Source of the DNA: Candidatus Latescibacterota bacterium
GTDB taxonomy: Bacteria > Krumholzibacteriota > Krumholzibacteriia > WVZY01 > JAKEHA01
NCBI GenBank assembly: GCA_963707635.1
Contig: OY970173.1
Coordinates: 544,001-608,000, forward strand
Direction of reading: 5' to 3'
DNA length: 64,000 nucleotides
Position 1 is the first letter of the stretch. Each line of letters begins with the position of its first letter. The translations under genes and the position numbers were made by a program. Positions 1 through 64,000 of the stretch are shown here, piece after piece. The notes under the pieces are model-generated. The model worked only from the letters and a program-made list of their open reading frames with translations, was not told where the DNA came from and did not search any database.

Positions 1-1
1 C

Positions 2-238
2 ATCCACCACGGCGCCGTCAAGCGCATCCGGCCCAAGTTCATGACCTGGGGGACGACGTTGATCGGCCTCCTGCCGATCATGTGGAGCACGGGCGCAGGG
101 TCCGACGTGATGAAACGCATCGCCGCGCCGATGGTGGGCGGGATTACACTCTCGGTCGTCATGGAGTTGTTGATCTATCCGGCGATTTTCTTCGTGTGGA
201 AGAAACGCGCGCTGGAGAACGGGGTTGAAAGCTCGTGA
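2..238 (+). CDS. cusA: CusA/CzcA-family heavy-metal RND efflux transporter, C-terminal end (5' partial)
   Basis: Frame open from base 2: HGAVKRIRPKFMT...GLLPIMWSTGAGSDVMKRIAAPMVGG, the typical CusA C-terminal motif. Confidence 0.9.
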   Translation: MHHGAVKRIRPKFMTWGTTLIGLLPIMWSTGAGSDVMKRIAAPMVGGITLSVVMELLIYPAIFFVWKKRALENGVESS

Positions 239-326
239 CGGGGCCGCGGCGGCCAGAGTGACCTTGCATAAATTTCTGGTGTCATGTATCTTCCAAGTCA
301 ACGTTGTGAAATCTAGGAGGGGTCCA

Positions 327-704
327 ATGAAACGCATTTTGATTCTGGTCGCGGGAGCCGTGCTGGTAGTGGCCGCGGTTGCTTTTGCCCAGGAGACGAA
401 GAAAGAAGAGGCTGCCGTGCCAGTCACGCTGACGGGCGAGGTGCTCGACCTCTACTGCTACATGGGACATAGTGCCAGCGGCGCCGAGCACATGAAGTGT
501 GCGCAAAGTTGCATCAAGAAGGGCATGCCCGTCGGTTTTCTGACGGCGGACGGTACCGTGTACCTGATCATCGGCAAGGAGCACGAGCCCGTGAACGCGA
601 CACTCGCGGACTGGGCCGGCAAGAAGTCGGCCATCACCGGCGTCGTCAAGGAGAACAAGAGCTTGAAGGCGATCGAACTGGTGTCGATCGCGGAAGCGAA
701 GTAG
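327..704 (+). CDS. Secreted Cys/His-motif protein, possibly metal-binding
   Basis: GGAGG RBS before ATG 327; signal peptide MKRILILVAG...AFA; motif DLYCYMGH...HMKCAQSC. Confidence 0.75.
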   Translation: MKRILILVAGAVLVVAAVAFAQETKKEEAAVPVTLTGEVLDLYCYMGHSASGAEHMKCAQSCIKKGMPVGFLTADGTVYLIIGKEHEPVNATLADWAGKKSAITGVVKENKSLKAIELVSIAEAK

Positions 705-837
705 CTCGTTCCGCCATGGGCGTCCGCGCTCTTGCGGCGTGGACGCCCACCTCGCGGATATCGATCGGAGTGCGACCCCGTGCCGCCTCGCCAACTCCAG
801 CTTCGCCGTGGCCGAAGCCAGGCCCTATAATGCGCGC

Positions 838-1689
838 GTGAAGTCCCCCGGCCGCGCTCACCTGTCCGTCATCTCGCTCGCCGCACTCGCCCTCGGCGCC
901 CTCGCGGCGTGGGGGTTCTTCAACTACGTTCGCGCGCCCAGACTCACCCCCGAGCTCCGCGGTTATGAGCTCGCCGAACGATTGGGCTGCCACGGGTGCC
1001 ACGGCCCGCGCGGCACCGGCGGGGTGACCAACCCTCGCGCGGCCGAAGGCGAGATTCCGGCGTGGGACGGCGGCAACGCGATGATGTACGTGAAGAACGA
1101 GTCGGAGATCCGCGAGTGGATTCTCGACGGCCGCCCCTGGCGTCTCGCGATGCGCGATTCGCTCGCCGCACGATCCGCGGAGCGCGACTCCGCCTTTCCA
1201 AGACCGGGAGAAGTGAACCTGCGCCCGCGCCCGCTCGCGCGAATCGAGCTCCCCGTGCGCATGCCTGCATTCCGCGGCGTGATCACCGAGCGCGAGCTGG
1301 CGGATCTGGTCGCGTACTACAAGGCGGTAGCGATTTTCGACGAGATGCCCGACAGCGTGCACGCCGGCTATCGCGCCGCGCGCGAGCTGGGATGCTTCGG
1401 CTGCCACGGCCCGGGCGGGCTGGTGGGAGCGAAGAATCCGCGCAGCTTCAAGGGCTACACCCCGCCGTGGCGCGGAAATGATTTTCGCGAGCTGGTGCGC
1501 GACGACGACGAATTACGCACCTGGATTCTCGACGGCTCGATCCCGCGCCTCACCGAGAACCGCGCGGCGCGCTGGTTCATGACCCGGCAGGTTGTGGGAA
1601 TGCCCGCGTATCGCGGGGTCGCCGCGGACTCGAGCCTGGCGAGCATCGTGGGCTACATTCACTGGCTGTCGAACGGAGAATCTGAATAG
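838..1689 (+). CDS. Membrane-anchored di-heme c-type cytochrome
   Basis: N-terminal TM helix; two CxxCH motifs (CHGCH, CFGCH), each followed by a MPA(F/Y)RG distal-Met motif; GTG start 6 nt after TATAAT. Confidence 0.85.
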   Translation: MKSPGRAHLSVISLAALALGALAAWGFFNYVRAPRLTPELRGYELAERLGCHGCHGPRGTGGVTNPRAAEGEIPAWDGGNAMMYVKNESEIREWILDGRPWRLAMRDSLAARSAERDSAFPRPGEVNLRPRPLARIELPVRMPAFRGVITERELADLVAYYKAVAIFDEMPDSVHAGYRAARELGCFGCHGPGGLVGAKNPRSFKGYTPPWRGNDFRELVRDDDELRTWILDGSIPRLTENRAARWFMTRQVVGMPAYRGVAADSSLASIVGYIHWLSNGESE

Positions 1690-1767
1690 ACCTGCGCGGG
1701 CTTGCGGTTGCGCGGCGTTTTCCTGTAGTCTCCGGTCTTCGCCACAAGAAACGGAAAGGAACTCGCT

Positions 1768-3867
1768 GTGATGACTCGCCGGAACCGCATTGCCCTCCTG
1801 TTCGTGACCGTCGTTTCGCTGCATGCAACTGCGTGGTCAGCGCCGGTAGACGATCCTCCGGGCTCGCACCGTGACTGGGGCGTGAGCTGGATCATCCGCG
1901 CCGGGGATGCGGGCGGCGGCTACGGGGACTTCCTGAAGAAGGGTGCGGCGTGGGACCTCGATATCTACAAACAGCGAGGGCCCTGGCGCTATGGCCTCGG
2001 AATCATGTTCGGTTCGCTGAGCTACCGCGCACCGTACGATGGCGAGGGCCAGCCCACATGGGCGCACTTCGAGACGTTCGGCTTCGCCTCCCGCGTATTT
2101 CGCAATGAAGAGGCCGTGCGTCCCTACCTGCAGGGGCGCCTGGCCATCGTGCGCGTGCACCCGCGGTCGACCCACGAACCGGAAGATTCCTGGTTCCTCA
2201 AGGAACCCGTCGAGAACCTGTCCTCCGGTGAGAGTGCGACCGACGCGGTGAACGGTATCGGCATCAGCGCCATTCCGGGGGTCGAATTCGACCTGACTCG
2301 AACCTTCGCGATCGATGTGTCGGCCTACGCCAACTTCTACTTCACGGAAAAATACGAGCTCCAGGACTACCTGGGGAATCGGCCGGTCGACCACGAGGAC
2401 ACGGGGACGGGTGTGGAATGGGGAGCGCGCATCGGGGCGACGTGGCGTCCGCTGTCGTTCGAAGAACCCAAACTCACCAGCGCGCTGCCGGACACGACAC
2501 CGCTTGCGCCCGAAAGCCGATTCAAGGACGCGTGGGGCACCACGCGGAGCGCCGGCTGGGCGGCGGCGGAGGTTCTCGCGATCAACTTCGGCGCGTCGAT
2601 GTTCAACGAGTACGTGCGCCAGGCCAATTTCAACCAGATCAGCCCGCGCAGTTTCTGGCAGAATCTCGAGGATGGCTTCACCTACGACGACAACAAGTTC
2701 AAGACCAATCAGAAAGTCCACCCCTTCAACGGGAGCACGTATTTCAACGCCGGCCGCGCGAACGGATTGAGCTACTGGCCGTCGTGCGTGAGCGCTGTGA
2801 CCGGCGCGTTCATCTGGGAGGCGATGGGTGAGACGCATCCGATGTCGTACAACGACATGATCGCGACCGGGATCGGGGGGATGGTGTACGGCGAAACCAT
2901 GTACCGGCTGTCGTCGGCGATTCTCGACAACCGGCAAAGTGGGGGCGGACGGGTGTGGCGCGAGGTCGGTGCGTTCCTGGTGGACCCGGTCCGCGGCTTC
3001 AACCGCTTCCTGACTGGACAGGCCTCGCGGGTGGAGGGCAATCCGTCGAGCCCGTACGACTGGCGGCCGCCGAAGTACCTGACGTCCATGGACGCCGGTG
3101 CGCGCATCACCGGCAAGGGCGAGTCGATCAGCGACAGCACGCAGACGCAGGCCATCGTCGATCTCTACATCGACCACGGGAGCGCGTGGGACAACGAGCG
3201 CCGCAAACCGTTCGACCACTTCGACGTTGGCGTGCAGCTCAACGGCGACGACAAAGTGCCCCTCGGACGTCTGCAGGTTCGGGGCGATCTGTTTTCGAAA
3301 GCCATCGGCGAGGATCGCAAGCACGCAGTCGCCTTCGTGCAGTACTTCGACTACGTGAACAACAATGCGTACGAATACGGCGCGCAGAGTTTCGGCGGTG
3401 CGCTGTTCTCGCGCTTCCGTCCCTCCGCGAAGTGGGGGATCGAGACGCGCGTCGACCTGCTGGTTGCGCTGTTGGCCGCGGTGAACACGGAGTACTCGTA
3501 CGTCGTGCAGACGCCCGAGCAGGAGCGACTCCGCGAATACGACTACGGACCGGGGGGCGGCTTCTTCCTCGAAGCAACCGGCCTGCACTCCGGCCGCCGG
3601 ATGATCGAAATTGCCTACCGGGCGCAGGCGATCCATGTGACGAACGGGTCGATCTGGGTCCCGGCGGGAAACCCCGGCACCGACGCGGATCACTTTATCC
3701 AGTCCGGGAGTGTGAAGCTCAATATCCCGTTGAAGGGCCCGATGAGTGTGGGGCTCGACGGCGCGGTCTTCTTCCGCCAGAGCCTGTACTCGCGCGAGGA
3801 CTTCGTCGACACGAACCAGCGCGTCCCGCAGGCGCGCCTGTACCTGACCTGGGAGACGGCGCGGTAG
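1768..3867 (+). CDS. DUF3943-like outer-membrane/secreted protein
   Basis: Signal peptide; DDNKFKTNQKVHPFNGSTYFNAGRANG and PMSYNDMIATGIGG resemble DUF3943; beta-strand-rich N- and C-terminal regions. Confidence 0.7.
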   Translation: MMTRRNRIALLFVTVVSLHATAWSAPVDDPPGSHRDWGVSWIIRAGDAGGGYGDFLKKGAAWDLDIYKQRGPWRYGLGIMFGSLSYRAPYDGEGQPTWAHFETFGFASRVFRNEEAVRPYLQGRLAIVRVHPRSTHEPEDSWFLKEPVENLSSGESATDAVNGIGISAIPGVEFDLTRTFAIDVSAYANFYFTEKYELQDYLGNRPVDHEDTGTGVEWGARIGATWRPLSFEEPKLTSALPDTTPLAPESRFKDAWGTTRSAGWAAAEVLAINFGASMFNEYVRQANFNQISPRSFWQNLEDGFTYDDNKFKTNQKVHPFNGSTYFNAGRANGLSYWPSCVSAVTGAFIWEAMGETHPMSYNDMIATGIGGMVYGETMYRLSSAILDNRQSGGGRVWREVGAFLVDPVRGFNRFLTGQASRVEGNPSSPYDWRPPKYLTSMDAGARITGKGESISDSTQTQAIVDLYIDHGSAWDNERRKPFDHFDVGVQLNGDDKVPLGRLQVRGDLFSKAIGEDRKHAVAFVQYFDYVNNNAYEYGAQSFGGALFSRFRPSAKWGIETRVDLLVALLAAVNTEYSYVVQTPEQERLREYDYGPGGGFFLEATGLHSGRRMIEIAYRAQAIHVTNGSIWVPAGNPGTDADHFIQSGSVKLNIPLKGPMSVGLDGAVFFRQSLYSREDFVDTNQRVPQARLYLTWETAR

Positions 3868-3891
3868 CCACAGACGGTTTCCCGCCGCGCG

Positions 3892-4524
3892 CTACTTTCC
3901 GCCTGGAATCAGCCCCTGGCGTTTCAGTTCAGGCACGAGCTGCCCCGCCACTTCCGCGCGCACCTTCTCCGCGTCGCGCGGGTCGATCGGTGTCGTGGAC
4001 CCCGTCCACACCAGCTTTCCGCCGCCGGTCATTCCCACCAGATCGATCTGGTAGCGGGCCTCGTCCTCCTTCGGCTCGCTCGCGTACTCGTTGGCGCTCA
4101 TGTAGTAGGTGTGGTACCAGCTGCGCCAGTAGTCGTTGCCGGTCATGGCGGTGCTCTTCTCGTATCCGCCGCCGTAATCCCCGGTCTGGGTGAGCGCGAG
4201 CCGGTGCGTGATCACCGCGCCGTCGTTGCCGTCGCGGCGCATCACGACTGGCACCTGCGTCGAGTCCGGGAGCGACGGCCAGAGCTGGTGGGACGGACGG
4301 GCGTGGACGCCGTGGGCCTGGAACTCCGCCGCGAGCGCGTCCTCCCAGAGCCGGCGCAGATCCGGGTCGCGTTCGAGCGCGACGACGAGCACGTTGTCCA
4401 TCGGGGACGTCGACGCCTCGGGGTCCTTCCACAGGTTGGTGAGACTTGTCTTGGAGCAGCCGGCGACGAACGCGGCGGCGATGAGCATCGCCGCCATGAA
4501 CCGAGTGACGGGATAGGTGCGCAT
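3892..4524 (-). CDS. Hypothetical lipoprotein
   Basis: GGAGG RBS; lipobox FVAGC; TNLWKDP...VLVVAL pattern. Confidence 0.7.
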   Translation of the reverse strand: MRTYPVTRFMAAMLIAAAFVAGCSKTSLTNLWKDPEASTSPMDNVLVVALERDPDLRRLWEDALAAEFQAHGVHARPSHQLWPSLPDSTQVPVVMRRDGNDGAVITHRLALTQTGDYGGGYEKSTAMTGNDYWRSWYHTYYMSANEYASEPKEDEARYQIDLVGMTGGGKLVWTGSTTPIDPRDAEKVRAEVAGQLVPELKRQGLIPGGK

Positions 4525-4594
4525 GGGCGATTCCTCCTGTGTGGAGAGGAGAGTAGCGGGGGCGGATGGAAAGGGCAAGGGGCGCGGGAGCCGG

Positions 4595-5536
4595 TCAGTC
4601 GGACGCCACCGGCTGGGGTCCCGGCGGCCGGCTGTGGACGGCCGCGCGCGCGCGCAGACTCTCCCACGTCCGGTCGATGGTCCGGCGAACGTCGTCCGGC
4701 GAGACCTTCGACTTCGCGAATCGGCCTTGCTGCTCGATGAATGCCCGCAAGGCGTCGATCGAAAACGTCGGCTCGATGTTGATCACGACTTCCGTCCCGT
4801 CGATGATTTCGATGACCGGGTAGAGCCCCGACTCCACCGCAAGCCGCACGAGCCGGACACCGTCCGCCGGCTCGGACTTCCACCCGGTCGGGCACGGCGA
4901 GAGCACGTGCAGAAACCGGAATCCGGGCGTGTCCAGCGCGCGGCACAGCTTGCGCATCATGTCGTCGAGGTGCGCCATCGAGGCGGACGCCGCGTAGGGC
5001 ACGCGGTGCGCGGCCATGATGCCGAGGATATCCTTCTTGTCGACGTGCTTGCCGGCCGGCGTGGTCGAGGTGAACGCGCCGAACGGAGTCGCCGACGAGC
5101 GCTGCCCGCCGGTGTTGCCGTAGATCTCGTTGTCGTAGCAGACATACAGAATGTCTTCGTTGCGCTCGGCGGCGGCGGACACCGTCGCCATGCCGATGTC
5201 GTAGGTGCCGCCGTCGCCCGCAAAGCATACGACGCGCGTCTTCTCTCCATTGGCGCTCGCGACACGCGCGAGGCCGGTCGCGACCGCGGCGGCCCCCGCG
5301 AACGTGGACGCGACCACCGGCGCGCCGTAGGCGCTCAGCGGAAACGGCCCAGCGGTTACGATGCCGCAGCAGGCGGGGATCACCAGCTGCACGTCGCGAT
5401 GGGCGATCGCGTGGCTCATCATGTTGAGCGTGATCGACATGCCGCATCCCCCGCAGTTGGTGTTGCCGGCGCGCAGGAGCGGCTCGCGGCGATCCGCCGC
5501 GGTGTGGACCATTCCCTCCAGGATGGGCTCTTTCAT
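4595..5536 (-). CDS. porB: 2-oxoacid:acceptor oxidoreductase beta subunit (TPP-binding)
   Basis: NCGGCG, IPACC, GDGGTYDIG...YDNEIYGNTGGQRS, SPCPTGW; ATG overlaps the alpha-subunit stop. Confidence 0.9.
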   Translation of the reverse strand: MKEPILEGMVHTAADRREPLLRAGNTNCGGCGMSITLNMMSHAIAHRDVQLVIPACCGIVTAGPFPLSAYGAPVVASTFAGAAAVATGLARVASANGEKTRVVCFAGDGGTYDIGMATVSAAAERNEDILYVCYDNEIYGNTGGQRSSATPFGAFTSTTPAGKHVDKKDILGIMAAHRVPYAASASMAHLDDMMRKLCRALDTPGFRFLHVLSPCPTGWKSEPADGVRLVRLAVESGLYPVIEIIDGTEVVINIEPTFSIDALRAFIEQQGRFAKSKVSPDDVRRTIDRTWESLRARAAVHSRPPGPQPVASD

Positions 5537-6696
5537 TCTCCGGCCTCCACGAACAGCGGTTGCCCCGCGGTATCGCGTGCGAGCACATCGTCGATGATCG
5601 ACGTCACGTGCGCGGGGCGGATGTCGCCGCCCCCCAGGCCGACGAGATAGCCCTGCACGAGTGCCTCGGGGTCGGCGAAACCGCGCACCTCTCCCCACAC
5701 GATGCCGCCGAGGCCGGGGGAGCTGTCGCGGTCGATGACGGCGACGCGCGGGCGTCCAGCGAGGTGCGCGCGAAGCTCCGATTCCGGAAGAGGCCGGAAC
5801 ATGCGCAGCCGGAGCGCTCCAGCGCGCACGCCGCGCAGACGGGCCGCGTCCACGGCGGCGCGCACCGTGCTGGCAGTCGTGCCCATCGACAGGATCACGA
5901 CCTCCGCGTCGTCCATGCGGTACGGCACCACCGCGTCCGCCGGCCGTCGCCCGAAGCGCGCTTCGAACTCGTCCTGCGCTTTCGCGTACACCGCCGGCAC
6001 GCGCGCCATCGCCTCCATGTGTTGCTGGCGATGCATCTCGGTCTCGTGGGGGAAGTCGAGGCCGCCGACCACGCGGGAGCGGTCGGTCACGCGGTGCGGC
6101 AGATCGAGCAGCGGCAGAAACGCATCCACCTGTTCCTGGGTGGCGATGTCGGTCATCATCATCGTGTGCGAGAGGACGAACGCGTCCTGGCACACCATGA
6201 CCGGCATCATCACATCCGGGTCCTCGGCGAGGCGGTAGGCGAGCAGGATGGAGTCGAACACTTCCTGGTTGTCTTCGCAGTAGAGCTGGATCCATCCGCT
6301 GTCGCGCAGCATCAGCGTGTCGCCGTGGTCCACCCAGATGTTCCATGGGGGGCCCAGCGTCCGGTTCACGGCCATCATCACGACCGGCAGCCGGAAGAAC
6401 CCGGCCGCGAATACGTTTTCCGCCATGTAGGCGAGTCCGTTGGACGACGACGCGGTGAAGGTCCGCGCCCCGGAGAGCGACGCCCCGATGCAGACTCCCA
6501 TCGCGCTGTGCTCGCTCTCGACGCGGACGACCTACCCCTTCTCGATGACCTGCTCGCAGAGCTTCTCGATGCATTCGGTTTGCGGCGTGATCGGGTACAC
6601 GCCGCTGCAGAAGCCGCGCGCGGCGCGGTTGGCGCGCGCCGCGAGCGTGGCGGCGACGGCGGTGGCGTGATTGGCGCTCAACAGTTGCATGCTCAT
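5533..6696 (-). CDS. porA: 2-oxoacid:acceptor oxidoreductase alpha subunit, interrupted by an in-frame TAG at 6532-6534
   Basis: YPITPQTE, VESEHSA and TASSSNGL motifs; the two ORF-track pieces are in one frame separated only by TAG (EKG*VVRVESEHSAM). Confidence 0.85.
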
Positions 6697-8909
6697 AGCG
6701 GAAACATCTCCATCGCGCCCCGCGGGCACTCGGCCACGCAGATGCCGCACCCCTTGCAGTAGTCCAGATTGATCTCGTAGCTGCCGTCCGCGAGGCGCTC
6801 GATGACGCCCTCGGGGCAGTAGACGAGGCAGGTGTCGCAGTTCGTGCAGTGACCGCACGAGAAACAGCGCTCGGCTTCGCGCCGGTCCACGAGGCCCTGG
6901 TTGGTTTCCAGGAAGCTCCGCACGCGGGAGCTGACCGGCTGGTGGCGTTCCTCCGCAGGCGGTCGCGAGTCGAAATGTGACAGGCGGAGATTCCCGATCG
7001 GCACGGCCGACGCCTTGCTCGGCCGGGTGAAGATCTCCACGTGCTCGCCCAGCGCGGCGAGCGCGCGGCCGGCGGCGCGCCGGCCGTCGCCGATGGCGTG
7101 CGCGACGGTGCCTTCGCCGGTCGAGTAGTCGCCGGCGACGAAGAGACACGTGTCGACTCCAGCCACGCGCACACGGCCGTCGATGACCTGGGCGTTGGCG
7201 GGCAGGAGCGCCGGGTCCGCCGACTGACCGAGCGCGAGAAGCACGTGGTCGCACGCGACCCGCGCCGTGCGACCACTCATCACGGGACGGCGCCGGCCGC
7301 TCTCGTCCGGCGGTCCCATCTCGATTTCGGCCAGCTCCAGTTCGGCCGCGCGGCCGTTCCCGTGGATCGCCACCGGCGCCCGCTGGAACACGAACTCCAC
7401 GCCCTCGCGCTCCGATTCGTCGATCTCCTCGAGAATGGCGGGCATGTCGGCGCGCGTGCGCCGGTAGGCGACGCTCACGCGCGCGGCCCCGGAGCGAAGC
7501 GCGCTGCGCGCGCAGTCCATCGCGGTGTTCCCCCCGCCCAGCACGACCACGTGACCGGCCACGGCCCGGCCGCCTTCGAGGTTGACGCGGTGCAGGAAGC
7601 GCGTGCCGTCCTCGACCCCCGCGAGCGATACGCCCGGAACATCGAGCCGGGTCGAGCGCGCAAAACCAGCGGCGATGATCACGGCGTCGTAGCGAGCCGC
7701 GAGATCGTCGATCCGCGCCCGGTCCAGAAACTCACCCGTGCGGACGTCGACGCCAAGCGCCACGATCGCGCCGATCTCGCGGTCGAGGACGTCACGCGGG
7801 AGGCGGTAGGTCGGGATTCCCGTGCGCAGGACACCGCCCAGCTCGTCTTCGCCCTCGAACAACGTGACGAAGTGACCGCGGCGCGCCAGCTCATACGCGG
7901 CGCTCAACCCGGCCGGGCCGCTTCCCACAACGGCGATGCGGCGCGGCTGCTGCGAGCGGTTCGCCTCGTCGTCGGGCAGGACGGCCGGGCTGTGGTCGCC
8001 GATCCAACGCTCGAGCGCGCGAATGTTGACCGCGCCATCGTAGTTGGTGCGGCTGCAGCCGATCATGCACGGCGCGGGGCAGACGCGGCCGCACACCGAG
8101 GCCAGCGGTTGCGTCCGGCGCAGCACCTTCGCCGCGGCTTCTTCCCCTTCCTTCAGTAGAGTTTGAATGAATGTGATGACGTCGTTGCCGGCGGGGCAGA
8201 AGGCGTTGCACGGCGCCGGGTGGTCGAGATAGCGGGGCAGCTGGGTGCGCCACGAGCCGGTCTTGAGACCGGTGCGCGGACCCTCCGTGTGCGCGGTGAG
8301 CGGAAGCACGTCCGAACCGTGCGACGGCAGCGGCGCGGGCTCCGGCGGCGCGCCGGCGGCCGATGCTTCGCCGATCGCCACATGTTCGTACGCTTCGCGC
8401 GCGGCGGTGAGGTTCCCGTGCAGGTGAAGGTCGCGATACGCGCATTCGAGGGCGTCGATCGGGAGTCCGACCACGCGCGCGTATGCGCCGGCGATGGTCG
8501 TGTTGACGATGACAACGGAGCGAGTGCCGATCCCGTGGCGGCGGGCGATCGCGGTGGCGTCGATGGTGGCCACGCGGAACCTCGCGAAACGCCCGGCGAA
8601 TGCGCCCGGAGAGTCGGTGGTATTGATCAGCAGCAACCCGCCGGGCGAGAGCCCTGCGACGACCTCGTCGCCGAGCAGCGTGGGGTCGAGGACCAGGAGA
8701 TGGTCGGGGCGATAGACCTTGTTGCGGTTGGTGATCGGGTGGTCGCCGACGCGGGTGTAGGCGCGAATCGGCGCGCCGGACCGTTCACCGGCGTAATCCC
8801 CGAAGGTCTGCACGCTCTTTCCGAGGCGCGCATACATCGCGGCCAAGATCTTGGCGCACGTCACCCCGCCCTGTCCGCCGCGACCATGAAGCCGGATTTC
8901 TAGTGTCAT
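6693..8909 (-). CDS. Fused oxidoreductase gamma subunit + GltD/SudA-like FAD/NAD(P) Fe-S module + delta-type 2x[4Fe-4S] ferredoxin
   Basis: EIRLHGRGGQG (gamma); CNAFCP and CGRVCPAPC; GSGPAG; GGGNTAMD...YRR; CTNCDTCLVYCP and CKGCGICVAECP. Confidence 0.88.
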   Translation of the reverse strand: MTLEIRLHGRGGQGGVTCAKILAAMYARLGKSVQTFGDYAGERSGAPIRAYTRVGDHPITNRNKVYRPDHLLVLDPTLLGDEVVAGLSPGGLLLINTTDSPGAFAGRFARFRVATIDATAIARRHGIGTRSVVIVNTTIAGAYARVVGLPIDALECAYRDLHLHGNLTAAREAYEHVAIGEASAAGAPPEPAPLPSHGSDVLPLTAHTEGPRTGLKTGSWRTQLPRYLDHPAPCNAFCPAGNDVITFIQTLLKEGEEAAAKVLRRTQPLASVCGRVCPAPCMIGCSRTNYDGAVNIRALERWIGDHSPAVLPDDEANRSQQPRRIAVVGSGPAGLSAAYELARRGHFVTLFEGEDELGGVLRTGIPTYRLPRDVLDREIGAIVALGVDVRTGEFLDRARIDDLAARYDAVIIAAGFARSTRLDVPGVSLAGVEDGTRFLHRVNLEGGRAVAGHVVVLGGGNTAMDCARSALRSGAARVSVAYRRTRADMPAILEEIDESEREGVEFVFQRAPVAIHGNGRAAELELAEIEMGPPDESGRRRPVMSGRTARVACDHVLLALGQSADPALLPANAQVIDGRVRVAGVDTCLFVAGDYSTGEGTVAHAIGDGRRAAGRALAALGEHVEIFTRPSKASAVPIGNLRLSHFDSRPPAEERHQPVSSRVRSFLETNQGLVDRREAERCFSCGHCTNCDTCLVYCPEGVIERLADGSYEINLDYCKGCGICVAECPRGAMEMFPL

Positions 8910-9132
8910 GGGCCGTCCCTTTCGCTCACCTGATAGTATAATCATTCAGGACCCAGTTGTCCTTTATTTTGATTGCCTGCAGGGATTCAATGCACTACAC
9001 TGCGATTGAGTACTGGAAGGCGGGTCGTGTTCTAGGCTGTCTCCAGGGCTGAAAGGCTATATAATGCCGCAAGTTACGAACATCCGCCGGAAGCGTCCGT
9101 CCCCGCAGGCGGTGGACCCGGAGCGCCACGCG

Positions 9133-12747
<3,615 letters not shown>

Positions 12748-12751
<4 letters not shown>

Positions 12752-13764
12752 TCGATCTCACGACTTCGTATCTGGGCCTGAAGCTCAAGAACCCGCTCGT
12801 GCATTCGGCGTCGCCGCTCTCCGAGAACGTCGATACCATGAAGCGCCTCGAGGACGCGGGTTCGTCCGCTATCGTGATGCACTCGCTCTTCGAAGAACAG
12901 ATCACGCACGAGAGCCGCCAGCTGGACCACTATCTGAGCTACGGCACCGAGAGCCAGGCGGAAGCGCGCTCGTACTTTCCGGAGGCGAACAGCTACCGGG
13001 TGGGGCCGGACGGATACCTGGAGAAGATTCGCCTGGCGAAGGCCGCGCTCGCCATCCCGGTGATCGGAAGCTTGAACGGCGTGTCGCGCGGGGGGTGGGT
13101 CGAGTACGCGCGTCTAATCCAGCAGGCGGGAGCCGACGCGCTCGAGCTCAACATCTACATGATTCCAACCGACCCGGAGATGTCAGGCCCGGAAGTGGAG
13201 CAGTTGTACGTCGACACGGTCGCGGCCGTCCGCGCCGAGGTGACGATTCCGCTAGCGGTGAAGGTATCGCCGTACTTCTCGGCGATGGCGAACATGGCGA
13301 AGCGCCTGGAGGCTGCCGGCGCCGACGGGCTCGTACTGTTCAATCGCTTCTACCAGCCGGACTTCGACCTGGAGGCTCTGGAGGTCGTCCCGCACCTGGT
13401 GTTGAGCACGTCCTGGGAGATGCGCCTCCCGCTGCGCTGGGTGGCGATCCTGTACGGGCGCGTCGACGTCGATTTCGCGATCACCAGCGGCGTGCATTCG
13501 CACGAGGACGTGATCAAGGGCGTGATGGCGGGTGCCAGTGCGACCATGATGACCTCCGCCGTTCTCCAGAACGGCGTTTCCCACGTGCGGGTCGTGGTGG
13601 ACGGGCTCGCGCGCTGGATGAAAGAAAGAGAATACGCTTCGATCGCGCAGATGCGCGGAAGCATGAGCCAGAAGCACGTCAAGGAACCGGCGGCGTTCGA
13701 GCGCGCGAACTACATGAAGATGCTGCATTCGTGGCAGTCGGATCCAACCGGATTCCTCCCCTAA
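12748..13764 (+). CDS. Dihydroorotate dehydrogenase-like flavoprotein (nifJ-associated type)
   Basis: [40 protein letters not shown] overlap with nifJ. Confidence 0.9.
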
Positions 13765-13770
13765 GGAGCA

Positions 13771-15444
13771 ATGACCATGAACAGACGCTCTCCCGGCGCG
13801 CGTACCCGCGCCACCGACTTTCCCCGCGGCGTCGACCTTTTGCACGACCCGCTCCTCAACAAGGGAACCGCCTTCACCGAGGCGGAGCGCGACGCGCTGG
13901 GGCTGCGCGGCCTGTTGCCGTCGCGCCCGGCGACGATGGTGGAGCAGGTGGAGCGCGTGATGTCGAACTATCGGGCGAAACCCAACGACCTCGAGAAGTA
14001 CATCTACCTCACCTCGCTCCACGATCGCAACGAGACTCTCTTCTACCGGGTGGTGGTCGATCATATCGACGAGCTGATGCCGGTCATCTATACCCCGACG
14101 GTCGGCAAGGCGTGCCAGGTCTACGGGCAAATATTTCGCCGCGCGCGCGGTCTGTTCATCACCGCCGACGACCGGGGCCGGGTGCGCCGGGTGCTGGACA
14201 ACTGGCCGCACGAGAACGTGCGCGCGATTGTCGTCACCGACGGGGAGCGCATCCTCGGTTTGGGAGACCTGGGGGCGAACGGGATGGGGATTCCCGTCGG
14301 AAAACTTTCGCTCTACACGGCGTGCGCCGGCGTGCACCCGGCGATCACGCTGCCGGTGACGATCGACGTCGGCACCGACAACGTGTCTCTGCTCGAGGGA
14401 CCGCTGTACCTCGGGCTGCGCCGGCGGCGCCTGCGCGGCCCCGACTACGACGCGCTGATCGGCGAGTTCGTGGACGCGGCCAACGCGCGCTGGCCGGGCG
14501 TGCTCATCCAGTTCGAGGACTTCGGGAACCAGAACGCGTTCCGTCTGCTCGCGGCATACCGCGAGCGGGTATGCACGTTCAACGACGACATCCAGGGGAC
14601 CGCCGCGGTGACGCTGGCGGGGCTGTTTTCGGCCATGCGCAGCACCGGCGGCGATCTGCGCCGGCAGCGATTCCTGTTTCTGGGCGCGGGAGAGGCGGGG
14701 GTTGGAATCGCGGACCTCATCGTTTCGACCCTGGTCGATCTGGGGCTGCCCAAAGACGAGGCGCGGCGCGCGTGCTGGCTCGTCGACTCGAAGGGACTCG
14801 TGGTGGCCAGCCGGACGGACCTCGCCGAACACAAGCGGCACTACGCCCACGACGCGCCGGGCGCGGCCGACCTGCTGTCCGCGATTCACGCGGTCAACCC
14901 CACTGCGCTCATCGGAGTCAGCGGCCAGCCGGGGACCTTCACGCGCCCCGTGCTGGAGAAGATGGCCGAGATCAATCCGCGGCCGATCGTCTTCGCCCTC
15001 TCCAACCCGACCGCGAATTCGGAGTGCACGGCGGAGGAAGCCTACACGTGGACGAAAGGACGGGTGCTGTTTGCGAGCGGGAGCCCGTTCCCGACCGTCG
15101 CCCTGGAGGGCAAGCGGTACGAACCGGGCCAGGCCAACAACGCCTACGTGTTCCCGGGGCTGGCGCTGGGCGTGATCGTGAGCCACGCGAGCCGAGTCAC
15201 CGACGAGATGTTCGCAGCGGCCGCGCGCACGCTGGCCGACACGGTGTCGAAAGACGCGCTCGCGTCCGGGCTGCTCTTCCCGCCGCTGTCGTCGATCCGC
15301 GAGGTGTCGGTGAAGATCGCCAGCGCGGTGGCGCGGGTGGCGATCGAACGCGGGCTCTCGACCACGCCGCCGGCGGCGGCCGAGCGCATGGAGCTGCTCA
15401 TCCGGGCGCAGATGTTCGAACCGGTGTATCAGAGCTATGTTTGA
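13771..15444 (+). CDS. maeA: NAD-dependent malic enzyme
   Basis: NKGTAFT, VTDGERILGLGDLG, FNDDIQGT, GAGEAG, LSNPT, GQANNAY. Confidence 0.93.
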   Translation: MTMNRRSPGARTRATDFPRGVDLLHDPLLNKGTAFTEAERDALGLRGLLPSRPATMVEQVERVMSNYRAKPNDLEKYIYLTSLHDRNETLFYRVVVDHIDELMPVIYTPTVGKACQVYGQIFRRARGLFITADDRGRVRRVLDNWPHENVRAIVVTDGERILGLGDLGANGMGIPVGKLSLYTACAGVHPAITLPVTIDVGTDNVSLLEGPLYLGLRRRRLRGPDYDALIGEFVDAANARWPGVLIQFEDFGNQNAFRLLAAYRERVCTFNDDIQGTAAVTLAGLFSAMRSTGGDLRRQRFLFLGAGEAGVGIADLIVSTLVDLGLPKDEARRACWLVDSKGLVVASRTDLAEHKRHYAHDAPGAADLLSAIHAVNPTALIGVSGQPGTFTRPVLEKMAEINPRPIVFALSNPTANSECTAEEAYTWTKGRVLFASGSPFPTVALEGKRYEPGQANNAYVFPGLALGVIVSHASRVTDEMFAAAARTLADTVSKDALASGLLFPPLSSIREVSVKIASAVARVAIERGLSTTPPAAAERMELLIRAQMFEPVYQSYV

Positions 15445-15562
15445 TGAACTTCGCGGGTCCTGTCGCCGACAGCCCGGGGCGGCTCGCTTCGTCCGCGCCT
15501 ACGCACTAGACTCGCTCACCGGCCCGGGCGCCCGCCGGCGCCACCCGCGAGTGCTCGCAAAA

Positions 15563-15580
15563 ATGATGCAAATGCATCAT
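15563..15580. promoter_or_regulatory. Perfect palindrome ATGATGCA-AA-TGCATCAT, candidate operator
   Basis: 8-bp arms in the intergenic region upstream of the PAS-LuxR gene. Confidence 0.5.
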
Positions 15581-15772
15581 GGCAAGAGCCTGACTTTCGG
15601 GCCATGCTTGGGACACCTCACCAAGGCTCGCATCAACGCGGCCGATCTCGATCTGGACGTCAATTTCTAGACACCGATCGGGATTCCAGCGTGTACGGCG
15701 CCGGGTCAATCTTCCTAGCGGACCGGCGCCGTCCGCGCTTTTTTGTGCTATTATCGCCGTGGCCGCCGCTCC

Positions 15773-16438
15773 ATGGCGAACACCCCACCCGATAGTGCCC
15801 CCGGCGCCGAGGGATCCTCCCAGGTTCCGTCCTGGGTGCACTCGATGGCGCTCCCGGTCTGGATCACCGACGCGCACGGGACCATCTCCTACATGAACAC
15901 GCGCGCCGAAGCGCTCTTCGGCCACACGTTTCTCGAGTGGTCGGGGAAAGCGTGCCACGCGTGCGTTCGCGGCCGGACTCAAGGCGGTGCATTCTGCTGC
16001 CCGCGGTGTCGCGCCCGCCAGGACGCGGACGAGGGCCGCGAAATCGGGCCCATCCGAATGCACGTGTCTTCGACGCCCGAACCCCGCGACGTGGACATCG
16101 TGATCATCGCCGTGGAGGGCGCCGGCGGCCCACTGCTCGTGCACTGCGTGCTCGACGACGAGCGGGAGCGCCGCCTGCAACGGTTTCTCACCGGCGTCAT
16201 GCACCGAAGCGAGCGCCCCGGGGCGGCGCGGGTATTGCGCGACGCCGCGCTGACGCAGCGGGAGCAGGAGATTCTGTCGCTGATCGCCGCGGACCGGACT
16301 CTCCGTCAGATCGCGGATGAACTGTCCATCAGCTACGCGACGGTGCGAAACCACGTGGCGCACATTCTCCCCAAACTCGGCGTGCACTCCATCCTGGAGG
16401 CCGCGGCCGTGTGGTTGCTGCGGTACGAGAGGCGCTGA
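15773..16438 (+). CDS. PAS-domain LuxR-family transcriptional regulator
   Basis: PVWITDAHGTISYMNTRAEALFG (PAS) with Cys cluster CHAC...CCPRC; C-terminal LTQREQEIL...IADELSISYATVRNH HTH. Confidence 0.88.
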   Translation: MANTPPDSAPGAEGSSQVPSWVHSMALPVWITDAHGTISYMNTRAEALFGHTFLEWSGKACHACVRGRTQGGAFCCPRCRARQDADEGREIGPIRMHVSSTPEPRDVDIVIIAVEGAGGPLLVHCVLDDERERRLQRFLTGVMHRSERPGAARVLRDAALTQREQEILSLIAADRTLRQIADELSISYATVRNHVAHILPKLGVHSILEAAAVWLLRYERR

Positions 16439-16522
16439 ACCGACGACACAAGGCATCCGCCCGAGGTTGATCGCCCCCGGCGCTTCGACTACACTTCGCG
16501 TTTGCCTGCTTCCGGAGGTTTC

Positions 16523-17569
16523 ATGACCCCCAATCGCCTGCTGGCATCGGCGCGGGTGGCCGCGGCGCTCCTCGTCCTCGGGGGATGCGGCTGCAACCGC
16601 GGTCCGGGCACCGTGTCCTCCGTCATTCGCGTCGGCTACTTCGCGAATCTCACCCACGCGCAGGCGCTCGTCGGCCTGGCCGAGGGCGACTTCGCGCGCG
16701 CTCTCGGTGCGCGCGCCACCATCGAGACCACGGTGTTCAACGCGGGACCGTCGGTGGTCGAGGCGATCTTCGCGAAGCAGATCGACCTTGCCTACATCGG
16801 CCCCAACCCCGCGATCAACGGGTTCGTGCAATCCCACGGCGAGGCGCTTCGGATCGTGGCGGGCGCCACCAGCGGCGGCGCCGCTTTCGTCGTTCGCCCC
16901 GACGCGCGCATCGCCGAGCCGGCCGACCTGGCGGGGAAGCGCATCGCCACGCCCCAGCTCGGCAACACCCAGGACGTGGCGCTGCGCGCGTACCTGGCGT
17001 CGCACGGACTCAAGACCCGGGAGAAAGGCGGCGACGTCGAGGTGATCCCGACCTCGAACGCCCAGATCATCGATTTCGTGAAGCAGGGGCAGATCGACGG
17101 CGCGTGGGTTCCGGAACCGTGGGCAAGCCGTCTGGTGATGGAAGCGGGCTGCACCGTGCTGGTCGACGAGCGCGACCTCTGGCCCGGTGGCGATTTCGTC
17201 ACGGCGCACGTGGTCGTGCGCAAGGCGTACCTCGACGCGCACCGCGACGTCGTCAAAGCCTGGATCGACGCGCACGTGGCGGTGACGCAGCGGCTCCTCG
17301 CCGAACCGGTCGCGGCGCAGTCGGTGCTCAACCGCGAGATCGAGCGGCTCACCGGCAAGTCGATCCCGCCGGAGGTGCTGACGCGGGCGTGGTCGTCCAT
17401 GCGCCCGACGTGGGACCCGATCGCGCCGTCGCTGTTCGCGTGCGCGACCGCCGCACGGGCCGCGGGGTTTCTCGATGAAGACGCCAGCCTCGCCGGCATC
17501 TATGACCTTTCACTCCTGAACGACGTGCTGCGCGGGAAGGGACTGCCCGAAGTCCCGGCCCCGCAATAA
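16523..17569 (+). CDS. SsuA/TauA-like ABC transporter substrate-binding lipoprotein
   Basis: RVGYFANLTHAQA, FNAGP, YIGPNPAIN, ATPQLGNTQDV, WVPEPW. Confidence 0.88.
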   Translation: MTPNRLLASARVAAALLVLGGCGCNRGPGTVSSVIRVGYFANLTHAQALVGLAEGDFARALGARATIETTVFNAGPSVVEAIFAKQIDLAYIGPNPAINGFVQSHGEALRIVAGATSGGAAFVVRPDARIAEPADLAGKRIATPQLGNTQDVALRAYLASHGLKTREKGGDVEVIPTSNAQIIDFVKQGQIDGAWVPEPWASRLVMEAGCTVLVDERDLWPGGDFVTAHVVVRKAYLDAHRDVVKAWIDAHVAVTQRLLAEPVAAQSVLNREIERLTGKSIPPEVLTRAWSSMRPTWDPIAPSLFACATAARAAGFLDEDASLAGIYDLSLLNDVLRGKGLPEVPAPQ

Positions 17570-17578
17570 CGGATCCGC

Positions 17579-18352
17579 ATGCAGCTCGAGCTCCGTGGAG
17601 TCAAACGTACTTTCGACGCGCGCGACGGCAACACCGTCTCCGCGCTCGAACGGATCGACCTGGTGGTGCGCGCCGGCGAATTCGTGTGCGTGATCGGTCC
17701 GTCGGGGTGCGGAAAGACCACGCTGCTCAATCTCCTGGCCGGTCTCGATTCGCCCAGCGAGGGCGAAGTATTCGCGGGTGGCGAGCTCGTCCGCGGCACC
17801 GACCCGACCCGCGTCCTCATCTTCCAGGAAGCGTCGCTCTTCCCATGGCTCAGCGTGCAAGCCAACGTCGAGTTCGGCCTGCGTATGCGCGGGATGCCGC
17901 GCGAAGAACGCGAGGCGGTCACGAAACGGCTTCTCGAGATGGTCCACCTCACGCAGTTTGCCCACGCGTTCGTCCACGAGCTCTCCGGGGGAATGAAGCA
18001 GCGCGTCGCGATCGCGCGCGCGCTCGCGGTCGATCCGAAGGTGCTGCTGCTCGACGAGCCGTTCGGCGCGCTCGACGCGATGACGCGCGACATCCTGCAC
18101 ACCGAGCTCCAGGACGTGTGGATGCGCACGAAGAAGACCATCGTGTTCGTGACCCACAACGTGCGCGAAGCGGTGGTCCTCGGCGACCGCGTGCTGGTGA
18201 TGTCGCCGCGGCCGGGGCGTCTCGTTTCGGAACACGTGATCGACCTCCCGCGCCCGCGCCGGATCGACGACGACGCGACCGTGCGCCTGGCGCGGCGCAT
18301 TTCGGCCGACCTGACCCTCGCCCCGAGGACGGATGATGCGCCCGCCCGGTAG
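17579..18352 (+). CDS. SsuB/TauB-like ABC transporter ATPase
   Basis: Walker A GPSGCGKTT, LSGGMKQR, LLDEPFGALD. Confidence 0.92.
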   Translation: MQLELRGVKRTFDARDGNTVSALERIDLVVRAGEFVCVIGPSGCGKTTLLNLLAGLDSPSEGEVFAGGELVRGTDPTRVLIFQEASLFPWLSVQANVEFGLRMRGMPREEREAVTKRLLEMVHLTQFAHAFVHELSGGMKQRVAIARALAVDPKVLLLDEPFGALDAMTRDILHTELQDVWMRTKKTIVFVTHNVREAVVLGDRVLVMSPRPGRLVSEHVIDLPRPRRIDDDATVRLARRISADLTLAPRTDDAPAR

Positions 18353-19121
18353 CAGCCCCGTGCAACCGCACCGCCGCTGGGCGGTGCGCGTGGTGTTCTT
18401 CGCGGGCGTGATCGCCGCGTGGGAGATGCTCGCCCGCGCGCAGCTGTGGCCGGATTATCTGTTTCCGTCCGCCTCGCGCGTGCTGGGAGCACTCGTGCAC
18501 GGCTTCGCAGACCGGTCGTACCCGATCGGGATCGCGGGGAGCGTCTGGCGACTCGTGCAGGGCTACGCGATCGCGCTGGCCGGTGGTCTTGTGCTGGGCA
18601 TGCTGATGGCCCAGATCCGCTGGCTCAAGGACACGGTGGGGCTGCTGGTAATGGGACTCCAGGCGCTCCCCAGCATCTGCTGGCTGCCGCTCGCGATCCT
18701 GTGGTTCGGGCTCAACGAGCACGCGATCCTGTTCGTGGTGATCATGGGCGCGGTCATGTCGATCGCGCAATCGACCGAGGACGGCGTGCGCAACACCCCA
18801 CCCGTGTACCTGCGCGCTGCCCGGAATCTCGGCGCCGTGGGCCCGCGCCTGTACACCGCGGTCATCTTCCCCGCGGCGCTGCCGTCGATCGTGACCGGGA
18901 TGAAAATGGGCTGGGCGTTCGCGTGGCGGTCGCTGATGGCGGGCGAGCTGCTCTACACGCTACCCGGGCTGGGAAACCTGCTGAACATGGGGCGCGAGTT
19001 GAACGACATGGCGCAGGTGGTGGCGGTGATTCTGGTGATCGTCACGATAGGCCTCGTCGCGGACAAGGTGGTGTTCGGCAACATCGAGAAGCGCGTGCGC
19101 GGGCGCTGGGGACTGCACTAG
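18333..19121 (+). CDS. SsuC/TauC-like ABC transporter permease
   Basis: LQALPSICWLPLAILWFG, RAARNLGA loop, WRSLMAGE. Confidence 0.9.
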   Translation: MMRPPGSSPVQPHRRWAVRVVFFAGVIAAWEMLARAQLWPDYLFPSASRVLGALVHGFADRSYPIGIAGSVWRLVQGYAIALAGGLVLGMLMAQIRWLKDTVGLLVMGLQALPSICWLPLAILWFGLNEHAILFVVIMGAVMSIAQSTEDGVRNTPPVYLRAARNLGAVGPRLYTAVIFPAALPSIVTGMKMGWAFAWRSLMAGELLYTLPGLGNLLNMGRELNDMAQVVAVILVIVTIGLVADKVVFGNIEKRVRGRWGLH

Positions 19122-19251
19122 TCGTTGTCACGCGACGGGAGGGCTCACCACGCCGCGATCAACAACGCCGCGGGTGGCATCGAGACGGGGTTCCCCGCGG
19201 GGCGAAGCCCGCGGGGTGGCGAGATGACAGGACCCGCGGGGCCGACAAACA

Positions 19252-20250
19252 TCACGAGAGCGTCGCCACCAACAGCGCCTTGATCGTGTGCATGCGGTTC
19301 TCCGCTTCGTCGAACACGATCGAGGACGCCGACTCGAACACATCTTCGGTGACTTCGAGCCCGTTCATCTTGTACTTCTTGAACAACTCCTCGCCCTTGG
19401 TGGTCTCGCGATTGTGGAACGCGGGCAGGCAGTGCATGAATTTGACGGCGGGGTTGCCGGTCGCCTTCATCAGGCTCGCGTTGACCTGGTAGGGCTTGAG
19501 CAGCTTGATGCGCGCGGCCCACTTTTCCGCCGGCTCCCCGAGCGAGACCCACACGTCGGTATAGACGAAGTCCACGCCCTTGACGGCCTTCTTTGGGTCG
19601 GTGGTGACGAGCGTGCGCGCGCCGGAACGCTTCGCCAGCGCCTTCGCGCGCGCGACCACCTTCGCCACCGGCTGGAGCGATTTCGGCCCGCAGATGCGCA
19701 CGTCCATGCCCATGAGCGCGCCGGCGAGCAGGAGCGAGTTCGCCATGTTGTTGCGCGCGTCGCCGATGTAGCAGAAGGACGTCTTGGACAGCGGGCGCTT
19801 GCCGTGCTCTTCCATCGTCATTAGAGCGGCCAGCATCTGGGTCGGGTGGGAATCGTCGGTGAGTCCATTGTAGACGGGGACGCCGGCGTGCGCCGCCAGC
19901 TCTTCCACCACCGACTGCGCGTACCCGCGATACTCGATGGCGTCGTACATGCGCCCGAGCACGCGCGCGGTATCCTTGATCGATTCCTTGTGGCCGATCT
20001 GGGATCCGGAGGGGTCGAGGTAGGTGACGCCCATGCCGAGGTCGTACGCGGCCACTTCGAACGCGCAGCGAGTGCGCGTCGACGTCTTCTCGAAGATCAG
20101 TACGATGTTTCTCCCGCGCAGGCGGGGCGCGTAGGTGCCCTCGGCCTTCTCGCGCTTGAGCTGTTTCGAAAGGTCGAGCAGGTAGCGGACTTCCTCGGGC
20201 GTGTAGTCCGCCAGCTCGAGTAGATGTTTCTGCCGGAGATTCGTCTTCAT
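19252..20250 (-). CDS. argF: Ornithine carbamoyltransferase (ArgF/ArcB)
   Basis: [33 protein letters not shown]. Confidence 0.95.
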
Positions 20251-20266
20251 ATCACTCCAAACACCT

Positions 20267-21658
20267 CTATGCCGACTCCCGCTTCAGCCACACGTAGACG
20301 GGAATGCCGAGCAAGAGTAGCACGAAACCGTACAACACCGTCTCGGGGCCCGATCCGTACGTGGCCCACACCGAATATAGAAATGCGAGCACCGGCACGA
20401 CCGCGCTGCGCCACGTGAGACGCGCCGGCTCACCATTGGCCCCGGCGCGCGACGGGAGGGCTCCCGCTTGCGGGAAACCCGGCGCGCGCGGGCCGCTGTC
20501 ACGAAGCAGCAGCGGCACCAAGGCGGAGAACGCGTACGGCACCAGGTTCGCCAGCGTGGCGAGCAGGATGATGAAGTTGAAGATGCCGATGAGCCCCTTC
20601 GACCCGGAATAATTGAACACGATCAGCGCGGTCATCAGGCACGCGGACGAAATAATCCCGAACGCGGGCGCGCCGAAGCGGTTCACGGAGCCGAAACGGC
20701 GGGGGAACAGGCCCTCGCGCGCGGCGGCGGCCGGCAACTGTCCCGTGAGCAGCATCCATCCGTTGAGCGCGCCGAAACACGACACCACCGCGCCGAATCC
20801 CACCGCGTACGAGGCCCACCCGCCCCAGATCGAGCCGGCCGCGTCGGCGAACGGAGCGCCCGACGTGGCGAGCTTTTCGCGCGACATGATCCCCATGACC
20901 GCGACCGTCCCGAGAATGTAGACCACGGTGGTGAGCAGGGTCCCGATCACGGTGGCGCGCGGAATGGTGCGCTGGGGTTCGTGCACGTCGTCGGCCGGTA
21001 CGGTGGCGGATTCGAGTCCTAGGAACGACCACAGCGTCAGCGTCGCGACGGCCGACACCGCGGCGAACGGGCTCTGCCCCGAGGCGTTGAAGGGCGTGAA
21101 ATGCTCCGGCTTCACCCAGAACAGCCCCACCGTGGCGAGGGCGAGGAGCGGGATCAACTTGACGATCGTGGTCGCGTTCTGCACGCGGCCTGCGGAACGG
21201 ACGCCGCGCACGTTCACGGCCGCCAGCAACCACACGATGCCGATACAGGCCAGCGCCGGCGCCATCCCGCTGCCTCCCAGCGACGGGAAGAACACGCCGG
21301 CGTAGCTCACGCACGCGACCGCGATCGCGGTATTGCCCGACCAGAGCGCGATCCAGTAGCCCCACGCGATCCAGAACGCGGCGAAGTCGCCGAACCCGGC
21401 GCGCGTGTACGCGAATGGGCCGCCCGCTTTCGGGATCATCGTGGCCAGACGCGCGAACACGAGGGCCAGGCAAATCGCGCCCGCGGCCGTGAACACCCAA
21501 CCCACCAGAGAGATTGCGCCGAAGGGGGCGAGCGAGGCGGGCAAGAGAAAGATGCCTGAGCCGATCATGTTGCCGACCACGAGCGCGACGCAGGACCACA
21601 GACCGAGCTTCCTGATTCCTGGCGCGCGCCCGTTGGGGGAGGCGGGACGGGAACTCAC
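20267..21658 (-). CDS. APC-family amino acid permease (ArcD/PotE-like antiporter)
   Basis: [21 protein letters not shown], multiple TM helices; GTG start overlaps the upstream TGA. Confidence 0.88.
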
Positions 21659-23013
21659 TTCAAGCGCACCGTCTGTTTGTGTTCGGGGATCTCCGCCTGC
21701 CAGGCCAGCCGGCGCTCGATGTGTTTGCGAAACGCGTCCGCGGCAGCCGGTTCTCCGTGGGTGAGGAACACGCGTTTGGGCTTTTCCTGCACGCTGCCCA
21801 GCCACTCGATCAGCTCGAGGTAATCGCCGTGCGCCGACATCGAGGTCAACTCCACGACCTCGGCCCGCACCGGCACGAACTCTCCGAAGATCTTCAACTC
21901 CTTGGCGCCATTCTGAAGCGCCTCGCCGCGCGTGCCGGGTGCCTGGAATCCGGCCAGCAGAACCGTATTGCGCGGGTCGGGCAGGAGGGTGCGCAGGTGA
22001 TGAACGACGCGCCCGCCCGTCGCCATGCCGCTGCCCGCGATGATGACCGCCGGCGTGCCGGTCGCGTTGAGCGCGCGCGAGGCCTCTTCGCTCTTGATGA
22101 ATTCGGCCACGCGGAACATCTCGCGGCAGGCCGCTACGCTCAACTTGTGCTCGGTGGAATACTCGCTGTAGATCTCCGTGGCGTCGATGGCGAGCGGGCT
22201 GTTGAGATACACCGGGACGTCCGGGATCGCATGCGCCTTGCGCAGCTCCGAAATGAAATGCAGGAGCGCCTGCGTTCGTCCGACCGCGAACGCGGGAATC
22301 ACCAGTGTGCCGCCGCGCTTCACCGTGCGCGTGATGACGGCCGCCAGCTCCTGGGCCGGGTCGGTCTCGGGGTGGAGGCGGTTGCCGTAGGTGGATTCGC
22401 ACACCAGCGTGTCGGCGTGCGTGATACCCACCGGAGGCTTCATGACCGGGTCGTTCATCCGGCCCACGTCGCCCGAGAAGACAACGCGGTACCCGTCGTG
22501 CACGAACGCGACCCAGGCCGAGCCGAGGATGTGCCCGACGGGGGTGTACCGGAAGGTCACGCCGTCGCCGAGGTCGACGTCGGTGCCGAACGGCCGGGGC
22601 TGGAGCAACTTCACGCACGCTTCCGCGTCTTCACGCGTATAGAGCGGAAGGGCCGGGTCGTGGCGCGCGTACTTGTGCCGCGTCAGGTAGCGGGCCTCTT
22701 CCTCCTGCAGGTGGCCGGAGTCGGGAAGGAGGATTTCGCACAGGGCGCGAGTGCCCGCTGTGCAGTACACCGGACCCTTGTAGCCGCGCTTGACCAGTAC
22801 CGGGAGGTAGCCGGTGTGGTCGATGTGCGCGTGCGTGAGGACAATCGCGTCGATCCTGCCGAGGTCGAACGGCGGGTCCTCCCAGTTGCGCTGGCGGAGG
22901 TTCTTCAAGCCCTGAAACAGGCCGCAGTCGACGAGGATGTTCTTCTTGCCGATCGAGAGCAGGTACTTGGAGCCGGTCACGGTGCCGGCCGCGCCGTAGA
23001 AGGAGATGAACAT
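21655..23013 (-). CDS. Beta-CASP metallo-beta-lactamase ribonuclease (YSH1-like)
   Basis: GAAGTVTGS, THAHIDH, GHILGS, ESTYGNR, SGMATGGR, SAHGD, THGE. Confidence 0.93.
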   Translation of the reverse strand: MFISFYGAAGTVTGSKYLLSIGKKNILVDCGLFQGLKNLRQRNWEDPPFDLGRIDAIVLTHAHIDHTGYLPVLVKRGYKGPVYCTAGTRALCEILLPDSGHLQEEEARYLTRHKYARHDPALPLYTREDAEACVKLLQPRPFGTDVDLGDGVTFRYTPVGHILGSAWVAFVHDGYRVVFSGDVGRMNDPVMKPPVGITHADTLVCESTYGNRLHPETDPAQELAAVITRTVKRGGTLVIPAFAVGRTQALLHFISELRKAHAIPDVPVYLNSPLAIDATEIYSEYSTEHKLSVAACREMFRVAEFIKSEEASRALNATGTPAVIIAGSGMATGGRVVHHLRTLLPDPRNTVLLAGFQAPGTRGEALQNGAKELKIFGEFVPVRAEVVELTSMSAHGDYLELIEWLGSVQEKPKRVFLTHGEPAAADAFRKHIERRLAWQAEIPEHKQTVRLK

Positions 23014-23127
23014 GCCGGCATTCTACGCGGTTTGTCGGCAACGCTCAAGGCAGCGTTGCGCCGGGGGCGTGCACCCTCTAGAATGAGGCGCCCAGCTGGT
23101 CGTTGACCTTGCGAAGAGAGGAAGAAC

Positions 23128-25746
23128 ATGGCGAAACGAATCCTGACGACCGCGTTGCTCCTGTCGGCGGTTGTTGCGCAGCCGCCGACGGCCCGCGCGG
23201 CGAGCTTCGAGTCGATCCCGTCGTACTACCAGCAGCTCGACTTCAATCTGACCGGACCGACGAGCATGCCCGAAGCGGTGGGCGGCTACGCCAACCCCGC
23301 CGTGTATTCGCTGATGCCGGGCGCCGAGGCGGAGTATTACTGGTCGAGTTTCGACTCCGACGAGTTTCAGGGCGTGGACCGCTGGGGTCTCTTCCTCGGA
23401 CTCAAGCATCTCGGATTCGGTGTGACGCACACCCAGGCCCCGTTCTCGACCGGCGAGGCGAGCGTCACCGACTACCGGATTGGACTGGGTGGCGGGTCGC
23501 GCGCGTTCACCTTCGGCCTGGGGTACGGCTGGTCGGGCGGCGACGAGAGCGCGTTCGGGCGCGAGGACTTGATGCAGGTCGGGTTCGGGTATCGCCCGGG
23601 GCGGTACCTGTCGCTGGGCGGTGTCTGGGACTTCGGCATGCAGAGCGGTGACCGCCGCGAGCTCTACGACCTGGGCGTGCGCCCGCTCGGCGACCAGCGC
23701 CTGACCGTATTCGGTGACGTCGAGCTTACGAGCGTCGGCGGCGACTATCAGGACCACCCGCCGTACAGCGTTGGGGCGATGGTGGAGATTCCCGCCGGTC
23801 TGAAGCTCATCGGACGTTACTACGACGACAACCTGGTCGCCGACGAAGGCTTCAGCGTGGCCCTCGCGTACACGTTTGGCGGCGGGTTCGGGCAGGGCGT
23901 GGCGCGGGGCTCGGCGGCGGTCCGCTTCGATTCGGACAACAACCACGCCTACACCAACTGGGGTGTGCGCCTCGGCTTCCCCGAACGATCGAACATGCTC
24001 AAGCCGCTCAACCGCCACAGCGGCTACTTGGACCTGCGCGTCGGGGGCCAGGTCGCCTACACCACCTATCGCTTCCTCGACACGCGCCAGACGCTGCGCG
24101 AGATCATTTCCAACCTCGAGGCCGCGCGCACCGACGACCGCATCAGCGGCGTGGCCTTGAACCTCTCGGGCGCGAAACTTTCGCGCGGCACGGCGTGGGA
24201 GATCCGGCACAAGCTCGAGGAGCTGCGCGCGAGCGGGAAGAAGGTCGTCGTCTACATCGATGAAGCGGGCACCGCGACCTACTACGTCGCCAGCGTGGCG
24301 GATCGCGTGTTCATGGACCCCGAAGGGCTCCTGATTCTGCCGGGCTACGTCATGGGAAGAACGTACATCGCCAACATGCTCGAGAAGCTGGGCGTGGGTG
24401 TGGAGGAGTGGCGGTTCCTCAAGTACAAGAGCGCGATGGAGGCGCTCGTGCGCCACGAGATGAGCGATGCCGACCGCGAGCAGCGCCAGGCGCTGGTCGA
24501 TCAGGCGTACACGACGCTGCGCGACGACGTCGCGAAGAGCCGCAACGTGACGCCCGAAACCGTCGATCGCTGGATCGACGACGTGACGATATTCACAGCG
24601 CAGACGGCGGTCGACGAGAAGCTCGTCGATGTGCTGGGGCGGTGGGAGGACGTCAAGGACGACGTGAAGAAGACGGAAGGGCGCCGGCAACGTTTCGTCG
24701 GATCGGGAGAGCTGGAGGACAACTGGTATCCGTCGAAGCAATGGGGCCCGCGGCCGGAGGTGGCGGTCGTGTACGCGATCGGCCCGTGCGCGATGGACGA
24801 AGGCATCAACGCTCGCCGGCTGGAGAAGACGCTGCGCCGCCTGCGCGACGACCGCGGCGTCAAGGCGGTGGTGCTGCGGGTCGACTCGCCCGGCGGGAGC
24901 GCTCTCGCCTCCGATGTGGTTGCGGGGCAATTGAAGAAGATCATGGCGAAGAAGCCGGTGGTGGTGTCGCAGGGCGACGTGGCCGCCTCGGGCGGATACT
25001 GGCTTTCGATGTGCTCGCACCAGATCGTGGCGCAGCCGACCACCATCACGGGTTCGATCGGCGTCATCGCAGGCTGGGTGTGGGACAAGGGGTTGGGCGA
25101 GAAGGTCGGAATGGAGGGGGACTTCGTGAAGCGCGGCGAGCACGCGGATCTGTTTTTCTCGCTGCGGGTGCCGTTCTTTCCCGCGGCGATTCCGCACCGC
25201 GCCGCGAACAGCGAGGAACGCGACCGCGTGCTGGCCAGCATGAAGTCGCTCTACGCAGGTTTCGTCGGCGCCGTATCGAAGCATCGCAAGCTCCCGACCG
25301 AGCGGGTGGAAGCGGTGGCGCAGGGGCGCGTGTGGACCGGTGTGGCGGCCAAGGAGAACGGACTAGTGGACCGGATCGGCGGCCTCGAAGACGCCATCGC
25401 GCTCGCGCGCGAACTGGCCAAGATCGGCCCCGACGACGAAGTCGACGTGGTCGACTATTCGCCCCGTGGGCTGTTTCGATTCGACGTGCCCACGCCGTCG
25501 ATCAACGCCCCGTTTGCGAGCATCGGGGCACTGGCGTCGTGGGATGCGTTCGCGTCCGCCATGTTGCCGTGGGTGTTCGACGAGCCGGACGCAGATGCGG
25601 ACACGCAGGAATATCTTCGCGACTACGACTTGATGTACCTGAACCAGTTGGTGCAGAACGGCGGGCGCGCGTTGTGTCTGCTGCCGCCGGAGTATATTCC
25701 GCGCGACGAGTCGACCATACGAAATGCCACGTTGCCGGATCGGTGA
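23128..25746 (+). CDS. sppA: Signal peptide peptidase SppA (S49) with a large N-terminal beta-rich domain
   Basis: [33 protein letters not shown]. Confidence 0.88.
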
Positions 25747-25904
25747 TCCGCGACTATATTTCAGTGCCGACCGCGCGAGCGGTCGGGTCATGCAAGGGTG
25801 GGGGTCCGATGGCCGAAAGGCCGTCGGGTAGGCCTCCAAGTCGGCGCGCGCCATGACGCGAGTTGTGGTTGCGCGCCGCTTTGCGTTTGAACCGGAGGAG
25901 CGGA

Positions 25905-26201
25905 ATGGAGACTCACAAGCGGTCGATGGTCAAATCCATCACCTGGCGTATCATCGGCGTCTTCCTGCTGGGCGGCATCGCGTACAGCGTCACCAGGAAC
26001 TGGAAGGAGATGTCGATCATCACCATCCTCTTCCACAGCATTCGCATGGTGCTTTACTACTTCCACGAGCGCATCTGGCTCCGGGTGAAGTGGGGGAAAA
26101 TCCTGCATCCATTGGCGGAGATCGAGGTCAACGGCAAGCTGACCCCCGAAGATCTGGATGAAATCCGCGCGCGGCTGCGCGCGATGGGCTACCTGGAGTG
26201 A
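25905..26201 (+). CDS. DUF2061-like small membrane protein
   Basis: GGAGG RBS; METHKRSMVKSITWR...YYFHERIW. Confidence 0.8.
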   Translation: METHKRSMVKSITWRIIGVFLLGGIAYSVTRNWKEMSIITILFHSIRMVLYYFHERIWLRVKWGKILHPLAEIEVNGKLTPEDLDEIRARLRAMGYLE

Positions 26202-26224
26202 GGCCGAGCGCCCTGCAGCTGGAA

Positions 26225-26730
26225 ACAGAAAAGGGACCTGCCGGAGGGCAAGCGGTCCCTTTTCTCCCGCTATGGCGATGTTGCCGTAGCTCGGTGCGCG
26301 CCGATCTTTTCGACTGGGGTGCCCGCACAGCCTCTCTGGAGAGAATGTCGAAAACGACCGGCGCGCGTTAGACTGTCTCGCAAATGAATCCCTCCCCCAA
26401 GAGGAACCCACGAGTTCGAGCCTTCCTACTGCGCTAACGCCGCGCTCACCACCACGACCCGTCGGTTCGCACCGCGTTACCGAACGATTCGGTCGGCTCG
26501 ATTCTGTCGCCTTCGCGGTGTGCGATGGACCTCCTTTCGCCAAGCCCGCGCTTCGACGCGAGGCTAACGCTCCGGGTGTCGATGGCGCGTCGAACTCACT
26601 CGCGCCGAAGCGCGTACCCTGCCCCTGGCGTGATTCCGTAGAATCCCGTCGCGTTGCGCCTCGATCATTCGTCTGGATGCCCTGCACGGCGGTGCGCGTC
26701 GAAGCGGAACGGCGCTGCAATCCTAGCCCC
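26225..26730 (-). ncRNA. Candidate large (~500 nt) structured non-coding RNA of unrecognised class
   Basis: Own promoter and terminator; no credible ORF; C(UUCG)G and C(UACG)G tetraloop hairpins; 12-bp and ~19-bp long-range helices. Confidence 0.7.
26227..26265. terminator. Bidirectional intrinsic terminator
   Basis: AGAAAAGGGACC...GGTCCCTTTTCT inverted repeat giving a CUUUUCU tail on both strands. Confidence 0.8.
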
Positions 26731-26736
26731 GCACAT

Positions 26737-26764
26737 AAACTATCCAGTAAACGCCAGTTGTCAA
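26737..26764 (-). promoter_or_regulatory. Sigma70-type promoter TTGACA-16 nt-TAGTTT
   Basis: Consensus -35 at 26764-26759 and -10 at 26742-26737, pointing into the non-coding region. Confidence 0.7.
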
Positions 26765-26829
26765 GGGGAGGGACGAAGATTCTTGCGAGACGCTGGTGAA
26801 TCGACTCACTAGCTGTTCACGGGGAGCGT

Positions 26830-26923
26830 GCAGGCGATATATCGGACTCCGCGCTCATGCGCTCGCGCGCACATGTTGTACGCGCGACTCGCGAAATCGC
26901 GCTTCGCCCGACATATCGCCTGC
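26830..26923. repeat. REP/REPIN-like element A, copy 1
   Basis: Terminal IR GCAGGCGATATATCGG...CCGACATATCGCCTGC; near-identical copy at 37447-37540. Confidence 0.8.
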
Positions 26924-26927
26924 CTGA

Positions 26928-27019
26928 GGGTGGGATGCACTCCCTCGCACCGCCAATCCGCAGTCGCGCATTTCAACATGTGCGCGGGAGGACGGCGGTA
27001 GAGGGAGTGCATCCCACCC
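26928..27019. repeat. REP/REPIN-like element B
   Basis: Perfect 19-bp IR GGGTGGGATGCACTCCCTC / GAGGGAGTGCATCCCACCC; degenerate half copy near 37415-37433. Confidence 0.75.
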
Positions 27020-27028
27020 CGCAGAATG

Positions 27029-28408
27029 TCAGCGGCCTGGCAGGAACGTAACTTCGAACAGCTTCGAGCGCGCCAGACGCGACTTCACGATCGCGCGGAA
27101 CTGTTCCGGCGTGAGGGCATTGACCTCGGCGACGAATTCGTCGGTGGTCCGGCCCTCGCGCAGCATGTGCCGCATGCCGATGTTCAACGCCTCCTGGCCT
27201 ATCACCTGGTGGTGGGCCATTGGATAGTCGGGCGCGTCCGGTTTGAGCATGGTCGTGGACATGAAGCTGGTGGCGTTCGCCTTGATGCTTTCGACTCGCG
27301 AGTCTTCCTCCAGCAGCTTGATCGCGCCCTCCAGGTGCTGAAGGAGCAGCGAACCCACTTCAGCGACGTCGCGGCCGGTTGGCTGGGCGTAGAGGAAGAA
27401 CGGCATCTCTCCCACGCGATAAACCTGGTTCGTGCAGTAGATGACCTGGTTGCCGCTGTAGAGCGCCGGTGACGAATTCATGTACTGATTCAAGAACGAG
27501 CCGAACAGGGAAAGGACCAGGCGCTCGCGGTAGTCGTCGTAGGGGCCGGGCGCGATGTAATAGATCGCGCTCGCGCTCACGTCCCAGGTGGCGTGGAGGT
27601 CGCGCTCGAGCCGCGGAACCCGCACGGGCGGCGCCGGGCGGCGCGGAATCGATTCGAGATGCTTGCGCACCAGCGCCTCGGCATCCGCTTTTTTGAAGTC
27701 GCCGACGATGACGATCACCATGTCATCCGGCCGGAAGTACTCCAGCTGGAACTTCTGCGCTTCCGGTATCGTCAGGCGACGGGTGCCTTCGCGGATGTCG
27801 ACGTGCATCTGACCGAAGTTCATGGCCTGGTTCAGCGCCATCATCGCGAACTTGGTGAGCGCGAGCTTGGGGGTGGAGATGGTCTGGTCGATTTCACTGA
27901 TCACCTTGTCCTGTTCGCGCTTCAGAATCTTGTCCTCGCACGTCATGCCCCCGAGCCGCGCAGCCTCGACGCGCAGGGCGTCCTCGAAGTGGTTCCCCCT
28001 CACGATGTAGTCGAAATGGATGAAATCGCCGAGTGTCTCCGCGTTGGCCATGCCGCGGTCGGTGCGCAGGAGGTTCCACGCTTCCTCGGTGCCGAAGGGG
28101 CCGCTCGCGCAGTAGATGGTAAGGTGCTCGGTCAGGTGCGATAACTGGGGCCGGCCCCTGGGTTCGTCCATGAAACCCACCGGGTAGAGCGTCTCGATCG
28201 CGATCTGATTGCTGGTGTGCTCCTCCTGCAGGTAAACCGTGATGCCGTTGGACAGCGCGAACGAGGACAAATCCGACATATCGCGCTTGAACGACTCCAG
28301 GTCCGCGCGCTCGAACTTCTCCGCCTCCTGCTCGTCCTTCTGGCAGGAGAGGGTCGCCGGAATGATGGCGGCGGCCAGCAGGGCGGCGGCCACAGGAGTA
28401 ACTCGCAT
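27029..28408 (-). CDS. M16 (insulinase/pitrilysin) family peptidase lipoprotein
   Basis: Lipobox TLSC; LSNGITVYL; inverted zinc motif HLTEH; YFRPDDMVIVIVGDF. Confidence 0.85.
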   Translation of the reverse strand: MRVTPVAAALLAAAIIPATLSCQKDEQEAEKFERADLESFKRDMSDLSSFALSNGITVYLQEEHTSNQIAIETLYPVGFMDEPRGRPQLSHLTEHLTIYCASGPFGTEEAWNLLRTDRGMANAETLGDFIHFDYIVRGNHFEDALRVEAARLGGMTCEDKILKREQDKVISEIDQTISTPKLALTKFAMMALNQAMNFGQMHVDIREGTRRLTIPEAQKFQLEYFRPDDMVIVIVGDFKKADAEALVRKHLESIPRRPAPPVRVPRLERDLHATWDVSASAIYYIAPGPYDDYRERLVLSLFGSFLNQYMNSSPALYSGNQVIYCTNQVYRVGEMPFFLYAQPTGRDVAEVGSLLLQHLEGAIKLLEEDSRVESIKANATSFMSTTMLKPDAPDYPMAHHQVIGQEALNIGMRHMLREGRTTDEFVAEVNALTPEQFRAIVKSRLARSKLFEVTFLPGR

Positions 28409-28775
28409 GAGCAGTCCTTTCATCGTTGGAAGTGCCTGTAGGATCCGGCGATTATACGGTAGAACCGGTTCAACGGCAACACGTTGGTACGATACGCCGC
28501 CAGGCGCGGCTGCTGCCACCCAGGGTTTGGAAACAAGATCGGGAACTCGCCGCCCAAATCGCCGTATGAGAGACCGGGGCAAACAGGAACATCCAGGGTT
28601 GCTTGTGGAGGACTCTTTGAATCGCGGCGACGTATTCCCCCCGGATCCCGCCCGGGATCCGTTCGGGAGCCTCGAAGCCGCGAATCGTTGCTGAGAAGGA
28701 ATCGACAAGGTTGCTATGGGTGTCGCGAGAGCCCGGCCGATCCTACACGGCCGGGCTCTCGTCTTTTCAACCGCC

Positions 28776-29729
28776 CTATTCCCGCGGCTCGACCAGGTGG
28801 AACCTGCGCATGTCCATCTCCACGATCCCGTCGTCGGCGAGCGAGAGGATGCTCGCAAACCGGGCCCCGACGTCGATCTCCTCGTGGGTGTACGACGTGC
28901 GCGCGTGCACGCTCTGCGAGAACGTTTCGTCCATGGCGGTGACCAGGACCATGATCTCGGCGCTGTCCCGCGCCAGGTCCTCCCGCGTCAGTGCATGGAG
29001 GGGGCTGCGGTCGGTGATCGGATGCACCACCGTCAGGTGAAGCGGGATGAACGCCACGCGCTCGCGTTCCAGGCCCAGCGTGTAGTAGCGCCGCACCCGC
29101 CCGCCCGGACCCGATTCCAGCCGGCTGAACAGCACACGCACCCGAAGTTCGATGAGCTGATTCTTGCGTGCGTTGGCGAAGCGGAACATGAGCGCAGTGC
29201 CGTCCTGGCGCGGCGCGATGACGGCGGTGCGGCTGAAGACGAGCTTGGCCATCGGGCGCGAAAAGCGCGCGAACACCAGACCGGCGGCGATCGCATACAT
29301 GATGAACCCGACCCACAATTCCGCCACGGCGATGGCGTTGGCGACAAAGGTGAGCGGGCTCACCCGGCCGAAGCCGACGGTCGACAGCGTCTGCGCGCTC
29401 AGAAAGAAGGACTCGACGAGCCGGGTCGAGAACGAGTCCCCCTCGGCGCCGGCGAGAGCGCCTGGCCCGCACAGCGCGTACGCGAACGCAAAAACGATGT
29501 TGGTCGCCACGTAGAAAATACCGATGACGAGAAAGAACCGCGTCCATGAAATCGTCAGCAGCTCGTGGTACGGGCTCCAGCTGCGGGAGGGACGCAGGCC
29601 GGTGCGGCGCGCGTTGAAAGTCCCGTCGCGATTGAGCAGGCGGCGCCCGCTCGCCGCGGACACCTTGGCGCCGAACCCCGGGTCCTCCGGGTCCTCCGCG
29701 AATCGCCGATGGAAGATGTCGGTGATCAC
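28776..29729 (-). CDS. Inward-rectifier potassium channel (KirBac-like)
   Basis: FFLSAQTLSTVGFG filter, GLVFARFSRP, LMFRFANAR, VHPITDRSPL, DETFSQ. Confidence 0.92.
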   Translation of the reverse strand: MITDIFHRRFAEDPEDPGFGAKVSAASGRRLLNRDGTFNARRTGLRPSRSWSPYHELLTISWTRFFLVIGIFYVATNIVFAFAYALCGPGALAGAEGDSFSTRLVESFFLSAQTLSTVGFGRVSPLTFVANAIAVAELWVGFIMYAIAAGLVFARFSRPMAKLVFSRTAVIAPRQDGTALMFRFANARKNQLIELRVRVLFSRLESGPGGRVRRYYTLGLERERVAFIPLHLTVVHPITDRSPLHALTREDLARDSAEIMVLVTAMDETFSQSVHARTSYTHEEIDVGARFASILSLADDGIVEMDMRRFHLVEPRE

Positions 29730-31951
29730 GGCGTGAGGCCCTGCACGGTGGCGGCCGAATTCCCCTTCAGGTTGCGGTCGAAGAACTCGGTCATCTTCCG
29801 GTAGAGGTGGATCCGGTCCGCGGGGGCGGCGATGCCGTGGTCCCGCTGCGGATAGAACATCAGGTCGAAGTCCTTGCCGGCGTCGATCAGCTTGCGCGTG
29901 AGCGCGACGGTGTTCTGCATGTGCACGTTGTCGTCCGCGTCGCCCTGCATGACGAGCAGGTTCCCCTTGAGCTTGCCGGCGTGCGTGAGCGGGGCCGACT
30001 CGTCGTAACCGGAGGCGTTGTCCGCCGGGAGTTTCATGTAACGCTCGGTGTAGATCGAGTCGTACAGGCGCCAGTCGGTGACGGGCGCCACCGCGACCCC
30101 GGCGCGGAACACGTCGGGCGCGTTGAACATCGACATGAGAGTCATGTAGCCCCCGTAACTCCACCCCCACACGCCGATGCGTTCGGGGTCGACGTAGGGG
30201 AGCGACTTCATGTACTCCACGCCTGCCACTTGATCCTGGAGCTCGATGTCGCCCATGCGCTTCAGCAGCGGCTCCTCCCAGGCCTTGCCGCGCCCGAAGG
30301 ACCCGCGGTTATCGATGCTGAAGACCAGATATCCGCGCGAGGCCATGCACGCGTGCCAGAGGTCCTGGCGCGACCACGCCTTCTGAACGACCTGGGAATG
30401 GGGTCCGCCGTAGACGAATACCAGCACCGGATATTTCTTCGACGGGTCCATGTCCAGCGGCTTCCAGAGGCGGCACTGATACACGCGCTGCTCGTGCTCG
30501 ATGGTAAAGAACTCGGGCACCGGGTACTTCATCGCCTTGAGCGCCGGGGTCAGCTGGTCGCCCACGTCGAAGAGCTTCTTGCCGTTGGCCGCGTGCACGG
30601 AGACGCGTGTCGGTCGAACGTGCGAGCTGAACGCGTCGACGAAGTACTTGAAGTCGGGAGACATCGACGTGCGGTGCGTGCCCTCTTCCGACGTGAGACG
30701 CTTCATGTCCTTGCCGTTTTCCGAGATCTGGTAGAGGTGCTGCTCGAGCACGCTGCCCTCATTGGCCGTGAAGAAGATGCGGCCCTTCTTCTCGTCCACG
30801 CCGTCGAGCTCGATCACTTCCCAGTCGCCGCGCGTGACCTGCCGGATCAAACTCCCATCGAGATTGAAGAGGTACAGGTGATTGTGGCCGTCGCGTTCGG
30901 ATCCCCAGAGGAACTGACGCTTCTTCTGGTAGTAGTGCTTGTCGTCGTTCACGTTTACCCAGGTAGGCGACCCCTCTTCCATGCCTACGTCGGCGCTGCC
31001 GGTGGCGGGGTCGGCGAAAAAGAGCGTCAGGTGGTCCTGCGCCCGGTTGATCTTCTCGATCGCGACCGCGTGCGAATCGCCGGTCCAGTACACGCGCGCG
31101 ATATAGCTATCGTCGCGCGTGTCGACATCGGTCCATACCACGTCTCCGCCGCGAACCGGGACGACGCCGACGCGCACGACGGGGTTCGGGTCGCCGGGCC
31201 GCGGGTAGTGCTGGAGGGTGTAGGAGGCCCGCGTCGGAATCTGGTCGACGATCGGATACACGGGCACCGGGCTCTCGTTGATCTCGAGGAACACGATCTG
31301 CGTCCCGTCCGGAGACCACCAGTGCGCGCGGACGTCGCCGCGGGTGAACAGCTCCTCCATGTAGACCCAGTCGAGGGTCCCGTTCAGCAGCGAATCGGAG
31401 CCGGTCGCGGTGTGCCGGAATTCGGTGTGGCCCGCGAGGTCCATGGTATAGAGGTCGTTGCCCCGCGTGTAGGCGAGCATGCCTCCGTCGGGCGAAAACG
31501 ACGGGTTCTTCTCCTCGCCGTCGGTGTCGGTGACGCGCTCGATGCGACCATTCGACCGCTGGATCAGGAACACGTCCCCGCCGAAGGTGAAGACGCCGCG
31601 TTCGCCGTCGCGGTCCCATTCCAGGCCGCCGAAGGAGAAGCGGGAGCCCTCGCCGGACTTGAGATCCGCCGGGACGGTGACGGTGTCCGGAATCGCGATC
31701 ACGTGTTCCTTCCCCGACGGGACTTCACGGAAGACCAGGACGGTCTTCATGCCGCCCTCGCCCAGGGTTCTCGTCACGCAGGACACCCCCCGGCTACCCA
31801 CCCACTTGATCGGCATCGGCAGGGGTTGCAGCAGGGGCGGCATGGAGAGAAGCCGGTCGAGTGTCAGTTCCTCGGCGAGCGCGACGGCGGGGACGGTGGA
31901 AACGGCCAGGGCGAAAAAGCCCCCGGCCAGCATGCGACAGACGTGTGCCAT
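29726..31951 (-). CDS. S9B dipeptidyl-peptidase IV family protein
   Basis: Signal peptide; DWVYMEE, WWSPDG, YGGP, GWSYGG, DDNVH, DHGI. Confidence 0.93.
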   Translation of the reverse strand: MAHVCRMLAGGFFALAVSTVPAVALAEELTLDRLLSMPPLLQPLPMPIKWVGSRGVSCVTRTLGEGGMKTVLVFREVPSGKEHVIAIPDTVTVPADLKSGEGSRFSFGGLEWDRDGERGVFTFGGDVFLIQRSNGRIERVTDTDGEEKNPSFSPDGGMLAYTRGNDLYTMDLAGHTEFRHTATGSDSLLNGTLDWVYMEELFTRGDVRAHWWSPDGTQIVFLEINESPVPVYPIVDQIPTRASYTLQHYPRPGDPNPVVRVGVVPVRGGDVVWTDVDTRDDSYIARVYWTGDSHAVAIEKINRAQDHLTLFFADPATGSADVGMEEGSPTWVNVNDDKHYYQKKRQFLWGSERDGHNHLYLFNLDGSLIRQVTRGDWEVIELDGVDEKKGRIFFTANEGSVLEQHLYQISENGKDMKRLTSEEGTHRTSMSPDFKYFVDAFSSHVRPTRVSVHAANGKKLFDVGDQLTPALKAMKYPVPEFFTIEHEQRVYQCRLWKPLDMDPSKKYPVLVFVYGGPHSQVVQKAWSRQDLWHACMASRGYLVFSIDNRGSFGRGKAWEEPLLKRMGDIELQDQVAGVEYMKSLPYVDPERIGVWGWSYGGYMTLMSMFNAPDVFRAGVAVAPVTDWRLYDSIYTERYMKLPADNASGYDESAPLTHAGKLKGNLLVMQGDADDNVHMQNTVALTRKLIDAGKDFDLMFYPQRDHGIAAPADRIHLYRKMTEFFDRNLKGNSAATVQGLTP

Positions 31952-32182
31952 GTGAAGCCTCCTCGAAGCGAACCGGATGGAAAGACGTGACGCCCAGCTT
32001 ACCACACCCCACCCGATTACGGGTTGAAACCGCGTGGGTTTCGCCCTATCATCCCACCCGAGAGTGGTGCGGTGAAGGGTGCCGCCAAGGAAAAACCATC
32101 CGGCGATGGAACGAAACCCCCGCCAGCTTCGTACTAGCTGATCAACCCACCAGTCCCATCCTTCCCAGGAGGTTAGAGGAGC

Positions 32183-34921
32183 ATGGTTCGCAAATTCGAG
32201 ATGCTCGCGGTTTTCTGCCTGCTGTTCGTGTGCGCAGGCAGCGCATTCGCGGGCGAACCGGCCAAGGCCGGGTCCAAGTCCATCGAGGAGCGCCCCTACG
32301 CGGTGGAACTCCACAAGAAACTCAAGAAGGATGGCCCCCCGCCGTCCGAGCCGAAATACAAGGCCTGGGACAAGGTCATCACCAAGGACCACAAGAAGAA
32401 CGAAGGCCTCCTGACCTTCTATACCAAGCAGGAAGAACTGCTCCTCGAGATCAAGAAGGACGACCTGGACAAGCCGATGCTCGCCATCCTGAGCCTTTCG
32501 CAGGGTATCGGATCCAACTTCATCTTCGGCGGGCTTCCGGTCGACGACATCATGTTCGACTTCCACCGCGACGAGGATCACATCCAGATGCGGCGGTTGA
32601 CCACCAACTTTCGCGCGGGCGACAACCAGCCGCTCAAGAACGCCCTCGCGCTGACGTTCTCGGAGTCGATTCTGGAGAATTTCGCGATCAAGACCGAAAA
32701 AGACGACCGCATCATCATCGACGTGCGGGATTTCTTCCTCTCCGACATTGCCGGCGGGAGCATGTGGATGGGTGCTGCGTTCGGCCAGCCGGTGCGCCTC
32801 GACAGCAAGAAGTGCTATCTCGGGACGCTCGCGAACTATCCCGCCAACACCGACATCGACACCCGGCTCACATTCGCGGCCGGGCGACCGGAGGCGCTTT
32901 TCCTCCCCAACGTCCCCGATTCGCGCGCGATCCAAATCGGCATCACCTGGAGCTTCCGCAGGCTTCCGGAGGTACCGATGATGCCGCGCATCGCGGACGA
33001 TCGCGTCGGCTATTTCACGACGTCCTACAAGGATTTCACGAAGGAGAAGGAAGAGACCTTCTTCACGCATTATGCGAACCGCTGGCGGCTCGAGAAGAAG
33101 GACTCGACGGCGGCCCTCTCCGAGCCCAAGCAGCCGATCGTCTTCTACATCGACAACACCGTGCCCGACGAGTACGCGCCCTACATGATCAAGGGCGTCG
33201 AGTTGTGGCAGAAGGCGTTCGAGGCCGCGGGCTTCAAGAACGCGATCATCGCCAAGCGGGCGCCGACCAAGGAAGAGGACCCCAACTACGACCCGGAGGA
33301 CGCGCGCTACAACACCATCCGCTGGAATACGTCGGACGAGGTGTACTATGGAGCGATCGGACCCTCGCGCGTCGACCCGCGCACGGGCGAGATCATCGAC
33401 GCTGACATTCTCTTCGAGCACAACATCGTGGCGAACTTCGGCAAGAACTACCGGCGGGTCTCGGGCCCACGCGCCGCGCTGATGGACGTCGATCCGAACC
33501 TGAAGCAGCTGTGGCTGACCGACGACGAGCGGGCGCAGGAACGCGCGCTCATGGCGCTGCCCTATTTCAAGAGCCGGCCCTATGGCCTGTGCGCGGTCGA
33601 CGGATGCATGGAGCTGGGCGCCCAGATCATGCGGCTGTCGATGCTCGCGGCGGGTATCGTGGAGGCGGGCGGCACCGTGCCGGAAGAGTTCATCGGCCAG
33701 GCGCTCACGTTCGTGGCGGCGCACGAAGTCGGCCACACACTCGGGCTCCGGCACAACTTCAAGAGCTCGGGCGCGACGCCCTATGACATGCTCAACGACA
33801 AGAGCGCGATCGACAAGATCGGCATGACCGGCTCGGTCATGGATTACCCGACGCCCAACGTGGCGAAGGATTCGTCCAAGCAGGGGTACTACTTTACCCC
33901 GACCGTCGGGACCGCCGACGTGTGGGGCATCCAGTGGGGGTACACGCCGGTCGCGGGCGCGACGGCGAAGGAGCAGTACGAGAAGGTGGCGGCGATCGCG
34001 GCGGAGTGCACCGACAAGGCGCACCTCTACGGGACCGACGAGGACACCTACCCGATGGGGGCGCTCGACCCGCGCAGCAACACCAACGATCTCTCGGACA
34101 ACCCGATGGCGTGGGCGAGCGAGCGGACCGCGATCTGTGACCAGCTCTTGAAGAGCGGGCAGCTCGAGGCGCGCGTCGTGCCGGAGGGTAGCGACTACGT
34201 TCCGCTGCGCAGCGCGGTGCAGACGCTGTTCGTGCAGAAGTACGTCTGCGCCAATATGGCCACCAAGAACATCGGCGGCATGTACACCGAGCGCGCCCAC
34301 CGGGGCGGCGACAAAGCGCCGTTCACACCGGTGCCGGCGGCGGAGCAGCGTCGCGCGCTGGACTTCGTGATCGCGAACGCACTCAAGGCGGACGCGTATG
34401 CGCTGTCGCCCGACATGCTCAACAAGATGCAGGACGACAAGATCTGGAGTTGGGAGAACAACCTGTTCGAACCGGGCCGTCGCTTCGACTTCCCGATCAC
34501 GGACTGGGTGGAGGCCCTGCAGACCGGCGTCCTCTTCAATATCATGAACCCGTACCTGCAGGCGCGCGTCGTGGACCAGCAGTACAAGGCGGAAGACGCG
34601 TTCAAGCTTTCCGAGCTGTACGGCACGCTCACGAAGTCGATCTGGACCGGCAACATGACGCCGAAGGGCAAGACCGCGGTGTGGGATCGCAACCTGCAGC
34701 GCGTCTACACCGAAATGCTGATCCAGCAGGTGGTGACGCCGTGGCCGGTCACGCCCGACGACGCGATCGCGCTGTCCCGGCTGAACCTGTCGCGTATTCG
34801 CGCGGCGGCGCAGGCGTCGCTTGCGACCAAGGGTCTCGACGACGAGACCAACGCGCACCTGATGGAATCGGTTGCGCGCATCGATCGCGCCCTCAACGCG
34901 AGCCGCGAAGCTGACTTCTAG
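32183..34921 (+). CDS. Secreted zinc-dependent metalloprotease (DUF5117/DUF4953-type architecture)
   Basis: Signal peptide; DDRVGYF, DPRTGEII, HEVGHTLGLRHNF, SVMDY Met-turn. Confidence 0.9.
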   Translation: MVRKFEMLAVFCLLFVCAGSAFAGEPAKAGSKSIEERPYAVELHKKLKKDGPPPSEPKYKAWDKVITKDHKKNEGLLTFYTKQEELLLEIKKDDLDKPMLAILSLSQGIGSNFIFGGLPVDDIMFDFHRDEDHIQMRRLTTNFRAGDNQPLKNALALTFSESILENFAIKTEKDDRIIIDVRDFFLSDIAGGSMWMGAAFGQPVRLDSKKCYLGTLANYPANTDIDTRLTFAAGRPEALFLPNVPDSRAIQIGITWSFRRLPEVPMMPRIADDRVGYFTTSYKDFTKEKEETFFTHYANRWRLEKKDSTAALSEPKQPIVFYIDNTVPDEYAPYMIKGVELWQKAFEAAGFKNAIIAKRAPTKEEDPNYDPEDARYNTIRWNTSDEVYYGAIGPSRVDPRTGEIIDADILFEHNIVANFGKNYRRVSGPRAALMDVDPNLKQLWLTDDERAQERALMALPYFKSRPYGLCAVDGCMELGAQIMRLSMLAAGIVEAGGTVPEEFIGQALTFVAAHEVGHTLGLRHNFKSSGATPYDMLNDKSAIDKIGMTGSVMDYPTPNVAKDSSKQGYYFTPTVGTADVWGIQWGYTPVAGATAKEQYEKVAAIAAECTDKAHLYGTDEDTYPMGALDPRSNTNDLSDNPMAWASERTAICDQLLKSGQLEARVVPEGSDYVPLRSAVQTLFVQKYVCANMATKNIGGMYTERAHRGGDKAPFTPVPAAEQRRALDFVIANALKADAYALSPDMLNKMQDDKIWSWENNLFEPGRRFDFPITDWVEALQTGVLFNIMNPYLQARVVDQQYKAEDAFKLSELYGTLTKSIWTGNMTPKGKTAVWDRNLQRVYTEMLIQQVVTPWPVTPDDAIALSRLNLSRIRAAAQASLATKGLDDETNAHLMESVARIDRALNASREADF

Positions 34922-34951
34922 ACTGAACGAGGAGCGCAGATTCCAAAGAAG

Positions 34952-34989
34952 ACTCCCCCGGTCGTCATCGGCCGGGGGAGTTCTTGTTT
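34952..34989. terminator. Intrinsic terminator between convergent genes
   Basis: ACTCCCCCGG...CCGGGGGAGT stem followed by TCTTGTTT. Confidence 0.7.
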
Positions 34990-35021
34990 GGACATTGCGT
35001 TTCGAGAAAACGCCGCGCGGA

Positions 35022-35429
35022 CTACTTGTCGTGGCCCTTCTTCTTCCCGTGTCCGTTGCCGTGCTTCTGGCGCAGGCCGGGCGGGAGGTCGCTGCTGGAG
35101 GATACTACCTTCCAGACGCCGTCGACGCTGGCACTCCACTCCCACGTACCGGCTTCGAAGCGGAAGTACTGGCCCGCGGAGTAATAGTAGTTCGTGAACC
35201 CGGTGACGATATAGACATCGATGTCGGCGTCGTACACGAGCTCGATGCCGTCATGCGCGGTCTTCATCCGATAGCCATGGGCCGGCGCGTGGGGCGGCGG
35301 GCCGGGGTGATCGGCCACCACGGGAGCGTTCGGATCGCGCTCCTGGTAGACGACGGACTTCTTCGCGCATCCGAGCGAGCATGCGACGACGGCAATCAAA
35401 ACGATCAGGGTAACTCGGGTCGCGTTCAT
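35022..35429 (-). CDS. Small lipoprotein with a PPPHAPAHGYR motif
   Basis: AAGGAG RBS; lipobox SLGC; GPPPHAPAHGYR and LPPGL motifs. Confidence 0.75.
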   Translation of the reverse strand: MNATRVTLIVLIAVVACSLGCAKKSVVYQERDPNAPVVADHPGPPPHAPAHGYRMKTAHDGIELVYDADIDVYIVTGFTNYYYSAGQYFRFEAGTWEWSASVDGVWKVVSSSSDLPPGLRQKHGNGHGKKKGHDK

Positions 35430-35551
35430 GGGCGCGCTCCTTATTAATGAGAGTGGGGTCTCCGGAGCGGGGCAGAGCAAGGTTTGGACCGGGGAAGGAT
35501 GAGGAGCGTTCCGTCACGATGGCACGCGACGGGAACGCTTGCAGCGCGGGC

Positions 35552-37336
35552 TTATTTCTCGGTGCCGCGGTTGACGAACGCGCCCGTGCCAATCGCGAAT
35601 GCGGTCGACCCCGACGGGGCCCATACGTCGACCAGGCTCGGGAAGCCGCCCGTCGAAGAGGTCGTCCACGCCTCGCCGTCGAAGTGAACGAACGCGTCGC
35701 GGAACTGCCCGTTGTGGCGGCCGCCGAGGCCCACCACGAACACGTCGCTCGCGGAGACGCCGTAAACGCCTTCCAGCGCGGCTATCGAGCCGACGTTCTC
35801 CGACTTCCACGATGCGCCGTCGAAGCGGAACGCGTTCCCCTGACCGGTCGCGCCGGTGCCGACCGCGATCACGTTGGATGCGGACGAACCCCACACACCG
35901 AGCAGCGCCACCGCGTTGAGCATCGCCATCGGGCTCCACGACACGCCGTCGTAGCGGAGCACGAGCCCGTCGTTGCCAACTGCCAAAATGTTGGAAGGAG
36001 ACGACCCCCACACGGCGTTGAGTGCCTTCGTCGTTCCGGTGACTTCGATCTGCCAGTCGGACCCGTTGTAGTGCAAGACGGTGCCGTTGTTGCCGACGGC
36101 GTAGCGCCTCGTTCGGTGACGGGTACCCAGACCGCGTTGAGTCCCTCGGTGGTGCCGCTCGTCTCCGGCGGCCCACGCGACGCCGTCGTAGCGCATGATG
36201 AGTCCGTCGTCACCGACGGCGATCACGTCGGTCCGGGAGGAACCCCACACGTCGTTGAGCGAACCGCCCACGCCGCCGACCACGAATTTCCAGCCGCTCC
36301 CGTCGCGGTGGAAGATCTGGGAGTGATCACCCACCATCCACACGTCGCTGGCCGACGAACCCCAGATGCCGCGATACACGATCGAGCCGCCGTCGCTCAA
36401 TTCCCGCTTCCACTCGGAGCCATCGTAGCGGACGACGGTGCCGCTCTGGCCGACCGCGATCACATCGCCGGCGGGGTCACCCCACACGCTCTGCATATCC
36501 TGCAGCGTAAAAATGTTGGTGGTGAATCGCGTCCAGTCCGTGCCGTCGTAGTGGAGCACAGTGCCCGCGATCCCGGCGGCGAAGACGTTGGTGGGAGCTG
36601 AGCCCCAGACCGAGAGTAGGTCGCGCGTGACGGTGCTCGTCTGCGACTCCCACGACGTCCCGTCGAAATGGATGATGGCGCCGCTGTTGCCGATCGCGAA
36701 CACGTCGCTCGCGGAGGTGCCGAACACGCCCCGGAGATTCTGCGTGGTCGGCGTCAGCGGACTCGACCAGTCGAGACCGTCGTAGTCCAGCACGAGCCCA
36801 CCGTTGCCGACCACGAACACGCGGTTGGGGGCGAACGCCCACACGCCACGCAGATTGTCCGGGACTCCGACCGGCACCGGGGTCCAATTCGCCCCGTCGT
36901 AGTGAATCACGTTGCCGCTGTTGCCGACTGCCCAAACGTCGGCGCCGGACGCGCCCGAGACGGCGTTCAGGTCGATGGTCACCGGCGAATTCACCCGGGT
37001 CCAGGCCGCGCCGTCGTAGTGGAGGATCACGCCGTTCGCGCCCACCGCAAACACGTCGCTTCCACCTGCTCCCCACACCGCGTTGATCTCCACGCCGACG
37101 CCGGTGTCGAAGTGCGTCCACTGAGTCCCGTCGTAGTGGATTGCCTGTCCGTTGGCACCGACCGCCCAGACGTCGGTCGATGAGGCGACCCAGGTGCCGT
37201 GGAGCGTGCCGATCTCGGCCAGCTCCATCGTGAATCCGTACGTCGGAGGCTCGGGCGGATACACCGTCGAGTCCTGGCAAGCGGGCGACGCGGCGGCCGC
37301 GAGGGCGATCAGAAGCGCAAGGCGAGGATAGGTCAT
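35552..37336 (-). CDS. Beta-propeller repeat lipoprotein
   Basis: About 14 repeats of L-x-x-VWG-x4-(D/N)V-x-AVG-x-x-G-x-I-x-HYDG-x-x-W; lipobox-like SPAC. Confidence 0.85.
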   Translation of the reverse strand: MTYPRLALLIALAAAASPACQDSTVYPPEPPTYGFTMELAEIGTLHGTWVASSTDVWAVGANGQAIHYDGTQWTHFDTGVGVEINAVWGAGGSDVFAVGANGVILHYDGAAWTRVNSPVTIDLNAVSGASGADVWAVGNSGNVIHYDGANWTPVPVGVPDNLRGVWAFAPNRVFVVGNGGLVLDYDGLDWSSPLTPTTQNLRGVFGTSASDVFAIGNSGAIIHFDGTSWESQTSTVTRDLLSVWGSAPTNVFAAGIAGTVLHYDGTDWTRFTTNIFTLQDMQSVWGDPAGDVIAVGQSGTVVRYDGSEWKRELSDGGSIVYRGIWGSSASDVWMVGDHSQIFHRDGSGWKFVVGGVGGSLNDVWGSSRTDVIAVGDDGLIMRYDGVAWAAGDERHHRGTQRGLGTRHRTRRYAVGNNGTVLHYNGSDWQIEVTGTTKALNAVWGSSPSNILAVGNDGLVLRYDGVSWSPMAMLNAVALLGVWGSSASNVIAVGTGATGQGNAFRFDGASWKSENVGSIAALEGVYGVSASDVFVVGLGGRHNGQFRDAFVHFDGEAWTTSSTGGFPSLVDVWAPSGSTAFAIGTGAFVNRGTEK

Positions 37337-37446
37337 GGGAGAAAGGCCGCCGGGGAACGGTGAATCCCTAGCATACGCGCTCGCGAGCGACGGGGTCAAG
37401 GCGGGCCTACCTATGGGCGGTGTGCACTCCCTCTGCCGCCCACCAG

Positions 37447-37540
37447 GCAGGCGACATATCGGACTCCGCGCTCATGCGCTCGCGCGCACAAGTTGATACG
37501 CACGACTCGCGAAATCGCACTTCGCCCGAAATGTCGCCTG
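37447..37540. repeat. REP/REPIN-like element A, copy 2
   Basis: Aligns end to end with 26830-26923 with few substitutions. Confidence 0.8.
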
Positions 37541-37554
37541 TTCCTCGGGACCGA

Positions 37555-38418
37555 TCATCCTGGGTATTGAAACCCGGTCAGCTGCTCGCTCTCTTCCCAG
37601 AGGCGCCGCTGCGTCTCGCGATCATACGACGTCTCGCACGTTCCCATCGTCCGGCAGTGGCGAAAGTACTGGCCGGTCACCCCTGCGACCTCCGGCGACG
37701 ACGCGAGGTAGACCGGTGTCTCCGCGCCGTCCTCGGGTTGTTTGAAGAGCTTGCCGGTCACGTCCCACGCCAGCTGGAGCGCGGACGAGAAGTTACGCAG
37801 CAGCTTGGTGCGAATCACTCCCGGGTGGAGGCAGTTGGCGGTAACGCCGGTTCCGTCGAGCCGCCGCGCCAGCTCGTAGGTAAACATGACGTTCATGAGC
37901 TTCGTGTTCGCGTAGGCCTGCCAGCCGCGGTACTGGCGCTTCATCTGCAGGTCGTCGAAGTCGATGACACCGCTCGACTGGGCCGTCGATGCCACATTGA
38001 TGATGCGCGCCGGGGCACTGACGAGCATCGTTTTAACAAGCAGCCCCGTCAGCAGGAAATACGCGAGGTGGTTCACGAAGAACTGCACTTCGATCCCTTC
38101 GGGAGTCTCCCGGCGCCGGCTGGTCAGGACCGCTGCGTTGTTAATGAGCACGTCGAGGCGGTTGTACTTCGCCTGGACCTCTGCGGCGAGGGCCCGAATG
38201 GCGGCCGTGGTCGAAAGATCCGCGACCAGCAGGTCGACGGTGGCCGCGGGGACCGCGGCCAGGATCTCCGCGCGCGCCGCCTCGCCGCGCCGCGCGGTGC
38301 GGCTCACCATCACGACATGGGCGCCGAGCGCGGCCAGCCGCGCCGCGGTCGCTTTGCCGATTCCGGACGACGCTCCCGTGACCAGCATGATCTTGCCGTT
38401 CATCCCCACCGTCTCCAT
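37555..38418 (-). CDS. Short-chain dehydrogenase/reductase (retinol dehydrogenase-like)
   Basis: TGASSGIG, NNAA, YANTK (YxxxK), LHPG. Confidence 0.92.
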   Translation of the reverse strand: METVGMNGKIMLVTGASSGIGKATAARLAALGAHVVMVSRTARRGEAARAEILAAVPAATVDLLVADLSTTAAIRALAAEVQAKYNRLDVLINNAAVLTSRRRETPEGIEVQFFVNHLAYFLLTGLLVKTMLVSAPARIINVASTAQSSGVIDFDDLQMKRQYRGWQAYANTKLMNVMFTYELARRLDGTGVTANCLHPGVIRTKLLRNFSSALQLAWDVTGKLFKQPEDGAETPVYLASSPEVAGVTGQYFRHCRTMGTCETSYDRETQRRLWEESEQLTGFQYPG

Positions 38419-38441
38419 GCCGGCATGATACGCTAGTCGCC

Positions 38442-39632
38442 ATGTCCGAAGCGACGGCCAAGCCTCGCGCCATCCTCCACGTCGACATGGACGCGTTCTA
38501 CGCCGCCGTCGAAGTGATGGACCACCCCGAGCTGGCGGGCAAGCCGGTCATCGTCGGCGGCTCCCGCGAAGAGCGGGGAGTCGTCTCCGCGGCGTCGTAC
38601 GAGGCTCGCGTCTTCGGCGTGCACAGCGCGATGAGTTCCTTTCGCGCCCACCAGCTCTGCACGGACGGCGTGTTCCTCCCGCCGCGCATGTCGCGCTACG
38701 TCGAGGTCTCGCGCGAGATCCACGCGATTCTCGAGTCCTACACCCCGCTGGTCGAACCCATCTCCATCGACGAGGCCTTCCTCGACGTGACGGCCAGCCG
38801 CGCGCTCTTCGGCACGGGAGTGGAGATCGGGCGCGCGATCAAACGGCGCATCCGCGGGGAGATCGGGTTGACGGCATCGGTGGGGGTGGCGCCGAACAAG
38901 TTTCTCGCCAAACTCGCCAGCGACCTGGAAAAGCCCGACGGCTTCGTGATGTTCAGCGACGACGACGCGGCGGCTCGCCTGGCGCCGCTTCCGGTCTCGC
39001 GGCTGTGGGGAGTCGGCAAGGTGACGGAGAAATCACTACTCGCCGCCGGCATCCGCACCATCGGCGACGTGGTTACGACGCCGGATGCGTTTCTCGAGGG
39101 GCTGGTGGGTTCCTACGCGCCGCGCATGAAGCAACTCGCGCGCGGGATCGACGAGCGCCCGGTGGTCGCAGACATGGAGGCGAAATCCATCGGCGCCGAG
39201 AACACGTTCGCCCGGGACCTCGCGGGAGCGGACGAGTTGCGCGCGGAGCTGGACCTGCTGGCGGAGCGCGTCGCGCGCCGAGCGCGCGCCGACGGCATGA
39301 CGGGCTACACCGTGAACCTCAAGGCGCGCTACGCGAACTTCACCACGGTGACGCGGGCGGTCACGCTGCCGGAGCCGACGAACGAGTCGGTGGCGATCCG
39401 CGATGCCGCGCGGGAGTTGTTGGAAAGGAAACTGGATCGGAACGGACGCGCGCTCCGGCTGCTCGGGGTGTCGCTATCGAACCTGGCGCACACGGACGAA
39501 TTCGCCCATGACCTTTTCGACACGCCCCGCGCGTCGCGCAATCGGACGCTGGACTCGGTGATGGACGCGCTGCGCGAGCGATTCGGTGCCTCGGCCGTCG
39601 GGCGCGGAATCAAGCGCAGTCGGAGGGAGTAG
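38442..39632 (+). CDS. dinB: DNA polymerase IV
   Basis: ILHVDMDAFYA, SYEAR, SIDEAFLD, LASDLEKPDG, GVG HhH motif. Confidence 0.95.
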   Translation: MSEATAKPRAILHVDMDAFYAAVEVMDHPELAGKPVIVGGSREERGVVSAASYEARVFGVHSAMSSFRAHQLCTDGVFLPPRMSRYVEVSREIHAILESYTPLVEPISIDEAFLDVTASRALFGTGVEIGRAIKRRIRGEIGLTASVGVAPNKFLAKLASDLEKPDGFVMFSDDDAAARLAPLPVSRLWGVGKVTEKSLLAAGIRTIGDVVTTPDAFLEGLVGSYAPRMKQLARGIDERPVVADMEAKSIGAENTFARDLAGADELRAELDLLAERVARRARADGMTGYTVNLKARYANFTTVTRAVTLPEPTNESVAIRDAARELLERKLDRNGRALRLLGVSLSNLAHTDEFAHDLFDTPRASRNRTLDSVMDALRERFGASAVGRGIKRSRRE

Positions 39633-39723
39633 GCGCCAGCGCGTCGCGCCGCACCCCGCCACGTTCCACAAACCCATCTCCGTTGCCTCGAGAAACTTTC
39701 ATGTCACCTCGGCCCGCGGTTCG

Positions 39724-42282
39724 CTAGTTCGTGTTTCCTGTGGGGCCGCCCGCCCCGTTCAGCCCGTTCGGGGATCCTCCGGTGCCGCCGTTACCGCCAC
39801 TGCCGATCGTAAATATTGAGGACGAGATCGTCGGTGCCGAGGAGCCTCCCTTGAAGACACCGTAGCTCGGCCCGCCGGGTCCGCCGGCGCCGCCACCTCC
39901 GGTGCCGCCGTTTCCACCCGCTCCTCCGTTACCACCCGCGCCGACTTCCCCCGTGCAAGCGACCGCGCCTGGGCCACCGCCACCACCCGTTCCGGCGCCG
40001 CCGCCAGCCCCGCCGTTGCCTCCAAGTCCGCCGTTGCCAGACTGGAAGTAGCACGACACGAATTGGGGTGAGGAGTTCACGAGCAAGACGGCGAACGACG
40101 CCCGTCCGCCGGTACCGCCCTGACCGCCGCCGCCACCCGCACCGCCGCCGCCGCCGCCACCACCACCATTACCCGTGCCGTCGTCGCAGAACGTGCATCC
40201 CTGTCCGCCGCCGCCGCCCCCGCCCCCGCCGCCCCGACCGCTCGTACCGGTCCCTCCGGCGTCTGAGACAGCCGGCACCCACTCGTTGACCACGATCGAA
40301 CCACTCCCCGACGCGCTAAAGCCGCCGGCACCCAACGTGCCGAACGCTCCATTGACCCCAATTCCACCCGGGCCACCCGGGTCACCGCCCGAGCCCCCGT
40401 TACCGCCCGATCCTCCCCCACACGCGCCGATAAATCCGGCGGAGCCGGGGTTGCTGCCGGCGGGACCGCCGTTGCCGCCGGAGCCACCGGGGCAGCCCGA
40501 GGGAGACGATCCACCCGTTCCTCCCGGTGCTGTGATATTTCCATCGCAGCTTCCATTCGTGCCGCCATTTCCCGCGCTGCCGTTCGCCCCGGGAGTTCCC
40601 GTCGATCCCGCTGCGCCGGGGCTGGACGCGTTCGGAGCCGTGAACTGGCAATCCTCGAAGCGCAGATTGGAACTCGCTCCGAGCGAGTACAGGGCGATCG
40701 CGTTCGCACTGCCCGACGGCACCAACAGGGTCAGCGCCAGTTTCCGGATCGTGGTTGCCGTGGTGATGTTGTTCGCCGTTCCGCGCGCAGCGCCGCTGAA
40801 GCTGAAAGCAGAATACGAGCCCCCTTCGGCCCAGTACGGCAACACCCGGCCACCGCGCACGTCGATGCCGGACACAAACGTCGGAGCACCGGTGTAGCTG
40901 CCTTGCAGGACGTACACCTCGTCGATGCCGTAAAATTGTGCGCGCGTGTACGCGACCGAAAGGGTCGCGACCGGCAAGGCGGCAGTGCCGGGTTGGGAGT
41001 CGTTTCCGCTGGACGACATGAATACCTGCGCCCGCACGATGACGAGTGCGACTGTGTCGTCGTCGGTGGCTCCGTCGTCGTCGGTGACGCGGAATCTGGC
41101 GGTATAGTTGCCGGGCAGGTAGAGGTGATTCGCGTTGCCCGAGCTGCCGCTGGAGTAGTCGTAGGTGCCGTTGTTCTCCCAGTCCCATTCGTACAGCACG
41201 ATGGTGCCGTCGCCGTCGCTCCCGTTGGCGACGAACAACACCGGTGTCCCGTCCTGCTGCGGCGACGCGCTGACGATGGTCGCCGTCGGCGCGACGTTGG
41301 CGGAGATCGACAGCTTGACGGCGGCGAGTCCGATCGCGCCGTCGTCGTCGGTGACGCGCAATTTGGCGGTAAAATCTCCTTCCGCCGAGTAGGTGTGGCT
41401 GGCGTTACCCGTCGACGCGTTCGAATAGTCGAAGATACCGTCGTCCTCCCAGTCCCACTCGTACAGCACGACGCTGCCGTCCGCGTCGCTTCCGGATGCA
41501 ACGAACTGGACCGGGACGTTTTGAACCTCCGGCGCCGCGCTCGCGATGGTCGCCACCGGCGGGATGTTCGAATCGATCCGCAGCAGCATGGCAGCGAGCG
41601 AAACGATCTCGCCCGCGGTGGTGATGGTCCCGTTCTCCGTGTCTTCCAGATAATGCGCGTGTTCCGCGCGGACCGTGTAGGTTCCGACTGGCACGTCGGT
41701 GAGGGCGTAGGCCCCAGTGGGGTCGGTGACCGCCACGTACGACGTCCCCTGTGCGTAGACCACCGTGCCCTGATGCTCGGTGGCGTTTTCCAGCGTGGCC
41801 ACGCCGCTGAACGTCCCGGTCGGGGTCAGGTCGACGTCGACGATCACGGTGTCGATCATGGCCTTCGGATCCGGCACCGACAGCGAGCGCATCGCGCCGA
41901 GGTGGTCGTCCGCGATCACCTGCAGGAAGTATTCACCCGTGCTCATATTGTCGAACGCGAAGCGCCCGTTTTCGCCCGTCACGGTAACGCGGCGGCCCGG
42001 CGTGCTCTCGCGGGTGGAGCCTGGGCTCGAGGACAGGTGCGCGGCACTCGCCGCGACGCCGTCAGCCGCGGGCTCGATCACCACGAGCGCGTCGGCCACG
42101 GCGTGGTCGTTCCCGTCGCGAACCGCGCCGGCGACCACGGTTGCCTGCGGCGTCGAGTTCTGCGGAAGTGGCGAGTAGTGGTCGCCGTCCTTTCCGCAGG
42201 CGAGGAGCGCGAGCATCACCGCGAGCACGGAAACGCGGCTGGAACGGTGCACTGCGCGGGTCCAGTGTCGGGGCGTCAGCAT
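39724..42282 (-). CDS. Surface lipoprotein with carboxypeptidase-regulatory-like domains, two PKD domains and a Gly-rich C-terminus
   Basis: Lipobox LLAC; two YEWDWE...VTDDDG PKD repeats; GNDSQPGT motif; long GGxGGxG tract. Confidence 0.8.
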   Translation of the reverse strand: MLTPRHWTRAVHRSSRVSVLAVMLALLACGKDGDHYSPLPQNSTPQATVVAGAVRDGNDHAVADALVVIEPAADGVAASAAHLSSSPGSTRESTPGRRVTVTGENGRFAFDNMSTGEYFLQVIADDHLGAMRSLSVPDPKAMIDTVIVDVDLTPTGTFSGVATLENATEHQGTVVYAQGTSYVAVTDPTGAYALTDVPVGTYTVRAEHAHYLEDTENGTITTAGEIVSLAAMLLRIDSNIPPVATIASAAPEVQNVPVQFVASGSDADGSVVLYEWDWEDDGIFDYSNASTGNASHTYSAEGDFTAKLRVTDDDGAIGLAAVKLSISANVAPTATIVSASPQQDGTPVLFVANGSDGDGTIVLYEWDWENNGTYDYSSGSSGNANHLYLPGNYTARFRVTDDDGATDDDTVALVIVRAQVFMSSSGNDSQPGTAALPVATLSVAYTRAQFYGIDEVYVLQGSYTGAPTFVSGIDVRGGRVLPYWAEGGSYSAFSFSGAARGTANNITTATTIRKLALTLLVPSGSANAIALYSLGASSNLRFEDCQFTAPNASSPGAAGSTGTPGANGSAGNGGTNGSCDGNITAPGGTGGSSPSGCPGGSGGNGGPAGSNPGSAGFIGACGGGSGGNGGSGGDPGGPGGIGVNGAFGTLGAGGFSASGSGSIVVNEWVPAVSDAGGTGTSGRGGGGGGGGGGQGCTFCDDGTGNGGGGGGGGGAGGGGGQGGTGGRASFAVLLVNSSPQFVSCYFQSGNGGLGGNGGAGGGAGTGGGGGPGAVACTGEVGAGGNGGAGGNGGTGGGGAGGPGGPSYGVFKGGSSAPTISSSIFTIGSGGNGGTGGSPNGLNGAGGPTGNTN

Positions 42283-42309
42283 AGAGTCCTCCCGGTGCGC
42301 GTGGCCCGG

Positions 42310-42924
42310 TTATCGAAGTCGAACAAAGCGCCGGACGGCCTCGTTGCCGCCGGAACGCAGACGAACCAGATAGATGCCGGACGCGACCGGCTCTCCGCTG
42401 GTGTCGCGAAGGTTCCAACGAATGGTGCGGGTGCCGGTCGGTCCATCGCCGCTCCACCCCATCACCAGCCGGCCACGGACGTCGTAGACCTCGAGCAGCG
42501 TCGACGCGCCGTCGGGCGCGTCGAGCTCAAACACGACGTCGCTCGTGGCAGGGTTCGGCCAGGGCTGGTTCAGAAACAGCGGAGGGCGCGCGGTGACATC
42601 GACGCTGGTGGCGTCGTCCACCACGATGCCGCGAACCACAGCGGCGAGATAATCGTCGACCCGGACCTGAAGGGTGTAGGTGCCGTTGGGCACATTCTCA
42701 ATGCAGTAGTGGCCGGCGAGATCGGTACCCGCGTAGCGGCCGGTGTATTGATCGAGGTTGTCGAAGAGAAAAACGGCCGCGTGGGGAACCGGCTGGAGGG
42801 ACTGGCTGTCGCGGACGGTCCCGCAGATGGCGCCGGCGAGGCACACGGCGGGCGCAAATACGACTAGTAGGAGAGCAAACACGCCCGCGGGGGCGATCGT
42901 CGCGTGCGGCACGCGTCGATTCAT
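42310..42924 (-). CDS. Secreted protein: carboxypeptidase-regulatory-like domain + FlgD-Ig/T9SS-like C-terminal domain
   Basis: Signal peptide; PNP...VYDVRGRLV...WNLRD...VASGIYLVRL. Confidence 0.8.
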   Translation of the reverse strand: MNRRVPHATIAPAGVFALLLVVFAPAVCLAGAICGTVRDSQSLQPVPHAAVFLFDNLDQYTGRYAGTDLAGHYCIENVPNGTYTLQVRVDDYLAAVVRGIVVDDATSVDVTARPPLFLNQPWPNPATSDVVFELDAPDGASTLLEVYDVRGRLVMGWSGDGPTGTRTIRWNLRDTSGEPVASGIYLVRLRSGGNEAVRRFVRLR

Positions 42925-43085
42925 GGCGTGAACCTCAGTCCCTAGGAGTGCACTGCCAGGTAAATAGCTTACCAGAGCAAGGATTGGGTTGCCAGCGGAA
43001 CTTGCTTGCGGGGGTCTGTCGGCCAACAGCCCACGGCGGGCTCGCATTCGCGCTGCGCACTCGGTGGCTCGCCCTGTGGGCGCTG

Positions 43086-45059
43086 TTAACCGCACGCTCG
43101 CGGCATCTCGCGGAGGCGGTCGTCGAAGGTCTTCGCCTCGCGCTCGTAGCGGGTGGACGCCTTCTCCAGCTCGACGTAGGCCGCGTCGATGCGGGGGCCG
43201 AGCTCCTGCGACTTCTTCGACAGTTCGGCGATGGTGGCGGCGTCGCCGCGCCCGGACGCGTCCGCCAGCGCGGTGAACGTGTTCTCGCGATCGCGCTCGA
43301 GCGACACGATCCGGGCTTCGATCTCGGCAACTTTGCGCTCCAGCGGTCCGACCACGCGCGAGCGCTCCTGGACGAGCTTCGCACGCGCCTGTCGTTGGGC
43401 CTTGCGGTCCGCGCCTGCATGTACGGCGCCTGCCGACTTACCGGGCGCGGGTGGCGCCGAGCCGGGGGTCCCCCGCCGGCCACGCGCCGGCGGGGGTGGA
43501 TCGGCGACAGGACCCGCGACGACTGCGTCAGGCGCGCCGATACCGCCACGCGCGCCCGACTTCGACAGATCCTCGTCGCCTTCCCAGCCCACCGTGTCCA
43601 GGAAGTCCTGATAACTCCCGTCGAAGACGCGCGCGCGACCGCGGTCGAACACGACGAAGCGCGTCGCCAGCGAGTGGAGGAACATCTCGTTGTGGGTCAC
43701 GATCACCGCCGCGCCTTCGAACGCGTCGATGGCGGCGAGCAGCGAGTCGCACGAGTCCATATCGAGGTGGTTGGTCGGCTCGTCGAGCAGGAGCAAGTTC
43801 GCGGGGGTCACGATCAGTTTTCCGAGCATCACGCGTGATTTTTCACCGCCGGACAAAACCGATATGCGTTTTAGCGCCGCATCGTCCTCGAACATCATGA
43901 TACCGGCGATGTCGCGCGCCGTCTGCGGGAGGCACGAGCGGTCGGCGGACTGAATCTCGTCGACCACGGTATTGCGGGCGTGCAGCGTGCTGACGTTGGT
44001 CTGCGCGAAGTAACCGGGAACGGTGCGCGGGTGGTTGGTGATCTTGCCTCGGCGGGGCGGCAATTCCCCGGCGAGCACGCGCAGTAACGTCGACTTGCCC
44101 TTGCCGTTGGGACCGATCACGCAGATGCGGTCGTGGTCGTGCACCTCGATGGAAAGGTCGGAGAATAGCAACGGTCCGTCGCCGTAACCGAACGAAACCG
44201 CGTCCACACGCATCATCACCTTGGCCGGAAACGGCGCGCTCTTGAACGAGAAGTCGAGAGTCTGGATGCGCTCGAGCTTGTCGAGCTGCTCGTGCTTCTC
44301 GAGGTACTTCATGCGCGACTGCACGCGCGAGGCCAGCGTGTTCTTGGCGCGAAAGCGCTCGATGAAGCGTTCGATCTCGCGACGCTTGCGCTCGTCGTTT
44401 ATGCGCGTCTTTTCGTAGACTTCCTCCTCCTGGATGATCTGCTCGTAGATCTTGGACGTGTTGCCGGTGATCTTCTTCGCCCTGCGGCGATGGATCGCCA
44501 CCGTGTGCGTCACCACCCGGTCCATGAACGAGCGGTCGTGGGTGATGAGCATGAGCTCCGCCTTCCATTCGTTCAGGAAGCGCTCGAGCCAGCGGATCGA
44601 GACGACGTCGAGGTAGTTGGTCGGCTCATCCAGGAGCAGCAGGTCGGGTTCCGAGACCAGCACCTTCGCGAGGTTCAAGCGCACCTGAAAGCCGCCGGAG
44701 AAAAGTTCCGGCGCGCGATCCATGTCGTCTTTGGTGAACCCCAGGCCGGAGAGAATCTGCTCCGCGCGCCAGCGCTCGTCGCGGTGCTCTTCCGGCAGAC
44801 CCAGCACGGCCTCGTCCAGCACGGTCGCTTCCGTGAAGTGCAGCTGCTGGTCGAGATGCCCGATGCGGTAGCGCTTCGGAATCAGAATGTCGCCGCCGTC
44901 CGCGGGCACTTCGCCAAGAATCATGCGGAACACGGTGGTCTTGCCGTGGCCGTTGCGGCCGACCAGGCCCACGCGCTCGCGACGGTTCACGGTGAACGTG
45001 AGATCGTCGAAGAGCGGCTGCGCGCCGAACGTCTTGGACACTCGGTTGAACTGGATCAT
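43086..45059 (-). CDS. ABC-F family ATPase
   Basis: Two ABC domains (GRNGHGKTT, GPNGKGKST; DEPTNYLD, DEPTNHLD), no TM segments, coiled-coil C-terminus. Confidence 0.93.
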   Translation of the reverse strand: MIQFNRVSKTFGAQPLFDDLTFTVNRRERVGLVGRNGHGKTTVFRMILGEVPADGGDILIPKRYRIGHLDQQLHFTEATVLDEAVLGLPEEHRDERWRAEQILSGLGFTKDDMDRAPELFSGGFQVRLNLAKVLVSEPDLLLLDEPTNYLDVVSIRWLERFLNEWKAELMLITHDRSFMDRVVTHTVAIHRRRAKKITGNTSKIYEQIIQEEEVYEKTRINDERKRREIERFIERFRAKNTLASRVQSRMKYLEKHEQLDKLERIQTLDFSFKSAPFPAKVMMRVDAVSFGYGDGPLLFSDLSIEVHDHDRICVIGPNGKGKSTLLRVLAGELPPRRGKITNHPRTVPGYFAQTNVSTLHARNTVVDEIQSADRSCLPQTARDIAGIMMFEDDAALKRISVLSGGEKSRVMLGKLIVTPANLLLLDEPTNHLDMDSCDSLLAAIDAFEGAAVIVTHNEMFLHSLATRFVVFDRGRARVFDGSYQDFLDTVGWEGDEDLSKSGARGGIGAPDAVVAGPVADPPPPARGRRGTPGSAPPAPGKSAGAVHAGADRKAQRQARAKLVQERSRVVGPLERKVAEIEARIVSLERDRENTFTALADASGRGDAATIAELSKKSQELGPRIDAAYVELEKASTRYEREAKTFDDRLREMPRACG

Positions 45060-46636
45060 GGCCCTCGCAGCAGGAAAAGACCGGTGTCGCGCGCCTGCGC
45101 CGCCGATACAATCTGATAGCCGCTCATCACGAGCGCCGAGAGCAGCTCGGTGTCGTCGCCCGGCTGAAGGTGACCGAAGACGAGCCAGAACTCGTGAGGC
45201 TGGCCCTCGAGCGTGCGGAAGACGCTCGGGACCTGCTGCTGCTGGTTGAGGCCGCGCAGCCAGCGCCCGAAGTGGACACCGTCCGCGTGGCAGTACGAGG
45301 GCGAGCCATCGTGCCAGCACGTGAGGTGCCAGGTGGGCGGCCGGTCCGCGAGTGCGGGTACGGCGCGCGACACGTAGTAGGCGAACGCGGGTGCGGCGCC
45401 ATAGTAGACGTAGGTCGGCTGCTGCGGCGTGCGGTGCGCGAGCCAGGTCTCGGCTATCGCGCCCACGTCCTCGGTTTCAGGCCACGCCCACGGGTGGCGG
45501 TCGAAAAAGCGATCGCGCACGCTCCGCGCCGGCAGGGAAACGATGCTCGCGATCAGGATCGCCGCGAATACCACCGGCCTCGCACGATCCAGGCGACCGG
45601 CGCGCCCTCCGCCCGCGAGTCCGGCGGCGAGGAGTGCCACGAGCATTGGACTCGTGATCAGGCCCCAGCGGAATCCATAGGGGAAGATGCCCGCGCGGTC
45701 GGTGGCGATGGTGACGAGCCATGTGGCGGCGAACCACACGGCGAGGCGCCGTTGCGACCGCATCCCCCATGCGAGCATGACGAGTACCAGCGGCGTCGAT
45801 ACCCACGCGGGAACGGGAGAGTACGGCCACCCGGTGAACGGGAAGGAGAACGGCTGCTGAATCCACCCCACCAGTGCGAGAAGTCCCGACGGCGCGCTGG
45901 ATGCGCCGGGCTGTCCGGTCGCGGTCACGCGCGCCAGTTGAGCGGAGACAAAGTAGAGCAGCGGGAGCATACCGAGCGCGTACACGCAAAGCGCGATCCA
46001 CGCGCCCCGCGTTCGAACGGTCCGTTTCCACGCGCCTTCGACCAAAACGCACGCGAACGGGACCATCACGGCCAGCGCCGCGCCGTAGTAGGCGTGGGAG
46101 GCCACGAGCGCCGCGACCACCCAGGCCGCCCATGAGCTCCGGTCGGGTCGCTCCACCGCGCGCGCCAGCGCGAACAGACTCCAGTACAACGCCGCGACCA
46201 TCAACGCGTACTGGCCGACCTCCTGCGCGTATCGAATGTCGGCGGTCCCGAAGGCCACCAGCAGCCCGGCGGCGACCCCGACCCGGAGGCCGCCCAATCG
46301 GCGTCCGAGCGCGAACGTCCCGGCCACGCCGGCCAGGCTGAAAAGAACGGAGAGCCCGCGCAGCCACGCCTCGCTGCGCCCGGCCTGCATCCATGCGTGC
46401 AGCAGAAACGAATACAGTGGCGGGTCGCCCGATCCGTCGCGAACGGCGGCCGCGAGCTGCGAGAACGGCGCCGTGGCCACCCAGTACTCGCCCGCTTCGT
46501 CGAACCACAGCCAGCGCGCGTCGAGATCCCACAGGCGAAGGAGCAGGGCGAGAAGCAGAACGACCGCGATGGTCCACTGCGGAGCGACCCACCCGCGCGC
46601 CGGGCGTCGCTTCGAACCCACGGTCGCGTCAGTCAC
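45056..46636 (-). CDS. GT39/ArnT-PMT-like membrane glycosyltransferase
   Basis: LWFDE, PPLY, LRGLSVLF, YAQEV-x-x-YA motifs; polytopic. Confidence 0.8.
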   Translation of the reverse strand: MTDATVGSKRRPARGWVAPQWTIAVVLLLALLLRLWDLDARWLWFDEAGEYWVATAPFSQLAAAVRDGSGDPPLYSFLLHAWMQAGRSEAWLRGLSVLFSLAGVAGTFALGRRLGGLRVGVAAGLLVAFGTADIRYAQEVGQYALMVAALYWSLFALARAVERPDRSSWAAWVVAALVASHAYYGAALAVMVPFACVLVEGAWKRTVRTRGAWIALCVYALGMLPLLYFVSAQLARVTATGQPGASSAPSGLLALVGWIQQPFSFPFTGWPYSPVPAWVSTPLVLVMLAWGMRSQRRLAVWFAATWLVTIATDRAGIFPYGFRWGLITSPMLVALLAAGLAGGGRAGRLDRARPVVFAAILIASIVSLPARSVRDRFFDRHPWAWPETEDVGAIAETWLAHRTPQQPTYVYYGAAPAFAYYVSRAVPALADRPPTWHLTCWHDGSPSYCHADGVHFGRWLRGLNQQQQVPSVFRTLEGQPHEFWLVFGHLQPGDDTELLSALVMSGYQIVSAAQARDTGLFLLRGP

Positions 46637-47420
46637 GCTGGGCCTGCACCCGGCGCACGACCGCGGTCACCGCACGCCGCGGCACCAGTCGAAGCAGGAA
46701 CACGTTGGCCTTGTTGAGCGCGCCCGGGACCACCACCGGAACGCCCTTCAGCATGCCGCGGTAACCCGCGCGCACGACGTCTTCGGGACTCACGCGCATC
46801 ATCAGCCGCAGCCCGCGCACGCGGCCCACGTTCGCCCGCTCCTGGAAACCGGTCAGCGTGGGGCCCGGGCACAGCGCGGTCATCGTGACCCCGGTGCCCT
46901 TGAGCTCGTTGGCGATCGCCTCCGAAAACGAGAGCACGAACGCCTTGGTTGCGTAGTAGACCGGCTGCAGCGGTCCCGGCTGGAACCCGGCCGTCGACGC
47001 GACATTGACGATGCGCCCGCGCCGTCGCGCCACCATGTCGCGCAGGAACAATTTGGTGAGATGCACCAGCGCGGTCACGTTCACCTGGATCATGTTGATC
47101 TCGGTGTCGAGGTCGCTCTGGCTGAACATGCCGTAATGGCCGAAGCCGGCGTTGTTGATCAACACGTCGACTTCGATTCCGGCGGCACGCATCTGCTCGT
47201 GGATGGCAACAGGGGAGCGCGGGTCGCCCAGATCGGCGACGATCACGTGCACGCGAGCTCCGTGCAGACCCTCGATCTCTCTCTGAATAGAGGATAACCG
47301 GGCGCTGTCTCGCGCCGTGAGCACCAGGTCGTAACCCTCGGAGGCAAGCAGGCGCGCGAACTCGGCGCCGAGTCCCATCGACGCGCCTGTGACCAGTGCA
47401 ACGGGGCGCGCAGGCGCCAT
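46629..47420 (-). CDS. Short-chain dehydrogenase/reductase (DltE-like)
   Basis: TGASMGLG, NNAGFG, YYATK, LCPGPT. Confidence 0.92.
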   Translation of the reverse strand: MAPARPVALVTGASMGLGAEFARLLASEGYDLVLTARDSARLSSIQREIEGLHGARVHVIVADLGDPRSPVAIHEQMRAAGIEVDVLINNAGFGHYGMFSQSDLDTEINMIQVNVTALVHLTKLFLRDMVARRRGRIVNVASTAGFQPGPLQPVYYATKAFVLSFSEAIANELKGTGVTMTALCPGPTLTGFQERANVGRVRGLRLMMRVSPEDVVRAGYRGMLKGVPVVVPGALNKANVFLLRLVPRRAVTAVVRRVQAQRD

Positions 47421-48575
47421 CTAGCCCTCGAGCGCCTGCTGCAGGTCGTCGATCAGGTCCTCGCTGGCCTCGACGCCGACCGACATGCGCACGAGCCCGT
47501 CGGTGATGCCAATGCGCCGGCGCTGTTCGTCGCTCAAGCCGCGGTGCGACGTGCGGGCCGGGCGCGTGAGCAGCGTATCGGTTCCGCCCAGGCTGACCGC
47601 GATCACCGGCAGCGTCACCCGGTCGAACAGGCGTTCGGCCGCCTCGGCTCCGCCTTTGAGCTCGAAGCTCAACATCCCGCCGAAGCCGTCGAAGAACTCC
47701 GCCGCGCGCTCGTGATGCGGATTCGCCACCAGGCCCGGGTAGTTCACGTTCGCCACCGCCGGGTGCTCCTCGAGAAAGCGCGCGATCGCGAGCGCGCCCA
47801 CGTTCTGGTGCCGTACGCGCAGGGCGAGCGTCTTCAAGCCGCGGTGAAAGAGGAAGCACGCGTGCGGGTCGAGGGTTCCGCCCAGGTGATTCAGTCGCAG
47901 GCGCACTTGTTCGACCAGGTCCGCGCGGCCGATCACGGCACCGGCGACGATGTCGTTGTGGCCGTTCAGATACTTGGTGGCGCTGTGCAGCGAGAGGTCG
48001 AATCCCCACTCGGCTGGCCGGAAATTGATTGGGCTGGCGAAGGTGTTGTCGATCATCGACACCAGGCCGTGCTCGCGCGCGAAACGGGTCGCGGCGGCGA
48101 GGTCGCTCACACTCATGAGCGGGTTGGCGATCGCCTCGACGTAGATCGCGCGCGTGTTGGCGCGGAGCTTCGCCTTCCACGACGCGGGGTCGGTGCCGTC
48201 GATCACGTCGTGCTCGATGCCGAACGACTCGAAGTCGTGCGTGATCAGGCCGTGGGTGCCGCCGTAGGTGCAGTCCTGCACCAGCAGGTGGTCGCCGGTC
48301 CGCAACACGGTGAGCAGCGCGGTCGAGATCGCGGCCATGCCGCTGGCGGTCACGAGGGCGGCCTCCGCGTTCTCGATTGCAGCCAGCTTCTCGTGCAGGG
48401 CGAGGTGGTTGGGCGTGTTGTTGACGCGTATGTAGCGAATGTCGTGGTAGCCGCCTTCCTCGCCGCGCGTTTCGAACATGGCGGTCTGGAAGATCGGCAT
48501 GACGACGGCGCCGGCGTGGCGCGGCTCGCCGGCGTGCACGGCGCGGGTATCGATATGATGACGGGTATGGTCCAT
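47421..48575 (-). CDS. Cys/Met metabolism PLP enzyme (cystathionine gamma-synthase/lyase or methionine gamma-lyase family)
   Basis: SGMAAI, YGGT, DNTFASP, HSATKYLNGH, VSLGG, RMSVGVE. Confidence 0.92.
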   Translation of the reverse strand: MDHTRHHIDTRAVHAGEPRHAGAVVMPIFQTAMFETRGEEGGYHDIRYIRVNNTPNHLALHEKLAAIENAEAALVTASGMAAISTALLTVLRTGDHLLVQDCTYGGTHGLITHDFESFGIEHDVIDGTDPASWKAKLRANTRAIYVEAIANPLMSVSDLAAATRFAREHGLVSMIDNTFASPINFRPAEWGFDLSLHSATKYLNGHNDIVAGAVIGRADLVEQVRLRLNHLGGTLDPHACFLFHRGLKTLALRVRHQNVGALAIARFLEEHPAVANVNYPGLVANPHHERAAEFFDGFGGMLSFELKGGAEAAERLFDRVTLPVIAVSLGGTDTLLTRPARTSHRGLSDEQRRRIGITDGLVRMSVGVEASEDLIDDLQQALEG

Positions 48576-48659
48576 GGCAGTGCCTCGGTGTGGAGAGGGT
48601 GGTTCGAAAGATATACAATACGGCCTGGGCGCTTGATTTACAAGCCGCGCCCGCGCGCC

Positions 48660-50087
48660 ATGGGAACACCCGAAAATCCACGTCTGTCGATCACGCCGCG
48701 CACGTATCGAGGGGTCGGCGCGGAGACGATTCGCTTCACGGTGCCGATGCACCGGTCGGGCGGTCCGGGCGGCGTTGAACTGACGCTCGAGTGCGTGCGC
48801 CTGCCGGCCGCGACCAACCAACCGGGCGACCCGATCGTTTTTCTTACCGGTGGCCCGGGCATCTCCGCGATCCGACAGGGGGAGGGTCGGCTGTTCTCAC
48901 TGTTCGACTCCCTGCGCAGTCTCGGTGACGTGCTCCTGCTCGACCAACGCGGGTGCGGGCGTTCGGCACCGCCGGGATTCGTCGTCGATCGCCTGGAACT
49001 TCCGCTCGATCGCGCGCTCACGCGCGACGAGGCACTGAACGCCGTGATCGAAAAGACGCGGAGCGCCGCGATCCAGCTCCGCGCGCGGGGCATCGACCTT
49101 TCCGCCTTCAATACCAATGAGAGCGCCGACGACGTGGCCGAGTTGGTTCAGGCGCTGTACGGCGAGACCCGCAGCAAGGGAAGCAACCAAGCACAGGCGG
49201 CTCTGCTAGGATGGAGCTACGGCACGCACCTGGCGATGACGATCATGCGCCGCCACCCGGCGCTCGTCGCACGCGCCGTGCTCGCCGGTCCCGAAGGTCC
49301 CGATCACACCTACAAGCACCCCTCGCGCATCCAGCGCCAGCTCGAGGAGGTTGCGCGCATGGTTCGCGACGACGCGGTGCTCGGCCCGCTCGTTCCCGAC
49401 CTGGTAGCGACACTGCAGCGCGTATTCGAGCGCGTCGAGAAAGAGCCGGTTCGCGTCCGCGTTGCGGGTGCGCGTGCCGAGCCGATCGAGATGGAGGTCG
49501 GCCGCTTTGATCTCGAGTGGATGGTGGCCGAGGGAATCGCAGACTCGCGTGTGCTGCAACGAATCCCGCTTCTGTTCGCGCGCATGGAGCGCGGCGACTT
49601 TTCGATGCTCGGCTCCGACGATGTCACGGCCGGCTACCTGCGCGAGCTGCGGTTCGGCCTGGTCGAATCGATCGTGCGCCCGTGCATGGACTGCGCGTCG
49701 GGTGCTACCGTCGCGCGCCGGGAGCGCATCGAGCGCGAGGCCCCGCAGACGCTGCTCGGCCGCACGACCGATTTTCCGTTTCCCGAGGTTTGCGAGGCGG
49801 TGGGATCGCCCGACCTGGGCGACGATTTCCGCGCGCCACGGCGTTCCGACGTGCCGGTATTGTTCGTTACCGGGACACTCGATTGCCGTACGCCGGCGGA
49901 GAACATCGCAGATCTCGCGGGCTTCTATCCGAACCACCTCCACCTCGTCATCGAAGGCGCAGGTCACGGCGATCTCCTTACGCCGAGCGCCGTCCAACGC
50001 GCCATCGAGCGCTTCCTGCGTGAAGGGACGATCGACGCGGAGCGTGTGACGACGGATGCTCCGTTTGCATTCGAGCGACCGACCTGA
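48660..50087 (+). CDS. Alpha/beta hydrolase (TAP-like peptidase family)
   Basis: FLTGGPG, DQRGCG, GWSYGT nucleophile, GTLDCRTP, GAGH. Confidence 0.88.
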   Translation: MGTPENPRLSITPRTYRGVGAETIRFTVPMHRSGGPGGVELTLECVRLPAATNQPGDPIVFLTGGPGISAIRQGEGRLFSLFDSLRSLGDVLLLDQRGCGRSAPPGFVVDRLELPLDRALTRDEALNAVIEKTRSAAIQLRARGIDLSAFNTNESADDVAELVQALYGETRSKGSNQAQAALLGWSYGTHLAMTIMRRHPALVARAVLAGPEGPDHTYKHPSRIQRQLEEVARMVRDDAVLGPLVPDLVATLQRVFERVEKEPVRVRVAGARAEPIEMEVGRFDLEWMVAEGIADSRVLQRIPLLFARMERGDFSMLGSDDVTAGYLRELRFGLVESIVRPCMDCASGATVARRERIEREAPQTLLGRTTDFPFPEVCEAVGSPDLGDDFRAPRRSDVPVLFVTGTLDCRTPAENIADLAGFYPNHLHLVIEGAGHGDLLTPSAVQRAIERFLREGTIDAERVTTDAPFAFERPT

Positions 50088-50290
50088 CGATCGACCGCCA
50101 TCGGGAGTTCCATGTAACTTTCCCGCCTCTGTGTAAGCGCGCTAACACATCTTTGTCCAGCAACCGTACATACTGACGTACGCCCTGCATTTCGAGGGGT
50201 TCCCCCCCCCCCGCCACTCGCAATTCGCTTTCGCCCCCCAGGCTCTAGTTACGCCCCTGTTTGCTCGTACCTGAACCCCGGGAGGGCGCG

Positions 50291-51792
50291 ATGCGCAACC
50301 CCTATGGCCGGAGACTGCTCTGGCTACTTACACCCCTGTTCCTGGCTCTCACGGCCAACGTGCCACACGCGGCGACGTTCTATGTCGCTCCCGGCGGCAA
50401 TGACGCCAGCGCAGGGACGTCGGCGCAACCGTGGCGGACGCTGCAGAAAGCAGCCAACACGGCGCGGGCCGGTGACCTCGTGCTCGTCGCGAACGGCACC
50501 TACGCCGGAATGCAGGTTACCGCGGACGGAACCGCGGCCGCTCCGATCACGTTTCGCGCCAACGGCGGCAACGTGCTGGTCAACTCGCAAAACGCCTCGA
50601 CACCCGACAATATCAACATCGAAGGCGGAAACTACGTAACGGTGGAAGGTTTCATCGTCGAGGACGCGCCCCGCATTGGCATTCGTGCCGTGACAGCGAC
50701 GGGAATCAAGATTCTCAACAACATTGTCAGGCGCAGCGGGCTCACGGGCATCCTGACCGGGTACACGCCATCGATCGAGATCTCGGGCAATTCGGCGTCG
50801 GGCGCCCTGGATGAACACGGCATCTATGTGAGCAACAGCACCGCGCCGCCGACAACCCGATCGTACGCGGCAACGAGTGCTTCGATAACAACAAGAACGG
50901 AATTCAGCTCAACGGCGATTGCGACGTTGGCGGCGACGGCATCATATCCGGCGCGTTGCTCGAGAACAATGTCGTACACCACAACAACTGGAAAGGGTTC
51001 AGCCTGATCTCCATACAGAACTCGACGATACGGAACAATCTGATCTACGAGAACGGGTTGCTGGCCGGCGCCGGCGGTATCCATCTGGCGGATCAACCGG
51101 GGTGTGGCAAGCCGAGCAACAACAATATCGTGGTCAACAACACCATCCACGAACCGCGGATCACCGGCATTCGCATGTCAAACGGCTCCACGGCAAACAC
51201 GATCTTCAACAACCTGGTGGTTGCCGGCAGCGTCTCGAAGACGATCGTCGACGAGAGCAGCGGGAACTTCATCGACGCCGCATCGAACCTGAAGCTGGCG
51301 TCGCTGGTGGGCCTGTTCGTTTCGCCCGCCTCCGAGGACTATCATTTGCTACCGGCCAGCCCCGCCCTCAATCAGGCTTTAATGACGTACCGGGGCACGG
51401 GCGCGCCCGGGGCCGACATCGACGGGACGCATCGCCCGCAAGGTCCGCTGCCCGACATCGGCGCATATGAGCAAGCCGTCGCGACCGGCATCGACGACGC
51501 TCCCGCTCTGGACGTGGTGCTCGAGCAGAACGTGCCGAATCCGTTCAACCCGTCGACGCGGATCGCCTACGTCGTGCAATCTCCGACCGACGTGCGGGTT
51601 AACCTGGATGTGTTCGACGTGAGCGGACGGCGCGTACGCCAGCTCGTGCACGAGCGTCCGTCGACGGGGCAGGTGGTCGTGGCCTGGGACGGCCGCGACG
51701 ACGACGGGCGGGACGTCGCGTCGGGAGTGTACTTCTATCGCCTGGTGGCCGGGACGACCACGATCACCCGACGGATGACGTTGCTCAAGTGA
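50291..51792 (+). CDS. Secreted right-handed beta-helix protein with FlgD-Ig/T9SS-like tail, frameshifted at about 50843-50850
   Basis: FYVAPGGND...PWRTLQKA, HGIYVSNS, then DNPIVRGNECFDNNKNGIQLNGD in another frame; DIGAYE; QNVPNPFNPST...SGVYFYRL. Confidence 0.82.
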
Positions 51793-51911
51793 TCGAACCG
51801 GGGAGCCTGGAGCTCACGGGAGATACGACGCCGTGGTGGCTCACTATGAATGCAGGTGCAACCGGCGTCGTACCTCCCGTATACCGCCTACTACCATTTT
51901 CAGTGCGAGAA

Positions 51912-52994
51912 CTACTTCACAATGCGCAAGCATTCCCACCCGGAATGGAGCCGTTCATTCTTCATGCGTCCAAACCGGGGTGCGCGGTACCGCACCGTGA
52001 GCCCTTTGTTCATTCCGGGCAGGGCGTACTGTGAAACACCGGCGCAATCGCAATGCTCGATGGACACCGGTGATACTCCACTCGCAACGGTTAAGGCACG
52101 ATCGTAGTCGTCAGCAACCGAATCGACGAACCCACGCACGTCATTCGCGTCGTAGACGACGACGCTGACGGCAGTCTGTACCTCGCCTGCGAGCTGTTCG
52201 AACGCATTGCGTGCGAACCGGTCCGCGAATGCGGCCAACGCGTGGTCGTCTACTCCGAAATCGAGGCGCGCCAACGGATCGAGATCGAAATAGGATCGGT
52301 GCAGGTTATCGGGCGACGCGATGATGTAGTGCGCGTAGGGCGCGAGAGCGCCGATGGTGTGGGGTGTGCCGCCGAAACAAGTGGCCAGCACGAGCAGATC
52401 GATCCTTCCGGCACCGCTGGCAAAGTCCCTGACGCCATCGGCTAAATCCTGGATGGTGACGCGGCGCTTCGAGTACGACGCGTCGTATCCCGCGCGGTCG
52501 AATTCGGGGAGCTCGTGGCCAAAGTAGAGGAACATGCGCACCGGCGGACGGGGGTAAAGCCCGAAAAATCGGTCGTGAATTCGCACCTCCGGGTCGAAGC
52601 GCGACTCGCCCTCGTCACGCCAGTACGCCTCCCGGGCCAGGAGACGCGCGTTCCGATAGTAATAGAGGCGGCCGTCGTGGCGCGGAATGAGAAACAGCAC
52701 GTGGCGCCGCTCGATCTCGTGAAAAATGAACACTTCCGCGTTCGGATTCCGTTCCGCAATGGCTTGCGCTTTCGCGAGGGCTTCCTCGTCCGCGTTGCGC
52801 GCGTTGCCGAGCGCGTCGTGGTAGCGGTAGTCACCATCGCCATGGATGATGAAGACGAGGGAGTACCGGAGCGGGTTCGCGGGGGGCCCGCTTTCAGGAG
52901 CCGGCGGTATCGTGGCGCACGACGCCAGCAGGAGCGCGAGCGCCACGCACCTTGCATGCCCAGGGTCGGCCGAGAGTGTGTGCGTGGCGCCCAC
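51912..52994 (-). CDS. Hypothetical lipoprotein, possibly clostripain (C11)-like
   Basis: Lipobox LASC; YFGHE, IDLLVLATCF, YIIASP; start codon uncertain. Confidence 0.6.
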   Translation of the reverse strand: MGATHTLSADPGHARCVALALLLASCATIPPAPESGPPANPLRYSLVFIIHGDGDYRYHDALGNARNADEEALAKAQAIAERNPNAEVFIFHEIERRHVLFLIPRHDGRLYYYRNARLLAREAYWRDEGESRFDPEVRIHDRFFGLYPRPPVRMFLYFGHELPEFDRAGYDASYSKRRVTIQDLADGVRDFASGAGRIDLLVLATCFGGTPHTIGALAPYAHYIIASPDNLHRSYFDLDPLARLDFGVDDHALAAFADRFARNAFEQLAGEVQTAVSVVVYDANDVRGFVDSVADDYDRALTVASGVSPVSIEHCDCAGVSQYALPGMNKGLTVRYRAPRFGRMKNERLHSGWECLRIVK

Positions 52995-52998
52995 GATC

Positions 52999-53433
52999 CT
53001 ACGCGATCAGAAGAATGATGATGACGATCAGGAGCGCGACGACCAGGTTGATGGTTATCGTCTGGTCGGCCTGCTCCATGTCTTGCACGACATAGGTCGC
53101 GAAGGCATTGAGCTGGTCGTCGGGAACGCGGTCGAAGCCATTGGTGCCGGCGAGTTCATCACTCTTTTCCTGCAGCGAGGCCCGGACACGATCCAGGTTC
53201 ATGTCGTCCTGCGCCGAAGTCAGCGATGTGCTCCTGGCCGCCTCAATTGCCCTCGTCATGTCGCTCAGGCTCTTACCCAGGATCTCCCGCTTGAGAGCGG
53301 GGCTTTCCGTGGCCATTACCTTGAGAGCCGCATGGTTGAAGTGGTCGTAGACCTGGTTCTGGCCCATCGCGACCCCCGCGCAACTGAGAGCCCCAATCAA
53401 GACGGTCAGGCGTAATGCAGTTGTGATGAGCAT
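52999..53433 (-). CDS. Hypothetical secreted protein with a C-terminal hydrophobic anchor
   Basis: AGGAGG RBS; signal peptide; ends ITINLVVALLIVIIILLIA. Confidence 0.7.
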   Translation of the reverse strand: MLITTALRLTVLIGALSCAGVAMGQNQVYDHFNHAALKVMATESPALKREILGKSLSDMTRAIEAARSTSLTSAQDDMNLDRVRASLQEKSDELAGTNGFDRVPDDQLNAFATYVVQDMEQADQTITINLVVALLIVIIILLIA

Positions 53434-53497
53434 GACGTCCTCCTTCTTCGTGGTGCCCGGGCGGCGTCCGCGTTAGAATCGGATTCGGTCTCGCCGA

Positions 53498-53794
53498 TTA
53501 CGCGCCGGTCTTGCGCGCGATCGACTCGCTGTCGACCAGACGTCGCTTTTCGAGCTCGTCCTTGTAGGTCTGTCTCGCTTCGGCGACGACACCCTTGACC
53601 GTGCCCGTGATCGCCTCCTTCTTTTCGCGAGTCGCCTCCTTGAAGCGTTCGCCCTTGGTGTGGAGATCGTCGGCGCCTTCCTTGATTCTCTGGCGCAGCC
53701 GCGCGCCGGTTTGCGGGGCCCAGAGCAGCGCAGCCACTCCTCCCGCTACCGCACCGACCATGAACGCAATTGTGGCTGATCCCTTGGTATTCAT
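53498..53794 (-). CDS. YtxH-domain protein
   Basis: FMVGAVAGGVAALLWAPQTGARLR. Confidence 0.85.
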   Translation of the reverse strand: MNTKGSATIAFMVGAVAGGVAALLWAPQTGARLRQRIKEGADDLHTKGERFKEATREKKEAITGTVKGVVAEARQTYKDELEKRRLVDSESIARKTGA

Positions 53795-53821
53795 GCTCTT
53801 CTCCTTTCTTATGGCCCAGGC

Positions 53822-54256
53822 CTAGCGATCAGCTAGACCGAGAGTGCCGGGGTTTCTCTTCACTGCGTCGGGTCCGTTACCGCCCCGCATGCGACGGAGC
53901 GCCGCCAGACCCGCTCGAGCGCTCGCGACGATCGCTCCATAGCGATCGGCGACTCCGCCCTCGAGAGTCCGGACAAACTCTGCGGTGGCGGCGCGGGCTT
54001 CGCCCGAGACCTTTTGCACGTCGCCGACGAGCTGCGACGTCGTGTGCGTCAGTGCCCGCAAGTCTTCCAACTCCGCTTCGCAACGCTCGAGCACGCCTTG
54101 CGCGACCGGGGCCAACGCCGTGATACGGCGTGCCGCGTATTCGATTTCGCGCGCCGTGCTCGTCAACCGGCGCGTGAGCCGCACGACCGCGATTGCGCCT
54201 GCGACCACAGCCACGGCGACAATTGTCGCCACAATTTCGAAAAGCGTGAAGGTCAT
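53822..54256 (-). CDS. DUF948/YoxC-like membrane-anchored coiled-coil protein
   Basis: N-terminal TM helix plus amphipathic helices; directly upstream of the YtxH-like gene. Confidence 0.6.
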   Translation of the reverse strand: MTFTLFEIVATIVAVAVVAGAIAVVRLTRRLTSTAREIEYAARRITALAPVAQGVLERCEAELEDLRALTHTTSQLVGDVQKVSGEARAATAEFVRTLEGGVADRYGAIVASARAGLAALRRMRGGNGPDAVKRNPGTLGLADR

Positions 54257-54289
54257 GGCTAATCAGTTTCCTCTCGGAATCGCCCGGAG

Positions 54290-54412
54290 TCACGAGGCGG
54301 GCGGGCGGGGGTCCTCATCTTCCCGCATCTCGGCGGTGAGGCGGGCGAGGCCCCAGAAGCCGATGATCGCGGCGACTAGTGCAACAGCCAAGAATGCCAA
54401 TGCAGCGCTCAT
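54290..54412 (-). CDS. 40-aa membrane microprotein, DUF1328-like N-terminus (not in the ORF track)
   Basis: GGGAGG RBS; MSAALAFLAVALVAAIIGFWGLARLTAEMREDEDPRPPAS*. Confidence 0.6.
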   Translation of the reverse strand: MSAALAFLAVALVAAIIGFWGLARLTAEMREDEDPRPPAS

Positions 54413-54568
54413 GACTTGCCTCCCTTGATCGGGTTCATGAATACACATGCCATTCTGTGACGATCAAACGATGGTTCCGGTGTTCCGGCGCGCGCCACTT
54501 AAAGAGACATTAGATTCTCTTCATCGCGATTACATGTGGCGGGCGCCGCGACTTTCCTCAGCTCGCGC

Positions 54569-54802
54569 TCACGTGGTCAACCCGGGATTCTTGCGTGACG
54601 ACCAGCCAACCAGGAAACCACCCGCGATGAGAGCGGCCACGCCGACAACGGGAGGAATCGATACCCGCTCCTTCTTCTCCACGACGACGTCGACCGGCCC
54701 GATATGGGTGGTGTCGCGATCTTTGATGTAGGTGACTCCGCCCCAGATGATTCCGACGAAACCGATGATGATGAGCAGGATGCCGATCAGTGTCACGTTC
54801 AT
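54569..54802 (-). CDS. Small two-TM protein (DUF3185-like)
   Basis: IGILLIIIG...HIGPVDV...IPPVVGVAALIAG. Confidence 0.75.
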   Translation of the reverse strand: MNVTLIGILLIIIGFVGIIWGGVTYIKDRDTTHIGPVDVVVEKKERVSIPPVVGVAALIAGGFLVGWSSRKNPGLTT

Positions 54803-54919
54803 GGTCGTGACTCCCTTCATGCCGACAGGCGACGGGCCGTACCGGCGTTGTTTGAACCCGTGTGGTAGTGGGGTCCATCGAGCGGCACGGCCCGCCGCAC
54901 GCAGCCTTGCTATCGCCGT

Positions 54920-55519
54920 CTATGAACCGCCGAGGAAGTAAACGTGGAAGCCGATGTGCGAAAAATTGTTGCCCAGGGTGCCGAAGCTGGTTTCGCTGTC
55001 ACCGCCGCCGGCCGGGCTGAAGCTGTAGAACCCGATACCGTGGCTGGCCGACACGCTGAAACTATCCACGATGAAGACTTCCGCTTCGATCTCACCTTCT
55101 ATGGTCAATGTCGTCGCGTCGTCCGTGGCAAACGGCTCGGGCGGAGACGACATCTGAACTTCCTCGCTCTCGTAGAGGAATCCCGGCCGGACGAGGACGT
55201 GCACCTTGTCCCAGCTTTTCAGGACGATCGGCATTCCCAGTTCGACCGCCCAACCGGTCAGGCTCTCCCCGTCGTAGCTGGGGGCGGGGTTCGACTGGAA
55301 CCCGATTCCCAGGTCGACACCGAACTTCTGCTCGCCCAGCCACCAGCGAACGCCCAGCGGGGCGGTGATGGAATGGAAACCCAAACCCCCGTTGGGGTGC
55401 GATGGCCCTTCTCCGGTCAGCATGCTCGTGGATGCTTCGGTTTGCGCGTCCACCGACGCGGGCAGAGCGAAGCAGGCGGCCGCCGTTACCGTGAATAGGA
55501 AAGTCATCAGTTTCTTCAT
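54920..55519 (-). CDS. Small outer-membrane beta-barrel protein
   Basis: AAGGAG RBS; signal peptide; alternating beta-strands ending IGFHVYF. Confidence 0.75.
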   Translation of the reverse strand: MKKLMTFLFTVTAAACFALPASVDAQTEASTSMLTGEGPSHPNGGLGFHSITAPLGVRWWLGEQKFGVDLGIGFQSNPAPSYDGESLTGWAVELGMPIVLKSWDKVHVLVRPGFLYESEEVQMSSPPEPFATDDATTLTIEGEIEAEVFIVDSFSVSASHGIGFYSFSPAGGGDSETSFGTLGNNFSHIGFHVYFLGGS

Positions 55520-55650
55520 GAGTCGCTCCTTTTGATTGGATGCCTCACTGCGATCCTGGCAACAGTCGCAGCAAAGCCTGCAAGGTGGGAGCGACGGGTG
55601 GCTGTAACGGAACTTACAAGGCGGGAGGGCCGAGGGTCACAGAATCCGCG

Positions 55651-56394
55651 TCAGTCGGACACGCCCGGGCGCGGAACCAGAATGCTCCGGACGATGGGCC
55701 GAAGCCGCGCCACCCACAGTGCATACATTTGCGCCGAAGGGTGCAAACCGTCGGGCGCGACGAGATTCTGCTCGTCGCGCGCCCGCCGCGAGATGTCGGT
55801 TACGTCGACGAACACGACCCCGCGGGCCTCGGAAACGGCACGCGCGAAGTCGTTGTACATGTCGATTTCGCCCGCGATTATTCCCTCCGGGTCGAATAAC
55901 CGCCGCCCGAAGCGGGTCGCCGAATAGTCCGGAATCGAAAGCACGATCACGTGGGTTGGACTTCCGTGCGCCAGAGCGATCGCACGGTCGATGAGCGCCC
56001 GAAACTCGCGCTCGTAGACATCGAACGCAAGCGCCCTGAACTGATTGTTGACGCCGATCTGGAGGGTGACGAGGTGGAACGAGCCGTCGAGATCCGCGGA
56101 CGCGTCGAGCAGGTTCGCAGTGGTCCAGCCGGTACGAGCAACGATCGTAAGGCCTACCACGCGCACGCTGTCGGCGAGGAGCGAATCGGCGAGTTGGCGG
56201 GGCCAACTCTTCGCTGGCGCGACCTTCTCGCCGATCGTGTACGAATCCCCCAGTGCGAGCACGCGGACCTGGGCGGCAGCGTGCGGCGCGGGCGTCGCCG
56301 TGGGCAGCGCCGGTTCGTCCTGGCACGCCCATACCGACGCGACGAACACGACGGCAACGATAACTCTTGACGCGGAGAAGCCCATTGTTGACAT
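55651..56394 (-). CDS. SGNH/GDSL hydrolase lipoprotein
   Basis: LGDSYT, TGWTT, IGVNNQ, DGLHPS. Confidence 0.9.
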   Translation of the reverse strand: MSTMGFSASRVIVAVVFVASVWACQDEPALPTATPAPHAAAQVRVLALGDSYTIGEKVAPAKSWPRQLADSLLADSVRVVGLTIVARTGWTTANLLDASADLDGSFHLVTLQIGVNNQFRALAFDVYEREFRALIDRAIALAHGSPTHVIVLSIPDYSATRFGRRLFDPEGIIAGEIDMYNDFARAVSEARGVVFVDVTDISRRARDEQNLVAPDGLHPSAQMYALWVARLRPIVRSILVPRPGVSD

Positions 56395-56577
56395 ATCATA
56401 GCGCCGGGCTAGTGGATGCGCAAGCTGTCGGCGTTCATCATGGTCGCGTTGCAGGCTCGCAGTCGCGGAGTCTCACAGCACTCGCCTCAGTATCCACGCG
56501 TCGCGAACAACCGACATCGACTATGGCGGCGCATGACATGATGCGCGGGGCAGCTCTCATGAAAAGGAGTAAGAACC

Positions 56578-57126
56578 ATGAGTAACGTTGCGACGAAAGT
56601 CGAATCGGGTGGACGCCGTATGACGATGTTCGGCGTCGTTTGTATCATCCTCGGGCTGATCGCGATGGCGATACCCGCGCTCACCAGCCTGTCCGCCGTA
56701 TTGGCGGTGGGTCTGCTGGTGATTGGAGCCGGCATCCTGAGAATGCTGTGGGCGTTTGGCGCGGGAAGCTTCGGCAAGGGCTTGCTGGGTCTCGCGATCG
56801 GCTTCCTCACGCTTCTGTGCGGCATCGCGATGGTGGCCAATCCCTTGTTTTCGTTGGGCGTTCTGACCCTCGTCATCGCGATCTATTTGATCGTGGATGG
56901 CGTGGCCGAGATCATCGGCTCATTCCGCATGGCCGGGTCGGGTCGTGGGTGGTTGCTTGTCGGAGGGATCGCCTCGATTGTTCTCGGGCTCATGATCTGG
57001 CGGCAGTTCCCCTTGTCGGGGGCCTGGGCCATCGGCGTCCTGCTGGGCGTCAAGCTGCTGTTCGTCGGGATGGCCATGGTCACCGGCGGGTCTGCATTGA
57101 AGTCGCTCGCGAAAGCGAGCGGATAG
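56578..57126 (+). CDS. HdeD/DUF308 family membrane protein
   Basis: AAGGAG RBS; six TM helices; PLSGAWAIGVLLGV. Confidence 0.85.
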   Translation: MSNVATKVESGGRRMTMFGVVCIILGLIAMAIPALTSLSAVLAVGLLVIGAGILRMLWAFGAGSFGKGLLGLAIGFLTLLCGIAMVANPLFSLGVLTLVIAIYLIVDGVAEIIGSFRMAGSGRGWLLVGGIASIVLGLMIWRQFPLSGAWAIGVLLGVKLLFVGMAMVTGGSALKSLAKASG

Positions 57127-57142
57127 AGATCTTGATGGCGTC

Positions 57143-57841
57143 TTACGGCGCCGGCGTGATTCGCAGGATCAACGCAATCTTCTGAAACCTGCGTAATGAG
57201 CCATCTTCCACGAAGATGACGTTGCCACCCAGTGTCAGCACCTTTTCGATGACCACATCCACGAGGTTGTCAGCGTCGTCCATCAGGGGCGAGTTCTCCT
57301 GGGGCTTCACGCGGTAGCCGTCTTCGACCAGCAACGTCGCGCCTACGCCGGAGTCGATCGATTGGACAACGTCGTCAATGCCTACGGCGACGTTGTGTGC
57401 GCGTGCAGCCGCTTCCAACTCGCGCGCTACTTTGTTGCCGGCGCTGGCCATAGCCCCTTTCACAAGCGGCCACACGATGCTCCCCAAATCGTTTAGAGAT
57501 GTAGTCGCATGATCACCCTCGGCCTGGCCGATAATCGCCCCCGGATATGCCGTCACCGACGCGAACGCGGACTGGTTTCTCTCTGTGCCAACCAGAACCA
57601 CTCCGAGCGGATCTTGCTCGTAGTAATGAGCGAAATGGTGGTCTACGGTCTGCAAGAACGCTCGCAGTTGAATATCGTTAAGCGCTGGATGCACCGGACT
57701 CACCGAAGACTCGAACGGGAACCACGTGTTCTGAATGTCGATCAGGCTATCCCGAAATGCCTCGTATAACTTGTTCGTATGTTCACTCAGCGACAGAACG
57801 TAGTAATGTGTGCTGAGTCTATGCTGCGTACTGAGTTTCAC
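57143..57841 (-). CDS. baeRF3/eRF1-domain-like protein, apparently lacking the usual N-terminal part
   Basis: YYVLSLSE...LYEA...FP, PLGVVLVG, LLVEDGY, DVVIEKVLTLGGNVIFV...IALILR. Confidence 0.7.
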   Translation of the reverse strand: MKLSTQHRLSTHYYVLSLSEHTNKLYEAFRDSLIDIQNTWFPFESSVSPVHPALNDIQLRAFLQTVDHHFAHYYEQDPLGVVLVGTERNQSAFASVTAYPGAIIGQAEGDHATTSLNDLGSIVWPLVKGAMASAGNKVARELEAAARAHNVAVGIDDVVQSIDSGVGATLLVEDGYRVKPQENSPLMDDADNLVDVVIEKVLTLGGNVIFVEDGSLRRFQKIALILRITPAP

Positions 57842-57923
57842 GACGGGTCTCCCTGTGCCGCGAGTGCTTTTTTCCGGGAATGGTCTGGCCTATGCGCCTC
57901 AAGTGTAAGGGATGCCTGGTGCC

Positions 57924-57966
57924 GGATTGAATCGATCCAAAGAGCGAAAAAGGAGCTAGTCCCTCG
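57924..57966 (-). promoter_or_regulatory. 43-bp conserved upstream module, copy 1
   Basis: GGATTGAATCGATCCAAAGAGCGAAAAAGGAGCTAGTCCCTCG (+ strand); gap-free match to copies 2 and 3. Confidence 0.75.
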
Positions 57967-58022
57967 AAGGATTGACCGCTTCAGCTACCACGCCAACGCC
58001 CTTGGTGCGCGATATTCAGGCC

Positions 58023-59144
58023 TCACTCCCGCACCACGGCGCGGCGTGTAGCTGACTTAGGCTCGAACGGAGCCCGGAGTTCATACAGAATGACCTGCTC
58101 CCGGCCTGCCTGCTTGGCGGCGTAGAGCGCGATGTCGGCCGCGCGCAACAGTTCCGGAGCCGTGGAAGCGTGTTCGGGCGACGCCGCAATGCCGGCCGAC
58201 AGCGTCATTGTGCCGAGCGACTGTCGATCGTACCGTATCTCCAGTTGCTTGATGATGGCACAGATCTGTTCGACCCGCTCTCGGGTGTCTGCCAGAGACG
58301 AATCGGGTAGAACGAGCGCAAACTCCTCGCCGCCAAGGCGGCACGCAATGTCGCTCGTGCGCAGGTTCTGGGACAGCACGTGCGCACACTCGCGCAACGC
58401 GAGGTCACCGGCATCGTGGCCAAACATGTCGTTGAATCGCTTGAAGTGATCGACGTCCAGAACGGCGACGGACAAGGAGGTGCTGCGGCGCTGCGACAGG
58501 CTCAATTCACGCGGCAGGCTGTCGTCCAGGTAGCGCCGGTTGAACAGGCCGGTCAGCGGATCATGATTGGCCTGCTCGCGCAGGCACGACAACAAGTCCT
58601 CGTTGACTTGCCGGGTGCGATCCTCAAGTTCTTTCCGCTCGGTGATGTCCCGGATATTGCACTGAATCACCTTCATCCCGCCGGCCATGTACACGTTGCT
58701 GACGAACTCCACGTGCCTGTGCTCGTGCTCCTTGGTTTCCAGCGGCAGGTTGTCGTAGCGGACATACTCCTTGGCCTGCAATTGCCGAAAGGCCTCCCGG
58801 CTGGCCACGACATCTTTGAACGGGCCGATCTCCCAGAGTGTCTTGCCCAGCAGCTCGGCGTGACGATAGCCGAGCATGGCCTGTAGAAACGGGTTGGCGT
58901 CGGTTATCTGTCCGGATTTCGCATTCAGGATGAGTATGCCATCCTTGGCTGTCTCGAAGAGCCGTCGGTAGCGGCGCTCGGAATCCGCCAGCGCATTATC
59001 GATCCGCTTGTGACCATTCCGACCGCTCACGGACCCAGCCTTCTTGCCTATGGGCCTCATGGCCAGCTCGACGCTTGCCGGGTTCAGTTGCCTCTGCGAG
59101 GTTGCGTTGTCGGCAAAGAGTCGGGATCTTGTATTCTTCGTCAT
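58023..59144 (-). CDS. PAS-GGDEF diguanylate cyclase
   Basis: RYRRLFETAKDGIL...CNIRDITERK (PAS); DPLTGLFNRR, DVDHFKRFND, RLGGEEF; start 59144 or 59060. Confidence 0.9.
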   Translation of the reverse strand: MTKNTRSRLFADNATSQRQLNPASVELAMRPIGKKAGSVSGRNGHKRIDNALADSERRYRRLFETAKDGILILNAKSGQITDANPFLQAMLGYRHAELLGKTLWEIGPFKDVVASREAFRQLQAKEYVRYDNLPLETKEHEHRHVEFVSNVYMAGGMKVIQCNIRDITERKELEDRTRQVNEDLLSCLREQANHDPLTGLFNRRYLDDSLPRELSLSQRRSTSLSVAVLDVDHFKRFNDMFGHDAGDLALRECAHVLSQNLRTSDIACRLGGEEFALVLPDSSLADTRERVEQICAIIKQLEIRYDRQSLGTMTLSAGIAASPEHASTAPELLRAADIALYAAKQAGREQVILYELRAPFEPKSATRRAVVRE

Positions 59145-59214
59145 GACAAACCCCCAGGATTGACGGGATCCTCTCCCGTCCGCGGCTCGTGGGCGCAATT
59201 GGCACGGGGAATCA

Positions 59215-59330
59215 CGGGTCCGAGCAGGTACTGAATCAGATCGCTTTTTTCCTCGTCCGTAAGCCCGAGTTTGAAGAAGGAATCGTAATGGTCGACGACT
59301 TGAGACATCGACATCGACTCTGGATGGGTA
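59215..59330 (-). pseudogene. Remnant of a cytochrome c/peroxidase-like C-terminus
   Basis: SQVVDHYDSFFKLGLTDEEKSDLIQYL with no heme motif or credible upstream domain. Confidence 0.45.
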
Positions 59331-59557
59331 GCAAGTGTCCTTACCACAACGTCTCCTTGCTCGGCGTCGCGCACCTCCATGCCGGCTTGAATCAACCTCT
59401 GCTGGTTGGAGGTGCGCGGGCGCAATCCCGCGGCGGCGAATCTCCTTCGCCGACGGTCTTCGAAACTCCGCGGCGTGGGTACTACGGCCGTATTGCCGGC
59501 AAGCGCAACCGCGCCGATCCATGCCAATGCCCGGACAAGGTACCGGAGGTGGGGAAC

Positions 59558-59600
59558 GGACGGAATCGACCGAAAGGGCGAAAAAGGAGCTAGTCCCTCG
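59558..59600 (-). promoter_or_regulatory. 43-bp conserved upstream module, copy 2
   Basis: GGACGGAATCGACCGAAAGGGCGAAAAAGGAGCTAGTCCCTCG (+ strand). Confidence 0.75.
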
Positions 59601-59638
59601 GATGTGGGAAAATACGGCAGGCGACTTAGTGGCTTTGG

Positions 59639-60298
59639 CTATTGCCTGCGCTCTTCGTCGTGGACGAAGGCAGCAATCTGCAGACGGGTATTGAGCTCCA
59701 GCTTTTCCAGCACATTGTGGACGTGGCTTTTCACGGTGAAGGTCGCAATGTGGAGCTGCTGGGCAATCTCCTTGTTGCTCATGCCCTCGGAAATCAGGTC
59801 TACGATCTCCCGTTCACGCTTCGTCAACTGTATCGCATGAGCGGGAATGCTGTTCCCGCTCTTGAGCACCGATTCGACGATTTGCGTGAAGAGTGATTTG
59901 GTCAACCCTGCCGGAAGTATGGTGGCTCCCCCGGCGACGGCTTGGATGGTCCTGACATAATCTTCCACCGGGGCGTTCTTGAGAATGAAGCCTGACCCCC
60001 CGGCTTTCACGAATTCGACAATGTCGGCTTGATCGGGGAGGATATCCATCGCGATGACTCTTGACTCCGGAAAGCGCTCTCGAAGCACTCCCATCAGCTT
60101 CAAGCTGTGTTCTTGCTCCAGGCCGAGATCCAGTAGAACGACGTCGGGCGAGTGCATACCCTCGAGCTGTGCGGTCGAACCGTCGCCGTCGGTACGCGCG
60201 TCGACAGCGAAACCACCGTGATTCCGAAGAATGTCGGAGATACCTTCCCGCAAGAAGCGATTGTCTTCAATCAGCAAGACTCGAATTTTTGTAGGCAC
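59639..60298 (-). CDS. NarL/LuxR-family response regulator
   Basis: VLLIEDN, DVVLLDL, GFILK; LTKREREI...SNKEIA...TVKSHVHN. Confidence 0.93.
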   Translation of the reverse strand: MPTKIRVLLIEDNRFLREGISDILRNHGGFAVDARTDGDGSTAQLEGMHSPDVVLLDLGLEQEHSLKLMGVLRERFPESRVIAMDILPDQADIVEFVKAGGSGFILKNAPVEDYVRTIQAVAGGATILPAGLTKSLFTQIVESVLKSGNSIPAHAIQLTKREREIVDLISEGMSNKEIAQQLHIATFTVKSHVHNVLEKLELNTRLQIAAFVHDEERRQ

Positions 60299-60533
60299 AA
60301 TCGTCTCCGAGCATGATAGCCAACGCGAAGCGGGTAAAGCGCTGGCCGTCAGGGAGACTAGCCGAAGGTACTGTCCCGGGCGGCCGGCTCTTCACTGGCT
60401 GATATTGCAGACGTTAAACGCAGCCCGCCGCGCCTGTCAACAGCTCTATTGCGGAAGCCGTCGGACGATCGGGTGTTAGCGTGCTAACGCCGCGCGGATC
60501 TGGGTCAGGCGATGAGTCGAGCACTCCGTGCCG

Positions 60534-61271
60534 TCACTCGGCGAGCTTGCCGAGCGCTTTGGGGTCGTGGATGCAGATGTATTCCTTGTGGAACGCGACG
60601 ATACCTTCACGTTTGAAGCGATTCATGTGGGTGCTCACGACCTCGCGGCGGGCGCCGATGAGGTTGGCGACGTCTTGCCGCGTGAGGGGGACGTCGATGC
60701 TCATGCCGCACGCTCGTTGCTGGGGGAATTCGCGGGTCAGGCGGATCAACACCCGGGCAAGCCGCGCAAGCACGCTGCGAAACGCCAGATCTTCGAATCG
60801 CGCGACCACTTCGACCGACCGTTCGCCAATGAGCTTGACGAGTCGCGAACACGCACCAGCTTGCTGGATGAGTTTGTCGAAATCGTCCCGTGAGACATAC
60901 GCGACCAGCGATGCTTGCATCGCTCTAGCCCGCAGTTCCGTCGTTTCGTTTCCGACCGAGTTCAAGAGACCGAACGGCTCACCGTGCTTGATGAGCAGCA
61001 GGAGAAGCTCCTTTCCGCTGGCATCATCGACACAGCTGATTTTGACGCGGCCTTTGAGGAGAAAGTACATCCGCTGCAGATGCTCGTCGCGGCTGCCGCT
61101 GATGACGTAGATTGTCTCGCCACGCTTGAATTCGCGCAGTTGCAGGAGTCGCGTGAACCGTTTCAGCACCTCACCGTCGACGGACTTGAGCAGGTCGACG
61201 CTACGGAGGTGCCAAAGACCGAAATCCTTGAGGGTCTTGGGTGTCGGTATCGTTCCGCGCTTCTTGTTCAT
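60534..61271 (-). CDS. Crp/Fnr-family transcriptional regulator
   Basis: LLKGRVKI, GEPFG, RLARVL, LTRQDVANLIGARREVVS HTH. Confidence 0.92.
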   Translation of the reverse strand: MNKKRGTIPTPKTLKDFGLWHLRSVDLLKSVDGEVLKRFTRLLQLREFKRGETIYVISGSRDEHLQRMYFLLKGRVKISCVDDASGKELLLLLIKHGEPFGLLNSVGNETTELRARAMQASLVAYVSRDDFDKLIQQAGACSRLVKLIGERSVEVVARFEDLAFRSVLARLARVLIRLTREFPQQRACGMSIDVPLTRQDVANLIGARREVVSTHMNRFKREGIVAFHKEYICIHDPKALGKLAE

Positions 61272-61324
61272 GTTGCAGTTCCGCTCCCTCGTTTAGTCCG
61301 ACAGCATACCCGAGGGCGGTAACG

Positions 61325-61367
61325 GGATTGAATCGATCGGAAGAGTGAAAAGGGAACTAATCCCTGG
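61325..61367 (-). promoter_or_regulatory. 43-bp conserved upstream module, copy 3
   Basis: GGATTGAATCGATCGGAAGAGTGAAAAGGGAACTAATCCCTGG (+ strand). Confidence 0.7.
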
Positions 61368-61467
61368 GACGTGTGTGTGCACCAATTCGCGCTCGATTCC
61401 ATCGCCACCGGTCGCTAGAATGGCGGCATGGAGACCTTCCAACCCGCCGCCTGAAGCCGTACGCATC

Positions 61468-64000
61468 ATGTTGCTTCGAGTCCTCGCGACGCTTCTCGTC
61501 CTTTCCTTCTCGATGCCCGCGGCGGCCGCGCGCAATGCCGCACCCACAGACCGTCCACCCGACCAGGGTGGCTACACGCGAGCGATGGGCCTTCCGTCGC
61601 TGTTCAAGAGCACGGCCGGCTTGGAGTTCCTCTCTTACCACACGTCGACGGACCACCAGATTGGCGCACTGCTCAATCTCGGGGTAATGCGTTACGTCGG
61701 CAACCCGGTCGTGGGCATGCTGGGGCTCGCGGCCGAAGGGTACGTGGGAGGTCACGCCAGCGAGCCGGATCTCGGCGGCCGTGCGTACTTGACCGTTCCC
61801 AGCCTGCTGATTGGCGCCGGCGTCGACTACAGCGCCGAGAGCGGGGAGTCCGACCTCATCCTCAAACTGGATGTTCCCATGCGGCGCAAGGGAATCGTCG
61901 GGGCGGGGTCGGCGCTGACCTTCCGGTGGTTACCGCACCGCGAGCAGACGTTCGCAGTCGGGTTGAACATTCCGTTGGGTGACCGGAACGCAGGCCGCAC
62001 TCGTCCCCAGTCCGATTACGTGAAGATGGACAATCGCGAGCCCGCGCGTCTGCAGTTCGAAAACATGGGCGCCGTCGACTCGACGTTCGTGGAGTGTCTG
62101 CGGGTGCTGCGCGCGCGCGCAGCGTGGGTGGCGCGCCTAACCCAGCCCTTCTCCGAATACGGCGGTGCGGATGCGGCGGACGCCATGGCGCCCCGGATCG
62201 CCGAGTTGCGCGCGCACATGGAGAAAACCGACGCCGAGTTCCCCAAAGGCCACACCGTCAACGAGGAGGTTCGCGTCTACCACGAGACCCTCGACCGCTT
62301 GTTCTCGATCGCCGAGAGCGGAAGACCGATGGTGCCGGGTGAGAGCACGCCCGCAGGGAAACGAATCGCAGCGCGCGCGAAACTCTACCTCCTGGATAAC
62401 GTGATTATTCCGTACAACGCCCTCATCGGCCAGTTGAAGAAGACGGATCGGCTCTCGGGCATGATCGCGGTCGCGCAGGCCAACTTCGCGCGCGGCATCC
62501 TCTCCGGGGAGGACTTCGAGGACGCCCGGGCGCGGCGCGTCCTGTTCGCATTCCAGTCGCTCTGCGACCTAGTGGCCGAGAATCAGGCCGAATTGCGCGA
62601 GCGCTGGAGCGACAACCGCTACGTATGGCTGCCGCTCCAGTACGGCCTGGCCCCGGAAGAACACGACACCCAGGAAGAACTGAACGGAATCATCGCTCGC
62701 GCCACCGGAGAGGAATTCACGCGCGGCAACCGGGTCTGGTACATCATGAACGAAGAGTTCCAGTACGAAATGGCCCGCTCCGTGCGCCTGGCCGAGGACT
62801 ACCACGTGCTCTGGATCCACGACATCAGCGGCGAGAACGACAACGGCGACCCGGACGCCATTTCCTACGAACTGGTGCGCAGCTACCTGCGGGCGCTGAC
62901 CGAACGCGTGCGGGTCTACAACACGACCGGCAAACTGCCCATGTACATCATCCTGCTCGACCAGCTTTGCCTCGAGAAGCACAACTCCCGGCTGTGGATC
63001 GAACTGCTGGAGGATCCGCTACGACACAAACTGCGCCTTCCTGGCAAGTTCGCCGAGTGGGAAGACGAAATCGCGCGCCTGCAGGACGACCTTCGCAAAG
63101 CGGTCGAAGAGTCGCTCATGCTCCAGGTGGAGAAGAACCAGTACGGGGAAAAGTGGCTGCGCAACCGGATCCGAGTCCAGGTGAACATCACCAACCCGGC
63201 CGACTACTCCTTCTACAGCATAAAGATCATCGGCAAGTTGCCGGTCCCCGACAACAACATGCGGGACCACCGCAAGATCGTCTTCTACGACGTGACGGAG
63301 GATGATCCGTACCGGGGCATGGCGATGTTCACGGGTGTGGGGATCGGCGAGCACTATGCGGGAACGACCTGGGAGGACCGCGCTCTGATGCTGCAGGGTC
63401 CGGGCGCTCTGGCCACCAAGAATGCGGCTCGTTTCCTGTTCCAGACGCAGGGATTCGAGGATAACGAGATTCCCTACCCGCTGCGGTCGCGCCCGAAGCC
63501 AAAGTCGTACGACGACGCCGTAGCCGCCGAAATGGCGTCCCGCTCCGACTACAGCGTGCGCAGCCGCGTCATCGAGCTGCACAACGAAACCGGGTTCACC
63601 CCGAAACCGCTGAACGTGGCGAAGTGCGTGCTGTATAGCCTGATGCCTCCCGGCTCGGTGATCAAGGTGCCCGATTCGCTCTGGCAGAGCTACCTCTACG
63701 CATCGCTTGTCGCGGGCAGCGCCCTTCGCGGTTGCCGCTCCCTGGTGATCGCGCCATCGCTGCGTGCCGCCCCCAGCCCGGGCGATCTGCAGATGGGGCG
63801 GGCCAACGGTCTCATGAAACGCCTGGTCGTATTCGGCAATGCCATGGACGATTACATGGAGCGTGAGGGCGGTATTCTGAAGGTGGGGTTGTACGCGCCG
63901 CGGCAGGGGGCGGATGACATCGCGGGACGGTTCCGGCAGGGGATGAACATCCACGAGCCGTGGATGAACCGCGTCTACCACCTCAACGCGGCCATGGACT
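61468..64000 (+). CDS. Large secreted phospholipase D-family protein (3' partial; absent from the ORF track)
   Basis: Signal peptide MLLRVLATLLVLSFSMPAAA; frame appears open to the window end (spot-checked); HKD motif HRKIVFYD at 63268-63291, then GVGIGEHY...WEDR...QGP. Confidence 0.8.
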   Translation, partial: MLLRVLATLLVLSFSMPAAAARNAAPTDRPPDQGGYTRAMGLPSLFKSTAGLEFLSYHTSTDHQIGALLNLGVMRYVGNPVVGMLGLAAEGYVGGHASEPDLGGRAYLTVPSLLIGAGVDYSAESGESDLILKLDVPMRRKGIVGAGSALTFRWLPHREQTFAVGLNIPLGDRNAGRTRPQSDYVKMDNREPARLQFENMGAVDSTFVECLRVLRARAAWVARLTQPFSEYGGADAADAMAPRIAELRAHMEKTDAEFPKGHTVNEEVRVYHETLDRLFSIAESGRPMVPGESTPAGKRIAARAKLYLLDNVIIPYNALIGQLKKTDRLSGMIAVAQANFARGILSGEDFEDARARRVLFAFQSLCDLVAENQAELRERWSDNRYVWLPLQYGLAPEEHDTQEELNGIIARATGEEFTRGNRVWYIMNEEFQYEMARSVRLAEDYHVLWIHDISGENDNGDPDAISYELVRSYLRALTERVRVYNTTGKLPMYIILLDQLCLEKHNSRLWIELLEDPLRHKLRLPGKFAEWEDEIARLQDDLRKAVEESLMLQVEKNQYGEKWLRNRIRVQVNITNPADYSFYSIKIIGKLPVPDNNMRDHRKIVFYDVTEDDPYRGMAMFTGVGIGEHYAGTTWEDRALMLQGPGALATKNAARFLFQTQGFEDNEIPYPLRSRPKPKSYDDAVAAEMASRSDYSVRSRVIELHNETGFTPKPLNVAKCVLYSLMPPGSVIKVPDSLWQSYLYASLVAGSALRGCRSLVIAPSLRAAPSPGDLQMGRANGLMKRLVVFGNAMDDYMEREGGILKVGLYAPRQGADDIAGRFRQGMNIHEPWMNRVYHLNAAMD

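Follow-up and report, generated by a model that had tools for sequence, protein, structure and literature searches.

The minus strand of the analysed window (a stretch of 64,000 nucleotides from genome G000, which is 3.2 Mb in size, 96% complete and belongs to genus g1 in family f1 of Ca. Krumholzibacteriia) specifies, from 26731 to 26227, a non-coding RNA that is present in single copy and restricted to one family of Ca. Krumholzibacteriia, uncultured bacteria of soil and sediment. This RNA, about 505 nt in length with predicted ends, was recognized from homologues, a covariance model and contigs in RNA libraries. Its conservation, covarying fold, lack of a conserved frame, presence in RNA libraries and Shine-Dalgarno (SD) sequence complementary to 16S rRNA were established, as were its co-occurrence and complementarity with a second, smaller RNA. 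To judge from sequence comparisons, the two RNAs appear to form a real and apparently undescribed system of narrow taxonomic range, for which the mechanism given below is offered as a proposal.

Homologues were identified in several ways. BLAST of 61 related genomes gave matches in 20 (12 of the 16 in the genus), several at chance level, while full-length alignments were obtained with 11 other members of the genus, in which the RNA lay between an M16 peptidase gene on one side and sppA or a DUF2061 gene on the other. An exact pattern for hairpin P6 (see below) located 23 metagenome loci. After removal of 4 identical, 4 near-identical and 2 truncated sequences, the alignment consisted of 25 sequences (mean column identity, 59%) with rows that were 47–94% alike. 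With a covariance model built from the 3' part, matches were obtained in 18 of the 36 genomes of the order, among them real ones in three further genera (G021, G019, G022 and G017; E from 3e-16 to 3e-8) and weak ones in G010 and G027; homologues of the long RNA span four genera of one family. Among 151 genomes outside the family, the best E values of a sequence-only model (R2) were 0.004–0.01, in 4 genomes, and models R1 and R3 gave nothing significant beside sppA in 8 loci of family f2. Two exact patterns had no match in viral contigs, and BLAST against phages and plasmids gave none to the long RNA. Relatives with compensatory base changes, which the preliminary description of this DNA had proposed as a check, were thus found, and the codon-like conservation that it had named as contrary evidence was not, as no position-conserved ORF of at least 20 codons occurred on either strand of 29 RNAs. 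Indels of all lengths were noted in the alignment.

The annotated neighbours in the window were sppA, DUF2061, the M16 peptidase gene and a beta-CASP nuclease gene. The last of these (a metallo-beta-lactamase nuclease gene at 21655–23013, minus strand) was divergent from sppA and 3 kb from both RNAs. The DUF2061 gene (25863–26201, plus strand, from gene annotation) lies between the RNAs in some members of the genus and is not a fixed part of the module. A replication origin at the locus was rejected, the skew minimum being at 458 kb and the locus at 570 kb.

Twenty-four RNA runs from 15 studies held part of the stretch (small shares, 0.07–0.16), and near-identical contigs confined to the long RNA were present in seven of the eight metatranscriptomes examined, in a comparison of RNA runs alone, with contigs that reveal neither strand, ends, level nor absence. 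X1, X3, X4 and X8 each gave a single contig of 326–404 nt, with 1–8 other letters, that aligned end to end within 26271–26695, and the rest of the region from 24800 to 28200 was represented in these runs by short partial pieces of 21–129 nt only. The same pattern was seen across 20 kb in X2, X12 and X16; in X14, the body of the long RNA was not among the matches listed. Overall, the contigs fell within 26271–26705. The contigs of X1 and X2 were identical, so that these two runs may share one data set and the results represent at most six independent ones. The small RNA was not seen in the eight runs, and full-length cover was found neither for it nor for the flanking genes, which for contigs does not amount to absence; no joints inside the long RNA were noted in contigs of the examined runs.

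The long RNA is assigned to the minus strand, as its promoter, terminator and fold suggest. The sigma-70-type promoter (26764–26737, minus strand) that the preliminary description had pointed out was found in place, with −35 and −10 boxes separated by a 16-nt spacer, and proved to be conserved across the family. Its −10 box was a poor match to the consensus, and the promoter was absent from the list of a consensus promoter scan; it was recovered by pattern and matrix searches, and has a conserved spacer motif (about 26753–26735) that occurs once per genome. The promoter pattern was present once each in 17 of 208 genomes of the phylum, all of family f1 (reversed control, 0), and the matrix gave a top site in G000 with a score of 38.8 and a second site with a score of 20.2. 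The second site (C1:202465, minus strand), possibly a chance match, was 5' of the gene for a small heat-shock protein, after which comes a gene resembling that of a ribosome hibernation factor, both names being our own judgement from the translations. A LexA or other regulon for the motif was rejected in view of the single strong site and the lack of a similar motif upstream of lexA or recA. The bidirectional intrinsic terminator reported earlier at 26265–26227 (minus strand) was likewise present, was recovered by terminator search and was backed by homologues (arm swap, 0/20000). The 511-nt minus strand folded at −239 kcal/mol with a z-score of −3.11 (100 shuffles), compared with a z-score of −1.98 for the plus strand. 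The UNCG tetraloops, also cited earlier in favour of this strand, make a weak argument because the loop of the 26645–26632 hairpin varies among homologues.

A REP-like dispersed repeat (a 190-nt palindrome at 26830–27020) was present outside the RNA, in the interval that separates the promoter from the M16 peptidase gene; it gave 46 BLAST lines in G000 and attracted loose-ended RNA contigs. In G007 (L049), a transposase-like insert of approximately 1.2 kb occurred in the same interval, and the promoter and RNA were intact.

The order of elements in the long RNA, from 5' to 3', was P1, P2, P3, SD, P4 (enclosing P5, P6 and P7) and terminator, all given here as minus-strand coordinates. RNAalifold predicted 53 pairs, 18 of them with two-sided change. 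In an 83-pair model, 83.8% of cells were paired, and 58 cells showed two-sided change compared with 34.0 ± 4.5 in shuffled alignments (0/500). Slid controls of this model were 40–51% paired; a slide of −1 gave 71 cells with two-sided change, so that this count alone is not proof. Cognate and swapped arms were also compared in a test that is free of alignment (13–16 representatives). P1 (26706–26657; helix 26706–26699/26664–26657 with an A/C-rich loop) was 89.6% paired with two-sided change in 3 pairs, and cognate arms were favoured (93/20000). P3 (26614–26547), a 16-bp helix of 26614–26599 with 26562–26547, was 94.9% paired with two-sided change in 4 pairs (inner arms, 1/20000), and its loop carried a conserved 9-nt motif (26580–26572). 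P4 (26518–26507/26278–26267), which closes the 3' domain, was found in individual sequences, with an arm-swap result that was not significant (1322/20000). P5 (26501–26416), an arm with an internal loop (26490–26488, 26430–26427) that we take to be loop-E-like, gave arm-swap results of 0/20000 for both outer and inner arms. P6 (26411–26384), recognized from the alignment, was almost invariant in the genus, in part by construction because some rows had been selected by the P6 motif. P7 (26366–26296) was 95.6% paired with two-sided change in 4 pairs (inner arms, 0/20000) and was wholly deleted in 2 of 25 rows. The motif in its loop (26332–26316), the predicted pairing site of the small RNA, was the most deeply conserved sequence, being the same in genera g1, g2, g4 and g6.

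All of the inverted repeats named in the preliminary description were located in the window. The 7-bp helix 26501–26495/26422–26416 and the long helix 26366–26347/26314–26296 that it had proposed correspond to the outer arms of P5 and to P7, and are backed by homologues. Its 12-bp long-range helix (26706–26695/26560–26549) showed one two-sided change (384/500 shuffles were as high) and competes with the local helix P3, while its UUCG hairpin (26614–26601) was 97.5% paired yet without two-sided change and is the 5' strand of P3. Both draw on strands of the better supported P1 and P3. The 26645–26632 hairpin was retained as P2 on the basis of per-sequence duplexes (poorly aligned, 45.8% paired), without the constancy of its UNCG loop, which differs in sequence between homologues; the arm-swap mean of P2 was invalid (one empty arm) and was left out of the evidence. 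The suggested pairing of 5' and 3' ends was not borne out, the 5' end being variable or missing in homologues. The earlier 5' fold is wrong; the RNA itself is real. Whole domains were cleanly deleted in some sequences (L006 and L072 have no P7, and L013 and L066 have lost most of the 5' domain), and no pseudoknot covariation was found in the long RNA. In distant genera (L141, L143, L144 and L157), an additional hairpin domain with a conserved pyrimidine-rich loop was present between P7 and the terminator; this domain was absent from g1.

An extended SD (26538–26529, minus strand) with no AUG behind it was evident in the long RNA as a 10/10 Watson-Crick complement of the 16S 3' end of G000 itself. 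Seven of its first nine positions were invariant in 25 rows, and AUG was absent within 15 nt behind it in 26 of 26 sequences; GUG or UUG occurred at +1 in two sequences and at +12 in one. By comparison, the SD 8-mer had 25 genomic sites in G000, with a start codon 3–11 nt behind in 15. Exceptions were G017, which lacked the 9-mer, and G021, in which the SD was folded into P4. Relative to shuffled rRNA, the duplex energy of the SD was no outlier (21/150), and the weight of the match derives from its position at the 16S 3' end and not from this energy. Three-codon and start-stop mini-frames could be read by eye behind the SD in G019/G022 and G021.

In G020, the same promoter (one mismatch) lay opposite sppA as elsewhere; behind it came a leader of 125 nt, an SD and the gene for a 194-aa lipoprotein with no Pfam family. 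Relatives of this lipoprotein were present in 48 of 208 genomes of the phylum, with three copies in G020; with this query, none were found in 17 genomes of the genus or in g4 and g6. The family was present in G017 and, again with this query, missing from the other genera that hold the RNA. Relatives elsewhere had different promoters, which we read by eye as presumably sigma-54. Hidden homology between the long RNA and the G020 lipoprotein was rejected (best E, 0.11). In a tree built from 27 SppA rows, in which family f2 served as outgroup, G020 was placed beside g1 within the holders of the RNA (90/87 support, not starred). This placement suggests that a paralogue was probably captured, in this single case, behind a working ribosome site with replacement of the 3' domain.

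Contrary to the preliminary description, the long RNA is not truly stand-alone, because a small partner RNA converges on it; that description was right about a large structured non-coding RNA and missed both this partner and the start-less SD. The small RNA (25766–25889, plus strand, about 120 nt), identified from homologues and its own terminator, is preceded by a −10 box (25755–25760, plus strand; promoter search and comparison with relatives). By comparison of homologues, it consists of a GNRA hairpin (25769–25784), a conserved single-stranded core (25788–25798), a second hairpin and the terminator. The two RNAs were 338 nt apart in G000 and overlapped only at the terminator in g4 and g6; a conserved block of short length, equipped with a −10 box, was noted on the opposite strand just past the shared terminator in G019, G022 and G021. 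Homologues of the small RNA were present across the genus whether DUF2061 was present or absent, and a role as cis leader of DUF2061 was rejected since the small RNA persists where that gene is absent. Model R3 of the small RNA matched 17 of 36 genomes of the order (16 of 22 in family f1, 0 of 13 in f2). It was not found in G020 (96% complete) and G018 (92% complete), both of which also lacked the 3' domain and P7 motif, or in G005, G006, G010 and G014 (81–91% complete).

A segment of the small RNA (25800–25814, plus strand) was complementary to the P7 loop (−30.9 kcal/mol; 0/500 shuffles as low), a site about 200 nt 3' of the SD. With pairing windows that were picked after the match had been noticed by eye, a 24-nt segment paired with its cognate P7 loop in all 11 genomes retaining the motif (−27.0 to −36.4 kcal/mol; 0–25/500 shuffles) and in 0 of 5 with motif-less loops (−11.3 to −16.3 kcal/mol; 77–464/500), one further genome being without P7. 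Small RNAs from motif-less genomes also paired less with motif loops (Mann-Whitney p 0.002, for kin that are not independent). The small RNA of G017 was real (E 1.4e-4 for the locus), and it still had 12 bp of complementarity to the P7 loop across the approximately 3.5 kb between the RNAs. An unbiased test with whole RNAs detected pairing at no more than 2/60 shuffles in only 5 of 17 pairs, G000 (49/60) not among them, and cognate pairs were no better than swapped pairs (5708/20000; the whole-RNA version was also not significant). The gain from co-folding was small where the RNAs do not overlap (−4.8 to −10.0 kcal/mol), since in genus g1 the small RNA itself already pairs the segment. Six of the 17 genomes compared had lost P7 or its motif, and P7 is therefore dispensable. 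In one clade of the genus (L008, L013, L063, L070, L071, L077 and L079), the P7 loop motif was replaced by a sequence resembling the small RNA of g4 and g6, and the small RNA of this clade had lost the complementary segment.

The reading preferred here, tentatively and at somewhat less than an even chance, is a ribosome-docking RNA with an antisense off-switch, in a layout like that of par minus the toxin gene. The SD would lie single-stranded between a 5' domain (P1–P3) and the 3' domain (P5–P7) closed by P4, so that a 30S subunit could bind the SD, would meet no start codon and then P4 about 7–12 nt further on, and might be held without initiating. Subunits held in this way could be stored or throttled in slow-growing cells, and the RNA could be protected. 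Binding of the small RNA to the P7 loop would refold the long RNA or mark it for decay, as an antitoxin RNA acts on a toxin message, the whole module then being an RNA-only regulator with its antidote.

On the account given in PMC7472228, par (Fst; RNA I-RNA II) has convergent promoters, a long structured and a short RNA, a repeat that provides complementarity, and chromosomal representatives. The likeness to par lies in a long and a short RNA that converge, in complementarity arising from a repeat read in opposite directions, in the chromosomal location and, in g4 and g6, in a shared bidirectional terminator. Differences are that par has a toxin ORF behind its SD where the long RNA has neither AUG nor conserved ORF, that the antisense RNA of par covers the translation start whereas pairing here is predicted well 3' of the SD, and that genes can lie between the two RNAs of the present system. 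RNA I of par is also about half the length of the long RNA. The start-less SD of the long RNA, with its complementarity to the 3' end of 16S rRNA, has a parallel in the STAB-SD of cry3A mRNA, described in PMC4113751 as binding the 16S end or 30S subunit without directing initiation. Unlike the site in the long RNA, which no ORF follows, STAB-SD acts as a barrier to RNase J on the 5' side of a coding region. Both components of type VIII toxin-antitoxin systems are RNA and, as outlined in PMC8610362 and PMC10097628, CreT, which possibly contacts rRNA, relies on an SD. In contrast with the long RNA, which has neither, CreT of Acinetobacter requires a start codon and mini-ORF in addition to the SD, as reported in PMC10097628. 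CreTA modules also have a link to a CRISPR-Cas locus and an antitoxin with repeat-like sequences on its flanks; the neighbours annotated around the present RNAs are those listed above. SdsR and RyeA differ from the present RNAs in that they overlap along their bodies. Compared with type VIII modules, the long RNA is much larger and multi-domain. If it were toxic, the locus would be a form of type VIII system.

A structural scaffold of the OLE, ROOL or GOLLD sort, which would bind proteins or itself, is possible though doubtful; the SD would then stabilize the RNA in the manner of STAB-SD or make a tertiary contact, and the small RNA would be a second subunit or tune the level of the first. A scaffold would agree with the size, the multi-domain fold, the loop-E-like motif and the presence of several loops that do not vary, as well as with the ease with which the RNA was recovered from RNA libraries. 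OLE, ROOL and GOLLD resemble the long RNA in size class, multi-domain fold and apparent abundance, and form RNA-only homo-oligomers through kissing loops and A-minor contacts (as summarized in PMC12286853). Membership in these families, which the preliminary description had raised, was not borne out by any Rfam, viral, phage or plasmid match. ROOL and GOLLD occur in phages or prophages near tRNA islands, whereas the long RNA had no phage match and the 64-kb window contained no tRNA genes. The long RNA further differs from all three in its restriction to one bacterial family, its antisense partner, the lack of a sequence or model match and its tolerance of whole-domain loss, the last of these being unlike a tight cage. 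The lack of pseudoknot covariation also argues against a scaffold, and the known use of a STAB-SD is missing, as no RNase J was found over cut-off in G000 (96% complete).

The small RNA might instead be the effector, acting in trans on mRNAs through its single-stranded core, with the long RNA as an abundant sponge or reservoir, a reading that is unlikely. In its favour, the core at 25788–25798 was conserved even where the P7 motif was lost, so that the small RNA would have a job of its own, and complementarity does not say which RNA controls which. Against it, the conserved SD, the 5' domain and the P5/P6 domains are left unexplained, and G005 has kept the long RNA and lost the small one. The lack of a CsrA match in G000 weakened a sponge of the CsrB/RsmZ type, as the lack of RNase J over cut-off weakened the STAB-SD reading above.

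A type I toxin-antitoxin system, or an mRNA for a short peptide from a non-standard start codon or decayed gene, is distinctly unlikely. The convergent long and short RNAs with their terminator shared in g4 and g6, a complementary repeat on both sides, the SD and the mini-frames seen by eye behind it would suit such a system, whereas the 29 RNAs without a position-conserved ORF, the indels of all lengths, the lack of a hydrophobic frame and a structure still under selection do not.

Very unlikely, with marginal support from comparison with rRNA, is that the long RNA grips the small subunit twice (at the anti-SD tail and, by way of its P7 loop, at helix 28) as an assembly chaperone like U3 or a ribosome-silencing RNA, with the small RNA neutralizing it by mimicry of the 16S segment. 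Among 10 motifs compared with G000 rRNA, only the P7 loop stood out (16S 943–965; −35.1 kcal/mol, 1/150 shuffles), and the match persisted, in a post hoc comparison, in three distant genera. We take 16S 943–965 to form the 5' side of helix 28, adjacent to the central pseudoknot; the equivalent rRNA region of eukaryotes is bound by U3 snoRNA. The small RNA was identical to 16S 947–959 over 10–13 nt in 5 of 17 homologues, and not in G000. Two of 45 sliding windows compared with rRNA had z-scores below −3, neither in conserved motifs. A match of P6 to 23S helix 89 (13 bp, 2 G-U) was rejected as chance (68/150), being lost in variants and distant genera.

A ribozyme, suggested earlier and compatible with the size and loop-E-like motif, or a relic of a self-splicing intron is most improbable, as no catalytic core was seen, no intron or ribozyme model matched at E up to 10 in the window or up to 1 in 7 homologous loci, and the RNA is single copy with its own promoter and terminator, no mobile context and no joints in RNA contigs.

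The unrecognized class of the long RNA was upheld by Rfam 15, which includes raiA, HEARO and riboswitches besides the families named above and gave no match at gathering threshold in the window; when E values as high as 10 were allowed, nothing appeared apart from miRNA models on the upstream palindromic repeat and weak chance matches. In the 7 homologous loci, only terminator-driven matches below threshold appeared, and the small RNA had none. In agreement with the earlier account, the long RNA was not tmRNA, RNase P, 6S or SRP RNA, each of which was found over cut-off elsewhere in G000. Both the RNA family and the two-RNA layout are apparently new in that they fail the defining tests of every family considered. 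No paper on non-coding RNA of Krumholzibacteria was found in a literature search whose scope left outside the supplements of RNA-motif surveys and most subscription journals, which could list the motif. Large structured bacterial RNAs are few and mostly of no known job, and the present one offers handles that others lack, i.e., a conserved start-less ribosome-binding site, a partner RNA for which the site of pairing is predicted, and variants in which nature has deleted domains or captured a gene. The preferred docking mechanism, if true, would mean that bacteria own an RNA-only means, controlled by an antisense RNA, of occupying ribosomal subunits or keeping them in store.

Several other features were noted in these genomes. 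On contig C363 of G017 (L164, L157 and L204), the order was lipoprotein gene, Ser/Thr kinase gene, long RNA, sigma-54 activator-like gene, small RNA and sppA. ARAGORN placed in G000 (C1:1564292–1564379) a tRNA-Ala of 88 nt whose anticodon, AGC, is unusual in bacteria; this call is possibly false. The only 23S rRNA gene of G000 (C1:1536461–1540103; L086) was 3643 nt in length compared with a model of 2925 positions and contained coding-like sequence, presumably the frame of a homing endonuclease inside a group I intron.
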